Source: an uncultured cyanobacterium (GTDB taxonomy: Bacteria > Cyanobacteriota > Cyanobacteriia > Cyanobacteriales > Cyanobacteriaceae). From it: a stretch of DNA of 64,000 nucleotides. Positions 1-64,000 of this stretch are shown here, piece by piece. The translations under genes and the position numbers were made by a program. The stretch covers positions 608,001 through 672,000 of the forward strand of contig CAVVOP010000008.1 of NCBI GenBank assembly GCA_963749915.1. Reading direction: 5' to 3'. The notes beneath the pieces are model-generated. The model saw only the letters and a program-made list of their open reading frames with translations. It was not told the origin of the DNA and did not search any database. Numbering within the stretch: the stretch's first letter is position 1; every line of letters starts with the position of its first letter.

Positions 1-1157
1 GGATTGGATTTAGCTAAAGATTGAAGATGGTAAAGAAACATTTTCGGAGTCATCCCTACAGTCTGGATTTGCGCTAATCTGGCCTCTAAAAGAGGAAGAT
101 TAATATATTCTGCAAAAACTTGCCGACTAAAACGAATTTTTTCGGGATTGGCTACGGTGGTATGAGAATAGACCTTTTCCGCTTGAATGGCAGTGGTGTA
201 AGTATCTGTCTCTACCGCTAAAATTGGTAGAGGATTAACTAATCCTTCAATTAAGTTACAAACTGAAGGTTCCGGCTTAATTCCGCCAGTGAGCAAAATC
301 CCTGCTAGATTAGGATAATTGCTCGACAGATTGCTTTGTAACATAGCTAAGATCAAATCACTACGATCCCCCGGTGTAATAATTAACTGACCCTCTTTTA
401 ACCATTGCAAGGCATTTCCCACCTGCATCGCCGTGACGAGATAACCCAGAATCAGATTGTCCACTCTCTCTTCGCCATAAAGAATAGAGGCCTGAAGTTG
501 TTCGGCTAAGTCCCCCACTTGCGGGGCATTTAAGCGGGGAATGTAAGGGATGATGGAAAGCAAATAGTTAGAGTAAGAGTATTCCGAGACTAAAATTTCC
601 TGTAGGGGTTGTACTTGCTCTGGTGCCACTTTATTGACGACAATGCCAATAATTTCACATTGTTTCCGTTCATATTCTTTGATTGTTACGGTAATATTGC
701 TAGTAATTTCCTCAATAGTTCGATTTTCCCCACTCACTAATAAAATGAGGGGACAGCCAAAATTTTGCGCAATAACAAAATTAAAATCTAATTCAAAATT
801 AAGGTTTTTGCCGATATAATCGGAGCTTTCACAAAGAATAAAATCACATTTGGTTTCTAAATTTTTGTATTTAGTAATAATTCGGTGTAAAGCTTGCTCA
901 AATTGATGATTATTGATCAGGTTAATCGCTTCGCTTTCTAATAAACCAAAGGATTCTTCATATTCTTGTGGCAGATTAAATTGATTAATAATTAGTTCAA
1001 TGTCTTCGTTTCTTTGGTTTGGTTTTCTTTCTTGAATAAAGGGGCGAAAAAATCCGATTTTAGTGGTTTTTCGCAGAGCTAGTTCCATGATTCCCAGAGC
1101 TAGTAAAGCTTTCCCACTTTCTGGCTCTAGGGTACTAAGATAAACAGAAGTGGCCAT
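1..1157 (-). CDS. pta: Phosphate acetyltransferase, long form (partial; runs off the window start)
   Basis: Not in the ORF track. Minus-strand ATG at 1157 reads MATSVYLSTLEPESGKALLALGIMELALRKTTKIGFFRPFI; DRTGG-domain motif LIITPGDRSDLI near 360-385. Confidence 0.9.
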   Translation of the reverse strand, partial: MATSVYLSTLEPESGKALLALGIMELALRKTTKIGFFRPFIQERKPNQRNEDIELIINQFNLPQEYEESFGLLESEAINLINNHQFEQALHRIITKYKNLETKCDFILCESSDYIGKNLNFELDFNFVIAQNFGCPLILLVSGENRTIEEITSNITVTIKEYERKQCEIIGIVVNKVAPEQVQPLQEILVSEYSYSNYLLSIIPYIPRLNAPQVGDLAEQLQASILYGEERVDNLILGYLVTAMQVGNALQWLKEGQLIITPGDRSDLILAMLQSNLSSNYPNLAGILLTGGIKPEPSVCNLIEGLVNPLPILAVETDTYTTAIQAEKVYSHTTVANPEKIRFSRQVFAEYINLPLLEARLAQIQTVGMTPKMFLYHLQSLAKSN

Positions 1158-1173
1158 AATTTTAATTAATAGG

Positions 1174-1215
1174 TAATAAGTAATAAGTAATAAGTAATAA
1201 GTAATAAGTAATAAG
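1174..1215. repeat. (TAATAAG)6 heptamer tandem repeat (STRR-like)
   Basis: Read directly; the same unit occurs at 23845-23878 and 30173-30193. Confidence 0.95.
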
Positions 1216-1361
1216 TTTTTACTTGAAATTTTAGAGGATTTTAAAATTCTCAAGTATTTAGTTATATTATAAAAATAAAAACTTAAATAAATAAATAATT
1301 TTGTTAGTGTTTCTTGACAATGTTAAGTTAATAAAAAACATAATATAACAGACTTTTTAAG

Positions 1362-2249
1362 ATGAAATCTCTTCTGATTTTTTTTGCTATTTTTCTGGGT
1401 TTAATCTTTTCAGAGTCGAACTCTTATTCCTTTTTAATCAAATATATAATTATGGTTATGCTGTTTTTTTCTTTCTTGGAGGAAGATTTTCTCGCCCATA
1501 AATATCTTTATCTGGAAGCTCTAAAAGTTTTTTTGTTAATGGTAATAGTTGCCTTGTTTTTTTATGCAATTATTAATTTATATTGGGATCAAGAATTAGC
1601 TTTGATTGCCTTTTTAGTGGCGATTACACCTACGGCAACCGGGGCTCCTGTGGTGATGAGTTTGACGAGAAAAAATGTAAGCTATGTGACGACTTCAATT
1701 ATTCTAACTACTTTTCTGGCTTCGCTCCTTTTATCCTTTCTCTTACCTTTAATTACTCAGAGCTCAGCAAAGATCTCCACGGGCGGGATTCTCTTTTCCA
1801 CCCTGATCATTGTCGTTATTCCCCTTGGGTTGTGCCAACTTCTCAAAAAATTTTCTGCCGGGACTGTGGATTTTTTGCGGCAATGGAGATGGCTCTCCTT
1901 TTATTTCTGGCTCTTGGTTCTCTATTTAGCGACGTCAAAGACGGTCTTTTATCTCCGCAATCAGGCGTCATCTCCAATTGGGAGAATCGTCCAAATAGCT
2001 CTAATCTCCCTGACTATTTGTATTGTTAACTTTACTTTAGGTCGGATACTGGGTGGAGCTCGTTATTCTTGGGAAACTAGCCAAAGTCTAGGGCAAAAAA
2101 ATACCATGTTTATGGTTTGGATTGGTCTGCAATTTCTGAGTCCCATAACTGCTTTGGGACCTATGTTTTACGTGCTGTATCAAAACCTATATAATTCCTA
2201 CTTAATTTCTTCTTATCAAAAAAACAGTAGTCGTTCCAGAGGTCTTTAA
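1362..2249 (+). CDS. Bile acid:sodium symporter (BASS) family membrane protein
   Basis: Polytopic hydrophobic ORF with PTATGAPV and QSLGQKNT motifs. Confidence 0.75.
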   Translation: MKSLLIFFAIFLGLIFSESNSYSFLIKYIIMVMLFFSFLEEDFLAHKYLYLEALKVFLLMVIVALFFYAIINLYWDQELALIAFLVAITPTATGAPVVMSLTRKNVSYVTTSIILTTFLASLLLSFLLPLITQSSAKISTGGILFSTLIIVVIPLGLCQLLKKFSAGTVDFLRQWRWLSFYFWLLVLYLATSKTVFYLRNQASSPIGRIVQIALISLTICIVNFTLGRILGGARYSWETSQSLGQKNTMFMVWIGLQFLSPITALGPMFYVLYQNLYNSYLISSYQKNSSRSRGL

Positions 2250-2294
2250 TATTCTTATTCCTTAATCTCTTATATTAATTATTGCCGCATTTAT

Positions 2295-2364
2295 GCTGAA
2301 AAACTTGATCAAAGGAGAAGTGTGGGGAGTGTGGGAAGCACCGTTCGTTTTGGCATTTTTCTCC
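2295..2364. repeat. 70-bp dispersed repeat; exact inverted copy at 20000-20069
   Basis: GCTGAAAAACTTGATC...TGGCATTTTTCTCC is the reverse complement of 20000-20069. Confidence 0.9.
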
Positions 2365-2432
2365 CCCCTCTTCCCTATCCTTGTCACAACACATAATTAT
2401 TCAAATCCCTCGCAGTATTGAGGTGTGGGTAG

Positions 2433-2780
2433 TTAATCGAGTAACCAATCATCTGGATGGGTAATCATCTTTACTAACCCACTCAGAACTTGATTATAAG
2501 TTCCGTAAAGTTCTCTTCCTTGTTCGACCGTGAGATACTGACATGAGACGGCAAACTTTAACCAAACTTGAGTTTCTGCCGCTTCTGCCTCACAATCATT
2601 CAGTTTAGCCACAAAAGTTGCTTTATATCGGCGTTTTCTCCAAGCTTCTGCTAGATTGGCCCAGACTGAGCGACAGGAGCGACGAATTTGGTCGGTTAAT
2701 GAATATTTTTCTTCCACAGGAAACTTTTTAGACAGCTCAAAAATTTGCATTGCTGTCTTAAATGCCAATTGATAAATGCC
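2433..2780 (-). pseudogene. Four-helix-bundle (23S rRNA IVP-like) protein, probably 5'-truncated
   Basis: FPVEEKYSLTDQIRRS...NLAEAWRKRRY...CEAEAAETQ motif. The similarity appears to begin at IYQLAFK with no normal N-terminus and abuts an IS-end remnant. Confidence 0.75.
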
Positions 2781-2962
2781 TTTGACTGAGCAGCCAATCG
2801 CGAAACCCGTGTCTGTTTCAAGAAAAGACGACTAAGCGACTAAGGTTGGCATCGAGAACAAGAGGCTTAAGGCAGGTTGGGATAATCGTTATTTGGAAAC
2901 TGTACTCAGTTGCCTCAGTCTTTCTAGTTCCTAAATGTTAAGAAACGCGTGCGATTCTCCTG
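2781..2962 (-). mobile_element. IS end remnant with terminal repeat CAGGAGAATCGCAC
   Basis: Reverse complement of 2941-2962 (CAGGAGAATCGCACGCGTTTCT) matches the left end of the MITE at 21282 (CAGGAGAATCCCACACGTTTCT) at 20/22; inner boundary uncertain. Confidence 0.55.
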
Positions 2963-3082
2963 ATTTCTAAACTCGTCCAGCCACAATCTTGAGAAAAAAT
3001 GTTAGAACAATTAACAGTGGACAGTGAATGCCTAGATCATAAATTGAGATCAAAAATCATTAAGTTATTATAAGCAAATATC

Positions 3083-4549
3083 ATGCAACAGTTAGAAAAA
3101 CCGTGGCAATCATACTCATTATCAGACTGGCGACAAGGTTATGAATCCCAACCCCAAGAATTTGAGTATATTATCGACGATATAGAAGGGGAGATACCCG
3201 TCGATTTATCCGGTACATTGTACCGCAACGGTCCCGGACTGTTAGAAATTCAAGGCACGCCCTTACAACATCCCTTTGATGGTGATGGCATGATTTGTGC
3301 TTTTACCTTTAAAAACGGGCATTGTTTTTTCCGTAATCGTTTTGTCAAAACTAAAGAATATTTAGCGGAACAAAAAGCGGGTAAAATGCTTTATCGCGGT
3401 ATATTCGGTAGTCAAAAACCCGGCGGTTGGTTAGCTAACTTATTCGACATTCGAGTGAAAAATATTGCCAATACTAATGTTATCCATTGGGGTAATAAAC
3501 TCTTAGCTTTATGGGAAGCCGCACAACCTTATGGCCTCAATCCCGAAAATTTAGAGACAATAGGTTTAGATGACTTAGACGGTATTTTACAAAAAGGAGA
3601 TGTTTTTAGTGCACATCCAAGAATTGACCCCCATTCCCCATTTAATAATGGTAGGCCCTCTTTAGTTAATTTTGGCATTAAACAGGGAGTTTCTAGCACT
3701 ATTACGGTGTACGAATTTGACGAATTAGGGAAAATTTTACAAAAATATAGTCATGAAACCCCCGGATTCTGTTTTATCCATGATTTTGTCATTACCCCTA
3801 ACTATTGCATCTTTTTTCAAAATCCCACTACTTATAACCCTTTACCCTTTATTTTTGGTTTCAAAGGTGCAGGGGAATGTCTCGATTTTCAAAGTAGCCA
3901 ACCCACCAAAATTATTTTAATTCCCCGTAACGCACCTCATGATAGAGTTATCATCTCAGAAACGGAAGCGGGATTTATTTTTCATCATAGTAATGCCTTT
4001 GAGGCAAATAATCAGGAAATTGTCATAGACTCTATTTGTTATGCTGAATTAAGCCAAATCGATCCTGATAATAGTTATAAAGAAGTAGATTTTGATAAAC
4101 TTCCACCGGGGCAACTATGGCGCTTTAAACTTAATTTAGCTACTAAAAAAGTCACAAAAGAATTAATTAACTCTCGTTGCGTGGAATTTCCCTCTATCAA
4201 CCCCGAAAATGTCGGGCGAGATTACCGCTATGTTTTTATTGGTGCGACGGATCACCCCACAAAAAATGCCCCTTTGCAAGCCTTACTAAAACTGGATTTA
4301 GGGACAAAAAAAGAACAAATATACTCTTTTGCTCCGAAAGGCTTTGCCGGTGAACCAGTATTTATACCTAAAAACAACCCGGAATCGGAAGACGATGGTT
4401 GGGTATTGGATTTAATTTATGATTCTAGTCACCATCGTTCAGATTTAGTTATATTTGACGGCAAAGATATTAGTCAACCAGTGGCAACATTACACTTAAA
4501 ACAACATATCCCCTATGGATTGCATGGCAGTTGGAAAACAAACAATTAA
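3083..4549 (+). CDS. Carotenoid/apocarotenoid cleavage oxygenase (RPE65 family)
   Basis: RNGPG, HPFDGDG, FSAHP, FIHDF, FIFHH, GEPVF, EDDGW and PYGLHGSW; four Fe-binding His. Confidence 0.95.
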   Translation: MQQLEKPWQSYSLSDWRQGYESQPQEFEYIIDDIEGEIPVDLSGTLYRNGPGLLEIQGTPLQHPFDGDGMICAFTFKNGHCFFRNRFVKTKEYLAEQKAGKMLYRGIFGSQKPGGWLANLFDIRVKNIANTNVIHWGNKLLALWEAAQPYGLNPENLETIGLDDLDGILQKGDVFSAHPRIDPHSPFNNGRPSLVNFGIKQGVSSTITVYEFDELGKILQKYSHETPGFCFIHDFVITPNYCIFFQNPTTYNPLPFIFGFKGAGECLDFQSSQPTKIILIPRNAPHDRVIISETEAGFIFHHSNAFEANNQEIVIDSICYAELSQIDPDNSYKEVDFDKLPPGQLWRFKLNLATKKVTKELINSRCVEFPSINPENVGRDYRYVFIGATDHPTKNAPLQALLKLDLGTKKEQIYSFAPKGFAGEPVFIPKNNPESEDDGWVLDLIYDSSHHRSDLVIFDGKDISQPVATLHLKQHIPYGLHGSWKTNN

Positions 4550-4752
4550 CAATTAGCGTGGGGGATAATAACATTATACCCTTGCTAGTTAATGACAAAG
4601 TGGTTTCTTTCCTCATATATATCTGTGAATAAGTGCTGAAAAAAACATTAAGAATATTGAATTTTCCTCTCAGTTTCAATAGTTATGAGTTTTTTGAGCT
4701 AACCTATAAAGTAGGAAATTGTCAATTTTATACTTTATCATAGAGAGTTTTT

Positions 4753-4893
4753 ATGTCTGACTTGAATCGTGGCATCATGAAATTTGACGGTGCAGACAAG
4801 CCGATTATTGTTGGTATATCTGCCGTGATTATTTTAGGAAGTATTGCAGCCTTAATTATTTGGTCACTAAAAGTTGCCTATGTGGTAGCTTAA
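4753..4893 (+). CDS. ndhQ: NDH-1L small subunit NdhQ (46 aa)
   Basis: Not in the ORF track. MSDLNRGIMKFDGADKPIIVGISAVIILGSIAALIIWSLKVAYVVA has the NRGIMKFDGAD motif plus one TM helix typical of NdhQ. Confidence 0.9.
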   Translation: MSDLNRGIMKFDGADKPIIVGISAVIILGSIAALIIWSLKVAYVVA

Positions 4894-5053
4894 TTTTTTT
4901 ACTTTTAAATACCCTAAAGTAACTCATTTTTTGCCCCTATCTTATTCTTTTAAATAAAAATGTAGGGGTTTTGTCACACAAAATAAATTATTGTGGGGAT
5001 AGAAAATTTTAAAACCTATCATATATTAAAGGATTATTAATTAAACTAAAAAA

Positions 5054-5404
5054 ATGTCAAAATTTATTAATAGTCAAATAGTTTGTTTAGACGGTCAAAA
5101 TAAATCTTTATATTGTCAAGTAATTGACGTTATTGATGATCGTAAAATATCTTGGGTTAGACCTGTTATTTTGGTAGATTTAAAAACTAAATATAATAAC
5201 TATTTTTGTCATAAAAATGATGTTTATGACTTGCGCTTTACCTCTGATTTATTATGGAAAATTGATGATTTTAGAATAGTTTTAGATACAGAATATATAC
5301 AATTTTTAGCAAACTTACAAGAATTCGAATTTGACGAGGATAAGCTAATCATTGCTAAACAAAAGTTAAGACTTTTTATTCAAGAAATCTTGGCAACTAA
5401 CTAA
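5054..5404 (+). CDS. Cyanobacterial hypothetical protein
   Basis: 116-aa ORF with LYCQVI..WVRP..DLR..SDLLW pattern. Confidence 0.65.
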   Translation: MSKFINSQIVCLDGQNKSLYCQVIDVIDDRKISWVRPVILVDLKTKYNNYFCHKNDVYDLRFTSDLLWKIDDFRIVLDTEYIQFLANLQEFEFDEDKLIIAKQKLRLFIQEILATN

Positions 5405-5465
5405 TAATTAATAATTAATAATTAATAATAATAATAACAATAACAATAACAATAACAATAACAAT
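5402..5465. repeat. Compound microsatellite (TAATAAT)n-(AATAAC)5
   Basis: Read directly. Confidence 0.9.
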
Positions 5466-5483
5466 CGATTCTGTATTATTTCT

Positions 5484-6959
5484 ATGATTACAAAAAGAGA
5501 ATACCAAGAATGGGAAAGACGCAGAAATAAAGCTCAACAACATCGTAAAAAAAAGAGCAATTTTCTTGCTACTTTATGGGTGACGATCGTTTTTTTATCC
5601 ATCGGTTTGACTATCAAAAATAATCCTCAATTTTTTGGACTAGTTTCTGAAGAATTGACGTGGAAAAACGTTTTTAATTCTTTATCTTTTTCTCCTAATT
5701 CTCTTAAATTCTTAACAGAAGAATTTGTTACAAAAATTGACGAGCCTATTGTTATCAACAATCCGGATAATCTTCAGGAAAAAAGATTTACCACCATTGA
5801 TAATAAAGCTCTGGCTGTCCAATATACAGGCAATTCCGTTAAAGATTTGGCTAATATTTTATCTCAAAATGCCGCTACCGAGGAAGAAAAAGCAAGAATT
5901 ATTTATACATGGATTACCCATAATATTAGTTATGATGTGGAGGCTTTATCTGATTTATTTGAAAAAAATATTTATCCTGACGTTAAAGCAGAAACAGTTT
6001 TAAATACTCGATCGACTATTTGTTCAGGTTATGCTAATTTATATCAACAATTAGCTCAATATATGGGGCTAAAATCTTTGATTATAACTGGCTATGCTAA
6101 AGGAATCAATTATATTGTTGGGAAAGACAACCAAGTAAATCATGCTTGGAATGGAGTTAAAATTGATGGTAATTGGTATCTAATTGATACAACTTGGGGT
6201 GCAGGTACTGTCAATAATAATGTTTTTTCCGCTCTATTTAATCCTTATTATTTCGCTCCAAAGCCACAAGAATTTATTTATAGTCATTTTCCAGAAAATT
6301 CCCAATGGCAATTATTAAATACTCCTATTTCTCGTTCCCAATTTGATACTTTTGCTGATGTTTCTTCTACTTTATTTGAGTACAATATAAAATTAATTAG
6401 CCATAAAAATTTACGAATTGATACAGATAACCGTCTCAATATTACCTTAAAAGCACCTAAAAATGTGGTGGCAATCGCCAAATTAAAATCAGCAGAACAA
6501 GAATTATCAGATAACTATACCTTTGTGCAAAAACAGGGAGAAAATATCATTGTTAACACGAATTTTCCTGAAAAAGGTAATTATGAATTAGAAATATTTG
6601 CTAAACCAAAAGATGAGGATAATAATTATCCTTTAATAGTGACTTATCAAATTTCTGCCAATAGTGGTAGTAATGGTAATAAATTCCCTGTCACTTTTCA
6701 ACATTTTGCTGACCATAATGGTTACTTAGAGTCACCGTTAACCGCCAATTTACCCACTAACCAAAGTACTTATTTTAAATTGAAAATTGATTCAGCGACA
6801 GATGTGAAAGTATTGAATAAATCTACCAATAAATGGCAGGATTTAACTCGTTATGGTAACGTCTTTACAGGGAATATCGATATAGATTCAGGAAAAATAA
6901 TAGTATTCGCTAAGTTTCCCCAGGACTCCCGTTATTGGGCTTTATTAGAATACAATTAA
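5484..6959 (+). CDS. Membrane-anchored transglutaminase-like (CYK3/KY-peptidase type) protein
   Basis: N-terminal TM segment; KARIIYTWITHNI; triad ICSGYA / HAWN / IDTTWGAG; SHFPE..WQLL; beta-rich C-terminus. Confidence 0.85.
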   Translation: MITKREYQEWERRRNKAQQHRKKKSNFLATLWVTIVFLSIGLTIKNNPQFFGLVSEELTWKNVFNSLSFSPNSLKFLTEEFVTKIDEPIVINNPDNLQEKRFTTIDNKALAVQYTGNSVKDLANILSQNAATEEEKARIIYTWITHNISYDVEALSDLFEKNIYPDVKAETVLNTRSTICSGYANLYQQLAQYMGLKSLIITGYAKGINYIVGKDNQVNHAWNGVKIDGNWYLIDTTWGAGTVNNNVFSALFNPYYFAPKPQEFIYSHFPENSQWQLLNTPISRSQFDTFADVSSTLFEYNIKLISHKNLRIDTDNRLNITLKAPKNVVAIAKLKSAEQELSDNYTFVQKQGENIIVNTNFPEKGNYELEIFAKPKDEDNNYPLIVTYQISANSGSNGNKFPVTFQHFADHNGYLESPLTANLPTNQSTYFKLKIDSATDVKVLNKSTNKWQDLTRYGNVFTGNIDIDSGKIIVFAKFPQDSRYWALLEYN

Positions 6960-7044
6960 TCAGCCTCAGTCATACTAATTTTGTGAGGTTTTTTTCATGT
7001 TTACTTGTTGTATTTATTTTCCTCGGTAAATTGAGGTTAGGATT

Positions 7045-7626
7045 TTATTCTAGGCGATCGCCAGGACAAATTTTCGGAGTATAATCAATACATTGTGGTT
7101 TTAAAGTCTTAACTAAATCAATAAATTCTTTCGCGTTTTTACCAGTAATATTTAAAGCAGAAATAGTTTCTTTTTTCGGATTATCCACATAATGAATTGT
7201 AATTTCTTCAGTACCCGAAGAGCCAAATTTCTTTAAAGTATCAAGGGCAAATTGACAAGTCCAAGAATATTCACCCATATAAACCTTGCCTTGATCTGCC
7301 TCATAATTCCAAGTAAATTTGTAATTAGGCTCTCTATCCTTGCAAAAATTCACTGAAACTTCTAACATTTTCGCCAAATGGACTTCATAAAGCCTTAAAC
7401 CATCTGTTACAGGAGTTGTAGTAGTTGCCTCAGAAGCACGAAATGTTCCTGAACGACCAGAAAAGTCTCCCCCAGCACCAGCAAAATTAATATAAGCATT
7501 AGAAACAGGAATAGCTGTAACCGAAGCCGCAAAGGAGAAAATACTTGTACAACTTAAAGAAGTAATACCTAATAGTAATCGAGTTAAAGGTAATTTCTTA
7601 ATCATAATGTTTGATTGAATCCTCAA
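7045..7626 (-). CDS. Secreted hypothetical protein
   Basis: Signal-peptide-like N-terminus; several Cys. Confidence 0.65.
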   Translation of the reverse strand: MRIQSNIMIKKLPLTRLLLGITSLSCTSIFSFAASVTAIPVSNAYINFAGAGGDFSGRSGTFRASEATTTTPVTDGLRLYEVHLAKMLEVSVNFCKDREPNYKFTWNYEADQGKVYMGEYSWTCQFALDTLKKFGSSGTEEITIHYVDNPKKETISALNITGKNAKEFIDLVKTLKPQCIDYTPKICPGDRLE

Positions 7627-7717
7627 AATTGTTGCGATGAATTCGGATTGAAGAAGGGGTTTTTTCTCTCCGAATTATGTCATAAATATTAATTGTTGCT
7701 ATGAAAGGGCTGAAAAA

Positions 7718-8182
7718 TTATCCCCCATAAACAGCCGCATCAGGAATGATAATAAATAATCTATCATTTCCTTCTGTAATTCCTATATACCACTCATCTC
7801 CATCTTTTCCCCAATCCAATTTTCCGCCGAAAGTGGTGGTAACATTCCCTTTATTGAAATCATACTGAACTTCGTAGTTATTGGGAAATTGAACTACAAC
7901 ACTAGCGACTCCATTCCCCTTGCGTACAATACCTCCAGGGCATTGTTCATCATGATTAGGTTCCCCCACCGAGCATTTAAAATAAGCGGTGGCATTGTAA
8001 TAATCACCTACTTTATAAGGATGTGGAGGAAGTTCAGCAAGAAGATTATTTTCAGCGAACTGATTTGCAGGAAAATTCGAGACAGAAACAGCATCCCCAC
8101 TATTAAAAGAATGAGGGATAATAGCTAATCCTAATGTGGCAACGGCTAAAGAAAATGAACCTAAGACCGATTTTTTGTCCAT
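7718..8182 (-). CDS. Secreted hypothetical protein
   Basis: Signal-peptide-like N-terminus; Cys pair; ends IPDAAVYGG. Confidence 0.7.
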   Translation of the reverse strand: MDKKSVLGSFSLAVATLGLAIIPHSFNSGDAVSVSNFPANQFAENNLLAELPPHPYKVGDYYNATAYFKCSVGEPNHDEQCPGGIVRKGNGVASVVVQFPNNYEVQYDFNKGNVTTTFGGKLDWGKDGDEWYIGITEGNDRLFIIIPDAAVYGG

Positions 8183-8329
8183 AATTATGTCTTTGTGGTT
8201 ATTTTTGATTCAAGAAAATTAATTTCATTCTGAATTTTAAATTAAAGGATGTTTTAATATTGCAAATGTTCCCAAGCCTTGTTCATTTTGAACTTGGTAA
8301 TTAATTGTATCATTAGATTTGACTAAATT

Positions 8330-8719
8330 TTAATTACCATATAGCCATCGGTAAAGCCAACTTTTTTTGTTTCGATGACGAATTTTTTTTACCTTTTCAG
8401 AAAGATAATATTTTTGTTTTTCAGAAAGTCCACCCTGCAAAATATAAATACTTTGCCACACTAAAACGGAAGTAGTAAAACCAATGCAAAAACTTAACCC
8501 CAATGTCGCCCAAGGATTAAATTCCAAGCCTAAACGTAGGGCTGACCATGTAAAATAATCTTGACACAAAGAAATCGTTTCTCGCAATTGCCACAATGCC
8601 CAAGGTAGAATCAAAATCCACGACGTAGCCACTAATACCCATCTACCATAAACGGTTAATTGATGTAGTCTATTGATTTCTCGATCTGAAATGGAGTTAT
8701 TTTCAATGTGGCTATTCAT
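8330..8719 (-). CDS. Small membrane protein, hypothetical
   Basis: Two TM segments, 129 aa. Confidence 0.7.
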   Translation of the reverse strand: MNSHIENNSISDREINRLHQLTVYGRWVLVATSWILILPWALWQLRETISLCQDYFTWSALRLGLEFNPWATLGLSFCIGFTTSVLVWQSIYILQGGLSEKQKYYLSEKVKKIRHRNKKSWLYRWLYGN

Positions 8720-8811
8720 AACAGAATTTAAAGAGTAAATTTTAAACTTTTCATTACCTTTTCTTAACTTCTACAGGATAATCTTATGGTTGAGTCAATG
8801 TTATCCTCTCA

Positions 8812-9435
8812 ATGACACTAATTTTTATGTTACTTACCTCTCCTTTCAACATTAATAATAACTTAAGTCCCCAGATTCAATCAAGTGAAAGAAAGTTACA
8901 TTTTTATGAGCGGGGAGAAGATATTCCTTTTCTTAGTCAAGGTATTTGGCAGGTTAATCGTGGGATAGTACAGTTATTTAGGTTTAATAACCACGGGGAA
9001 GAAACTTTGTTAGGGTGGGTACAGTCAGATAATTTTTTTGGTGTTTGTTTAACTTCTCTGAATACTCTTCAAGCTAGGGCTTTATCAGACGTATATTTAT
9101 CGTGGTATTCTTCCCTCGAAATTGAAAAAGATGAGGATTTGGCACGGAAAATACTCCCCCAAGTTATGAAACGTCTTCAACAAAGTGAACAATTATTGGC
9201 GATCGCAGGCATCAAAAGAGTAGAAGATAGACTTTTACAACTATTGAAATTGTTAGAGAAAGAAATGGGAGAAACAAGGGGGTCTGGCGTAAGAATAAAG
9301 GTAAGATTTACCCATCAAAACTTAGCCAATGCTATTGGTTCAACTAGGGTGACCGTGACGAGATTATTAGGAGATTTACAAAAACAAGGATTAATTTCCC
9401 TCGACAGTAGTCGTCATATCTGTATACATAAATAA
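8812..9435 (+). CDS. Crp/Fnr family transcriptional regulator
   Basis: C-terminal HTH FTHQNLANAIGSTRVTVTRLL. Confidence 0.92.
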   Translation: MTLIFMLLTSPFNINNNLSPQIQSSERKLHFYERGEDIPFLSQGIWQVNRGIVQLFRFNNHGEETLLGWVQSDNFFGVCLTSLNTLQARALSDVYLSWYSSLEIEKDEDLARKILPQVMKRLQQSEQLLAIAGIKRVEDRLLQLLKLLEKEMGETRGSGVRIKVRFTHQNLANAIGSTRVTVTRLLGDLQKQGLISLDSSRHICIHK

Positions 9436-9585
9436 AACTCGATCGCCATTGTCATAGAGTATCTATGTACAATTCTCCTTCCCTAACAATCACATTTACG
9501 ACCTAGGCACAAGATCAAAGTAAAACTCAGGGTTAAAAAATGATAAGATGATTTTTGCTATAGCTAGTAATATTAGAGAAAATAA

Positions 9586-10569
9586 ATGGCAGAAACATTG
9601 ATGTTTAATGCTTTGCGTCAAGCTATTGATGAAGAAATGGCAAGAGATGACAAAGTGTTTGTGTTGGGAGAAGATGTAGGACAGTACGGTGGTTCATATA
9701 AGGTAACTAAAGGTTTATACGAGAAATATGGTGAATTTAGAGTGTTAGATACCCCTATTGCCGAAAATAGCTTTACAGGGATGGCAGTAGGTGCAGCAAT
9801 GTCAGGATTGCGCCCTATTATCGAAGGGATGAACATGGGTTTTCTATTACTTGCCTTTAACCAAATCGCGAATAATGCGGGGATGATGCGTTATACTTCC
9901 GGCGGTAATTTTAAAATTCCGACGGTAATTAGGGGACCTGGGGGAGTTGGCAGACAACTTGGTGCAGAACACTCCCAGCGATTAGAGGCTTATTTTCAGG
10001 CTGTACCGGGGTTAAAAATTGTCGCTTGTTCAACGGCTTATAATGCTAAGGGTTTATTAAAATCCGCCATTAGAGACGATAATCCTGTATTATTTTTTGA
10101 ACACGTTTTATTATATAACCATAAAGAAAACTTGCCTGATTATGAATATACTGTCCCTTTAGATAAAGCAGAAATCGTGCGTAAAGGGAAAGATGTTACA
10201 ATTTTAACTTATTCGCGGATGAGGCATCATTGTCTGCAAGCCTTAAAACAGTTAGAAAAAGACGGTTATGATCCTGAAATTATCGACTTAATTTCTTTGA
10301 AACCCCTAGATATGAATACTATTGGGGAATCAATACGCAAAACCCATAAAGTAATCATCGTGGAAGAATGTATGAAAACAGGAGGTATTGGTGCAGAATT
10401 AACCGCATCCATTAATGATCAATTATTTGATGAATTAGATGGTCCTGTTGTTCGTCTTTCCTCCCAAGACATTCCCACACCTTATAATGGAACATTAGAG
10501 AGGTTAACGATCGTACAACCAGAACAAATCGTGGAGGCCGTGCGTAAAATCATGAGCAATCAAATTTAA
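9586..10569 (+). CDS. pdhB: Pyruvate dehydrogenase E1 beta subunit
   Basis: [27 protein letters not shown]. Confidence 0.97.
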
Positions 10570-10646
10570 AGTAGAGAATAATTAACACTAACAATTAAAT
10601 TATATATTTTAGATTTTATTGACCATTTATTGAAAATTAGTTATTA

Positions 10647-12059
10647 ATGGAAAGACAAAGAGTATTTATTCTTTTAATTATTGTCTTAGTTATCACGGCC
10701 ATTGTGACTCTAATAAATTTGCCCTTGCAATTGGGTTTAGATTTAAGAGGCGGTTCACAACTGACAATTCAGCTACAGACAACTCCTGAAGTCCCAGAAA
10801 TTACCACAGACAAACTGGAAGGGGTAAGAACCGTTATTGATAATCGAGTCAACGGTTTAGGAGTATCGGAGGCCGTTGTGCAAAGTGTAGGAAACGATCG
10901 CATTTTAGTGCAATTACCCGGCGTTAACGATCCTCAAGAAGCAGAAAGGGTTTTGGGTGGTACAGCTCAATTGGATTTCCGTACCGAAACCGATAACCCT
11001 GAAATTCAAGCTAGATATCAAATTAAACAGCAAGAATTAGGGGAATTAATCTTTCAATTACAGTTATTACAAGGAGAAGAAAAAACGGCACAAGAGGCAA
11101 AAATTAAAGTTCTACAGGAAGAATTAGTCAGTATATCCCAACAGTTATTTGAAAAAAGCGAATTAAATGGCGAAAAACTCAAAGGTGCAAGTTATCAACC
11201 GACTCAACAGGGTAAAGATTGGGAAGTGGTCTTAGAATTTAATGATGAAGGTGGAAAATTATTCGCTGAATTAACCAAAAAAATTGCTGGTACTGGTCGT
11301 ACTTTAGGCATTTTCCTTGACAATAAACTAGTTAGCTCTCCCGGTGTCAGTGCCGAATATGCGACCACAGGTATTATGGGCGGAAGGGCGACTATTTCCG
11401 GTGGTGCTGGTTTTACTCTCGAACAAGCCAGAGAATTATCTTTACAGTTAGAAGGAGGTGCGTTACCTTTACCCGTCAAAATCGTCGAAAATCGTACCGT
11501 TGGAGCCACTTTAGGACAGGATAGCATTCGCCGTAGTATTATTGCTGGAATTTCAGGTTTAGGGCTGGTATTAGTTTTTATGGCTATTTATTACCGTCTT
11601 CCGGGTATGATTGCCGATTTAGCCCTAATTATCTACGCTTTACTAACTTTAGCTTGTTTTTCCTTAGCAGGAGTAACTTTAACTTTACCCGGTATCGCTG
11701 GTTTTCTTCTGAGTATCGGTATGGCAGTTGATGCAAATGTATTAATTTTTGAACGTACTAGAGAAGAATTAAGAGAAGGAAAAACCCTATATCGATCAGT
11801 AGAATCGGGATTTTATCGAGCATTTTCCAGTATTTTGGATGGTAACGTCACCACTTTAATTGCCTGTATCGCTTTATTTTGGTTAGGTTCCGGTTTGGTC
11901 AAAGGTTTCGCCTTAACTTTAGGCATCGGGGTGATAGTGAGTATGTTTACTGCATTAACCTGTAGTCGTACTTTCCTGCTAATTACGGTGTTAGGTTTTC
12001 CTGCTATCCGTCAGCGTCCAGAATTATTTTGCCCGAATATTAAACCAATCAATAATTAA
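10647..12059 (+). CDS. secD: Protein translocase subunit SecD
   Basis: [27 protein letters not shown]. Confidence 0.97.
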
Positions 12060-12157
12060 AGATCTCCCCGCCTTCGGCTTCCTCTTTTATAAGGGGATTA
12101 GGAGGAATCAATCTATTAATTATTAACTATCAATTATCAACTATCAAATATGTACTT

Positions 12158-13105
12158 ATGATCAAATTTAGCGTTGTTAAGTGGGAAAAAATGTGGTGGG
12201 GTGTCTCCGCCAGTCTTTGTATTGGAAGTGTTTTGGCTATGGTTATTTCTTATACTTCCATCGGTAGTGTTTTACGACCTAGTCTCGATTTTGTTGGCGG
12301 CACACGGTTACAATTAGAATTAGATTGCACTGTACCTAATAATTGCGATCGCCCTATTACCGCCAATGATGTAAGGGAAGTTTTAGATGTAGAAAATTTA
12401 GCCAATAATAGCAGTATTCAAATTGTCGGCGAGGACAAACAGGGAATTTCTATCCGCACAAAAACCCTGGATGTGGATGAAAGAAGTAAGTTACAACAGG
12501 TCTTAACGAAAAAAATCGGAGTTTTCGACGACAAAACCATCCAAATCGACACCGTAGGTCCTACTATCGGCAAAGAACTATTTATATCTGGTCTTTTAGC
12601 TTTAATAATCTCTTTTGCGGGAATTATCGCTTATCTGAGTTTCAGATTCAAGACGGACTATGCAATTTTTGCCATTGTCGCCTTATTCCATGATGTTTTA
12701 GTGACCATAGGTGTTTTTGCGGTGTTAGGTTTAGTCGCTGGTGTGGAAGTTGATAGTTTGTTTTTAGTCGCCTTATTGACTATTACGGGTTTTTCTGTCA
12801 ATGATACCGTGGTAATTTATGATCGCATTCGAGAAATAAGTAAAGAAACTGATACAGATAACATGAATGAAATAGTTGATGCGGCTGTATTACAAACTCT
12901 TACTCGTTCCATAAATACCAGTTTAACTACTCTTTTACCAGTGGTAGCAATTTTCTTATTTGGCGGCAACACCCTTAAATTTTTCGCCTTAGCGTTAATC
13001 GTAGGTTTTATTTGCGGTGCATATTCAAGCATCTTTGTTGCTAGTACTTTACTCGGTTGGTGGCGAAAAGTCATCAATAAAAGACAATTAATAATGAACA
13101 ATTAA
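12158..13105 (+). CDS. secF: Protein translocase subunit SecF
   Basis: [30 protein letters not shown]. Confidence 0.97.
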
Positions 13106-13135
13106 CGAATTTTGTTGGCTAATTAATTAGTAAAA

Positions 13136-14458
13136 ATGAACTATTTATTGAATGGAGTAAAATTTCTAATTACGAAAATAAAAAAAAATCTTGATCTCAA
13201 TATAAGCAAAAATCAGTTAGATAAAGAAAAACAAATTAACAACACTTTTCCTGAAAACGATGACAAGAGTAATCAAAATGGGCTAAATTCAAATGTGGAC
13301 GCTGCCAAGTATTCTGATTTAGGTCACTTATTTTTGCGGAAAAATGATTATGCACAGGCAACTGATAATTTTCGTCTGGCCATAGAAATTAATGGTACTA
13401 AAGCTTCTTTCTATAGAGATCTTGGGTCTGCTTTAATTCACAAAAATACTTATCTTTACAATTTTCAACTTAAAGAAAAATTAATTGCCCAAGGAAATAT
13501 TGATGAGGCAATAACTTGTTTTCAACGTGCCATTGAACTAGGATTTCACGATTATTACTATTGGACTCATATTTTCTTAGGAGATGCTTTAACTATCAGA
13601 AATAGAATCAAAGAAGCACAACCAGTTTATCAACAAGCCACTCGATTAAGAATTGAAGAATCTAAACCAAATTTTGAACAACAATATTGGGATTCTAGTC
13701 AAATTTCCGGCCCTCAATTTCTCATTGTCGGAGTTGCCAAATGTGGCACTTCATCTCTTTATGAATATATGATTCGACATCCACAAATTTTGAGTGCCGC
13801 CAAAAAAGAGATTGATTTTGTTAATCATGTTAATAATGGCATTGATTGGTATTTGAGCCATTTTCCACCGACACCAAATAATTTTGTTACCGGGGAAGCA
13901 AGCACAAGCTATTTCGCTCAACATAAAAAGGCGATCCCACTTTTTAGGGATTTATTTCCTCAGTGTAAGTTAATTGTTATGTTCAGAAATCCAGTTGATC
14001 GAGTGATATCTCATTACCATAACGATGTTAGATACAGCGGAGAGAAACGTTCTTTAGCTGAAGTTATCAGTGAAGAATTAGAAATACTTCAAGGATTACC
14101 AAATTTTTGGGAACTTGAGAAAACTGATTATTCGCAAAAACAAAAAGGTTATTTAGTAATTAGTATGTATGTTTATTTTCTGGAACGATGGATGTCAGTG
14201 TTTCCCAAAGAACAGTTATTGGTTTTAAACAGTGAGGAATTTTTTACCAATCCCCCGACTAACCTGACAACAGTATTTAAGTTTTTAGGATTAGCCGATT
14301 ATCAACTTTCCCAATACCTAGAACATAACCAAGGAAGTTATCAAAAAAAAGACTATAGTACAGAAGAGCAAGAACTAAGAACTAAATTATCTAAATTTTT
14401 TCAGCCTCATAATCGAAAATTAGAAGACTATTTAGGTATAAAATTTAACTGGAATTAA
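13136..14458 (+). CDS. TPR-containing sulfotransferase (heparan 3-O/N-sulfotransferase-like fold)
   Basis: N-terminal TPR-like helices; PAPS motifs GVAKCGTSSL and RNPVDRVISHY. Confidence 0.9.
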   Translation: MNYLLNGVKFLITKIKKNLDLNISKNQLDKEKQINNTFPENDDKSNQNGLNSNVDAAKYSDLGHLFLRKNDYAQATDNFRLAIEINGTKASFYRDLGSALIHKNTYLYNFQLKEKLIAQGNIDEAITCFQRAIELGFHDYYYWTHIFLGDALTIRNRIKEAQPVYQQATRLRIEESKPNFEQQYWDSSQISGPQFLIVGVAKCGTSSLYEYMIRHPQILSAAKKEIDFVNHVNNGIDWYLSHFPPTPNNFVTGEASTSYFAQHKKAIPLFRDLFPQCKLIVMFRNPVDRVISHYHNDVRYSGEKRSLAEVISEELEILQGLPNFWELEKTDYSQKQKGYLVISMYVYFLERWMSVFPKEQLLVLNSEEFFTNPPTNLTTVFKFLGLADYQLSQYLEHNQGSYQKKDYSTEEQELRTKLSKFFQPHNRKLEDYLGIKFNWN

Positions 14459-15541
14459 TTGGAATCGAGACGAAAAAAAGTAATTGTAATGTCAGCCATA
14501 TACCAAAAATCAGACTGGGAAGTAGTAGATTATCAACTATCTTTATTAGATCCAGAAATAGTTGATAGTTATAGCGGTAAAGAATTAATTGTTAGAGGTC
14601 CTAAACCTAAGTCTTTAAAAAAAAATAGTTATTTTACCTGTGTTGGTGCGGCTCAAACCTTTGGTCGTTTTTGTCAGCAACCATATCCCAATTTATTATC
14701 GGAACAATTAGGATTACCAGTTCTTAATTTAGGATTTGGGGGGGTTAGTGCTGATTTTTTCTGGCAAGATAACCCTAAATTGCTGGATTATCTTAATAAT
14801 GCTAAATTTGTGATCATCCAAGTTATGTCAGGACGTTCTCAGGATAATTCCATCTTTAAAAACTGTCGAGGATATTATGTAACTAAAGTTGCCGACGAAA
14901 CTAAAATAAATTGGGTCGATGCTTACCAAGAATTAATTGACCATCAAGACGGGCAATTTGTCGAGAAAATTATTGCCGAAACTAGGCAAAATTGGGTCAA
15001 TTCATATCTTCAATTTTTGCAAAAAATCCAAGTACCAAAAATCCTCTTTTGGTTTTCCAGAAGAGAAGCGAGATATGAAGATGATTACCATAACGTTCAT
15101 CAATTATTCAATCAATTTCCTCAACTGGTTAACTCAGAGATGATCTCTCAATTAGAGGATTATATTGATGATTATGTTGAATGTGTATCCACAAGAGGAA
15201 TCCCCCAACAAATAACCAGCAGATTTACTGGTAAACCAGCTATGGCCAAAGATGATTGGGATGGTCAGGAATGGAGTACGAATAGTTACTATCCTTCCCC
15301 AGAGGTGCATATGGATGCTTATAATGCTTTAGAAAGTTCTTGTCAAAAATACACGGAGGCAATTAAAACAGTTACAGCTTACCAGACTATAAACCATCAG
15401 GAACAGATACAACAATTAGAAAACGAGTTACAGATTGCCAAAGAGAGGATTGCCGCAATGGAATCCAGTAAATTCTGGAAAATACGTCAAATTTGGTTTA
15501 AATTCACAAAAATTTTCGGCTTACCCATGGATGAGATCTAA
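14459..15541 (+). CDS. DUF6473-like (SGNH-like) protein; ATG 14489 is a likely start
   Basis: CVGAAQTFGRF, VLNLGFGG, YYPSPEVH motifs; coiled-coil tail with IAAMESSKFWK. Confidence 0.7.
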   Translation: MESRRKKVIVMSAIYQKSDWEVVDYQLSLLDPEIVDSYSGKELIVRGPKPKSLKKNSYFTCVGAAQTFGRFCQQPYPNLLSEQLGLPVLNLGFGGVSADFFWQDNPKLLDYLNNAKFVIIQVMSGRSQDNSIFKNCRGYYVTKVADETKINWVDAYQELIDHQDGQFVEKIIAETRQNWVNSYLQFLQKIQVPKILFWFSRREARYEDDYHNVHQLFNQFPQLVNSEMISQLEDYIDDYVECVSTRGIPQQITSRFTGKPAMAKDDWDGQEWSTNSYYPSPEVHMDAYNALESSCQKYTEAIKTVTAYQTINHQEQIQQLENELQIAKERIAAMESSKFWKIRQIWFKFTKIFGLPMDEI

Positions 15542-15618
15542 AGAACGTTATCCAGTCATGGCCATTTACCTTTGTTCTTCATTGACTCTGCTTACATCCC
15601 AGAAATAAATATTACCAG

Positions 15619-17367
15619 CTAACTTGTTTTACTGCCTAAATAAGCTAAATAAAAGGAGATTAAAGCATTAAGTAATAAGAAAATTTGAGAGATTAAACCA
15701 TAACCAAAACCCCATACTAAAGGATTCGTAAAGGCAGTAATAGTTAAGGAAGAAGCAACTCCTAAGCTGCAACCAATGGCTACCCATTTTAGTTGTGGGT
15801 GACTTAAAAATAAGACAATTAAAAGAAGGGGAATTAGGGCACTAGCAAAGAAAGGATTTAAACTATTTGTACCCATTACCACATTTCCCAATTCTGGCAC
15901 AGAACTACCCATTAAACGAAAAGGCCATTGAGGTAAATCGAAGATATATAATCCCTGTAGGAAAAATAAACCACAGCTACCCGTTACTAAACCTGTGGCT
16001 AAACTAAGATTAAAGGTGAGATAGTTGCGCAAAAACCACGCTAATAAATATGAGCCTAAAACCATGGCTAATTTTGGTAGGAGGGTAATTGTGCCACCGT
16101 CAATCCAAAATCCGGGGTTTAAGTAACCACTGTTTTTCAACCAACGTAAAAAATCTCGTGGGGTAATTTGCCCTTTCAGTGCTAGTTTAACGGATTGTGC
16201 CGCATCCAATTGTCCTGCACCATAATGATTTAAAGGGTCTTTTTCTATTTGACGTGCAGATTTGACTAAAATTTCTCGCACTTCATCGGGATTTTTGACA
16301 CCGGCAGATTTAATTAAAGCCGCTACTCCTGCCACATGGGGTGCGGCCATACTTGTGCCTTGAAAACCGACAAAAGCAGGTTGTTTATTTTCTCCTGTGA
16401 TAGTTTCTTGAATAATTTTTCCCGTTTCGCTACCTCCGGGGGCAGAAATATCTACCCCGGCACCAAAATTAGAGTAAGGTGCTTTATTGCCGATGGAATC
16501 TGTTGCCGAAACGCTGATTACTTGAGGATAACGGGCGGGAAATGACGCTGAATTACGATTTTCGTTTCCGGCCGCTGCAATAATCACTACTCCTTTATCC
16601 TGGGCGTATTTGATAGCGTCCCGCATTAATTGACTATCTCCTCCTCCCCCTAAACTCATGTTGATGACATCGGTATTGTTATCAGCAGCAAATCTGATGG
16701 CTTCTGCTATATCCGCTACAGTACCTCCATTGACCCCTAACACTTTTAAGGGCATAATCTTAGCTTGGTAAGCTATCCCTGCTACCCCGTAGTTATTGTT
16801 GGTGGATTGGGCAATGGTACCCGCAACGTGTGTTCCGTGTCCTATCTCATCTTGAGCATCGACTTTATCATTGACAAAATCATATCCTTCTACGAACTGA
16901 GTTTGATCTAAATCTGGTACTTTTGTCACCCCCGTGTCAATAACAGCGACGGTTACGCCTTCTCCCTTGGTTTCATCCCATGCTTGTTCAATATTGATAC
17001 TACGCAAATTCCACTGTTGTGTATATTGAGGATCATTTGGTGCTTCTAAGGTTTGATAAACATAATTGGGCTCTATATATTCTACTTCTTTTTTCAGGGG
17101 CGATCGACGTAATTTCTTGAGGGTTTTTTGATCACCTTCTATGACATAAACCCTTTCCGATTCGGAAAAGATACTATTTAAAACGGGTATTTCTTGGATT
17201 TTTGAAGCGATAAATTGCAAATTTTCTTCTAAGGCAGTGGTCGGTATATCTTGACGGAAATTAATGATAATAGATTCATATTCCCCTTGAGTGGCCAATC
17301 CTTTAAAGTTAAACAGGGCAAACCCTAAACCGATTAAAAATACACAGAGGAGTAATAGTTTTTTCAT
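15619..17367 (-). CDS. Subtilisin-like S8 peptidase with C-terminal multi-TM domain
   Basis: VIDTG, HGTHVAG, GTSMAAPHVAG triad; hydrophobic C-terminal region. Confidence 0.93.
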   Translation of the reverse strand: MKKLLLLCVFLIGLGFALFNFKGLATQGEYESIIINFRQDIPTTALEENLQFIASKIQEIPVLNSIFSESERVYVIEGDQKTLKKLRRSPLKKEVEYIEPNYVYQTLEAPNDPQYTQQWNLRSINIEQAWDETKGEGVTVAVIDTGVTKVPDLDQTQFVEGYDFVNDKVDAQDEIGHGTHVAGTIAQSTNNNYGVAGIAYQAKIMPLKVLGVNGGTVADIAEAIRFAADNNTDVINMSLGGGGDSQLMRDAIKYAQDKGVVIIAAAGNENRNSASFPARYPQVISVSATDSIGNKAPYSNFGAGVDISAPGGSETGKIIQETITGENKQPAFVGFQGTSMAAPHVAGVAALIKSAGVKNPDEVREILVKSARQIEKDPLNHYGAGQLDAAQSVKLALKGQITPRDFLRWLKNSGYLNPGFWIDGGTITLLPKLAMVLGSYLLAWFLRNYLTFNLSLATGLVTGSCGLFFLQGLYIFDLPQWPFRLMGSSVPELGNVVMGTNSLNPFFASALIPLLLIVLFLSHPQLKWVAIGCSLGVASSLTITAFTNPLVWGFGYGLISQIFLLLNALISFYLAYLGSKTS

Positions 17368-17497
17368 GGTGATTACGGAGTAGCGATAACCTCACCATTA
17401 TAACAATGGACAATTAACAATGAACTATTGACCTTTACTATAATTAACGAACATTCACTGCTACTCTTGTCTGCGACTATTTTTGTTGAGAATGAAC

Positions 17498-17698
17498 TTA
17501 ACTTAAAGTGCTATTACTGCGATCGTAACTACGAGCAAAACTAGATAAAGGAGAAGATTTTAAATTATCATAGTATTCAGTATTATTAACATCCATACCG
17601 ATTTCCTCGGCGACTCTCCCTAACATGGACTGTTGACGATTTCTGATCATTCTATCATGACGGATCATTAAGGCACGGGCTTTCTGAGTGGTATTCAT
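17498..17698 (-). CDS. gifA: Glutamine synthetase inactivating factor IF7
   Basis: ARALMIRH..IRNRQQSML...YDRSNSTLS matches the IF7 pattern. Confidence 0.9.
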   Translation of the reverse strand: MNTTQKARALMIRHDRMIRNRQQSMLGRVAEEIGMDVNNTEYYDNLKSSPLSSFARSYDRSNSTLS

Positions 17699-17752
17699 AA
17701 TTTCATCCTCTTTTTTCTTTATGGTTGTCTGTTACTAATATAATAAAATTCT

Positions 17753-17766
17753 GTATAAATTGCTAC
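17753..17766. promoter_or_regulatory. NtcA box upstream of gifA, probably repressing
   Basis: GTA-taaattgc-TAC (GTA-N8-TAC) about 55 bp upstream of the ATG and close to a TATATT/TATTAT -10 candidate. Confidence 0.8.
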
Positions 17767-17883
17767 CAAATACTAAAAAGGTTAATAAACCTTAATAAAC
17801 AGCAAAGAGATTGTTAATGATTAGGTTTTAGTTGATAATGGGATAATCATAATAGATAAATAAATAATAGAAATAGAGAAGTT

Positions 17884-18603
17884 GTGTTACAACGCATAAA
17901 GCAAGATTTAAAAAATGATTTAATTGCCGGATTGTTAGTGGTTATTCCCTTGGCGACAACAATTTGGTTGAGTTACGTCATTGCTAATTGGGCGATTAAA
18001 TTTCTCACAGAAATACCAAAACAAATTAATCCCTTTGATAGCCTTAACCCCACTGTTACCAATTTACTCAACTTTTCCGTAGGATTAACCGTACCCTTTG
18101 CCTTAATATTGCTAATTGGTTTAATGGCGAGGAATATTGTCGGTAGATGGTTACTGGATGTAGGGGAAAAAATTTTACAGGGTATTCCCCTCGCCGGTTT
18201 AATTTATAAAACTCTCAAGCAAATTCTAGAGACATTATTCCGAGATTCCAACACAAAATTCAGAAGAGTTGTCATGGTGGAATATCCTCGACAGGGTGTC
18301 TGGAGTATAGGATTTGTTACAGGAAAAGTTAGCCAGATGATTCAGACAAATTTCGATAGATCCATGTTGAGCGTTTTTATCCCTACCACCCCTAATCCTA
18401 CCTCTGGTTGGTATGCTATCGTACCCGAAGAAGAAGTCATTACTCTTTCTATCTCCATTGAAGATGCCTTTAAAGTTTTAATTTCTGGGGGAATTGTTAG
18501 CCCAAACACCCAAGAAATTGTCCATATTAGCAATAAAAAACAAGTACCAGTGAACCCTTTGACTAATGAACATTCGCCGAAAACGACCTCCGAAATGAGC
18601 TAG
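17884..18603 (+). CDS. DUF502 family membrane protein
   Basis: VEYPRQG and FIPTTPNPTSGW motifs. Confidence 0.9.
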   Translation: MLQRIKQDLKNDLIAGLLVVIPLATTIWLSYVIANWAIKFLTEIPKQINPFDSLNPTVTNLLNFSVGLTVPFALILLIGLMARNIVGRWLLDVGEKILQGIPLAGLIYKTLKQILETLFRDSNTKFRRVVMVEYPRQGVWSIGFVTGKVSQMIQTNFDRSMLSVFIPTTPNPTSGWYAIVPEEEVITLSISIEDAFKVLISGGIVSPNTQEIVHISNKKQVPVNPLTNEHSPKTTSEMS

Positions 18604-18709
18604 TGGTCTGTCAAGATAGTTTTGAGGGACTGGGAACGGATAATTTTGGATTTTGGATTTTGGATTTTGGAGGATTGTTTTATCCCTCATTTCAAAATTG
18701 GCAGACCAC
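18603..18709. mobile_element. MITE of about 107 bp with internal (TTTTGGA)n
   Basis: Terminal inverted repeats GTGGTCTGTCAA / TTGGCAGACCAC; inner TGAGGGA / TCCCTCA. Confidence 0.75.
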
Positions 18710-18710
18710 A

Positions 18711-19786
18711 TAGTACACCGAACTGGAAATAAATCCGATTACTTAAATTAGTAATGGTTTACCAATATAAGTCCATCGAAAGGGCTTAGCTAGAGTTTCA
18801 TTAAAGAACTCAATAAATTTAAGAATTCGGTTTTTAAGTTCTTCCGTAGAACTGAAGTTGCCCTTTTTAAGCAGACGACGGCTTAAAATTCCGAACCAGC
18901 TTTCGATTTGATTGAGCCATGAACAATGCTTGGGAGTATACACAAACCGGATACGATGACTTTTATTCTCTAAAAAAGTGGCACGACTCTTCATATTGTA
19001 GAGAATACCAGAAGACCCTTTTTTTCCTAACTCCTCTTTCAGACCACATAACTCTGCTACAAGCCGAACTAATCCTTCTGATTTGTGAGCATTCAATTGG
19101 TCACAAATAAAGATCCATTCTTCAGACGGATAAGTGGTTACCGTCCCACGGATATGTGCTACAAAATCTTCTTCAGTTCGGGTATCTCCTACGGTCGGAC
19201 AGATAACTTTCCCTGTGGCTACCTCAAAATTAGCAATTAACCCTTGAGTTCCATGACGTTCATATTCAAATTCTATTGCCTCGGGTTTGTTAGGTTCCAT
19301 GGGAAGAGTCGGATTAATTCTTTCTAATGCCTGAATACCTGTTTTTTCATCTGTACTCACCAGATGGACTCCTTGGGAGTGTAGTTCTTGGGCTTGATGA
19401 TACAACTTACACACTGTTCTGACTTCTTGTCTAAATTCTTGTTCATCCTCTACTTTATGGTTTAACCAATATTTACTTCGATGTGGTTGAAGATCTGCCT
19501 GATTTTAAAAAACGACCCACCGTTGTGGCGGAAATCTTCTCAACTATCCCTCTATTGATTATTTCTCTAACTAATTCTTTTCTAGTCCAATGACTCAGAT
19601 ATTCTGGTGGCGTTTCACAAGCTAATGCTATCACTTGGCAAACCTGTCTCGACTTCTCCCTATCCCTTGCAATAGTTCTGTTTGTTCCGAGGTTAGATTA
19701 ACCGCTTTCTTTGGTCGAGCCATTTTCCTCCTTGATATCGTTTGATTTTAAATCATTATCCGATATATTTGCAGTTTGCGGTACTA
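18711..19786 (-). mobile_element. IS630-family element, internally deleted
   Basis: TA-flanked imperfect TIRs (TAGTACACCGAACTGGAAATAAATC / TAGTACCGCAAACTGCAAATATATC). ATG 19723 reads MARPKKAVNLT. An out-of-frame HTH remnant SHWTRKEL is followed by a TTTTTTAAAA slippery site near 19505 and the DDE region. Confidence 0.9.
18743..19414 (-). pseudogene. IS630 transposase catalytic (DDE) portion
   Basis: STDEKTGIQAL, EYERHGT, DQLNAH, TPKHCSWLNQIE. Confidence 0.9.
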
Positions 19787-20069
19787 GTTTCGTCCACAGG
19801 AAAATAATTGCCAAAAAATTTTACAAATTATGTACTTACTGTTACAATCATTGTAAAGAAATCTTACGGAGAAACATTGGCACTCCCTGCAAAGATTTTC
19901 TCAAGATTAAACGACAACAAATATTTTACCGACACAAACAATGTCGGTTTTTTTTTTGGAAAACAAATAAGAGGGTCAATACCTGATTGACTAACAAAAG
20001 GAGAAAAATGCCAAAACGAACGGTGCTTCCCACACTCCCCACACTTCTCCTTTGATCAAGTTTTTCAGC

Positions 20070-20545
20070 GTGGACTCCACGATGATGAACGTCGCAGTAC
20101 CGACGATCGTCAAAGACCTGAAAACAGATGTTAGCGCTGTACAAAGTGTGATTGCACTTTACTCCCTGAAGGGGTGAATGACACTCTCTGACGTTAAATG
20201 TAAATTTGACGAGGTGGAAGTTGACTGTTTAAATTAACTCAAATGTAATTTCTTATGGAGAATATAGCTGGCTCGATTATTGGCATTCGCACCGCCTTCA
20301 GTATCGGGCTGTTATTTTATGGGATTGGTACGCTGCTCGCTGCCATTAGTTGGAATATTTTCTCGCTCGCGTCTGGCTGGGCGCTCTTTGAAGGGATTGG
20401 TGCCGCATTCTTAGTTCCAGCCGCCTTCACTGTGGTCACCGCAAACTATGCGGGCAAACAGCGTATCCAGGCATTTGGAATTTTGGCCGGTGTGCAAGCG
20501 ACTGCAGCGGCGATCGGTTCGATACTCGGAGGGATACTAACCTGA
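20070..20545 (+). pseudogene. MFS (DHA2-like) transporter fragment, interrupted at about 20168-20267
   Basis: VDSTMMNVAVPTIVKDL..VQSVIALYSL, then AFSIGLLFYGIGTL..EGIGAA..AAAIGSILGGILT. Confidence 0.8.
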
Positions 20546-20818
20546 CAAGGGTAGTAAGCCCTATGCACCCAAAATGATGTTGGCCTTGTTGTTTTATTGC
20601 TATGCCAAAGGCATCTTTAGTAGTCGCAAGATCGAGCAGGCAACCTATGATTGGGGGAGCGAGAAGCTAAAGAAAAGGCTCGGGGTCGGAAATTGGGCGG
20701 TAAGCCAGCGAAAGCCCCGGAACCTGGCCCACAAGCCAAAGACCAAATGAATTTTACCGACTCCGAGTCGCGGATTATGCCGGTTTCCGGAGGAGGTTTT
20801 GAGCAGGCCTATAACGCT
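20546..20818 (+). mobile_element. IS1182-family transposase remnant (two fused pieces)
   Basis: GSKPYAPKMMLALLFYCYAKGIFSSRKIEQATY joined to QMNFTDSESRIM..GFEQAYNA. Confidence 0.8.
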
Positions 20819-20829
20819 AGTCCGACAGA

Positions 20830-21040
20830 CTCCTAGGAGATCACTCATAGCCCGCAGTAAATCAGCGGCCTTCTGATCAATCACCGGTTCCTGATTCTGC
20901 GTCAATTCCGCTGCCACCGTCGGTGGTGCAGAATTGGTGCCAGCTAGCACCCTTGTTGCCAGCGGCCCTGACTGTATGACCAAAGCCGTTGCCAAGGTAC
21001 AGAAGATGGCACTTTTGCTTAAATCCAAATGTAATTTCAT
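20830..21040 (-). pseudogene. N-terminal fragment of a secreted DUF2092-like protein
   Basis: Signal peptide plus IDQKAADLLRAMSDLL, then the frame runs into the IS remnant. Confidence 0.55.
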
Positions 21041-21281
21041 AATGCTCGAAGACGTGACGTGAACAATGGGTAAAGATGAGTTTGTTAACTCGATTCATTA
21101 GCCGTTAGCTGCTCCGATCGCCTCCGGTTCCGGGTTAATGTGTTTTTTCATTCATTTAGAGTACACGATGTCCGTTACGGTACTAATGATTAGAAAAGCA
21201 ATGATGGTCGCTACTAAATCAACCATCCCATCATACAGGGTTTTAATAGTAAGTAGTGTACAGGAAATTACTCTAAAGGCT

Positions 21282-21385
21282 CAGGAGAATCCCACACGTT
21301 TCTGAAACTGTTTTTCTGAAACCTTTTTCTGGCAAGCTTTTTCGCTCTTTTGCTGAATTGTGAAGTTTTGTGTGCGATTCTCCTG
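21282..21385. mobile_element. 104-bp MITE
   Basis: 16-bp TIR CAGGAGAATCCCACAC / GTGTGCGATTCTCCTG with one mismatch. Confidence 0.85.
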
Positions 21386-21467
21386 GTTTAGAAATATGCC
21401 AACTTAAAACTTGGTACACAATCCCAGTATAATAAAGCAGAAAAACCATCGAAAATAGAAGCCCATA

Positions 21468-23006
21468 ATGACAGGTTTAGCCTTATTAAGTGTATCCGAT
21501 AAAACAGGCATTGTAGAATTTGCTAGGACATTAGTAGAAGAATTTAATTTTCAAATCATCAGTAGCGGTGGTACAGCGAAAACTTTACAATCTGCAGGTA
21601 TTCCCGTTACTAAAGTTAGTGATTATACAGGTTCAGCGGAAATTTTAGGCGGGAGAGTTAAAACCTTACACCCTCGTATTCACGGCGGCATTTTGGCAAG
21701 GTGGGAATTAGAATCTCATCAACGAGACTTACAAAATCAGGACATTCGCCCCTTTGATTTAGTGGCAGTTAATTTATACCCTTTTGAAAAAACCATCGCC
21801 CAAGAAAATTGTACCGTTGAAGATGCGATGGAACAAATAGATATAGGTGGTCCCGCTATGGTGAGAGCTAGTGCGAAAAACTACGCTCACGTCACTATTT
21901 TAAGCAATCCTGCCCATTATGATCATTATTTGACGGAATTAAGAGAAAATAAGGGAAAAACCACCCTAGAATTTCGTCGAGCAAGGGCAGCAGAAGCCTT
22001 TGCCATGATGGCTAGTTATGATCAAGCTATTTGTCGCTATTTTGCCCAAACTAATGCCGAATCTACAGATTATTATGGCATTGGGGGGAAAAAAATTGCT
22101 ACCCTTCGTTATGGTGAAAATCCCCATCAAAAAGCTAGTTGGTATCAAATTGGTAGTGAGGCTAAAGGTTGGGTTGGGGCGACTCAATTGCAGGGTAAAG
22201 AGTTAAGCTATAACAACTTAGTTGACTTGGAGGCCGCCAGAAGAATTGTCTGCGAATTTCCTAATAATGAACCTGCGGTAGTGATAATTAAACATACTAA
22301 TCCTTGCGGTGTGGCAGTGGGGGAAACCCTATTTGAGGCGTATCAAAAGGCTTATAATGCGGATTCTGTGTCAGCTTTTGGGGGTATTGTGGCCTTAAAT
22401 CAGGCTATTGATGCATCTACAGCCCAAGCCATGAGTAAAATATTTTTAGAGTGTATTGTTGCCCCTGATATTATGGAGGAGGCCAAAGTCATTTTAGGGA
22501 AAAAATCTAATCTTCGAGTGTTATTGTTATCAGACTTAAACTCTGGTAGTCAAGATAATATTAAAGCCATCGCCGGAGGATTTTTAATTCAAGAAAATGA
22601 CATTGCCATCGAACTTCCTCAAACATGGCAAATTGTCACGGAAAAGCAACCCAGGGAAGAAGAATTGAAAGAGTTACTTTTTGCCTGGAAAATCGTTAAA
22701 CACGTTAAATCTAATGGGATCGCCATTACCAAGAACTATACTACATTAGGGATTGGTGCAGGGCAAATGAATCGAGTAGGATCCGTAAAAATAGCTCTGG
22801 AACAAGCTGGAAATGAGGCCCAGGGAGCATTTTTAGCTAGTGATGCTTTCTTCCCCTTTGACGACTCTGTACGTACCTGTGCCGAGGCTGGCATAAGTGC
22901 CATTATTCAACCCGGGGGTTCAATCCGAGACGAGGATTCCATCAAAGCCGCCAATGAATTAGGGTTAGTGATGGTATTTACTGGAGTACGTCACTTTTTA
23001 CATTAA
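21468..23006 (+). CDS. purH: Bifunctional AICAR transformylase/IMP cyclohydrolase
   Basis: ALLSVSDK, GRVKTLHP, LRYGENPHQ, FTGVRHFLH. Confidence 0.98.
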   Translation: MTGLALLSVSDKTGIVEFARTLVEEFNFQIISSGGTAKTLQSAGIPVTKVSDYTGSAEILGGRVKTLHPRIHGGILARWELESHQRDLQNQDIRPFDLVAVNLYPFEKTIAQENCTVEDAMEQIDIGGPAMVRASAKNYAHVTILSNPAHYDHYLTELRENKGKTTLEFRRARAAEAFAMMASYDQAICRYFAQTNAESTDYYGIGGKKIATLRYGENPHQKASWYQIGSEAKGWVGATQLQGKELSYNNLVDLEAARRIVCEFPNNEPAVVIIKHTNPCGVAVGETLFEAYQKAYNADSVSAFGGIVALNQAIDASTAQAMSKIFLECIVAPDIMEEAKVILGKKSNLRVLLLSDLNSGSQDNIKAIAGGFLIQENDIAIELPQTWQIVTEKQPREEELKELLFAWKIVKHVKSNGIAITKNYTTLGIGAGQMNRVGSVKIALEQAGNEAQGAFLASDAFFPFDDSVRTCAEAGISAIIQPGGSIRDEDSIKAANELGLVMVFTGVRHFLH

Positions 23007-23081
23007 TTCATCACTGAAAGCTTTACCCCATAAAGGTCTTATTCAGCAGACCTTAGTTATCACAAAATACTCGCAGTTTTA

Positions 23082-23852
23082 ATGTCCTTGCAGGAAATAA
23101 ATTATAAAATGCACACTGATAAAATTATTGTTCCTCTCGATGTTCCCGATTTAAAATCGGCGATCGCACTCATGAAACTATTGCCAGAAGTTAGTTTTTG
23201 GAAAGTCGGCTTAGAATTGTTTGTGGCTACTGGGACAGATATACTCAAGTTTTTAAAGGACGAAAATAAGCGTATTTTTCTCGATCTCAAATTTCATGAC
23301 ATCCCCAACACCGTCAAAAGTGCCACCCAGTCAGCTTTAAAACATCAAGTTGATTTATTAACTATTCACGCGATCGCCGGTAGAGAGGCCTTAACCGCCG
23401 CCAAAGAAGTAGTAAAAAATAGCGAGGAAGACCGCCCTAAATTGTTAGCCATTAGTGTTTTAACCAGCATTAACAGCCGACAATTAGCTTTGGACCTCAA
23501 AATTCCCCTAGAGTTGTCCGAATATGTCTTAAATAATGCTCTGATGGCTAAAGAGTGCGGTCTTGACGGGGCTGTATGTTCTCCCCACGAGGCACAAAAA
23601 TTAAAGGAAGTATGTGGAAAAGACTTTCTCTTAGTATGTCCAGGAGTGCGTCCATCATGGGCTTCAGCCGGAGATCAACAACGGATTATGACCCCAAAAC
23701 AAGCATTACAACAAGGCGCAGATTATCTTGTAATTGGTAGACCTATCACTCAAGCAGAAAATCCCCAAATAGCATGGGCTAAAATTGTGGAGGAAGTCGA
23801 ATCCCAATACCGCTGGGTTAGTGGCAAAAAAGTTACTGTGAAGGATAAGTAA
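23082..23852 (+). CDS. pyrF: Orotidine-5'-phosphate decarboxylase (start may be ATG 23109)
   Basis: [24 protein letters not shown]. Confidence 0.97.
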
Positions 23853-23878
23853 TAAGTAATAAGTAATAAGTAATAAGT
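23845..23878. repeat. (TAATAAG)n tandem repeat overlapping the pyrF stop
   Basis: Read directly. Confidence 0.9.
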
Positions 23879-23891
23879 AGTAAAGATAACC

Positions 23892-24470
23892 ATGAAAATA
23901 GGCAATTATTGTACTAAATATTTATTATCAACATTCACTGTATTTAGCAGCTTACTTTGGTATAACTATCCAAAAATTGCCTTAGCGGACACAGTAATTG
24001 ATAATAATAAATGTCCAAGTAATTTAGAAGATTTGGCGAATTTGTTAGTTGAAGATCTTCCTGATTATGCAAACAGAGTTATTCAAAGAAATCGCATTTA
24101 TTCTCATGCTTTAGATTTTTTTCCCTTTTATGTCATCGCCGCCGGAAAAGCTGAATTAGAATCATTACCATTAAAGCAAACTCAATATCAAAGTTTGGTT
24201 AAATCCACGTCAGATGCTGATACACAACAAATTTTTCTTACCACTTTAGAAAGACAATATCCTAGCAATAATAGTATTATTGAAACTCAGAATTTTCACT
24301 GGTTAATATTAACTAGAACTCCAAAAGATTGGCAAATAGTTATGGTATTAACTATCTTAGGTTATCCCGATAATTCCGAGTTTCAAAACTTTATTTCTTC
24401 ACCCCCTCTTGATACCACTGATGGAATAATAGGACAAGCCGTCAAACTCTGGTTAAAAGACTGTTCTTGA
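23892..24470 (+). CDS. Cyanobacterial secreted hypothetical protein
   Basis: Signal-like N-terminus; DLPDYANRVIQR...GQAVKLWLKDC. Confidence 0.75.
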   Translation: MKIGNYCTKYLLSTFTVFSSLLWYNYPKIALADTVIDNNKCPSNLEDLANLLVEDLPDYANRVIQRNRIYSHALDFFPFYVIAAGKAELESLPLKQTQYQSLVKSTSDADTQQIFLTTLERQYPSNNSIIETQNFHWLILTRTPKDWQIVMVLTILGYPDNSEFQNFISSPPLDTTDGIIGQAVKLWLKDCS

Positions 24471-24562
24471 TTAAATGTGAAATGGTTAATGTTGTCAACT
24501 TAGTGTCTTAGAAAATTTTGCCGATTTTTAAGGTCAAAATCCGCCCATTGTTCGTTAAACCA

Positions 24563-26068
24563 CTATTCTATGTCGGTACTTAAACTTTGCACCATAGCCG
24601 CTACTATCGCATCGCCCCAAACATTTACAGTAGTACGACAACGATCGAGAAACCAGTCAATGATCAGAATTAGGGAAATACCTTCTACGGGGATATTAAC
24701 AGCTTTTAAAACTATCACCATGGTGACCAATCCAGCTTCAGGAATACCTGCAGCACCAATGGCGGCGAGGGTAGCAGTTAGAAAGATGACGATTAGTTGT
24801 CCGAGGGATAATTCGATACCATAGATTTGAGCGATAAAAACGGCGGCGACTGCTTCATAAAGGGCTGTTCCATCCATATTTACCGTTGCCCCCAATGGTA
24901 TGACAAAATCAGCAATTTTGGGGTTAACTTTATTGTTTTTGATGACGCATTCAAGGGTGACGGGGATTGTGGCAGAACTAGAGGCGGTGGAAAAAGCTGT
25001 TGTTAAGGCAGGTAACATTCTCCTGAAATAAATAAAAGGGGGTCGTTTTGTGATAAAGTAAAGGGTCATAGGTAAGATAATAAGTCCGTGGAAAAATAGA
25101 CCGAAAATAACTGTACCTGAATACTTCCAAAGGGAAAGGAACTCTGTGGCAAAGCCACTGAAACCTCCCGCTTCTCCTAAACGTCCAGCAATTAACCCTC
25201 CAATGCCTACAGGAGCAAAAAGAATAATTAAATCCACTATTTTTAGGATAGCAATGTTGAGAGAATCAAAAAAATTGATGAGAATAACACCTTTCTCAAA
25301 AGTGGTTAAAATAGCCCCAAAAATCAAGGAAAAAATAATCAAAGGTAAAACGTCATTATTTACCATTGCCTGAAAAAGATTACGAGGAAGTAAACTCATA
25401 ATCACTTTTTCTAATGTCTCACCAATAGAACTTTTTTCCTTCCCTGAGAGTTTTTGGGCTATGGTTAAATCAATTTTCACACCCTTTCCTTGGGATTGTG
25501 GAGTGGTGACTTCTCCTGCCTGATTTTGCCATTCTTTAATCATCATATTTTTTTGATTAAATACTTTAGTTTCTTCAATTACTCCTGTGATATTTTGATC
25601 TAATAAAAGGAGGAAATAGCAATCATCAAATTGTTTTCTAAAATTCTCATTAGAGAGAGTTAATTGATTTTTTTCAATAGAATAATCTACATTTTCTAAT
25701 AATTGTCCCCCTCTTAATAAAACTCTTTCATTGTCACTGTCGGCAATGCCGGGTTGAACGATACTAACTAAAATTAATCCTAAAATTACAGCGATTCCCG
25801 TAGTTACCATATATAAAATAATGGTTTTTAAACCCATTCCTTTTAATAGTCTTAAGTCACCCAAGCCAGTGATACTACTAATCATAGAAATCATAACTAA
25901 AGGAGTTACTAACATCAATAAACCATTAATAAATAATTCCCCCAAAAAATAAATTTGTTTCCCCCATATTGGCGAAAACCCACCGATTAAAATACCGCAC
26001 AAAATACCAATAAGAATAGGAATTAATAAAGATTGTTGCGATTTTTCAGAAGATATATTTTCATTCAT
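24563..26068 (-). CDS. Dicarboxylate/amino acid:cation symporter (DAACS)
   Basis: FSTASSSATIP, GATVNMDGT, AIGAAGIP, LDRCRTTVNVWGD. Confidence 0.93.
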   Translation of the reverse strand: MNENISSEKSQQSLLIPILIGILCGILIGGFSPIWGKQIYFLGELFINGLLMLVTPLVMISMISSITGLGDLRLLKGMGLKTIILYMVTTGIAVILGLILVSIVQPGIADSDNERVLLRGGQLLENVDYSIEKNQLTLSNENFRKQFDDCYFLLLLDQNITGVIEETKVFNQKNMMIKEWQNQAGEVTTPQSQGKGVKIDLTIAQKLSGKEKSSIGETLEKVIMSLLPRNLFQAMVNNDVLPLIIFSLIFGAILTTFEKGVILINFFDSLNIAILKIVDLIILFAPVGIGGLIAGRLGEAGGFSGFATEFLSLWKYSGTVIFGLFFHGLIILPMTLYFITKRPPFIYFRRMLPALTTAFSTASSSATIPVTLECVIKNNKVNPKIADFVIPLGATVNMDGTALYEAVAAVFIAQIYGIELSLGQLIVIFLTATLAAIGAAGIPEAGLVTMVIVLKAVNIPVEGISLILIIDWFLDRCRTTVNVWGDAIVAAMVQSLSTDIE

Positions 26069-26229
26069 AATTATTAGTAATTGATAATTAATAAGTTGTT
26101 AAATATTTAACTTACTGGCGAAAACACGGAAAGATGTAATGATTTAATTTTCCGATGATATAAGTTTAGTTTAAAATAGTTTAATAGCTAAAAAATCTTT
26201 GGAGTTCATCTGTTAATCGGATATGGGGT

Positions 26230-28509
26230 ATGAAAGGTAAAATTCAACCAAGAAAATTTAATTCTCAACAAATAACGCAAGCTTCTAGTATCAACTTAGA
26301 GGATTATTATAGTGACCGTTTACCTGTATTTGGACTCACTATTGATGATGCTACTACCGTTGATCGAGATGATGGCGTTTGGTTGATAGAATTAAATAAT
26401 GGGAGTTTTGAGCTGCAAGTAAGTATTACGGATGTATCTACGATTATCCCCAAAAATTCTCCCATTGACGAAGAAGCCTTATTGAGAGTGGCGACTTTAT
26501 ATCACACTACTCCGCCGACTCCCATGTTACCTTGTCATATTAGCACTAATTTAGGTTCATTAGAAGAGGAAAAAAGAAGATTAGCATTGACAATGTTTTT
26601 TCAAATAGACAATAGTGGAAGTGTTAATTCTTTTCGCATTAAAGAAACTATTTTTACCAGTAAAAAGGCTTTTAGTTATACACAAGTAGAAAAAATATTA
26701 AGCAATCCTCAAGATATTCCTGAACACCAGTTATTACTAAAAATGCAAAAAGTTGCCCAATTAATTGGTAAAAAAAGAGGCGGAAAATCAGGAATTTTGA
26801 CCATCGATGGTTATGTAGATGAAGATGGTAATTTAATCGAAGAAAATGTTAATACTTATCAATTAATTGCCGAATTAATGATTTTAACGAACACCACCAT
26901 TGGCAAATTTCTAGGTGAGAATAATATTCCAGCACTATATCGTACTCAAGACGTGGGCACAACAGATTTTGAGTTAGTTAAAAAAACTATGGGACATCTT
27001 TTAGTACCAGCAACTTATGCTTCTCATGTCAAGCCCCATGTGGGTTTAGGTTTAATGGCTTATACTCATTTTACCAGCCCTTTGCGCCGTTTTGTCGATT
27101 TAGTTAATCATCGTATTGTCAAGGCAATTATCAACAAACATTCATCTCCTTACACTGTAGAAGAATTAGATAATTTGTGTTTACAGATTAATGAATATCA
27201 TAAAAAATTTAAAGAAGATAAATCTAACTTCATGAGGAGAAAAAGACAAGCGGAAGTTGAGAAAAAATTTAATAATCTTGACACCTTAGAAGTCGATAAA
27301 TTATCCCTTGAGACGTTTTCCGATTTAATTGAATATGGTGTTTTAAATAATGAAATAAAAAAAATTATTCCCCATATAGAAGCTCGTATTGATAATTTAC
27401 AACCTAAAGATTTTTATTATTTATGGTTTGCCGCTAAAGTTAACCAATTCTTTGACTATGAAAACATTGATGCCGTTTCTGTTTTACTGGTAAAGTCTCA
27501 AATAGATAATTCTGTCATCGAGTATAAATCAGAACATTGTGAACTAAGAAAACTTTATTTTGTTTATTGTTATCTCGATGGAATGACAACCCTAAATCCC
27601 GCAGAAGATACGAAGAAAAGTAAAGCGAAACAAAAAGCTGCCTTAGCAACAATTCAAAGTTATTTGAATCAGGAATTAACCTCTAATCCTAATCCTATTC
27701 CCGAAGCAAATATAACCAATTCGCTATTTAATAATGAAATGGAAAATTTCCCCGATGCTGATTTTAATACACTAAGTGATAGAGATTTTTCTAAGATTTT
27801 AGACTACTGTATTAAGACTCATTTTGATGAAACAACTATCCAGGAAATAGAAGCGAGAATTAATAATTTATTACCTAAAGATTTATATAAAATTTGGTTT
27901 CAAGCCAGAATAAATAACTATTTTGATCATCCTAACTTTGACACAATTTCGGTACTTTTAATTCATTCACAATTAACAAATTGTACTTTAGAATATAAAA
28001 TCGATTATCATCCTAAGACTCAAAAATATATTGCCTATTGTTATGTAGATAATTTAACCCATCCTCAACCGCAATTTGCCGCAAAAAAAACGAAGGCAAA
28101 ACAAAAATCCTCCTTAGCTTATATTCAATCTTACCTTAATGATTGCTTAACAAATCAACCAGATTTATTTGAAGTGGAAGAAGAAGCCGTTGCCGAAGAA
28201 AATTTAACAGATATTATTAATCCCATTAATGGGGTTAACCCAGAGGAAAAAGAGGGAAATAATAAAGAAAAAACTCTCATGGATGAATCAGATTGGGTCT
28301 CAATTCTACATCATTTCTGTCAGGTGAATCAATTAAATTATCCTAGGTATAACTTTGATAATATTGATGGGTTTTTTACTTGTCAAATTAGCTTAATTTA
28401 TGATAATAAAACTATTGTTTCTAGAGGTTATGGTAAAAACAAGAAAGATGCTAAACAAAGTGCTTCTAATATTTTAATTGTTCAACACCAGTTAATAGTT
28501 AGTGATTAA
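26230..28509 (+). CDS. RNB (RNase II/R) domain exoribonuclease with three C-terminal dsRBD-like modules
   Basis: TIDDATTVDRDDG catalytic Asp cluster; YTHFTSPLRRFVDLVNHR; KKSKAKQKAA, KKTKAKQKSS and GKNKKDAKQSAS dsRBD-like signatures. Confidence 0.85.
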   Translation: MKGKIQPRKFNSQQITQASSINLEDYYSDRLPVFGLTIDDATTVDRDDGVWLIELNNGSFELQVSITDVSTIIPKNSPIDEEALLRVATLYHTTPPTPMLPCHISTNLGSLEEEKRRLALTMFFQIDNSGSVNSFRIKETIFTSKKAFSYTQVEKILSNPQDIPEHQLLLKMQKVAQLIGKKRGGKSGILTIDGYVDEDGNLIEENVNTYQLIAELMILTNTTIGKFLGENNIPALYRTQDVGTTDFELVKKTMGHLLVPATYASHVKPHVGLGLMAYTHFTSPLRRFVDLVNHRIVKAIINKHSSPYTVEELDNLCLQINEYHKKFKEDKSNFMRRKRQAEVEKKFNNLDTLEVDKLSLETFSDLIEYGVLNNEIKKIIPHIEARIDNLQPKDFYYLWFAAKVNQFFDYENIDAVSVLLVKSQIDNSVIEYKSEHCELRKLYFVYCYLDGMTTLNPAEDTKKSKAKQKAALATIQSYLNQELTSNPNPIPEANITNSLFNNEMENFPDADFNTLSDRDFSKILDYCIKTHFDETTIQEIEARINNLLPKDLYKIWFQARINNYFDHPNFDTISVLLIHSQLTNCTLEYKIDYHPKTQKYIAYCYVDNLTHPQPQFAAKKTKAKQKSSLAYIQSYLNDCLTNQPDLFEVEEEAVAEENLTDIINPINGVNPEEKEGNNKEKTLMDESDWVSILHHFCQVNQLNYPRYNFDNIDGFFTCQISLIYDNKTIVSRGYGKNKKDAKQSASNILIVQHQLIVSD

Positions 28510-28560
28510 TTAGATTACCAGAAAAAATGAAGATAATTATTATTAATTGTTAACTGGCTA

Positions 28561-28965
28561 CTACTCTTCTAAGATATTATTATTAGAAACTTCTACCGCC
28601 TTAACTTCAATCGTGCCGACAGGTGTTTCTCTGATAAATTTGCCATGTTCTACTTTTAAAGCTTCTCCACAATTTGGGCAACGGCAGTCAGCATTATTAA
28701 ACCCCGTAAAGGTATAGTTACAGACCGGACACTCATCTTCTACTAAATTTCTTTTTAGCCACCAACGAAACCCCCAAATCCCAATAATGGGGGTAACAAT
28801 TAGTAAGGCAATGAAGATTAAAAATCCATTAACCACCCACTGTAATCCTATCGAACCCAATAATAAACCAATAATTACTAATGTTAATAAACAACCTAAG
28901 CCTGAGTCACTAATATTAATGATTTTACTTTGAAAATTTGGTTTCACCCTTCTTAACTTTCCCAA
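28561..28965 (-). CDS. Membrane protein with Zn-ribbon
   Basis: Two TM segments plus CPVC...CPNC; start uncertain. Confidence 0.75.
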   Translation of the reverse strand: MGKLRRVKPNFQSKIINISDSGLGCLLTLVIIGLLLGSIGLQWVVNGFLIFIALLIVTPIIGIWGFRWWLKRNLVEDECPVCNYTFTGFNNADCRCPNCGEALKVEHGKFIRETPVGTIEVKAVEVSNNNILEE

Positions 28966-29213
28966 ATAATTTTTATGTTCACTTTAACATTTTGAATCTT
29001 CAAATGTCACAAATTCGAGATAACATTAACATTCTTTCTTTTTCCCTAACCAGTAGAACTTAGCAGTTATTTTTTCCAAAATGGAAATTTCTGTCCTCTC
29101 ACCGTTACATTGATGACAATTAGATCAAAAATAATTGTTATGATGTTGTTTGAGTATAAAATATAAATTTATCGATTACTTTTTTCGAAATACTAAGTCA
29201 ATTTTATAAAATT

Positions 29214-29393
29214 ATGGAAGCTGGTGAACCGTCTAGGAAAAAGAAAACTACTGGACAAATAACAGTAGAAATTTTTGGTACCGCTATCGCCTTAACAACT
29301 CTTGCCCTGCCAATCTTCTTAATTACTAATTTTTCTGATCAGAATGGTTCTAACTCTACACCTCCTAATCGCATTTTGATTCTGCGTCGGTAA
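29214..29393 (+). CDS. Small single-TM protein (59 aa)
   Basis: Below the track threshold. MEAGEPSRKKKTTGQITVEIFGTAIALTTLALPIFLITNFSDQNGSNSTPPNRILILRR. Confidence 0.6.
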   Translation: MEAGEPSRKKKTTGQITVEIFGTAIALTTLALPIFLITNFSDQNGSNSTPPNRILILRR

Positions 29394-29579
29394 GTGATTG
29401 GCCATAAGGAATATTTCTTATCTTGAACTACAATAAATAAGTATAAAACAAGGGCGTTATAGGCAAATTGCCTCATTTAAAACTGTTAATTGTTCATTGT
29501 TAATTATTCACTATTCACTATTCACTATCCACTATAAACTTAAGATAATTTGATGTTTTTATGAATAAAAAGGAGTCCA

Positions 29580-30119
29580 ATGGAAATAGGTAAAATTATT
29601 GATCAAGCCCTAGAAACTGGTTATCTCACTCCGATTATGGAAGCGGAAGTAGGAAAATTGTGTGAAACCTCCACTGAACTTTCTATGGAGGAATACATGG
29701 CCTTAGATAAACTTATGGGTGCGTTATTAACTGGGGAAGTGGTAGCTATGCCCCGAAAACAATTTATTAACGTGATGGAAGAATTAGTGGTTAGTGAAGT
29801 GATTTCCAGAGTAGCTGAAATTGAAAGCACCAGTAATCGATCATTAGATGTGGGGGATATTTCTGCTTATGCCTTAAACCGCTTACCCCCTCTTTATGCT
29901 ACTACGGAAGAAGGTGCTAATTTTCAGAGGGAGAAAGCCAAAAAGGAATTACAAGCCCTAATTAATGAACAGGTAGAACGATCGATCACATTATATCTCC
30001 ATCGCCCAGAATTTTATCCCGAAAGACAAGCTATTACTAAAACCTCAGAATCTCATAATGTATTTCATCAAGTAACTCAATTATTGCAGTCTCACGCTTC
30101 CAATTATGAATCAAAATAG
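29580..30119 (+). CDS. ComFB-family protein (CdgR-like cyclic-dinucleotide receptor)
   Basis: FINVMEELV..DISAYALNRLPPLYATTEEG. Confidence 0.85.
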   Translation: MEIGKIIDQALETGYLTPIMEAEVGKLCETSTELSMEEYMALDKLMGALLTGEVVAMPRKQFINVMEELVVSEVISRVAEIESTSNRSLDVGDISAYALNRLPPLYATTEEGANFQREKAKKELQALINEQVERSITLYLHRPEFYPERQAITKTSESHNVFHQVTQLLQSHASNYESK

Positions 30120-30368
30120 TGGCTGTTGCCCGGCTGAGTGAAAAAACGGTTGGTAAAATCATGTAATGTGCATAATAAGTAATAAGTAATAAGTTTTTTC
30201 TTTTCTTTAAGGCTAAAAGCTCTATAGTTATTGATTTCTAACCTTTATTTGCGGAGAAAATCTGATTTTTTTGAATTTTGAATTCTCCGTATCTAAGCTC
30301 ATTACTCAGCAACCTAACTATATTATATTCCCCACTAAAATTTCGTTCACCCCTGTTGTCCTTGTTAA

Positions 30369-32750
30369 TTGTTTGTTAATTGTATTTATTGTATGGTTTC
30401 TTTAAGTTCAACTCCCATTTCTAAAGCCGAAAACGCCCCTGTCGATACGATAACCTTAGATATAAGTGGCATGAAGTGTGCTGGTTGTGTCAAATCTGTA
30501 GAAAAACAAATTAGCCAACATCAAGGGATTATTTCCGCTAACGTGAATCTAATTACTTCTGTAGCCTCAGTTAAATATCAATTAGGCATAGTGCAACCGG
30601 AAACCTTAGCCCAAAAACTAACTAATTCGGGGTTTCCCACCCAGGTAAGGTTAACCGATGACAGCGAGCAAAATCAACAGTTAATTATCCAACAAAAAAG
30701 ATTATCTGAGCAAAAAACTCAACAATATCAGTTAATTAGTGCCGCTTTTTTACTGCTTTTTTCGACCATCGGCCATTTACATCATCTCGGTTTACATCCT
30801 TGGCCTTGGTTGACTAATATTTGGTTTCATTGGGGTTTAGCTACTGCTAGTTTATTGATTCCGGGTCGAGAAATTTTACTTAACGGTTGGCAAGGTTTAT
30901 GGCAAAAAAGGCCGAATATGAATAGTTTAGTGGGTATGGGTGCTACAGGTGCTTACCTTACTAGCTGTATCGCCCTGATTTTTCCCAAATTGGGATGGGA
31001 GTGTTTTTTTGATGAACCAGTAATGTTGCTTGGATTTATCTTTTTAGGCAAGGTGTTAGAGTCGAGGGTGAGAAATAAAGCTGGGGATTCCCTAGAAACT
31101 TTACTCAATTTACGCCCCCAATTTGCTCGTTTGGTCGGTAAAAATAGCCCTTTTCAAGATCAAGGTTTACAAATTCCGGCAGTGCAAGTTAAGCCTGAAG
31201 AATGGATGAGAGTCTTGGCTGGGGAGCAATTTCCCGTCGATGGTGTCATTGTGGAAGGAGAAACTACCGTTGATGAGTCTTTACTTACGGGGGAGTCTTT
31301 ACCAGTATTTAAAACCAAAGGAGAAAAAGTTTGTGCGGGAACAATTAATCATTCTGGTATGGTGATTGTTGAGGCCTTTAATACCGGTAAAAATACGATT
31401 CTTAATCAAATCATTGCTACCGTCGAAGAAGCTCAAACTCGGAAAGCACCTGTGCAAAAGTTGGCGGATACGGTTTCAGGTTACTTCACTTATACTATCA
31501 TGGCGATCGCCTTATTTACCTTTAGTTTTTGGTATTTTTGGGGTACAGAAATTTGGTCACAGATTTTAGTGGAATTAGAGACAACGAAAATCCTCCTCAG
31601 CGTCAAATTGGCCATTGATGTACTAGTTATAGCTTGTCCTTGTGCTTTAGGGTTAGCTACTCCCACCGCCATTTTAGTAGGTACAACCATCGGTGCCGAA
31701 AATGGGTTATTAATTAAAGGGGGTGATGTGTTAGAACAAGTTAAAAACCTGAAAATCATTATCTTTGATAAAACGGGAACTCTAACTCAAGGATACCCAG
31801 AAATCACCGATATAATTAGTTACGATGGTGATAACTTCACCAGAAATCAGATTTTGGAAATCGCCGCTAGTTTAGAAATAGTTGCCAATCATCCTCTCGC
31901 CCAAAGTATTCTCAAAAAAGCTCGGCAGTTACAGTTAAACACTATGGAAACGAAAAAATTGAGCAGTTTTGTTGGCAAAGGAGTTCAAGGTATTGTTACC
32001 ATAGCCAAATCTGAAGATTGGTTTTATTTGGGGAATCAAACATGGTTAACGGAACATAATATTATGGTTAACGAGATGATCGCCCATCAAGTAGCACAAT
32101 TACAAAAAGAAGGTAAAACTGTCATTTATTTAGCTCATAATCATAATATTATCGGTGCCATTGCTTTAACCGATAGCCTCAGAAAAGAAGCCAAAGAAAC
32201 CATCGATAAATTACAAAAAATGGGCTTACAAGTGATCATGATCAGCGGAGATCAACCGGAAATAGCCAAAAATATTGCTCACCGACTAGGCATCAAAACT
32301 TATTACGGAGGAGTCGCACCCATGGAAAAAAGTGTCTTAATCCAACAAATCCAAGAACAAAACCCCGATCAAATAGTAGCGATGGTAGGTGACGGTGTTA
32401 ACGATGCCCCAGCCATGACCACCGCTCAATTTTCCATTGCCATGCCTCAAGGAGCGGAAGTAGCAATTAAAACTGCAGGAATAATACTCACCAGAGGAAA
32501 ATTAACCGATGTAATCACCGCCATTAATTTAAGTCAAATTACCCTCACAAAAATTAAACAAAACCTATTTTGGGCTTTAAGTTATAATCTTATCGCAATA
32601 CCCATCGCCGCAGGATGTTTATTAGCAAATTACCATATTCTCTTGAATCCCGGCACCGCAGGGGCTTTAATGGCATTAAGTTCGATTTTCGTTGTTAGTA
32701 ACTCTTTATTATTAAAATCCCAATTTAAAAAATTTCAACAATTTTCCTAA
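30369..32750 (+). CDS. ctaA: P1B-type Cu(I)-transporting ATPase, CtaA-like (start probably ATG 30393)
   Basis: GMKCAGC metal-binding domain, CPCALGLATP, DKTGT, GDGVNDAP, YN..AIP, MALSS. Confidence 0.8.
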   Translation: MFVNCIYCMVSLSSTPISKAENAPVDTITLDISGMKCAGCVKSVEKQISQHQGIISANVNLITSVASVKYQLGIVQPETLAQKLTNSGFPTQVRLTDDSEQNQQLIIQQKRLSEQKTQQYQLISAAFLLLFSTIGHLHHLGLHPWPWLTNIWFHWGLATASLLIPGREILLNGWQGLWQKRPNMNSLVGMGATGAYLTSCIALIFPKLGWECFFDEPVMLLGFIFLGKVLESRVRNKAGDSLETLLNLRPQFARLVGKNSPFQDQGLQIPAVQVKPEEWMRVLAGEQFPVDGVIVEGETTVDESLLTGESLPVFKTKGEKVCAGTINHSGMVIVEAFNTGKNTILNQIIATVEEAQTRKAPVQKLADTVSGYFTYTIMAIALFTFSFWYFWGTEIWSQILVELETTKILLSVKLAIDVLVIACPCALGLATPTAILVGTTIGAENGLLIKGGDVLEQVKNLKIIIFDKTGTLTQGYPEITDIISYDGDNFTRNQILEIAASLEIVANHPLAQSILKKARQLQLNTMETKKLSSFVGKGVQGIVTIAKSEDWFYLGNQTWLTEHNIMVNEMIAHQVAQLQKEGKTVIYLAHNHNIIGAIALTDSLRKEAKETIDKLQKMGLQVIMISGDQPEIAKNIAHRLGIKTYYGGVAPMEKSVLIQQIQEQNPDQIVAMVGDGVNDAPAMTTAQFSIAMPQGAEVAIKTAGIILTRGKLTDVITAINLSQITLTKIKQNLFWALSYNLIAIPIAAGCLLANYHILLNPGTAGALMALSSIFVVSNSLLLKSQFKKFQQFS

Positions 32751-32914
32751 AGTTGAGAAATTTAATGATCCTCAAAATAAAACATGGATAAAAAAACCCT
32801 CATGATGGATAATAGAAGTGTTCAATACCTAAGTATTTAGACTAAAATAAAAGAAGATCTTCTGAACTTTATAAAGACTTTATATCGATCACTATATTTA
32901 CTTAGAACTCTTTA

Positions 32915-33349
32915 ATGCTACAAAATCCAGCACAACCTCACAAATCGCATATTTTAATCGTCGAAGATGATAAAGGCAGACGAGAAATTCTCCTGAGAAA
33001 AAGTAAATATTCCATCGGCAGGGCCCAACAATCAGATATTAGAATCCATTCTCTCTTTGTCTCCCGTCATCATGCCACCATGATCAGACAATTTGACGAT
33101 CAGGGCTATGCTTATTATGAGATTGTAGATGGAGATGGTTATCAAAAAGGCAGTGCCAACGGTATTCTAGTTAACGGTAGAAAAGTTAGTAACCAACAAC
33201 TAAAACATGGGGATAAAGTAGTTTTTGGTCCACAGGTTTTCATTATCTATCAACATACTCAACGGGATATTTTCCCTTCTTTACCGGATGATCCTTTTGA
33301 CATTACACTAATTGACCCTGCTATGATGGCAAATGAATCGGAAGAGTAG
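32915..33349 (+). CDS. FHA domain protein
   Basis: IGR, VSRHHA, SANG motifs. Confidence 0.92.
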   Translation: MLQNPAQPHKSHILIVEDDKGRREILLRKSKYSIGRAQQSDIRIHSLFVSRHHATMIRQFDDQGYAYYEIVDGDGYQKGSANGILVNGRKVSNQQLKHGDKVVFGPQVFIIYQHTQRDIFPSLPDDPFDITLIDPAMMANESEE

Positions 33350-33420
33350 TCATCAACAATTAATCATAACTATTGGTTATAATTTCAAGATGTTAAATAA
33401 ATTATCCCCGACGAAGTTCT

Positions 33421-34590
33421 ATGGTCGTATCGTCAGATATAATCGCCAGTATAGCCAATGATTTAAGTAATTTACAGGAAACAAAAAGAGCTAAAAAATT
33501 AATCTTTTATGTAAGTCAAAGATATTGGGAGTCTGATTTTGCCATAGTGAACAGTTATTCTTTTGAATTTTTACTACAAAGTCTTTATGAAAGTAATCCT
33601 ACTATTGACGACATAAAGGCCCTACTATATCATGCGGTCAATACCCTCAATCGCAAAGAAGTTTACAATAAAATTGCTAACTATATATTTAAAAGAATGT
33701 CAGAGTTGTATAACAACACTGATATGAGTCTTGTTGATCAAAGCGTGAGTCAAGGGGATGAAGATGAATTAATCGATTACATTGTCGAAAATATTCAATA
33801 TCATGAAGAATTCCCCAGAATCAAAAAATTAATTTTCGCTACCTGTAAACAATATTGGGAAAATGATGTCAATGTGATCGAGATGTACGATCTCAGGAAA
33901 TTGTTATTGGAACTACACCAACATTATCCCAGTTCCCGAAGATTAAGAAAAGCCCTTGATGATATCGTTGCCACCATTAACCGTCAAAATTTTTATTCTT
34001 TTATCGCTGATACCATTATGGGGGAATTAACCCCTTTATATCAACACGAAACCAATGAAGTAATATCAGGGGTGGATACTGGGGAACAAGTAGTAGAAAC
34101 TGGATTAATTAAGGCTAAAAGTCACAATACCTCAGATCAACATTCCCAAGCTAATACTGCGGCAAAAGATTCCACCAATATTCAACCCCCCTCTGAATTA
34201 GAAAAATGTGATTCCTCTGACCCAGTGGCTGATATTGTTCCTAGTAGTGTTCCCGAAGGGCAAGTTATTCCTTGGCTTAAAATCGATAATCTTTTTGATC
34301 TCAAACAGGAGATCATGCAATATACGAATCCTCTGCGGGCTAAGATCATTTTATTCTATGCAGTTTATCAGATTGAACCCTCGGAACAACATTGGTCCAT
34401 CGTCCGCACCTGTAGTATAAATGATTTACTAATTAAAATACTTCAGCAGTACGACAAAAATATTAAAACCATTGAGACTCAATTATCACACGTAGCTAAC
34501 TCCAGTATAGAAGGCTTAGAGCCGGAAGATAATGCTCAAGCCGTTAGTGCCATCGTCGAATCTATTAAGCACTTTTATAAAAAGTCATAG
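33421..34590 (+). CDS. Hypothetical protein with repeated helical domain
   Basis: RAKKLIF..YWESD / RIKKLIF..YWEND / RAKIILF repeats. Confidence 0.75.
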   Translation: MVVSSDIIASIANDLSNLQETKRAKKLIFYVSQRYWESDFAIVNSYSFEFLLQSLYESNPTIDDIKALLYHAVNTLNRKEVYNKIANYIFKRMSELYNNTDMSLVDQSVSQGDEDELIDYIVENIQYHEEFPRIKKLIFATCKQYWENDVNVIEMYDLRKLLLELHQHYPSSRRLRKALDDIVATINRQNFYSFIADTIMGELTPLYQHETNEVISGVDTGEQVVETGLIKAKSHNTSDQHSQANTAAKDSTNIQPPSELEKCDSSDPVADIVPSSVPEGQVIPWLKIDNLFDLKQEIMQYTNPLRAKIILFYAVYQIEPSEQHWSIVRTCSINDLLIKILQQYDKNIKTIETQLSHVANSSIEGLEPEDNAQAVSAIVESIKHFYKKS

Positions 34591-34647
34591 ACATCGACAA
34601 AATCGAAATAAGAGACAATTAAATTATCAATTATCAATTATTGACCT

Positions 34648-35640
34648 ATGGAAGTTAATGAATTTATCGAACGTTATACCTCTGGAGAAAATCGCTTTAC
34701 GGGGGCAATGTTAGCCGGAATCGATCTTGTTGGTGCAGATTTAATTGGTATTATCCTTAATGAGGCTAATTTACAGAAGGCTAATCTAACTTTTTGTTAT
34801 TTAAGCCGTTCTAACTTTAGTCGAGCTAATTTAGTGGAAACTAACTTTAGTGGTGCGAATCTCAATCAGGCTAATTTAGTAGGTGCGGATCTTCATCGTT
34901 GCGAATTGCACGGGGCAATTTTACAAAAAGCCGACATGAGAAATGCACAATTAACTTTAGCCAACTTGTTAGATGCTAATTTAATTGAGGTGGATTTACG
35001 TTTTTCTGACTTAAGTAGTGCCAACCTTAAGGGTTGTTGTTTAAGGGGTGCAAATATGCGTCAAGAAAAGCGCTCTAAACCCACAAACTTAAAAGGTGCT
35101 AATTTAGATGGGGCTGACTTAAAAAGTGCTGATCTTCGGGGTGCAGATTTAACAAATGCGAGTTTAGTGGGTGCGAATCTGCGGGAAGTGAATTTACGAG
35201 GTTGTTTATTAATGGGTGCAGATTTAACCCAAGCTAATTTAAAAGGTGCTTTCTTAACCGATGCAGATTTGACTGGTGCAAAATTAATTGGTGCAAATCT
35301 TTCTAATGTTAAGCTCGAAAGGGCTAATTTCACCGATGCGGATCTGAGCATGATTAACTTAGAAAGTGCAACAATGCCTGATTGTAAATTAATTCGTGCT
35401 AATCTTATTCAAGCAAATATGAGTTTTGCCCGCCTTAACCGTGCGGATTTGAGTCGTGCTAATTTGTATGGTGCTGTTATGCGTAATGCTTCTTTAATGG
35501 AGGTGTTTTTTGCCCGTACTAATCTAACCTCCGCTGATTTAACTAACGCTAATTTAATTGGTGCTGATTTAACCAGTGCCAATATTACTGAGGTTAGTTT
35601 TGAAGGGGCGATTATGCCTGATGGTCAAGTTTATCATTAG
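34648..35640 (+). CDS. Pentapeptide repeat protein
   Basis: A(D/N)Lxx repeats throughout. Confidence 0.95.
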   Translation: MEVNEFIERYTSGENRFTGAMLAGIDLVGADLIGIILNEANLQKANLTFCYLSRSNFSRANLVETNFSGANLNQANLVGADLHRCELHGAILQKADMRNAQLTLANLLDANLIEVDLRFSDLSSANLKGCCLRGANMRQEKRSKPTNLKGANLDGADLKSADLRGADLTNASLVGANLREVNLRGCLLMGADLTQANLKGAFLTDADLTGAKLIGANLSNVKLERANFTDADLSMINLESATMPDCKLIRANLIQANMSFARLNRADLSRANLYGAVMRNASLMEVFFARTNLTSADLTNANLIGADLTSANITEVSFEGAIMPDGQVYH

Positions 35641-35710
35641 ACTTGTTGTGGAATTCAGGTAAGTAAAATATTAAGTTTAATGTGTAAATCTAAAATTAAT
35701 CTTCAATTTA

Positions 35711-36427
35711 ATGACTATTAAAAGTAAATCAGAAATTATCTCTCGTTTTCTCACTCCAGCGATTAAATTTTGGTTGCGATCGCAATTATCTACCGTTGAA
35801 GATTTAAAGATGGAAATTCATGCCGGAGATAAACAAATTTTGAGGGGAAAAATCAATGAAGTTTCAGTGCAAACAACTAAGGCCGTTTATCAAGATATTC
35901 ATATCAGTCAAGCCTCCGTTTCCACAGAAAATATTGCGGTGAATTTAGGGGGAATATTAAGAGGAAAACCGTTCAAATTATTACAACCAATCTTTGTTAA
36001 CGGCGAGTTAATTTTAACCATAGACGACCTACAAACTTCTCTTAATTCATCACTTTTAAGTCAAGGCTTAGTGGATTTAGTTGAACTTTTATTAGCACAT
36101 CAAGCCATAGAAGATTACAATAGAATCTTAGCAGAATATGAATTTAATTGGCACAATATCGTCCTGCATAACGATAAATTTGTGTTAAAAGCTATTCTAA
36201 CGAATAAACTCGGGGAAGTATTTAATTTAAGATTAGTCTCTAGTTTGACTTTAAACAATGGGAATACCTTATTATTTAACCCCATTAAAATTGACGGTAT
36301 TCCTTATTTAGACACGATAATTATCAATAATTTTGAAGTCGATTTAGGCACTGATGTAGAATTAGAGCAACTAATTTTAAATAGTGATCAATTATCTTGT
36401 TTAGGAAGAATAAAAGTAGTTAGTTAA
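35711..36427 (+). CDS. DUF2993/LmeA-like protein
   Basis: PAIKFWLRSQ...QILRGKI...GKPFKLLQP pattern. Confidence 0.75.
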   Translation: MTIKSKSEIISRFLTPAIKFWLRSQLSTVEDLKMEIHAGDKQILRGKINEVSVQTTKAVYQDIHISQASVSTENIAVNLGGILRGKPFKLLQPIFVNGELILTIDDLQTSLNSSLLSQGLVDLVELLLAHQAIEDYNRILAEYEFNWHNIVLHNDKFVLKAILTNKLGEVFNLRLVSSLTLNNGNTLLFNPIKIDGIPYLDTIIINNFEVDLGTDVELEQLILNSDQLSCLGRIKVVS

Positions 36428-36573
36428 CAATTAACAATTTTATTCTTGGGAATGTAAATAATTAGCAATTAAACTAGACTTAAAAAATATGGTTAACCTT
36501 CAACTATCAATTATGAACATTTACTGTTAAGTTATAATAAAGTTTAAAGATTTCTTAAGTAAAATAAAAAATT

Positions 36574-37668
36574 ATGTCTGTACTGGCGACCATCGCAGTT
36601 TTAGCTATTTTAATTGTCATTCACGAATTAGGGCATTTTGGGGCGGCAAGATTACAAGGTATCCGCGTCAGTAAATTCTCCATTGGTTTTGGTCCCGTGT
36701 TGGCCAAGCATGATGGAAAGGAAACCGAATACGCATTGAGGGCATTTCCCTTGGGAGGTTATGTTGGTTTTCCTGATGAGGATCCAGAGAGTAATATACC
36801 CTTGGATGATCCCAATTTACTGCGTAACCGTCCAATATTTGATCGAGCGATCGTCATCAGTGCTGGAGTGATAGCTAACCTAATTTTTGCATACTTCTTA
36901 TTAGTTGGTCAAGCGGTGACAGTAGGGGTTCAAGATATAAATTATCAACAGGGTGTATTGATACCGCAAGTTCTCACGGAAGTAAAATCTCCTGCCGCTA
37001 ACGCAGGTTTACAAAACGGTGATGTTATTTTAGCTATCAATAATCAAGTATTTTCCAGCGGTGAAACGGCGATGGAATCCTTGAGAAAAACCATACAAGA
37101 CTCCCCAAATCAGAGTTTAAACTTCACCATCAAAAGAAGCACTAAAACTTTTACTGTGGCTATTACCCCAGAATTGGGAGACAACGGCAAAGGTAAAATC
37201 GGTGTCATGTTAGCACCTAACGGAGAATTAATCAAACGTCGTCCCCATGGTCTTATTGAGGCCTTTACTGTGGGTGCGGAACAATTTGAACGTTATACAA
37301 ACCTGACTCTACAAGGTTTTGGGCAATTAATCACCAATTTTCAAGAAAGTGCAAAACAAGTAGCTGGACCAGTTGCCATCGTAGCTGTAGGTGCAGAATT
37401 AGCGAAAAATGACTTCGGAAACTTATTTCAATTTGGAGCATTAATCAGTATCAACCTTGCCATTATTAATATTTTACCCTTACCTGCCCTTGACGGCGGA
37501 CAATTAGCTTTTTTAGCGGTAGAAGGAATTTTCGGTAAACCCTTACCAAACAAATTACAGGAAGGCATTATGCAAACAGGCTTAGTCTTATTACTAGGTT
37601 TAGGTATCTTTTTAATCCTACGTGACACCGCCAATTTAGCTTTTTTTCAACAACTCTTCCCTGAGTAA
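36574..37668 (+). CDS. rseP: RIP metalloprotease RseP (M50 plus PDZ)
   Basis: HELGH, PLGGYV, NILPLPALDGG. Confidence 0.95.
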   Translation: MSVLATIAVLAILIVIHELGHFGAARLQGIRVSKFSIGFGPVLAKHDGKETEYALRAFPLGGYVGFPDEDPESNIPLDDPNLLRNRPIFDRAIVISAGVIANLIFAYFLLVGQAVTVGVQDINYQQGVLIPQVLTEVKSPAANAGLQNGDVILAINNQVFSSGETAMESLRKTIQDSPNQSLNFTIKRSTKTFTVAITPELGDNGKGKIGVMLAPNGELIKRRPHGLIEAFTVGAEQFERYTNLTLQGFGQLITNFQESAKQVAGPVAIVAVGAELAKNDFGNLFQFGALISINLAIINILPLPALDGGQLAFLAVEGIFGKPLPNKLQEGIMQTGLVLLLGLGIFLILRDTANLAFFQQLFPE

Positions 37669-37785
37669 AAAATAATTGTCTCAATTTTATGTTAATGATT
37701 TAGGTGAACAATTCAGGTTGATAGGAGCATCTTTATCTCTAAATCATCATGAACTTCAGCAAATTTTATTGGGAAAATGACGGTC

Positions 37786-39111
37786 TTACGTTAGCGGTGG
37801 GTTTAAATCCCCCGCTAACCCTCTTCCTGCCTCCTGCCTTTCAACTCCTGCCTTCTTTAAACGATCAGGGATGCCTTGACACCCCCCCGGAATAGTAGAA
37901 CGGGTATATTCTCCACCCCAACAACAACAATAATAACGATTTTCTTCACTGAGGTTTTTTACCCCGCTTAAGTTAGCTTTTTCAATAACAACACCCGTAC
38001 CTTCACCAGTGAGATAACTAGGGGCATGAATACGACTACGAGGAGTCGCGGTATTATAGTTCCCATAAAATAATTTGACACCTTTGAAATCTGCCCTCTC
38101 TAAATTAGCCTCACATAAAATAGTACGAGATAAATTAGTTTTAACCAGATCACATTTACTCAAATCCGTTCGCACCAGATTTGCTTCACTTAAATCAATC
38201 CACCGTAAATCTTGCCCTCTAAAATTACATCCTGCCAAAACAACCCCTAGATGAATTACTCTTGTACCAAATTGACGATCTTCTTCATAACCCCCAGATC
38301 CATCTAAAATTGGTCGCCCTAAATGACTATCTCTTCTCAATGGAGTTATTAAACGAGAACGAGATAAAAACCTTAATATTTTTGCTTTCCCTGATGCATC
38401 GACACTACTTAAAATTGCTGCTGTCCTACCCTCTGCGATCGCCCGTTCTTGAGGCCAATCTTCCAATAAACCATCAGGACCCAAAACTAGATCAGAAATA
38501 CCCTGAAAATAAGCATCAATAGTTTGTTGTTGAGTAATACGATTTTGTTGAATAGTTAAATCCTTAGAAATAACATACTGTTGCCATGCTACATACACCG
38601 CTAACACCGCAATCAAAATTTGCCCCAATGCCCCAACCCATTCAGCCCAAGAACCAAATTCATCATATTTAAAGGTATTTAGCCAGAAACCAACACGGCG
38701 ATATATCCCGAAATAATTTCCCAAAATAGCAACAGCAATTACTAAGCCGACAAAACCCACTAAAGTTTGCCTTTCTTGAGCAGTAAGAAAAAACTTGATC
38801 CATTCTTGAACATTGGGTACAACTTGGATCAAGGCAAAACTAAAAGCTAAAAGAGACCCAGTTAATCCTAACCAATGAATGCCAGAAAAAATACCGACAA
38901 GGGCAACCAATAAGGAGATAATAATCTTACCAGAATAAGATGTTTTTTCTTTCTTGATATAAGTTAGCTGTTTTGGCGGAATATCCCCCGAATTTAATTC
39001 TCCTTGAGGAGAAATAGAAGAATTAACCGGAATAACATTACCTTGGTCATTAGTTTTGTTTGATTTAATTAGATTATTAGACAGATTAGATTTTTCTATT
39101 TTTTCACTCAT
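37786..39111 (-). CDS. Membrane-anchored pentapeptide repeat protein
   Basis: N-terminal TM segments; QQQTIDAYFQGIS; C-terminal pentapeptide repeats. Confidence 0.85.
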   Translation of the reverse strand: MSEKIEKSNLSNNLIKSNKTNDQGNVIPVNSSISPQGELNSGDIPPKQLTYIKKEKTSYSGKIIISLLVALVGIFSGIHWLGLTGSLLAFSFALIQVVPNVQEWIKFFLTAQERQTLVGFVGLVIAVAILGNYFGIYRRVGFWLNTFKYDEFGSWAEWVGALGQILIAVLAVYVAWQQYVISKDLTIQQNRITQQQTIDAYFQGISDLVLGPDGLLEDWPQERAIAEGRTAAILSSVDASGKAKILRFLSRSRLITPLRRDSHLGRPILDGSGGYEEDRQFGTRVIHLGVVLAGCNFRGQDLRWIDLSEANLVRTDLSKCDLVKTNLSRTILCEANLERADFKGVKLFYGNYNTATPRSRIHAPSYLTGEGTGVVIEKANLSGVKNLSEENRYYCCCWGGEYTRSTIPGGCQGIPDRLKKAGVERQEAGRGLAGDLNPPLT

Positions 39112-39349
39112 GTTTGTGGATGTCGTTCGAGGATCGGTATTTTAAGGTTTTTACTTTATTGTGAGTGGAAGGAAAAACAACTATTAACTATTAATTATTA
39201 ACTATCAATTATCTATTATGTTAGTATCAGAACAGATAAGTCTCTTTTAGTTAAAATTGGCATTAGTTCATTTATTTAATTGAATGAAGTTACATTTTAA
39301 CTTCGGGATTTCCATTCCTTTATAAGTTTTCAGTATAGATTATTAGAAT

Positions 39350-40615
39350 ATGAGCATCACTAAACGTGGACTTGTTCTCGGTGCGACTGCATTGGCCGTA
39401 TCCAGTGTAGCGGTTACAGGCTTTGGACTTCGTTTTTCCCAAAGTCAGGCTTTTTTTCAAGATAGCCCGAAAGAACTAGTAGATGAAGTATGGCAGGTAA
39501 TTAATCGTAAATATGTAGATGCAACTTTTAACGGGGAAGATTGGCGCAAGGTTAGAACCGAATATTTAGATAAAAAATATTCCGATAAAGAACAAGCCTA
39601 CGAAGCCATTCGGGAAATGCTCAAAAAGCTCAACGATCCCTATACTCGCTTCATGAGTCCTGAAGAATTTAAAACCATGCAAATTGATACTTCAGGAGAA
39701 TTAACCGGGGTTGGTATTCAAATTACGAAAGAAGAAGACACGCAAAATATTGTTGTTATTTCTCCCATCGAAGACACTCCAGCTTTTAAGGCTGGGATTG
39801 TTTCTAAAGATATTATCCGGGAAATTGATGGTAAAAGTACCAAGGGAATGGAACTTAATGATGCTGTTTCCATGATTCGAGGTAAACCCGGTACTTCTGT
39901 TAAGATTGTCATTGAAAGAGATGGAAAAAATATCGACTTTACTATCACTAGAGCTAGTATTGAAATTCATCCCGTTAGGGCTAGAATTGACACTAATCAG
40001 GGGTTAGGAAAAGTTGAATATGTTCGCTTGGTTCAATTTAGTGGTAACGCTGCCCAGGAGATGAAACAAGCCATCCTCGATGGAGAAAAAGATAACGTGA
40101 CTGGTTATATTCTTGATTTACGATCGAATCCGGGAGGATTACTATACTCCAGTGTTGAAATTGCCAGAATGTTTATCAACGAGGGTAAAATCGTCTCTAC
40201 CGTTGACAGAGTTGGTGAAGTGGAAGCTCACAGTGCTGATGCTACAGCCTTAACCAGTAAACCCGTAGTTGTTTTGGTCGATGGCGGTTCCGCCAGTGCC
40301 AGTGAAATTCTTTCGGGAGCATTACAAGATCATAAGCGAGCTACAGTCGTCGGTACACAAACCTTTGGCAAAGGCTTAGTACAATCCGTCAGAGGATTAG
40401 GGGATGGTTCTGGTTTAGCGGTGACGATCGCCAAATATCTCACCCCTGATGGCAGAGATATTAATAAATATGGTATCACTCCTGATATAGTTTATGAGAT
40501 GACTGAACAAGAAAAAGAAGTCTTAATCAAAGATCGAACAAAAGTTGGCACCATCGAGGATGCACAATTTAAAAAGGCCATGGAAATTTTGTCTCAAGAA
40601 ATAGCCAAAAAATAA
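39350..40615 (+). CDS. ctpC: Carboxyl-terminal processing protease (S41), CtpC-like
   Basis: DLRSNPGG, SASASEI, TFGKG; the paralogue assignment rests on the ITKRGLVLGAT N-terminus and is tentative. Confidence 0.7.
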   Translation: MSITKRGLVLGATALAVSSVAVTGFGLRFSQSQAFFQDSPKELVDEVWQVINRKYVDATFNGEDWRKVRTEYLDKKYSDKEQAYEAIREMLKKLNDPYTRFMSPEEFKTMQIDTSGELTGVGIQITKEEDTQNIVVISPIEDTPAFKAGIVSKDIIREIDGKSTKGMELNDAVSMIRGKPGTSVKIVIERDGKNIDFTITRASIEIHPVRARIDTNQGLGKVEYVRLVQFSGNAAQEMKQAILDGEKDNVTGYILDLRSNPGGLLYSSVEIARMFINEGKIVSTVDRVGEVEAHSADATALTSKPVVVLVDGGSASASEILSGALQDHKRATVVGTQTFGKGLVQSVRGLGDGSGLAVTIAKYLTPDGRDINKYGITPDIVYEMTEQEKEVLIKDRTKVGTIEDAQFKKAMEILSQEIAKK

Positions 40616-40769
40616 TTAACAATTAACAATTAACATTTCTCCACCATATCCCTCAATTAGAAAGAAAATCCCTTCTATAGATTGTTAAGAACTGTTAAGA
40701 ATAATGACTGCAGTGTTTAATTAATCAAAATTTTCTGCAATTTAGACATTTATCATCACAAATAACCCT

Positions 40770-42281
40770 ATGGCTAGAGATTTGCGTGGATTTATTAAAC
40801 TATTAGAAGAAAAAGGACAACTAAAACGTATTAAAATAGAGGTTGACTCGGATTTAGAAATTGCGGAGATCGCTAATAGGATGTTGCAGGCAGGGGGACC
40901 AGGGTTGCTGTTTGAAAATGTTAAAAATTCTCCTTTCCCCATCGCTGTGAATCTATTAGGCACTTTACAACGGGTTTGTTGGGCGATGAAAATGGAAAAT
41001 CCCCAAGAATTAGAAGAATTAGGTAAAAAATTGGGGATGTTGCAACAACCAAAACCACCGAAAAAAATTAGTCAGGCGATCGATTTTGGTAAAGTGTTGT
41101 TTGATGTGGTGAAAGCCAAACCAAGTAGAGACTTTTTCCCCCCTTGTCAGCAGATGGTTATGGAAGAGAAAGATTTAGACTTAAACTTATTACCCCTAAT
41201 TCGCCCTTATCCCAAAGATGCAGGGAAAATTATTACTTTAGGGCTAGTTATCACCAAAGATTGCGAAACTGGTACGCCGAACGTTGGAGTTTATCGTTTA
41301 CAGTTACAATCTGACACAACCATGACGATACATTGGTTGTCTGTGAGAGGTGGTGCAAGACATCTACGAAAAGCGGCTTTAATGGGCAAAAAGTTGGAAG
41401 TTGCCATCGCCCTTGGAGTTGATCCTTTAATTATTTTAGCGGCGGCTACTCCCATTCCTGTGGACTTATCAGAGTGGTTATTTGCCGGATTATATGGTGG
41501 ATCTGGGGTAAAATTAGCTAAATGCAAAACCCTTGATTTAGAAGTACCTGCGGATTCTGAATTTATCTTAGAAGGTACAATTACACCAGGAGAAATGTTA
41601 CCCGATGGTCCTTTTGGCGATCACATGGGTTATTATGGTGGGGTGGAAGATTCTCCTCTAGTGCGTTTTCACTGCATGACACACCGTAAAGATCCTGTTT
41701 ATCTTACTACCTTTAGTGGAAGACCACCCAAAGAAGAAGCGATGATGGCGATCGCTCTCAATCGTATCTATACCCCCATTTTACGACAACAGGTATCGGA
41801 GATCACAGACTTTTTCTTACCGATGGAAGCATTAAGCTATAAAGCGGCGGTGATTTCCATTGATAAAGCCTACCCAGGACAAGCAAAACGTGCGGCTATG
41901 GCTTTTTGGAGTGCTTTACCCCAATTTACCTACACAAAATTCGTGATAATTGTCGATAAGGAAATCAATATCAGAGATCCTCGTCAAGTAGTGTGGGCGA
42001 TTACTTCCAAAGTTGACCCCGTGCGAGATGTCTTTATCTTACCAGAAACTCCTTTTGACACCCTTGATTTTGCCAGTGAAAAAATCGGCTTGGGGGGGAG
42101 AATGGCGATAGATGCTACTACTAAGATATATCCCGAAACGGATCATCAATGGGGGGAAGTCTTAGAATCTGATGAAGCCATCTCTGAAAAAGTAACTCAA
42201 AGATGGGCAGAATATGGCTTAGGAGAGTTAAACTTGGGGGAAATCAATCCTAATCTATTCGGCTACGAAATCAAAGTCTAA
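40770..42281 (+). CDS. ubiD: UbiD-family decarboxylase
   Basis: NVGVYRLQ, DGPFGDHMGYY, GRPPKEE. Confidence 0.92.
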   Translation: MARDLRGFIKLLEEKGQLKRIKIEVDSDLEIAEIANRMLQAGGPGLLFENVKNSPFPIAVNLLGTLQRVCWAMKMENPQELEELGKKLGMLQQPKPPKKISQAIDFGKVLFDVVKAKPSRDFFPPCQQMVMEEKDLDLNLLPLIRPYPKDAGKIITLGLVITKDCETGTPNVGVYRLQLQSDTTMTIHWLSVRGGARHLRKAALMGKKLEVAIALGVDPLIILAAATPIPVDLSEWLFAGLYGGSGVKLAKCKTLDLEVPADSEFILEGTITPGEMLPDGPFGDHMGYYGGVEDSPLVRFHCMTHRKDPVYLTTFSGRPPKEEAMMAIALNRIYTPILRQQVSEITDFFLPMEALSYKAAVISIDKAYPGQAKRAAMAFWSALPQFTYTKFVIIVDKEINIRDPRQVVWAITSKVDPVRDVFILPETPFDTLDFASEKIGLGGRMAIDATTKIYPETDHQWGEVLESDEAISEKVTQRWAEYGLGELNLGEINPNLFGYEIKV

Positions 42282-42316
42282 ATGATGGGTGTTTTTGAAT
42301 GATTTTTAATTCTGGC

Positions 42317-42513
42317 GGCGATGTTCAAAAAGGGGGAATTTTAGGTAACACAAGCAGGTCAAATTGAGCCAAGTGAAAACTTAGCTTGAAGGACGGCAGT
42401 ATTGTTTTCGAAGTCAAACGGTCAGGCTCGTTGAAATCTTTCAAAGCCAAGCATTTGTTCTGTTCCGCCGACTGATTTTTGGCGCTTTGTGTAACCCTGT
42501 TTTGAACATCGCC
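42317..42513. mobile_element. 197-bp MITE-like derivative, possibly of an IS5-family element
   Basis: TIR GGCGATGTTCAAAA / TTTTGAACATCGCC; the minus strand carries a degenerate RTNAWL..RFQR transposase-like tail. Confidence 0.7.
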
Positions 42514-42554
42514 TAAAACGGTTATTTTATCTCCTCAAGAAATTGATGAAAATG

Positions 42555-42584
42555 AAAATCAAAATCAAAATCAAAATCAAAATC
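42555..42584. repeat. (AAAATC)5 microsatellite
   Basis: Read directly. Confidence 0.85.
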
Positions 42585-43413
42585 GAGGTAAATTAATCTT
42601 AGATGCCAGTTGTCCCCCAAGACAAAGAAGACCAAGAAAAGAAACCAGTAGAATTTGGGGGTAAAATAAGTGCCAGTATTTATAAAAATTAAGAAACTTG
42701 GTGGCTTCGACTAGAGTATTGTGATCTTGTTTCCCAGAAGCTCCAAGTTCGTCGCTGACTTCTTTAATTCTGACCTTGACCACTTCTGGTTTCTCTTCGG
42801 GTACAATCAAGGAACGGACGCGATCGCCCATTTTTTGGACCAAATGTTTGACCTGCTGGGATTTTTCGCTTAAAAAGCCTTTAAGTCCTTCAGATTCGCT
42901 TTTTAAATGGTCTTTTGCCCCATTTTTGATTACTACCACTCCCCCATCGATCGCTTCTACATCCTCAGGGAAGAGTACCGCCTGCCCACCAAAAGGTTCG
43001 GCAATATCCCCACCTAAGATATAGGCCATAATTTCTCCTGTTTCCCAATCAAAGAGAAAATCCTCAATCCAACCAAAGGAATCTGACAGCGGAGAATTTA
43101 CCCTCAAACCGTTGAGGCGGCGGAGATTGCCAGGGGGCTCGAAAAGACTACTGCTGTAAGTTAAGACCGCATCAGGACCAACTACAGATACTTGTTCTAA
43201 AGGAGTATAGCCTTGACTACCCCCCAGGTAAACTACTTGTCCTTTTTCGTCTAGCCAAACTTCCTCGACGCGATCGTATTCGGTGGCGGTAGAACCGTCC
43301 ATTGTCATCAAACCAATAATTTGACTGCGACGAATTACATTACAAGGAGGACAAGGAAGGAAAGTAGACAAGGGAGTGAAAAGCCTATTCTTTGGTTGAG
43401 GAATCTTCCCCAT
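42577..43413 (-). CDS. PRC-barrel domain protein; both termini look chimeric
   Basis: VIRRSQIIGL..VEEVWLD and GWIEDFLFDWETGEI double PRC-barrel pattern. Confidence 0.7.
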   Translation of the reverse strand: MGKIPQPKNRLFTPLSTFLPCPPCNVIRRSQIIGLMTMDGSTATEYDRVEEVWLDEKGQVVYLGGSQGYTPLEQVSVVGPDAVLTYSSSLFEPPGNLRRLNGLRVNSPLSDSFGWIEDFLFDWETGEIMAYILGGDIAEPFGGQAVLFPEDVEAIDGGVVVIKNGAKDHLKSESEGLKGFLSEKSQQVKHLVQKMGDRVRSLIVPEEKPEVVKVRIKEVSDELGASGKQDHNTLVEATKFLNFYKYWHLFYPQILLVSFLGLLCLGGQLASKINLPRF

Positions 43414-43570
43414 CTTCCCCCTCTTCCAAGTCCCACTTTCTGCTTGGGGATTTCGCCAAGTCTCACCTCGCAGACAATTTTATCTCCCTCAAATAAGGTT
43501 AGGACATGAGGGTTGAGATTGATCGAGTTGCTTAAGAAGATTTACTTACCTTCATTGAAGTCAAAATTAT

Positions 43571-43616
43571 TCGGGTTTCTGTTCACTAGTTAAACGGATC
43601 AATGTCAGAAACCCGA
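43571..43616. repeat. 11-bp inverted repeat downstream of hspA
   Basis: TCGGGTTTCTG ... CAGAAACCCGA. Confidence 0.6.
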
Positions 43617-43704
43617 TTTTTAAGGTTCAGCTTGCCATCTTTCTATCTGATTCGATTCTCTGGACGATTTGATTCTCTGGTCAACCGAAAGGGAGAAGAG
43701 AGAA

Positions 43705-44160
43705 TTAGGCAACATTTACCTTAACGACTTTATTTTTTTCCTCTTCAGCTTTGGGCAGAGTTAAGCTTAAGATACCTTCTTTGTACTCTGCTTTCACGTT
43801 TTTATTTTGGACATGGGCCGGCAAAGGAATGACACGGCGGAAACTACCATAGCGGAATTCACTCCGACTTATGCCTTTTTCTTCCGTTTTGCTTTCTTCT
43901 TTGCGTTCGCCGCTAATGGAAACACTGTCAGGAGAAACTTCAACATCGATGTCTTTAGCATCCATTCCTGGAACTTCCAGTTTCAGATGGATTTCTTCTG
44001 GGGTTTCGTCCATTTCAGCAGCGGGCACAAAAGCCGAGCCCCACTGACCAGTCGTCTCCCGTGCTAGACCGTCAAATAAGCTGTTCATTTCCTTTTGTAA
44101 GCCAGCAATTTCCGAAAAAGGTTCCCAACGCATTAATGTCATGGTTTTTACCTCCTTCAT
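43705..44160 (-). CDS. hspA: Small heat-shock protein Hsp20 (start probably ATG 44142)
   Basis: LEVPGM, SEFRYGSFRRVIPLP, AEYKEGILSLTLPK, VVKVNV; GGAGG RBS before the second ATG. Confidence 0.9.
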   Translation of the reverse strand: MKEVKTMTLMRWEPFSEIAGLQKEMNSLFDGLARETTGQWGSAFVPAAEMDETPEEIHLKLEVPGMDAKDIDVEVSPDSVSISGERKEESKTEEKGISRSEFRYGSFRRVIPLPAHVQNKNVKAEYKEGILSLTLPKAEEEKNKVVKVNVA

Positions 44161-44490
44161 TAATTATTATGTTTTCTACCTTTATCTTAACACAAAACTG
44201 CTTCACCTCAGTTCGATATAACAATAATGCTGAAAGCCTGCTATAATAAGTATTTTCACCTTTTTCCTAATTAGGGCTTGCTGAATAAATTACTAATAAT
44301 TTCATCTGTAATGAGAAAGAAAAAAACTAAGTTTATCGGAAGAAATTTTGTTAACTTTATACTATTTACATCGAGATCCCCTGAAAAGTCAGATCGCCAA
44401 AGAAAGGTGCCACTCCGAGGTCGCGTAGTGGTATTTCACGATAACTTTTAAGTTATGGTATGCTGAAATATGGACTATTAAATTAATGAA

Positions 44491-45831
44491 ATGAGTGTAT
44501 CTAATTCCACTAAAAATATACCTGTTAATTATTCCATAAATTGGTTTTTTCGCAAGGTAATTACGACTATTGCTGATTTACGTTTAGCTATTATTTTATT
44601 ATTAATAATTGCTTTTTTTAGCATTAGTGGCACAGTTATTGAACAAAATCAGCCCGTTAATTATTATCAGGAAAATTATCCAGAAAGTCCTGCTTTGTTC
44701 GGATTTTTAACATGGCAAGTATTATTGACCATGGGCTTAAATCATGTCTATACTACTTGGTGGTATTTAAGTATTTTAGTTTTATTTGGTAGCAGTTTGA
44801 TTGCCTGTACTTTTAGACGGCAATTGCCAGCTTTAAAAGCGGCAAAAATATGGAATTTTTATGAGCAATCAAGACAGTTTAATAAATTGGCTTTAAGTGC
44901 AGAAATTACGACGGAATCCTTAGATAAAATTAACTCTGTCATAACTCAAAGAGGTTATAAAGTTTATCAAAATGATAATTCCTTATATGCTCAAAAGGGT
45001 ATAACTGGAAGAATCGGACCTATAATTGTTCATATGGGGATAATTCTTGTTTTATTAGGAGCAATTTATGGTGCTTTTACAGGATTTTTTGCTCAAGAAA
45101 TGATCCCTAGTGGGGAAACTTTTACTATTCAAAATTTTTTAGAGGCTGGTAAATTTACTAACTTACACTATCCTCAATCTTTTGATATTAAAGTTAATAA
45201 TTTTTGGATTAAATACACTTCTAATGGTTCAGTAGATCAATTTTATTCTGATTTATCGGTCGTGAATAAAACCGGTAAAGAATTAGAGCGAAAAACTATT
45301 TTTGTGAACCAACCTTTAAGATATAAAGGCATCACTTTTTATCAAACAAATTGGGGTATTTCCGCCGTTAAAATTCAACTCAACAATAGTCCTATTTTTC
45401 AATTACCTATGGCAGAATTAACCAACGAAAGAAAAGGACGTATTTGGGGTACATGGATTCCTATTAAACCAGATCTAAGTGAAGGAATTTCTTTAGTTGC
45501 TAAGGATTTACAAGGCACAATGTTTCTCTATGATATGCAGGGGAAATTAATTAGTGCCGTACGTCCCAATATGCCTGTAGAGGTTAATGGGGTTACTGTC
45601 AAAATACTAGATTTAATCGGTTCTACCGGGTTACAAATTAAGGCAGATCCCGGTGTACCCTTTGTTTATCTGGGTTTTGCTCTTTTGATGATCGGTGTGG
45701 TCATGAGTTATGTCTCTTTTTCTCAAATTTGGGCATTACAAGAAGGCGATCGCTATTTTATCGGCGGTAAAACTAATCGTGCACAGGTCACTTTTGAAAA
45801 GGAAATATATCAAATTTTAGAACAACTTTAA
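44491..45831 (+). CDS. ccsB: Cytochrome c biogenesis protein Ccs1/CcsB (ResB family)
   Basis: [31 protein letters not shown]. Confidence 0.93.
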
Positions 45832-45878
45832 CAATTAACAATTAACGATTATTTACTATTACTATTTTCTATAAAATT

Positions 45879-46217
45879 ATGAGTATTAACAGTATAAATG
45901 TGGAAGAATTAGCGGTTATTTTAACGGAAGAAAATAAGGAAATACAATTCATTGATGTCAGGGAAGAAAACGAAGCAGAAATTGCATTTTTACCTTCTTT
46001 TAAACTATTACCTTTGAGTCAATACAAACAATGGGAAAGTAAAATTAAAACCATATTTAGTGCAGATTTAGAAACTATCGTTATGTGTCATCATGGTATT
46101 CGATCGGCTAATATGTGTCAATGGTTGATAAGTCAAGGATTTTCTAAGGTGAAGAATGTTTCGGGAGGAATCGATGCCTATGCAGTATATATTGATTCTT
46201 CTATCCCTCGTTATTAA
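45879..46217 (+). CDS. Rhodanese-like domain protein
   Basis: IDVRE, CHHGIRS, GGIDAY. Confidence 0.92.
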   Translation: MSINSINVEELAVILTEENKEIQFIDVREENEAEIAFLPSFKLLPLSQYKQWESKIKTIFSADLETIVMCHHGIRSANMCQWLISQGFSKVKNVSGGIDAYAVYIDSSIPRY

Positions 46218-46256
46218 TCAAGGAATTTACTGGAAACATGGTAGGTTATAAATATA

Positions 46257-47396
46257 CTAATCCTGAGGGTAAATTAACGTCGTCACAGGGTTGGCTTCAT
46301 TTCCCTCTACTATAATATTTTTATCCTGCAATTTACCTTTGGCTTTAACTCCCCGCAAATTAAAGTCAGGATTTATCTGTTTATAATAAACATTTCCATC
46401 GGCATTTATTTCTTTATTATCTAAATTCCACACCAAATTATCGGCATAAATTTCTACTTCATTTTTCACAGCTTGTCCATAAATTCCTTCATGTAAATAA
46501 ACTTGATTTTCCTCTAAATCAAATTTCACGGTATTCGCCGTTAAGGTCATATTGTCTTCTGGTTGAAACAATCTAGTTGCTTGATTAGATTCTACTTTGC
46601 GATCGCCATAATACCATATAACTCTGGTGGTAGCGGCTTGTAAAGGAGGTTTTAAAGATTGATATTCAACGTTACCGTTAATAATGGCAATATTATTATT
46701 CAAATCTATTTCTGCTTGATCAGTTTTTATTTTATCTGTAACTAATTTATTTTCATCAAAACGCACCATTTCTAAAAAGCTATTTCCAATTAATTTATTT
46801 TCGGTAATTTTCCAATATAAATGCTGAGTTTTTAGTTGTAAAGAAGGATTTCTCGTATTAGCAATAATATTTTCAGATAACTCTAATATTTGATTTTTTG
46901 TGTTATATTTTGCCTCTTTCGCACTTGCTAATAACTTAGTATGATTGGCTTTTATGCCTTTGTTTCCCGTCATCATCATAAAATTCTCTTCTGGTTTCCA
47001 TATAACTTCTTGCCCTTTAAACTCTGCTTTATTACGAGTATCAAAAGCGATAATTTCCCCAGATAAATAAATTTCTTTACCGTCATTTTTGATCTCTCCT
47101 GTTTTCGCACTAACTTGTAAAATAATTTTTCCCTTTTCAAATAAATTACCCGTTAAATCTTCTAAAATAGCACTTTTCTTATCTTGAGTATAAGTGGCTT
47201 TTTTCGTACTTAAACGCCATAAAATTTGACCTCGAGAATTTGATTGTTCTAGGGTAGCATTGTACAAAACTAAACCTTGTTCTATTTCCCTTTTAAAGTT
47301 GGAATTATCTGTTTCTTCTGACTGATTATTTCCTTGGCAACTAACTAACAAAAAACACAAAAAAATGGCAGAAATTTTTTTTTTAAATAACATCAT
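46257..47396 (-). CDS. lptC: LPS export periplasmic protein, LptC-like (multi-domain lipoprotein)
   Basis: Lipobox LLVSC; repeated beta-jellyroll-like segments. Confidence 0.8.
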   Translation of the reverse strand: MMLFKKKISAIFLCFLLVSCQGNNQSEETDNSNFKREIEQGLVLYNATLEQSNSRGQILWRLSTKKATYTQDKKSAILEDLTGNLFEKGKIILQVSAKTGEIKNDGKEIYLSGEIIAFDTRNKAEFKGQEVIWKPEENFMMMTGNKGIKANHTKLLASAKEAKYNTKNQILELSENIIANTRNPSLQLKTQHLYWKITENKLIGNSFLEMVRFDENKLVTDKIKTDQAEIDLNNNIAIINGNVEYQSLKPPLQAATTRVIWYYGDRKVESNQATRLFQPEDNMTLTANTVKFDLEENQVYLHEGIYGQAVKNEVEIYADNLVWNLDNKEINADGNVYYKQINPDFNLRGVKAKGKLQDKNIIVEGNEANPVTTLIYPQD

Positions 47397-47492
47397 TTAA
47401 TAACTCATATTTAACATAATAGATGACAATGTATAGTTGATAGTTGATAATATACCGTAATTGTTTGTTGTCTTTTCCAGGGAGAATCAAAA

Positions 47493-47996
47493 TTAATTGT
47501 TAATTACCAATTGATCTCGCACATGATCCACAAAAAGAATGCCATTAAGATGATCTAATTCATGTTGAATAATTCGAGCGATAAAATTACTATATTCTTC
47601 CTGTCGAAAATTACCATCACGAGCAATATACTCTACCATAATATCTTGATAGCGGGGAACATTGCCCCGTTTTTTTTGAACACTGAGACAACCTTCTGTT
47701 CCCATGACAACTTCTTCTGAATAGCTGATGATACGGGGGTTGATCATTGCCAAAGGAGGCATAAAAGGTGCATCAGGATAACGAATATTCGGGTGCGAGG
47801 ATACAATAATAATTCGACAAGATTCACCAATTTGAGGTGCGGCGATCCCAACGCCGTGAGCTTGTTTTGTAATCAAAATTAGCTCACCAATGAGGGCTTG
47901 TATTTTTGGGTGATCAACTTCTGTGACTTCGGCCGCTATTTGTCGTAAAATGGGATTACCAATTTGCAATATTTCTGTCTCTATATTGGTGTTCAT
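47493..47996 (-). CDS. def: Peptide deformylase
   Basis: GVGIAAPQIG, EGCLS, QHELDH. Confidence 0.97.
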   Translation of the reverse strand: MNTNIETEILQIGNPILRQIAAEVTEVDHPKIQALIGELILITKQAHGVGIAAPQIGESCRIIIVSSHPNIRYPDAPFMPPLAMINPRIISYSEEVVMGTEGCLSVQKKRGNVPRYQDIMVEYIARDGNFRQEEYSNFIARIIQHELDHLNGILFVDHVRDQLVINN

Positions 47997-48124
47997 GAGT
48001 TTCTACTTATTAAGTATTACTTATTGATTGGACACTTCCAAAAAATCTAATTTTTGACGATCCTGGGGGATGTCCCTTTTTTTTGACAAAGTTAATATTG
48101 TGTTATTTGGTTAACTTAAAAGGT

Positions 48125-48571
48125 TTAAAAAACGAAAATAGCCCCAGTTGTTTGTAAATTAAAAGTACGATTCCCTTGACTAACACTATCTATTTGTGTA
48201 ACTCTCAATTCAATAGTATTATCTGGAGTCACTTCTACTAAATACTTAAGATTGATTCTTGAACTATTGGGATTTTTTGTGTCTGGATATATAACTATAT
48301 AGGATGGCGGTTGAAGACTTTCAATGGTTTCTGTCGCCCCCACCTCTATTTCTGAGGGTTCTGATATAGTGTCTGTCAATGCATAGTCTAAAGCGGTGCC
48401 ACTGTCGTTGATAATTTTTAAAGTTATCGGTTTGCTTAAATCTACCCTAGCTATTGGCTGCCAAAATCCGGGTTGAAAAGTTTCGGCCGGAGGGTTTTGA
48501 TCCTGTGCGATCGCTGGTACATGGCTGGCGATGGCTAAAACTAGAGAAGAAATCACAAGAGATTTAAACAT
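48125..48571 (-). CDS. Secreted hypothetical protein
   Basis: Signal peptide; FQPGFWQPIARV motif. Confidence 0.7.
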   Translation of the reverse strand: MFKSLVISSLVLAIASHVPAIAQDQNPPAETFQPGFWQPIARVDLSKPITLKIINDSGTALDYALTDTISEPSEIEVGATETIESLQPPSYIVIYPDTKNPNSSRINLKYLVEVTPDNTIELRVTQIDSVSQGNRTFNLQTTGAIFVF

Positions 48572-48631
48572 GGTTTAACTAATTTTTGACAATAATAAAG
48601 TTGTTATTCTAACTCAAAATTAAATTTATAG

Positions 48632-49207
48632 TTAATTGGTTTTCAGTAAATTTTCGGCGTTGACTTTTTCCTCGTTTTGACGACGTTTTTTCGCATATAG
48701 CTGAATAGTTACCGCCATTAAAATTACTAAGCCAATAATTAACCAAGTGGTAATATCTAAAGGTAAATTATTTTTAAACACGGCTAACAGCACTATCACT
48801 AATAATAAAATAGTGGGGGCTTCGTTTAAAGCTCGAAATTTTTGCCCACTCCATGAATTTTCACCCTTTGCGAGTTGTTTGATGATTCTGCCACACCAAA
48901 AATGATAAATCAACAACAAACCCACAAATAAAAATTTGATATGTAACCATCCAGATTTTAACACCTCTGGTTCAGTACTTATTAATCCCATCGCCATTGC
49001 CACGGTGACAATCATCCCTGGGGTGGTAATGATGTTATAGAGACGTTTTTCCATCAACTCATATTGTTGCTTTAAAATGCTTTGGGCTGGTTCGGGTTTT
49101 TCATATGCTTCAGCGTGATATACAAATAAACGTACAAGATAGAATAATCCTGCAAACCAAACCACGATACCGATAAGGTGAAATGCTTTATACCAAGAAT
49201 AAGCCAT
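48632..49207 (-). CDS. hemJ: Protoporphyrinogen oxidase HemJ
   Basis: KAFHLI..WFAGLFYLVRLFVYHAE, WLHIK, RALNEAPT. Confidence 0.96.
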   Translation of the reverse strand: MAYSWYKAFHLIGIVVWFAGLFYLVRLFVYHAEAYEKPEPAQSILKQQYELMEKRLYNIITTPGMIVTVAMAMGLISTEPEVLKSGWLHIKFLFVGLLLIYHFWCGRIIKQLAKGENSWSGQKFRALNEAPTILLLVIVLLAVFKNNLPLDITTWLIIGLVILMAVTIQLYAKKRRQNEEKVNAENLLKTN

Positions 49208-49323
49208 AATTTTTTATGCAGATTTTTATAAAATAATTATTAATGAATCAACACTTATTAATCATTAATGATAAAAAAATAAATGCGTCTTGATTAATTA
49301 ATGTTTACATTTATTATCAACTA

Positions 49324-50382
49324 TCAATTATCAATTATTGCTTTTAACCATGACTCAAAATTATTTCCCCATGCTGTTAATGAGTAAATTTCTTCCGCAC
49401 ATTGGCGACAATCATAACGATTAATTTCGGAGAGACGAAGAATAGCTGAAACTAATCCTTCGATACTGTCAGGAGTCACTAAAAAGCCTGTTTTACCCTC
49501 AGTGACGATTTCTCCGGGACCTCCTCTAGCGTAACTGATAACGGGAACTCCACAGGCTAAGGCTTCGATGGCCACGTTCCCAAAGGCTTCCATCCAACGA
49601 GGAGTCATTAATAAGGCTTGACAATTACCTAACTCTCTTTGTAAATCGATGGTGGATAAGAAACCTTTATAGTCTATGGGTGCATGGGGATGTTCTGTAA
49701 GGATATTTTGCCAGTAGTCTTCATCTTGGATTTTGCCGAAAATTAATAAGGGTATTTGAGTTATTTCTGAGGCTTTGACGGCATCTTCTAAGGCTTTTTC
49801 CGGTGCAATTCTGCCTAACCATGCTAATTTTTCCTCGGCTTTTTCCCTAAATTCGTATAAAGACAAGTCAATACCACTGCCTAAATGTTGACAAACTTCA
49901 GGAAAGGGAAAAGTTTCCGCTTGAGATTTGGTATAAACACCAAAATTTTGAGGATATTTACGAGCAGTTGCCGCCATGATTTGATCTAAACTATTAGATA
50001 ATGAACCCATACTGATAAAGTGGGCGATCGCCGTCTCAAAAAAAGGTGTAAGATAAAAAGGTAACCAGTCAAAAGCAAAGTTTATCAAGACATCATAATC
50101 AGATTGTACACCTCTTGCATATTGCCACATGTTCGCTAACACGGAGTTTTCGGGTATAATGGCGGGAATATCACGGGTTTGGGTTTGTGCGGGAATATGT
50201 AAATTGCCCTCTATCTGGACTATATCCGCATTGGCAAAAAAAGATCCTTCTGGTGCAACTATTTTGACAATATGGTTACGCCGTTGCATTTCTTGAATAA
50301 GATTATATATGGTTAATTCTACACCGCCTCCCATACCTGAGCTTAAGGCACCCACAGGAGTAGATAAAATTAAGATTTTCAT
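49324..50382 (-). CDS. Glycosyltransferase family 4
   Basis: GGGVE, GRIAPEK, EAFGNVAIEALACGVPV. Confidence 0.92.
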   Translation of the reverse strand: MKILILSTPVGALSSGMGGGVELTIYNLIQEMQRRNHIVKIVAPEGSFFANADIVQIEGNLHIPAQTQTRDIPAIIPENSVLANMWQYARGVQSDYDVLINFAFDWLPFYLTPFFETAIAHFISMGSLSNSLDQIMAATARKYPQNFGVYTKSQAETFPFPEVCQHLGSGIDLSLYEFREKAEEKLAWLGRIAPEKALEDAVKASEITQIPLLIFGKIQDEDYWQNILTEHPHAPIDYKGFLSTIDLQRELGNCQALLMTPRWMEAFGNVAIEALACGVPVISYARGGPGEIVTEGKTGFLVTPDSIEGLVSAILRLSEINRYDCRQCAEEIYSLTAWGNNFESWLKAIIDN

Positions 50383-50528
50383 TGAAACAATAGACCTCTT
50401 GCAAAAATAGATTTCTTCGTTAGGTAATTTTGGATTTTGGATTATAGACTTGTTTGTTCCCTCAGTAAAACAATAGGCGATCGCTCTGTTATATTAATAA
50501 GAGATAAAAGCCATTAAATAACAAAAAT

Positions 50529-50816
50529 ATGAGTATTAGTAAAGAAGAAGTCAAAAAAGTTGCCAATTTAGCTCGTTTGGAAATTACTTCGGCACAAGAA
50601 GAAGAATTTGGCACTCAATTAAATGCTATTCTCGATTATTTTGAACAATTGAGCGAATTAGACACAGACAATGTACAACCGACTACACGAGCCATCGATG
50701 TTAGTAATATTACCAGAAAAGATGAACAAGTAACTTATATAGATAGAGAAAGTTTATTAAACTCGGCACCAGAAAGAGAAGAAGACTTTTTCCAAGTGCC
50801 GAAAATTTTGGCTTAG
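50529..50816 (+). CDS. gatC: Asp/Glu-tRNA amidotransferase subunit C
   Basis: [10 protein letters not shown]...FFQVPKIL. Confidence 0.96.
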
Positions 50817-50931
50817 TTGATTTAGCCTCGACACTTCTCGGTTAAGGAAAATATAATTGCCCCCTGCCTCCTGCCTCCTGCAGTTTTTTATTTATTAATT
50901 TCTTATTTATTAAGTTGACCAACAGTGTCAG

Positions 50932-51936
50932 TTAATTGTAATAAGTCTTATACCAATCAACAAATTTTTGAATACCTACCTCTATGGGTGTACTTGGTTT
51001 AAAACCTACATCCTCGACTAAATCGTCCACATCAGCATAGGTAATGGGAACATCTCCGGGTTGTATTGGTAACAGATTTTTTTCCGCTTTCATCCCTAGA
51101 CAATGTTCGATGGTCTCGATAAACTTAACTAACTCAACGGGTTGATTATTGCCAATATTATAAACCTTATAAGGAGCATTGCTAGTGCTAGGATCTCGAT
51201 TCGTCCCTGACCAGTTAGGATTAGGTTGAGGAATATAATCCATAACCCTTACCACCCCTTCCACAATATCGTCAATATAAGTAAAATCCCGTTGCATTTT
51301 GCCATAATTGAATACTTTAATGGGTTTTCCTGCCAAAATCGCCTTAGTGAATAAGAAATAAGCCATATCCGGTCTTCCCCAAGGACCATATACCGTAAAA
51401 AACCGTAAACCCGTACAGGGCAAACCATATAAATGACTGTAAGTATGAGCCATTAATTCATTAGCTTTTTTCGTAGCGGCATAGAGGCTGACCGGATGAT
51501 CCACATTATCATGGGTGGAAAAAGGAATCTTTGTGTTAGATCCGTAAACAGAACTTGAGGAAGCAAAAACTAAATGTTTGACATCATGATAGCGACAGCA
51601 TTCCAAAATATTCATAAATCCCACAAGGTTACTATCAACATAAGCATGGGGATTTTTTAGGGAATATCTAACCCCAGCTTGGGCGGCAAGATTTACCACC
51701 ACCTCAAATTTATTTTCCGCAAAAAGTTGTTGAATATTATCTTTATCTGTTAAATCTAATTTATGAAATGTAAAACATTTTTTCCCCCTAATCTTGTCTA
51801 GTCTAGCAGTTTTTAAAGAGACATCATAATAGTCATTAATATTATCTAAACCCACGACCTCATTACCGAGAGATAAGAGTTTTTTGCTTAAATAAAACCC
51901 TATAAATCCTGCGGCACCAGTTACTAATATTTTCAT
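50932..51936 (-). CDS. NAD-dependent epimerase (UDP-glucuronate 4-epimerase-like)
   Basis: [31 protein letters not shown]. Confidence 0.92.
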
Positions 51937-52497
51937 TTTTTTATGTTATTGATAATTCACTTTTAAGTTCAAATAAAATTCGCTTAAAATAATTAAAATA
52001 ATCGTCAATAATAAGCTATATAAAGCACCATAAAGGGTGAAATAGAAAATTAAACATCCTATAATCAATGTTAGTAATATATAACTCCATGCTACTGCCT
52101 TATGAGTCCATCCCGATTGTTGTAGTCGTTGAAAAATGTGTGTGCGGTGAGCTTCAAAGATATTTTCTCCCTTCCGTAATCTGGTAATTAGGGTATAAAT
52201 GGTATCCCCTGCAATAGGTAAAACAATGGCTAAACTTGACCAAGCAACGGTAACATCAGAAGATTGAATGAGTGCTATGGGAATAACTGCCCCTAAAAAA
52301 GTACTACCTACATCCCCCATAAAGATCTTAGCAGGAGACCAATTCCAGTACAAAAATCCTAACAAAGCCGAAACTAAGATGAACCATTCATATTGATGTA
52401 AATAGATAGCTAAAAAGGATAATTGCACCACAGAAACCCCTGCCACAAGACCATCCAAACCATCCATAAAATTATAGAAGTTAATCAAGGCGGTAAA

Positions 52498-52661
52498 GCG
52501 TCTACTTGTGTAATACTTGAAGAACTCGCTTGAGCGGAGGGAACGTTGGCTGTATTGACTGCCATACTACGAAACTTCAATAGTTCAAACAATTGACCGT
52601 CTTTGCCCACGCGCTGCTGGCGAAAAAAGGGGGAACCACCATCCTCTAGATATATTGCCCA
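52498..52661 (-). pseudogene. Fragment of a bacterial sugar transferase (WbaP/WcaJ C-domain type)
   Basis: AIYLEDGGSPFFRQQRVGKDGQLFELLKFRSM. Confidence 0.85.
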
Positions 52662-52715
52662 ACCGATGAGGGTTAAGATTGTTGCAAAAATGATACCAAT
52701 GTACGAATAAACCAA

Positions 52716-52915
52716 AATTAGTTAACCTCAAGATATCTAGTAGTCAAAGCGTGAAAGGCTGTTTGAAAAGCTTCTGCGTATTTCATCCCTGCTTGTCCAC
52801 CTCGGTATGCAGCCAAACCTTTTAAGATTTCTTCACTACGAGGGTGAGGAAAGTCTCTCATCACACCCCGGTAGGAACCAAGGCTTCTAGCTTTCGTTTC
52901 AGAAAGGTTTCGCAT
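52716..52915 (-). pseudogene. C-terminal fragment of a PIG-L/LmbE-family deacetylase
   Basis: ETK..LGSY..VMRDFPHPRSEE..LAAYRGGQAGMKYAEAF. Confidence 0.7.
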
Positions 52916-53568
52916 CAAAGGTTGGGGAAAAATTCCGTAACGGATAATCGCAAAAATAGCGACACCTAATTGTACTCCATAACGAACAATAGAAGGCAAA
53001 TTATAGCGATCGTCTAGAAAACCGATGATTGCTAAGGGCAAAAGAATTAAGGGTAATAGAGGATCGGATTTTACCGGTGAGATGGGAAGTAAGGTAACAA
53101 CAAGAATGCCGATAATAAAAGTGATAACAAATCCTAAACCTCCCCCCCTCGGAGTTGGTCGAACATGAGAACTACGTTCGTTGGGAATATCTAAAAGTTG
53201 TTTACTAAAGTTTTGGATGATGAGAAAGACTAATAGTAAACTGAGTAAAAAACTAGCAATTAAAAGAAACACAACAGAGGTCATATTTATGAGTTTATCT
53301 TTTTTCTACGAATATCTAACAGTTTACACCTGTTTCTAAGTTGACACTAGTTAAGTAAGACATTCTTGAGAAGTACTACCCTTATTAACTTTGAGATAAA
53401 ACTTACTTCACTTCCAACATATATAAGCTAATATTTCATGAATAAAGTTGATATCCTCTGGCGACATTTAAGATAGGCTTGTTGGGAAATAGGATAAAAT
53501 TAAGCAAATTGATTAGAGAGGCGATCGCCCTCGAAAAACCTGATTACTTCGCTCTACGAGCATAGATA

Positions 53569-54441
53569 TCAGATAACTTGAAGAGATATATCAGCTGTTA
53601 TCTTTGACTTAGTCAGCTCACCATCTTCTGTTAAAGATTGAACTGGCGTAATCTTACCAGTAACAGCGGCCGCATAACTAGGGAAACAACTAGCGGCTAA
53701 AGCTACGTGGCGATCGCTGACTGCTAATCCGTGAGTAGGATCGTAACCTCGCCAGCCACCACCAGGTAAATAAACCTCAGCCCAAGCGTGTAAGTCTCGG
53801 TTGTCTTGTTCTAGGTCTCCTTCTTGATAACCACTGACAAACCTGGCCGCTAAACCCATAGCACGACAAACTTCTATAAACAATACAGCTAAATCCCGAC
53901 AAGAACCTTGCTTGCGTCTCCAGGTTACTCCTGCTGGCCAGGGTTCTCCATTTTCACGAGTAATATAATTACAACTTTCATAGAGACGCTGATTTGAATT
54001 GGAAACAAAAGCAATGGTATTACCGTTGACTTCTAAATCAATTTCTTGTGCAAGTTCTAATACTACCGGATCCAATAGGAAACTGTGGGGTTGTAAATAA
54101 GGTTGAAGTTGAGTGAATAAGGAACTAGGATAATCAATGGGTAGCTTAACTGCCCAAGGCTCAAGGAGATAGTCAAAAGGATTTGTTTTGTAGGTTTCTA
54201 CTTGGGTAATGATTTTGAGTTCCAATTGCTCTGTTGCTTTAGTAAACCAGACCTTGGTCAGATTATTCCCATCCAAATCGACAATGTGGGAAACGGTTTC
54301 TGGGGTAGGTTCTATGAGCAGAGAAAAGGAATGGAGTTTTTGCCAACTATCGCTACGAGGTCGTAGTCTGATCAGATGGGGCTGTAACCACACGGGTTTA
54401 TTATAAGTGTAACTTGTCCTGTGAATAATGTTGTATAGCAC
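53569..54441 (-). CDS. Bacterial transglutaminase-like protein
   Basis: HRTSYTY..IRLRPR N-domain; GSCRDLA, ARFVSGY, LHAWAEVYLPG, YDPT. Confidence 0.95.
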   Translation of the reverse strand: MLYNIIHRTSYTYNKPVWLQPHLIRLRPRSDSWQKLHSFSLLIEPTPETVSHIVDLDGNNLTKVWFTKATEQLELKIITQVETYKTNPFDYLLEPWAVKLPIDYPSSLFTQLQPYLQPHSFLLDPVVLELAQEIDLEVNGNTIAFVSNSNQRLYESCNYITRENGEPWPAGVTWRRKQGSCRDLAVLFIEVCRAMGLAARFVSGYQEGDLEQDNRDLHAWAEVYLPGGGWRGYDPTHGLAVSDRHVALAASCFPSYAAAVTGKITPVQSLTEDGELTKSKITADISLQVI

Positions 54442-54442
54442 T

Positions 54443-55390
54443 TTAAGAATTATCTATGGCAAAAAAAGTAGAATAAATTCGCATGGCCACTTCATTAATA
54501 GAGCTTTGCATCCGATCCAAAAATTCGTGTAAACCAGATTCAGTAATATCCTCTATGGTTAAATAACCTAGTTGAGAACATAATTGACCAAGGGATCGCT
54601 CCGCACTATTGCACCAAGTACCAACAGGGGTGTTGGTAATTTCATGTAAACATTGTTCAGCTTGCCATAGACAAAAATGAACGGAACGAGGAAACTGTCG
54701 GTTTAAAATTAGAAATTCAGCGACATCGTTGGGAGTGATGCGATGTTGATATTTGCGGTACATTTCGTAAGCACTAGCTGATTTTAACAAAGCGATCCAT
54801 TGAATTTGATCTAAAGGTGTTCCCACCCATTCTGCTGAAGGCAATAATACAAAATATTTTACGTCAAGAATGCGAGCCGTTTTATCCGCTCTTTCTAAGA
54901 ATCTCCCAACTTGCCCAAAATGCCAACCTTCATTATGACTCATGGTGGCATCCATCACTCCGGTAAAGCGGTGACTAGACATTTTTACCTGAGCAAAAAA
55001 ATCAGGTAGTTCATCTAAGGGTTTGCCTGATGAAGTTTCCTTCAGCATCAAGTAAAAAGCATTCACCTCCTCCCACATCTCTGAGGAAATAATTTCCCGA
55101 ATCGAGCGAGCATTTTCTCTCGCTTTTTGCACACAGGAGATAATGGAATTGGGATAATCCCCATCGAAAGTGAGAAACTGAATCACATTTTCCCCATTGA
55201 TTTCCCCGTAATGATTTTGAAACAGTTCTAAATCTCCTGTTGTATAAATTAAAGGTTGCCACTGCTGGTTTATATCCGTGGGCAAATCAAGCATTAAATG
55301 GAGATTGACATCAATAAAACGGGCGACATTTTCCGCTCGCTCGATGTAGCGGTTTAGCCAGTAAATAGAATCAGCAACTCGACTTAGCAT
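54443..55390 (-). CDS. Alpha-E domain protein (DUF403)
   Basis: MLSRVADSIYWLNRYIERAEN, ARENARSIRE, LERADKTARILDVK. Confidence 0.95.
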   Translation of the reverse strand: MLSRVADSIYWLNRYIERAENVARFIDVNLHLMLDLPTDINQQWQPLIYTTGDLELFQNHYGEINGENVIQFLTFDGDYPNSIISCVQKARENARSIREIISSEMWEEVNAFYLMLKETSSGKPLDELPDFFAQVKMSSHRFTGVMDATMSHNEGWHFGQVGRFLERADKTARILDVKYFVLLPSAEWVGTPLDQIQWIALLKSASAYEMYRKYQHRITPNDVAEFLILNRQFPRSVHFCLWQAEQCLHEITNTPVGTWCNSAERSLGQLCSQLGYLTIEDITESGLHEFLDRMQSSINEVAMRIYSTFFAIDNS

Positions 55391-55400
55391 AAGTTGTTGG

Positions 55401-56903
55401 TTAGGAATTATTCGTTATTTGTTGGTTTACTTGATATTGTTGGCAATGATTGCCTTCCCCGGTTAGAACCCAAGTATCTTTACTTCCTCCACCTTGGGAA
55501 GAATTGACGACTAGAGAACCTTTTTTCAGAGCTACTCTAGTAAGTCCCCCGGGATGAACATAAATTTCCTCACCTCGATGGATGATATAAGGGCGCAAAT
55601 CTACGTGCCTTCCCTCAACAGCATCACCGATTAAAGTAGGAACTCGTGATAAGCTGAGGATTGGTTGAGCAATATAATTACGGGGATTAGCCATAATACG
55701 CTGAGCAAATTCTTGGCACTGCACTTCAGTCGCTGATGAACCGACCAACATTCCGTAGCCTCCGGCTTCGTTAGCAGATTTGACTACTAAACTCTTTAAA
55801 TTCTTGAGAACATAATTTCGCTCTTTTTCTTGCCAACATAGGTAAGTGGGAACATTAGCTAAGATTGGCTCTTCTCCTAGATAATAGCGAATCATCTCAG
55901 GTAAATAGGCATAAACCACCTTATCATCTGCTACCCCTGTTCCGGGGGCATTGGCTAGTGCGACGCGACCTTGTTGATAAACTTCCATTAATCCGGGCAC
56001 TCCTAATAAGGAGTCAGAACGAAATACCAGGGGATCTAAAAAGTCGTCATCGACTCGACGATAAATCACATCTACTCGCTGAAGTCCTTTAGTAGTTCGC
56101 ATTTGCAAATAACCGTCTACCACCACCAGATCGCGACCTTCTACTAACTCCACACCCATTTGCTGTGCCAAAAATGAGTGTTCATAATAAGCGGAATTGT
56201 AAATTCCGGGGGTGAGGACAACCACTGTGGGATTGGGTAAGTAGGGAGGTGCTAGATTTAACAAACTTTCCAGCAAATGACTAGGATAATCATCCACTGG
56301 CTTAACTGCCATAGTCTGAAAAATATCAGGAAAAGTAGTTTTCATGACTCGGCGGTTATCTAGTACATAAGAGATACCTGAAGGTACTCTTAAATTATCT
56401 TCTAGCACATACCATTGTCCATCGCGATCGCGTACTAAATCCGTACCGGTAATGTGGCACCAAATTCCTGAAACAGGTTTAATGCTAAGACAAGGTTTTA
56501 AAAACCCTTTGGCTGAATTAATAATTTCAGCAGGTATTTTGCCATCCTTAAGAATCTTTTGTTCACCGTAAATGTCTCCTAAAAAGAGGTTCAGTGCCGC
56601 AATTCTCTGCTTCAGACCTTTTTCGAGCTTTTGCCATTCTTGAGCTGAGATAATCCGAGGAATAATATCAAAGGGAAAAATTTTTTCGACACCTTGATCG
56701 TCGCTATAAACATTAAAGGTTACTCCCAGTTTAAACAGAGCGATCTGGGCTGTCTGTTGGTGTTGCTGCAATTGTTTGATGCCGAGAGCTTGCATCCATT
56801 CCATTAAGGATGCCGCCTGGGCTCGTGGTTGTCCCTTAGCCAGAAAAAGTTCATCATAAAAATCTTCTGGATCGTATGCGTTTAAATGCACAACTCCCTC
56901 CAA
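55401..56903 (-). CDS. Circularly permuted type 2 ATP-grasp protein
   Basis: [43 protein letters not shown]. Confidence 0.95.
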
Positions 56904-56949
56904 GAGCTTTTTTCTGAATCAATTTTGATGCTTATTTAACTAAAAAATT

Positions 56950-56963
56950 GTAGCTCAGGCTAC
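56950..56963. promoter_or_regulatory. NtcA-type box in the divergent intergenic region
   Basis: TTGTAGC-tcag-GCTACAA, an extended palindrome containing GTA-N8-TAC. Confidence 0.75.
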
Positions 56964-57074
56964 AAGTTCACCAAATTTTGGCAAAAATATTGGGTCAATG
57001 TCCCAATTTTGATCACTTTTCCTGTGCCCACGATAAAATTGAAAATTAATCAATTAATTTAGGATGCAAGCCTC

Positions 57075-57638
57075 ATGATTTACTTAGGCAATCTGGGTGC
57101 AAATCAGCAACTTTATACCGAGAATCGAGGAAGCCAAACCCTCATAACTCTAGTTAGTAGTGGTGGCGGACAGCAACAAAGTCAAAGTAGCAGTTTGGAG
57201 ACGGGAAGTTGGACAGCACCGCCGAGTCTTTTCCGGATGGACGGGATGTTCCTGTTACGCATCGATTCTGTTGGAGGGCAGCATTTAATCCAAGTGCATG
57301 CTAACGGATTTAATTCCCTCAAGACAGTACCTTCTCTAATTAATGCTGATGTCATACCCTTACAAAAAGTTGCAGAAACAGAAACATCGAGTCAAAGTTC
57401 AGTACCGTTTCAGCCGATAGAACCCATGGAACCGATGAGGCCGATGAAGTTGGGTAATATGTCTATGGGAATGAACCCGATGGAAATGCGTATGGGTAAT
57501 ATGTATATGCAGATGCCACAAGACTCGAACAAAGAATCACCATCTAAATCAAATCAGCAATTCTGCACTCAATGCGGTACTTTAGTAAAGACAGGTGATC
57601 GCTTCTGTGCTCATTGCGGTCATAAACTGGAGGGTTGA
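57075..57638 (+). CDS. Gln/Ser- and Met-rich protein with C-terminal Zn-ribbon
   Basis: GGGQQQSQSSS; MEPMRPMKLGNMSMGMNPMEMRMGNMYMQM; FCTQCG..FCAHCG. Confidence 0.85.
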   Translation: MIYLGNLGANQQLYTENRGSQTLITLVSSGGGQQQSQSSSLETGSWTAPPSLFRMDGMFLLRIDSVGGQHLIQVHANGFNSLKTVPSLINADVIPLQKVAETETSSQSSVPFQPIEPMEPMRPMKLGNMSMGMNPMEMRMGNMYMQMPQDSNKESPSKSNQQFCTQCGTLVKTGDRFCAHCGHKLEG

Positions 57639-57647
57639 CCGGAAATT

Positions 57648-58415
57648 ATGACTTATTGTTTAGGGATCATCAACCATTTTGGCATAGTTATGGCGGCTGA
57701 TTCGCGTACCAATGCGGGGGTTGATTATATTTCTGCTTACAAAAAACTTTTCGATTTTTCCTTACCCGGAGAACGAGTTATTCTTATCTGTGCTTCTGGC
57801 AATCTCTCAATTACTCAGGGAGTTGTAACTAAATTAAATCGGGATATTCAACATCAGGAAGAACCCAATCTGCATACTATTCCTAGTATGTACGATCTGG
57901 CCCGCTACGTGGGCAATAAAAGTAGAGAGATTCAAGAGCAAGATCGTAATTGGTTAGAACGAGATAACATCGATTTTCATTGTAACTTTTTACTTGGTGG
58001 ACAAATAAAAGAGGAAGAACCACAGTTGTTCCTTGTTTACACTCAAGGAAACTACATTAAAGCAACTAGAGAAACTCCTTTTTTGCAAATTGGCGAGACT
58101 AAATATGGCAAGCCGATCCTTGATCGCACTATTGCTTATGATACTCCTTTAGAAGACGTGGCCAAATGTGCTCTTTTATCCATTGACTCGACGATGAAAT
58201 CGAATATTTCTGTCGGTCCGCCCATTAACTTAGCCATGTATGAAGCAAATAGTTTTGTCATTCGTCACACCTTGGAACTGCGTTTGGGAGCTCGCTATTT
58301 AGCTAAAATTCGTAAGTTGTGGGAAGATTCCGTACGTAAAGCGTTTGAGGAAATGCCTAATATAGAATGGCAACAGGAATCAGAGGAGTCTCTAGAAGAC
58401 CTACTAATTGACTAA
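57648..58415 (+). CDS. Proteasome-type Ntn protease (Anbu)
   Basis: N-terminal (M)TYCLG, DSRTNAGVD, QIGETKYGKPILDR, STMKSNISVGPP. Confidence 0.95.
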   Translation: MTYCLGIINHFGIVMAADSRTNAGVDYISAYKKLFDFSLPGERVILICASGNLSITQGVVTKLNRDIQHQEEPNLHTIPSMYDLARYVGNKSREIQEQDRNWLERDNIDFHCNFLLGGQIKEEEPQLFLVYTQGNYIKATRETPFLQIGETKYGKPILDRTIAYDTPLEDVAKCALLSIDSTMKSNISVGPPINLAMYEANSFVIRHTLELRLGARYLAKIRKLWEDSVRKAFEEMPNIEWQQESEESLEDLLID

Positions 58416-58618
58416 TGGGATAGTTAGTTTATCAGTCATAAAAAGATTTTTTTGAGTCTTTTTCAATTACTATTAATAAAGTATCTCTTTTCTAACCTTT
58501 AAAACTATGTATTGTATGTAGAAGATTTTGTGTTTCCTATATTCATCCAAAAAAAGAGCGTTAAGATGAGCATAAAGCCCATCCTAATTATTATAAAACT
58601 AACAGAAACGAACCATTA

Positions 58619-61600
58619 CTACACAGCAGTTAACTCTTTTTGAGCTTTAGCTTCAGGATTATCTGCTTCCGAAGGTGGTACAACCTGCCAAAATTTAGAT
58701 AAATAGTGTGCCCAATTATCTAAGATTAATTGACCTTTTTTACTAACTGTTTTATTCACATGATTAGTGATTAATTCCTTTAATTGTGCTTCACCTTCAG
58801 CAGTGCAAATACGCTGAATTTTGACGATTTCGGGATTAACTTTTGCCTCGAAATTACCTTCTTCATCAAGAAAGTAACCTAAACCACCAGTCATACCCGC
58901 ACCCACGTTACGCCCTACACTACCTAAAACTACTACTAAACCGCCTGTCATATACTCGCAACAGTGATCTCCAGCACCCTCAATTACGGTTGTTGCTTTG
59001 GAGTTGCGCACAGCAAAACGCTCTCCTGCACGCCCGTTAGCATATAAACTTCCGCCCGTTGCACCATATAAGCAAGTGTTACCGATAATTACGTTTTCTG
59101 AGGCCTTGTAGGTGGCTTCGGTGGGGGGAATGATGACGATTTCACCGCCATTGATACCTTTGCCTACATAGTCGTTGGCTTCCCCTTCAAGATGAATATT
59201 CATTCCTTGAATGTTGAATGCACCAAAACTTTGTCCTGCTGTGCCTTTAAAGTTAAGGTTGAGTTTCCCGTTAAAACTGTAATCGCCGTATTGTTTGGCA
59301 ATAACTCCGGCAATTCTCGCCCCAACGGATCGATCCGTATTGATTATGTTAATCTCCTTAGTAACGTTGGTTTGATTTGCGATGGCACTTATTATTTCAT
59401 TATCTGCTAAGATTTCATCATCTAAGACAGCACCGTTGCTATGGGTATCACCATGATTTAACCATTGACGGTTATTTTTGACATCGGGTAAATTGGTTAA
59501 ACAATCTAACACAAGGGCTTTAGTTTTAGTTAATTGTACCGATTTACGGTAGGCTAACAAATCGCCACGCCCGATAATCTCATTTAAATTACGATAGCCC
59601 AATTTGGCAAGGATCGACCGCACTTCTTCCGCCACAAAATAGAAGAAATTAACTACATCCCCAGGCACACCCGAAAAACGCTCCCTTAAACGCTCTTGTT
59701 GGGTTGCAACGCCGACAGGACATTGATTGGTATGGCAAACACGAGCCATGATACAACCTTCAGCAATCATCGCAATGCTACCAAAACCATATTCTTCAGC
59801 ACCCATTAATGCCGCCATGAGAATATCCCAACCAGTCTTTAAACCGCCATCGGCACGGAGTAAAACTCGATCGCGCAACTGGTTTTCCAATAAGGTACGG
59901 TGCACTTCAGTAACTCCCAATTCCCAAGGGCAACCCGCGTGTTTAATAGAGCTTAAAGGTGATGCACCAGTACCACCGTCATGTCCTGAAATTTGGATCA
60001 CATCAGCATTAGCTTTAGCTACACCTGCGGCAATTGTACCAATGCCAACTTCAGACACTAACTTAACGGACACCTTAGCGGTGGGATTAATTTGATGTAA
60101 ATCGTGGATTAATTGAGCCAAATCCTCAATGGAGTAGATGTCATGATGGGGAGGGGGAGAAATGAGGGTGACACCGGGTTTAGAACGGCGTAACATGGCG
60201 ATATATTCGCTGACTTTCTTACCAGGTAACTGCCCCCCTTCACCGGGTTTTGCCCCCTGTGCCATTTTAATTTCTAATTGTTTACCACTCATCAAATACT
60301 CAGGGGTGACACCAAAACGCCCAGAGGCAATTTGTTTAATGGCAGAAGTAGCACGATCACCCTTACGCAATCCTTTAAGATGAGGGAATAAATCACTCTT
60401 CCCCTCCTCATCCACTTCCTCAATAATATTGTAACGGTTCGGGTCTTCTCCCCCTTCCCCAGAGTTAGATTTACCGCCAATACGATTCATGGCAATGGCT
60501 AGGGTTTCGTGGGCTTCTTGGCTTAATGCACCCAAAGACATTCCCCCGGTACAAAAACGCTTAACAATATCCTCTACGGACTCCACATCATCAATAGGGA
60601 TAGATTCTCGGTCAGTCTTAAACTCCAACAAATCACGCAGGGCAGTAACAGGGCGCTCTTCCAAATAATGACGATACCAATCATAATGATCATAACCTTC
60701 CTGAGTACCGTAGGCAGCCACCGCTTTATGTAACGACTTCGCCATTTCGGGGGAATTCATGTGATATTCGCCACCTTTTTTATAGTTGACATAGCCGTAA
60801 TTTTCGAGCTTTTTGCCCTGTAACTCAGGGAAAGCTTTATGATGGAAGGAAATCACCTCGTTAGCTACCTCAGAGAGACTTAAACCACCCACACGGCTAG
60901 TGGTGCCTTTGAAAGCTAATTCCATCACATCCGCACCTAAACCGATACATTCAAAAATCTGGGCACCATGATAGGAAGATAAGAGAGAAATACCCATTTT
61001 TGAGAGAATTTTGAGCAATCCTGCCTCTACCGACTGGCGATAACGATTTAAGGCTTCAATCTCGCTAATTTTCTCGATTTTTTCATTTTCCATCAATTTC
61101 TGAGTTTTGGTATCATGCCACCAACTGGAAACCGTTGTCAGAGTCAAATAAGGGCATACCGCCGACGCACCGAAACCGATTAGACAAGCGTAATGATGAG
61201 TACTCCAACATTGAGCCGTATCCGCAATTAAGGAAGTTTTCAGTCTTAAGCCTTCTTTAATTAAATGTTGATGGACTGTACCTATAGCTAATAAAGGAGG
61301 AATGTAAGAAGATTTAGCGGAAACTTCCCCACCTATTCTGTCACTTAAAATTACAATTTGATAACCCTGATTAACTGCCTCTACTGCTTCAGTACAAAGT
61401 TCATCTAGGGCTAATTTTAAGGCATCAGGTCCTTGGTTAATAGGGAATAAGCAAGATAATTCCTTAACTTTAAAGTCAGATTTTTTGATGAAGTCCAACT
61501 CTGAGTCCGACAACACAGGGGAATCGATTAAGAGTGTGTGGGCATTTTTTGGCTCAATTTGCAGTACATTACCTCTTTCTCCTAAGTGCATCTGTAACGA

Positions 61601-63247
61601 CATTACTAAACTTTCCCGTAAAGGATCAATTGGGGGGTTGGTAACTTGCGCAAAACGTTGCTTGAAGTAGTCGTACAATAAACGAGGTTTATCCGATAAC
61701 ACTGCCAAAGGAATATCATCACCCATGCAGAAAGTAGGCTCTTTGCCATCCCGTGCCATAGCCGTAATTACCATTTCTACATCTTCGGCGTTGTAACCGA
61801 AAGCCGTTTGCAACTGTAATAAATCAAAGTTCTCTCCCTTGTTCCCTGGGGAGGGTGTAAATTCTTGTCTATCTAAATGTGAACGATATTCTTGTAACCA
61901 TTGCCCATAAGGTTTTTGGGCGGCAATTTCCTGTTTAATTTCCCAGTTTTTGAGGACCTGATTATTTTCTAAATCTACGACAATCATCTGACCCGGACCG
62001 AGTTTGCCCTTCTCGATAATTTCTGATTCGGGTAAATCGATAACTCCAGCCTCTGAACCTACTACCACGTAACCTTCTTTGGTGATAGTATAGCGTGCAG
62101 GACGTAAACCATTGCGATCGAGGCAAGCACCCACAGTTTTTCCTTCACTAAAAGCAAGTAATGCAGGACCATCCCAGGGTTCTTTTAAACCGCTATAGTA
62201 GTGATAGAAGTCGAGAATTTCGGGATATTTTTCTAATTCAGGTTGATTTTGATAGGCCTCAGGTACGAGAATCATCAACGCTTCAGGAATACTGCGCCCT
62301 GTCCGTACTAATAATTCCAAAGAACTATCAAGGTTATAGGAGTCACTATTTGCCATGTTAACAATGGGGGTAACACCGTCGAATTCTTCTTTGGTCCATC
62401 CGGGTAACTCTAAATTGGCCTCCCGTACAGTCATCCAGTTGATATTACCGATAAGGGTATTAATTTCGCCATTATGTCCTAAAACCCGCATCGGTTGAGC
62501 AAAAGGCCATTTAGGCATAGTATTGGTACTAAAACGACGATGATAAACAGCGAAACGACTTTGATATTCAGGGTTTTGTAAATCTAAGTAAAATTTTTCT
62601 AATATTTCCCCACGCACTAAACCCTTATAGACCAAGGTACGACAAGAAAAAGAACAGATATAAAAATCATCAGATAAATGCTTACCCACTCTCGAACGTG
62701 CTACGTATAAACGGCGATCGAGTTCATCACCTTTGTAGTGTTTTCCCCCTGAAGTAACGATAATTTGCTCAATACGGGGTTGATTTTCCCTGGCCTGTTG
62801 CCCTAAGACATCAGAATTTACAGGCACTTCGCGCCAACCGAGGGTTTTGAGACTTTCTACCTCTACCATCTCCTCCACAAACTTACGCCCTTTTCTCGCT
62901 TCAGCCTCATCTTGGGGTAAAAATACCATGCCAACTCCCCATTCTTCAGCTAGAGGCATCTCGATATTATTTTCACTAAACCATGCCTTAAATATTTCTA
63001 CAGGAATCCCTGTTAAAATTCCCGAACCATCACCACTATCTTGATCTGCACTACATCCGCCTCTATGTTCCATACAATGTAAGGCTTTCAGGGCTTGTTT
63101 TACTAATTTATGAGATTGACGATTCTCTTGATAGGCGATGAAGCCAACTCCACAAGCGTCTCTTTCTTCCACTAACCAAGGTTGTCCTTGAAATGGTGTT
63201 AATTCATTATGATTATGGGAATTTGTCATTATATCTTGACCTTGCAT
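58619..63247 (-). CDS. glsF: Ferredoxin-dependent glutamate synthase
   Basis: DACGVGF amidotransferase, [26 protein letters not shown]; no small-subunit gene adjacent. Confidence 0.9.
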
Positions 63248-63290
63248 ACTTAGATTTGTTATCTTACGACCTATCGATTATCAAAATTTA

Positions 63291-63304
63291 GTAATAACTG
63301 ATAC
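63291..63304. promoter_or_regulatory. Candidate NtcA box upstream of glsF
   Basis: GTA-ataactga-TAC; TAAGAT follows after a 24-nt spacer on the minus strand. Confidence 0.5.
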
Positions 63305-63521
63305 AGGGCTTTACTGTTCTGATAACGACGTTTCTATATCCTTCCCATTATAAAGAATTGTTAAGTATTTTTTGAGATTCTCTACAATTATTTTTCTCTG
63401 TGGAAATATTCCATTGACGAAAGTTAAGGGATATAGACTATACTCGAAAGCACTTTTATCTTAATCTTGCAACTTTAGCATTTTGTTTAATCCTCATTTT
63501 TTAATTAAATTAACGAATAAA

Positions 63522-64000
63522 TTGAGCAATTACTTATTTGCGTCAAAACCAAAAAAGATTTTGTTTAATCATCTCCCAAAATGCGGAGGATCATCCCTTA
63601 ATACTTATCTAGGAACTCAGTATCCAGAAAATAAAATTTTTGCCATCGAAGGTTCAGATCCCCGTAAATCCGTTGATTTGTTTAAAACATTATCTCAAGA
63701 AGAAAGATATAGCTACGATCTGATCACAGGTCATAATGCGAATGAATTATTGGATTATGTTCACCCGGACTGCCTTAAAATAACCGTTTTCAGAGACCCC
63801 ATCCATCGCATTGTCTCCCACTATTACTACGCAAAAGATACCAAAGATCACTATTTACACTCAAAAATAAACGAGTTGAAATTAAACCTTGAACAATACG
63901 CAACCTTAAATTTAAGTGATGAACTTCGCAATTACTATACAACACATTTTTCCGGACTGACGATCAGTGATGCGGAAAAAAATCCCGAAGATTCAGTGAC
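63522..64000 (+). CDS. Sulfotransferase family protein (partial; runs off the window end)
   Basis: Not in the ORF track. ILFNHLPKCGGSS...ITGH...FRDPIHRIVSHYYY; start codon uncertain (TTG). Confidence 0.85.
   Translation, partial: MSNYLFASKPKKILFNHLPKCGGSSLNTYLGTQYPENKIFAIEGSDPRKSVDLFKTLSQEERYSYDLITGHNANELLDYVHPDCLKITVFRDPIHRIVSHYYYAKDTKDHYLHSKINELKLNLEQYATLNLSDELRNYYTTHFSGLTISDAEKNPEDSV

Follow-up and report, generated by a model that had tools for sequence, protein, structure and literature searches.

An RNB protein with three C-terminal dsRBDs

The window (the whole 64-kb stretch of DNA that was analysed) contains at 26230-28509 of the forward strand a single ORF that encodes a 759-aa protein of the RNase II/R (RNB) type. 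Pfam and AlphaFold2 divide this protein into an RNB domain, two tandem copies of a three-helix unit joined to a dsRBD, an acidic linker, and a terminal dsRBD. The RNB catalytic domain occupies residues 1-345 (26230-27264, forward strand, as are all features of the gene given below) with no cold-shock domains ahead of it, as judged by alignment to the E. coli RNase R structure 5xgu and by a Pfam RNB match that starts at residue 36 and falls into two stretches (E = 9.3e-59; 199.7 bits compared to a cut-off of 29.3). Repeat 1 (residues 346-488; 27265-27693), delimited by self-alignment and fold search, consists of a three-helix unit (360-401) and a dsRBD fold (415-479). Repeat 2 (residues 503-645; 27736-28164) has a three-helix unit (517-558) and a dsRBD-type topology (572-636), an assignment that rests on homology to repeat 1 and on the predicted topology. 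The terminal dsRBD (residues 686-755; 28285-28494) carries a KKDAK motif, is matched by Pfam dsrm over residues 689-746 (E = 1.5e-10; 41.9 bits compared to a cut-off of 23), and aligns to many solved dsRBDs with Z ≈11. No cold-shock/OB or S1 family was matched by Pfam at E ≤ 1 in the 759-aa protein. The first-pass annotation of this DNA had claimed an RNB domain near the N-terminus with intact motifs, the absence of cold-shock and S1 domains, and a terminal dsRBD, and these results agree with it on each point.

The AlphaFold2 model of the 759-aa protein, computed from a 50-row alignment, has a mean pLDDT of 82.6 and a pTM of 0.56, and the placement of the dsRBDs relative to the RNB channel is poorly fixed in it. 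The alpha-beta-beta-beta-alpha fold is predicted three times (residues 415-479, 572-636, and 689-752), and the acidic linker (649-686) is disordered. Modelling of the C-terminal repeats, which had been suggested as a check on their nature, thus returned the dsRBD fold and not some other fold.

The flanking genes are unrelated, as had also been claimed: a divergent gene of the sodium:dicarboxylate symporter family lies upstream, and a convergent 134-aa ORF, for which nothing was found over Pfam cut-offs, lies downstream. The closest named homologues come from Geminocystis and Cyanobacterium, so that the host most probably belongs to the same cyanobacterial family as these. Elsewhere in the window, an ORF for a DDE_3 (IS630-type) transposase is present at 18743-19414 on the reverse strand, with short MFS and other fragments continuing to 21040. 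A 389-aa ORF at 33421-34590 on the forward strand, with genes for an FHA-domain protein and a pentapeptide-repeat protein on either side, has an apparent internal repeat and nothing over Pfam cut-offs.

A conserved active site and a shortened wedge

The RNB domain contains the catalytic motif D39-x5-D45-x-D47-D48, whose aspartates are encoded within 26344-26373, and an HFTSPLRR motif at residues 280-287. The model of residues 1-342 superimposes on E. coli RNase R (5xgu) with Z = 33.3 and an rmsd of 3.0 Å over 327 residues. In the alignment to the 5xgu chain, with RNase R residues numbered as chain index plus 80, D39, D45, D47, and D48 match D272, D278, D280, and D281 of RNase R, and Y91 and Y150 match Y324 and Y383; the available text of PMC5714204 names these RNase R residues as catalytic and end-clamping. 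Conservation was scored in 50 close homologues and 72 distant family members. D39, D47, and D48 are present in 72/72 distant and 50/50 close rows, D45 in 71/72 and 49/50, respectively, and Tyr91, Tyr150, and Arg286 are conserved across both sets. The RNB fold and conserved active site imply that the protein is probably a hydrolytic 3'-5' exoribonuclease, and the gene is real and conserved, with a product that is probably active.

The RNB domain lacks ≈40 Pfam positions (profile 230-270), which correspond to the wedge region. What remains of the tri-helix wedge in the 5xgu alignment and the AlphaFold2 model is one short helix in a stretch of 20 residues (241-260; 26950-27009) compared to 59 residues in E. 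coli RNase R (487-545). Across the wedge, all 48 measurable close homologues (53 examined) have a spacing of 39 residues, and the distant members have a median of 58 (109/147 measurable); hand counts gave 78 for E. coli RNase R and 49 for the Rnb-like protein of the host. E. coli RNase R without its tri-helix wedge (487-545) is described in part of PMC5714204 as having lost unwinding while keeping RNA binding and degradation of ssRNA.

Internal repeats, three-helix units, and dsRBD motifs

The two repeats align without gaps, with 61/143 identical residues and a profile-profile E of 1.4e-65, so that the earlier claim of a duplicated ≈140-aa unit is confirmed. The accompanying description of this unit as dsRBD-like was right for the C-terminal half, which has a dsRBD fold; the N-terminal ≈55 aa instead form the three-helix unit. 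Repeat 1 modelled alone reached a pLDDT of 95.8. When its model was searched against 48,161 chains, all 50 rows listed were dsRBDs (best match, Z = 9.6, with an rmsd of 1.8 Å over 67 residues), and none of these listed matches aligned the three-helix unit. Foldseek again returned dsRBDs, at a best E of 0.017 with nothing at E ≤ 0.001, and a search of the ESM Atlas with repeat 1 gave no usable match. The internal repeats contain no Pfam dsrm stretch. A dsRBD profile built from distant members scored them faintly, at 10.4 and 6.1 bits compared to 4.4 bits for the best of 200 shuffles, and hhalign against the terminal dsRBD gave 36% for repeat 2 and 1% for repeat 1.

The GxxH loop and the KKxAK motif are RNA-contact motifs of dsRBDs. 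All three dsRBDs of the host protein keep the K-x-x-A-K lysine patch, lack the GxxH loop, and have a near-neutral charge. K463 of repeat 1 is a lysine in 50/50 close rows and 66/72 distant rows. Scored with a loose pattern, GxxH occurs in 122/222 later-position dsRBDs of distant members and in 36/142 first-position ones. RNA binding by the dsRBDs of the host protein is therefore not assured, because GxxH is absent and the charge is near-neutral.

Of 147 distant members, 133 carry one three-helix unit, 4 carry two, and 10 carry none; the unit is found in 0/18 ordinary RNB proteins, and in the host genome it is confined to the 26230-28509 gene. We conclude that this unit is a hallmark of the RNB-dsRBD family. 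Sister proteins of ≈586 aa have a single copy of the repeat. Because the unit is single in 133/147 distant members, the repeat duplication is largely peculiar to the clade of the host.

A third RNB gene of the host, under purifying selection

The 26230-28509 gene is the third RNB gene of the host genome. Of the other two, one codes for a Zam-like protein whose catalytic motif is degenerate, and one for an Rnb-like protein. The Zam-like gene, identified from the available part of PMC9145284, lies outside the window (L001:769-3015; G000:C8). The sole other dsrm protein in the host genome is RNase III. RNase PH did not score above cut-off in this genome, but this absence is uninformative because Synechocystis is also reported to lack RNase PH in the available part of PMC10989914.

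The gene is present in 19/20 genomes of the host's family, small ones included; the remaining genome is a 93% complete assembly in 530 contigs. Across the RNB domain, repeat 1, repeat 2, and the terminal domain, dN was 0.11-0.53 compared to dS of 0.8-2.1 in five comparisons, with dS saturated in a sixth. Thus, the gene is under purifying selection. Its flanks vary among 7 host-family genomes, with the symporter gene upstream in 3/7. When two candidates per genome were scored across the phylum, matches at E ≤ 1e-60 were found in 14/401 cyanobacterial genomes, including one match to an ordinary RNase II, so that true members occur in at least 13/401.

Distribution of the RNB-dsRBD family

When 1.84 billion representatives were searched by profile for forms of at least 417 aa, the best 150 listed included 146 new proteins; clustered at 50% identity, the family comprises no fewer than 150 clusters. 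The catalytic motif lies no more than 74 residues from the N-terminus in 144/146 distant representatives, and the other two have variant motifs; on these grounds, we rejected the possibility of a mis-started ordinary RNase R. In 144 proteins scanned with Pfam (the host protein and 143/146 of the new ones), RNB was matched in 144/144, dsrm in 135/144 (68/72 and 67/72 in two batches), and cold-shock or S1 families in none. By local profile, 122/146 members have 2 or 3 dsRBDs, within a range of 0-6.

Among the best 80 of 521 candidates, below which ordinary RNB genes appear, are members from Cyanobacteriota, Bacteroidota, Ignavibacteriota, Chloroflexota, Armatimonadota, Actinomycetota, Pseudomonadota, and candidate bacterial phyla, and archaeal members from Methanosarcina and Nanoarchaeia. 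A FastTree tree of RNB domains, with six redundant rows left out, separated 81 family rows from 28 ordinary rows by one branch (SH-like support 94), and RNase II lies on the opposite side of that branch. The host clade is long-branched and is not grouped with other cyanobacterial members, with low support (62) for its placement. We conclude that the RNB-dsRBD family is widespread. Database labels call its members 'ribonuclease R' or 'RNB domain-containing', and the family is apparently unstudied in the published literature: titles and abstracts in the open full-text literature, the scope of our search, gave no description of an RNB-dsRBD protein, nor does the available part of PMC10516660 mention this architecture.

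Plasmid records with a match at E ≤ 1e-30 number 70, mostly large plasmids and mainly from Rhodococcus, Acaryochloris, Pseudomonas, and Streptomyces; the 4/4 plasmid members checked have the RNB domain, the helical unit, and 2-3 dsRBDs. Among the best 80 viral loci, 3 encode the full architecture, and the contigs that carry them are 202-536 kb long. INPHARED gave 39 matches, of which the 30 listed cover the RNB part only, and the annotated ones among those listed are ordinary RNase R/II or carry other names. On these listed matches, we rejected a phage family as an explanation of these genes.

Several members differ in form or setting. Those of Acaryochloris (L039, L040, L041, and L213; mostly on plasmids) have an N-terminal extension of ≈130 aa ahead of the RNB domain, and one strain carries a copy on each of several plasmids beside genes for RecA/RecD-like proteins and a small RNA-binding protein. 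A Ktedonobacteraceae member (L080:5905-7533) is split into a 335-aa RNB ORF and a 198-aa ORF with a dsRBD, and an 875-aa member of a Melainabacteria-type genome (L018/L107) has four dsRBD-type domains. In the Glycomycetaceae (Glycomyces loci L083-L104), the gene occupies a fixed chromosomal site, which makes this the second lineage in which it is fixed, beside an ORF that we take to resemble tyrosyl-tRNA synthetase.

Gene neighborhoods

No partner gene recurring across phyla was found among the family loci. Recurring neighbors are limited to single lineages, such as Glycomyces and the plasmid ParA/ParB and RecA/RecD genes, and, given also the differing flanks in the 7 host-family genomes, a conserved operon was rejected. 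With no conserved neighbor, the neighborhoods give no pointer to the substrate.

PADLOC 2.0 gave no match to the host protein at E ≤ 1e-12. After 20 high-GC and 13 short-flank cyanobacterial loci were left out, 48 of 81 loci were scanned, in which 28/382 neighbor ORFs matched PADLOC models, a raw, uncontrolled count. Most of these matches are generic (UvrD, ABC ATPase, methyltransferase, subtilase, and RecD). A plausible defence gene lies within 6 kb at no more than 8/48 loci, likewise a raw count, the candidates being cas1/2/4, a type II methyltransferase, an McrB-like gene, three PDC candidates, a PD-DExK nuclease, and a Cas4-like gene. A defence island was rejected because the matches are few and mostly generic, and the survey for defence-island enrichment that the first-pass annotation had suggested thus gave it no support.

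In the Methanosarcinaceae, the gene occurs in 14/151 genomes, and CRISPR repeat copies lie within 1.5 kb of it in 13/15 loci. At these loci (L058:5648-12100; L081; L188-L209), the gene sits at the end of a CRISPR array with degenerate repeat copies flanking it, and in L058 cas1/2/4 lie at the opposite end of the array. The same repeats also enclose unrelated genes in the vicinity, so that the array tail looks like a series of gene-sized cassettes. Our literature search found no paper on this arrangement.

Comparison with known RNB and dsRBD proteins

RNase R (E. coli Rnr, 5xgu; B. subtilis, 8cdu; M. genitalium, 7dcy) gives the best sequence and structure matches of the host protein, with which it shares the RNB fold (Z = 33), the catalytic aspartates, the clamp tyrosines, and the phosphate arginine. 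The host protein differs from RNase R by the absence of the HTH, CSD1, CSD2, S1, and K/R-tail elements, by the presence of dsRBDs, by the 20-residue rather than 59-residue wedge, and by a TIGR02063 score of 177.9 bits compared to a cut-off of 597.85. RNase II (E. coli Rnb, 2ix0; cyanobacterial Sll1290-type Rnb) has the RNB core and active site in common with the host protein, and the Rnb-like protein of the host is likewise short in the wedge region. In contrast to RNase II, the host protein lacks cold-shock and S1 domains and scores under the TIGR02062 and PRK05054 cut-offs. Against the NCBIfam models for RNase R and RNase II, the RNB part alone aligns, with scores far under the cut-offs. Therefore, by these membership tests, the protein is neither RNase R nor RNase II, and it has a new domain architecture inside the RNB superfamily.

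Deinococcus radiodurans DrII (2r7d) and the Haloferax volcanii RNase R similarly have a compact RNB domain without cold-shock domains. DrII, which presumably carries an S1 domain, aligns to the host protein in one piece (residues 30-301). DrII has an N-terminal HTH (PMC5758563, in part), and dsRBDs are not among the features described for DrII or the Haloferax enzyme in the available parts of PMC12320835 and PMC5758563. More broadly, none of the deviant RNB members Dss1, Ssd1, DrII, and the Haloferax enzyme has dsRBDs according to the portion of PMC12320835 available. RNase III, R2D2, Loquacious, TRBP, and Staufen have the alpha-beta-beta-beta-alpha module and lysine patch in common with the host protein, whose dsRBDs are joined to an exonuclease core and not to an RNase III domain. 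The host clade further differs in the loss of the GxxH loop and in the three-helix unit that precedes each internal copy.

Discussion

The reading that we favor, at a probability of about 0.45, is that of a putative 3'-5' exoribonuclease that trims 3' tails back to the helix while docked on a stem. The dsRBDs, with K-x-x-A-K in all three, would hold an RNA helix, and the 3' single-stranded tail would be fed into the exposed RNB channel. Absence of the cold-shock clamp would allow close approach to the stem, and with little wedge the enzyme may stall there without unwinding it. Putative substrates include stable RNA precursors, terminator hairpins, RNase III products, and sRNA duplexes. In the host's family, the protein would be a fixed chromosomal enzyme of RNA metabolism alongside Rnb and Zam; elsewhere, it may be an accessory gene, often on large plasmids. 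Trimming is suggested rather than unwinding because the wedge is cut to 20 residues and RNase R needs its wedge to unwind. DrII gives a precedent for an RNB enzyme without cold-shock domains whose open surface accommodates pre-tRNA (PMC5758563, in part). A short wedge is nevertheless no proof of stalling, because, as reported in the available part of PMC12320835, RNase II gains the ability to digest duplexes when C-terminal RNA-binding domains are added, and at its optimal temperature the minimal Haloferax enzyme breaks down structured RNA.

The gain of duplex degradation by an RNase II core from C-terminal RNA-binding modules also speaks for the main rival reading, a true duplex-degrading exoribonuclease, in which tandem dsRBDs would replace the S1/basic tail and the wedge and grip the duplex so firmly that the RNB motor could pull through it. 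The dsRBDs start at the usual position of S1, and RNase R is the best match by structure and by sequence. Such an enzyme might supply an RNase R-like activity so far not found in cyanobacteria, in turnover of antisense/sRNA duplexes or rRNA: the review PMC10989914, as far as its available text extends, knows of no cyanobacterial enzyme of the RNase R type, and the other host RNB genes are the degenerate-motif Zam-like and the Rnb-like ones. However, the wedge is down to 20 residues, and absence of the gene from most sampled cyanobacteria means that it is not a general cyanobacterial solution. We regard both the duplex-degrading mechanism and the RNase R-like role as doubtful. The first-pass annotation had proposed an active exonuclease on structured RNA for duplex turnover; the dsRBD folds and retained catalytic residues support its first part, and duplex turnover is less certain because of the 20-residue wedge and the missing GxxH in the three dsRBDs.

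Alternatively, degenerate dsRBDs could serve as protein-interaction or dimerisation modules of an RNase II-like single-strand nuclease that is recruited by a partner. Staufen dsRBD5 and TRBP/Loqs dsRBD3 bind proteins, and repeat 1 matches Staufen dsRBD5 (Z = 9.6), Loqs dsRBD3 (Z = 9.3), and the ADAR1 dsRBD3 dimer (Z = 9.0); GxxH is missing from 3/3 dsRBDs, and in the model every internal dsRBD packs against a three-helix unit. RNA-binding dsRBDs score within 1 Z unit, however (R2D2, 9.5; RNase III, 9.3), all three domains show strong conservation of the lysine patch, and many distant members keep GxxH, making this reading unlikely. A defence or conflict nuclease that acts on invader or antisense duplex RNA, whether anti-phage, in plasmid competition, or as a CRISPR accessory, would fit the patchy occurrence over many phyla, the 70 plasmid records with the full architecture in 4/4 checked, and the CRISPR repeats around the gene in Methanosarcinaceae. 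Yet the gene is near-fixed in the host's family, the protein has no PADLOC match, few loci lie near a plausible defence gene, the CRISPR link is limited to one lineage in which the same repeats bound unrelated genes, and viral loci with the architecture are rare (3 of the best 80). We consider a defence nuclease unlikely here, and the anti-phage role first suggested for the host gene is not supported, given its presence in 19/20 genomes and the PADLOC results.

Apart from its mechanism, the family bears on how RNB enzymes engage RNA. Prokaryotic RNB enzymes in the papers cited here, so far as their available texts describe them, either hold RNA by means of cold-shock and S1 domains or possess only rudimentary extras, whereas the RNB-dsRBD family would use dsRBDs. 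Since dsRBD number and wedge length both vary among its members, the family offers a natural test of how RNB enzymes handle stems, and an exonuclease with a preference for duplexes, or one that halts at them, might find use as a reagent. Rather speculatively, the family may form a third prokaryotic RNB class in which one to six dsRBDs replace the OB folds and wedge and which degrades dsRNA from its ends; if so, it would be the exonucleolytic counterpart of RNase III. It is equally tentative that such a class, spread by plasmids in bacteria and archaea, supplies one cyanobacterial family with its missing exonuclease for structured RNA. For cyanobacteria, the available part of PMC10989914 gives two or three RNB genes, with an RNase R-like one not known and the third gene undescribed. 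The protein reported here is a concrete candidate for that third gene, and it bears on the question raised there of whether any cyanobacterial exonuclease acts on structured RNA.
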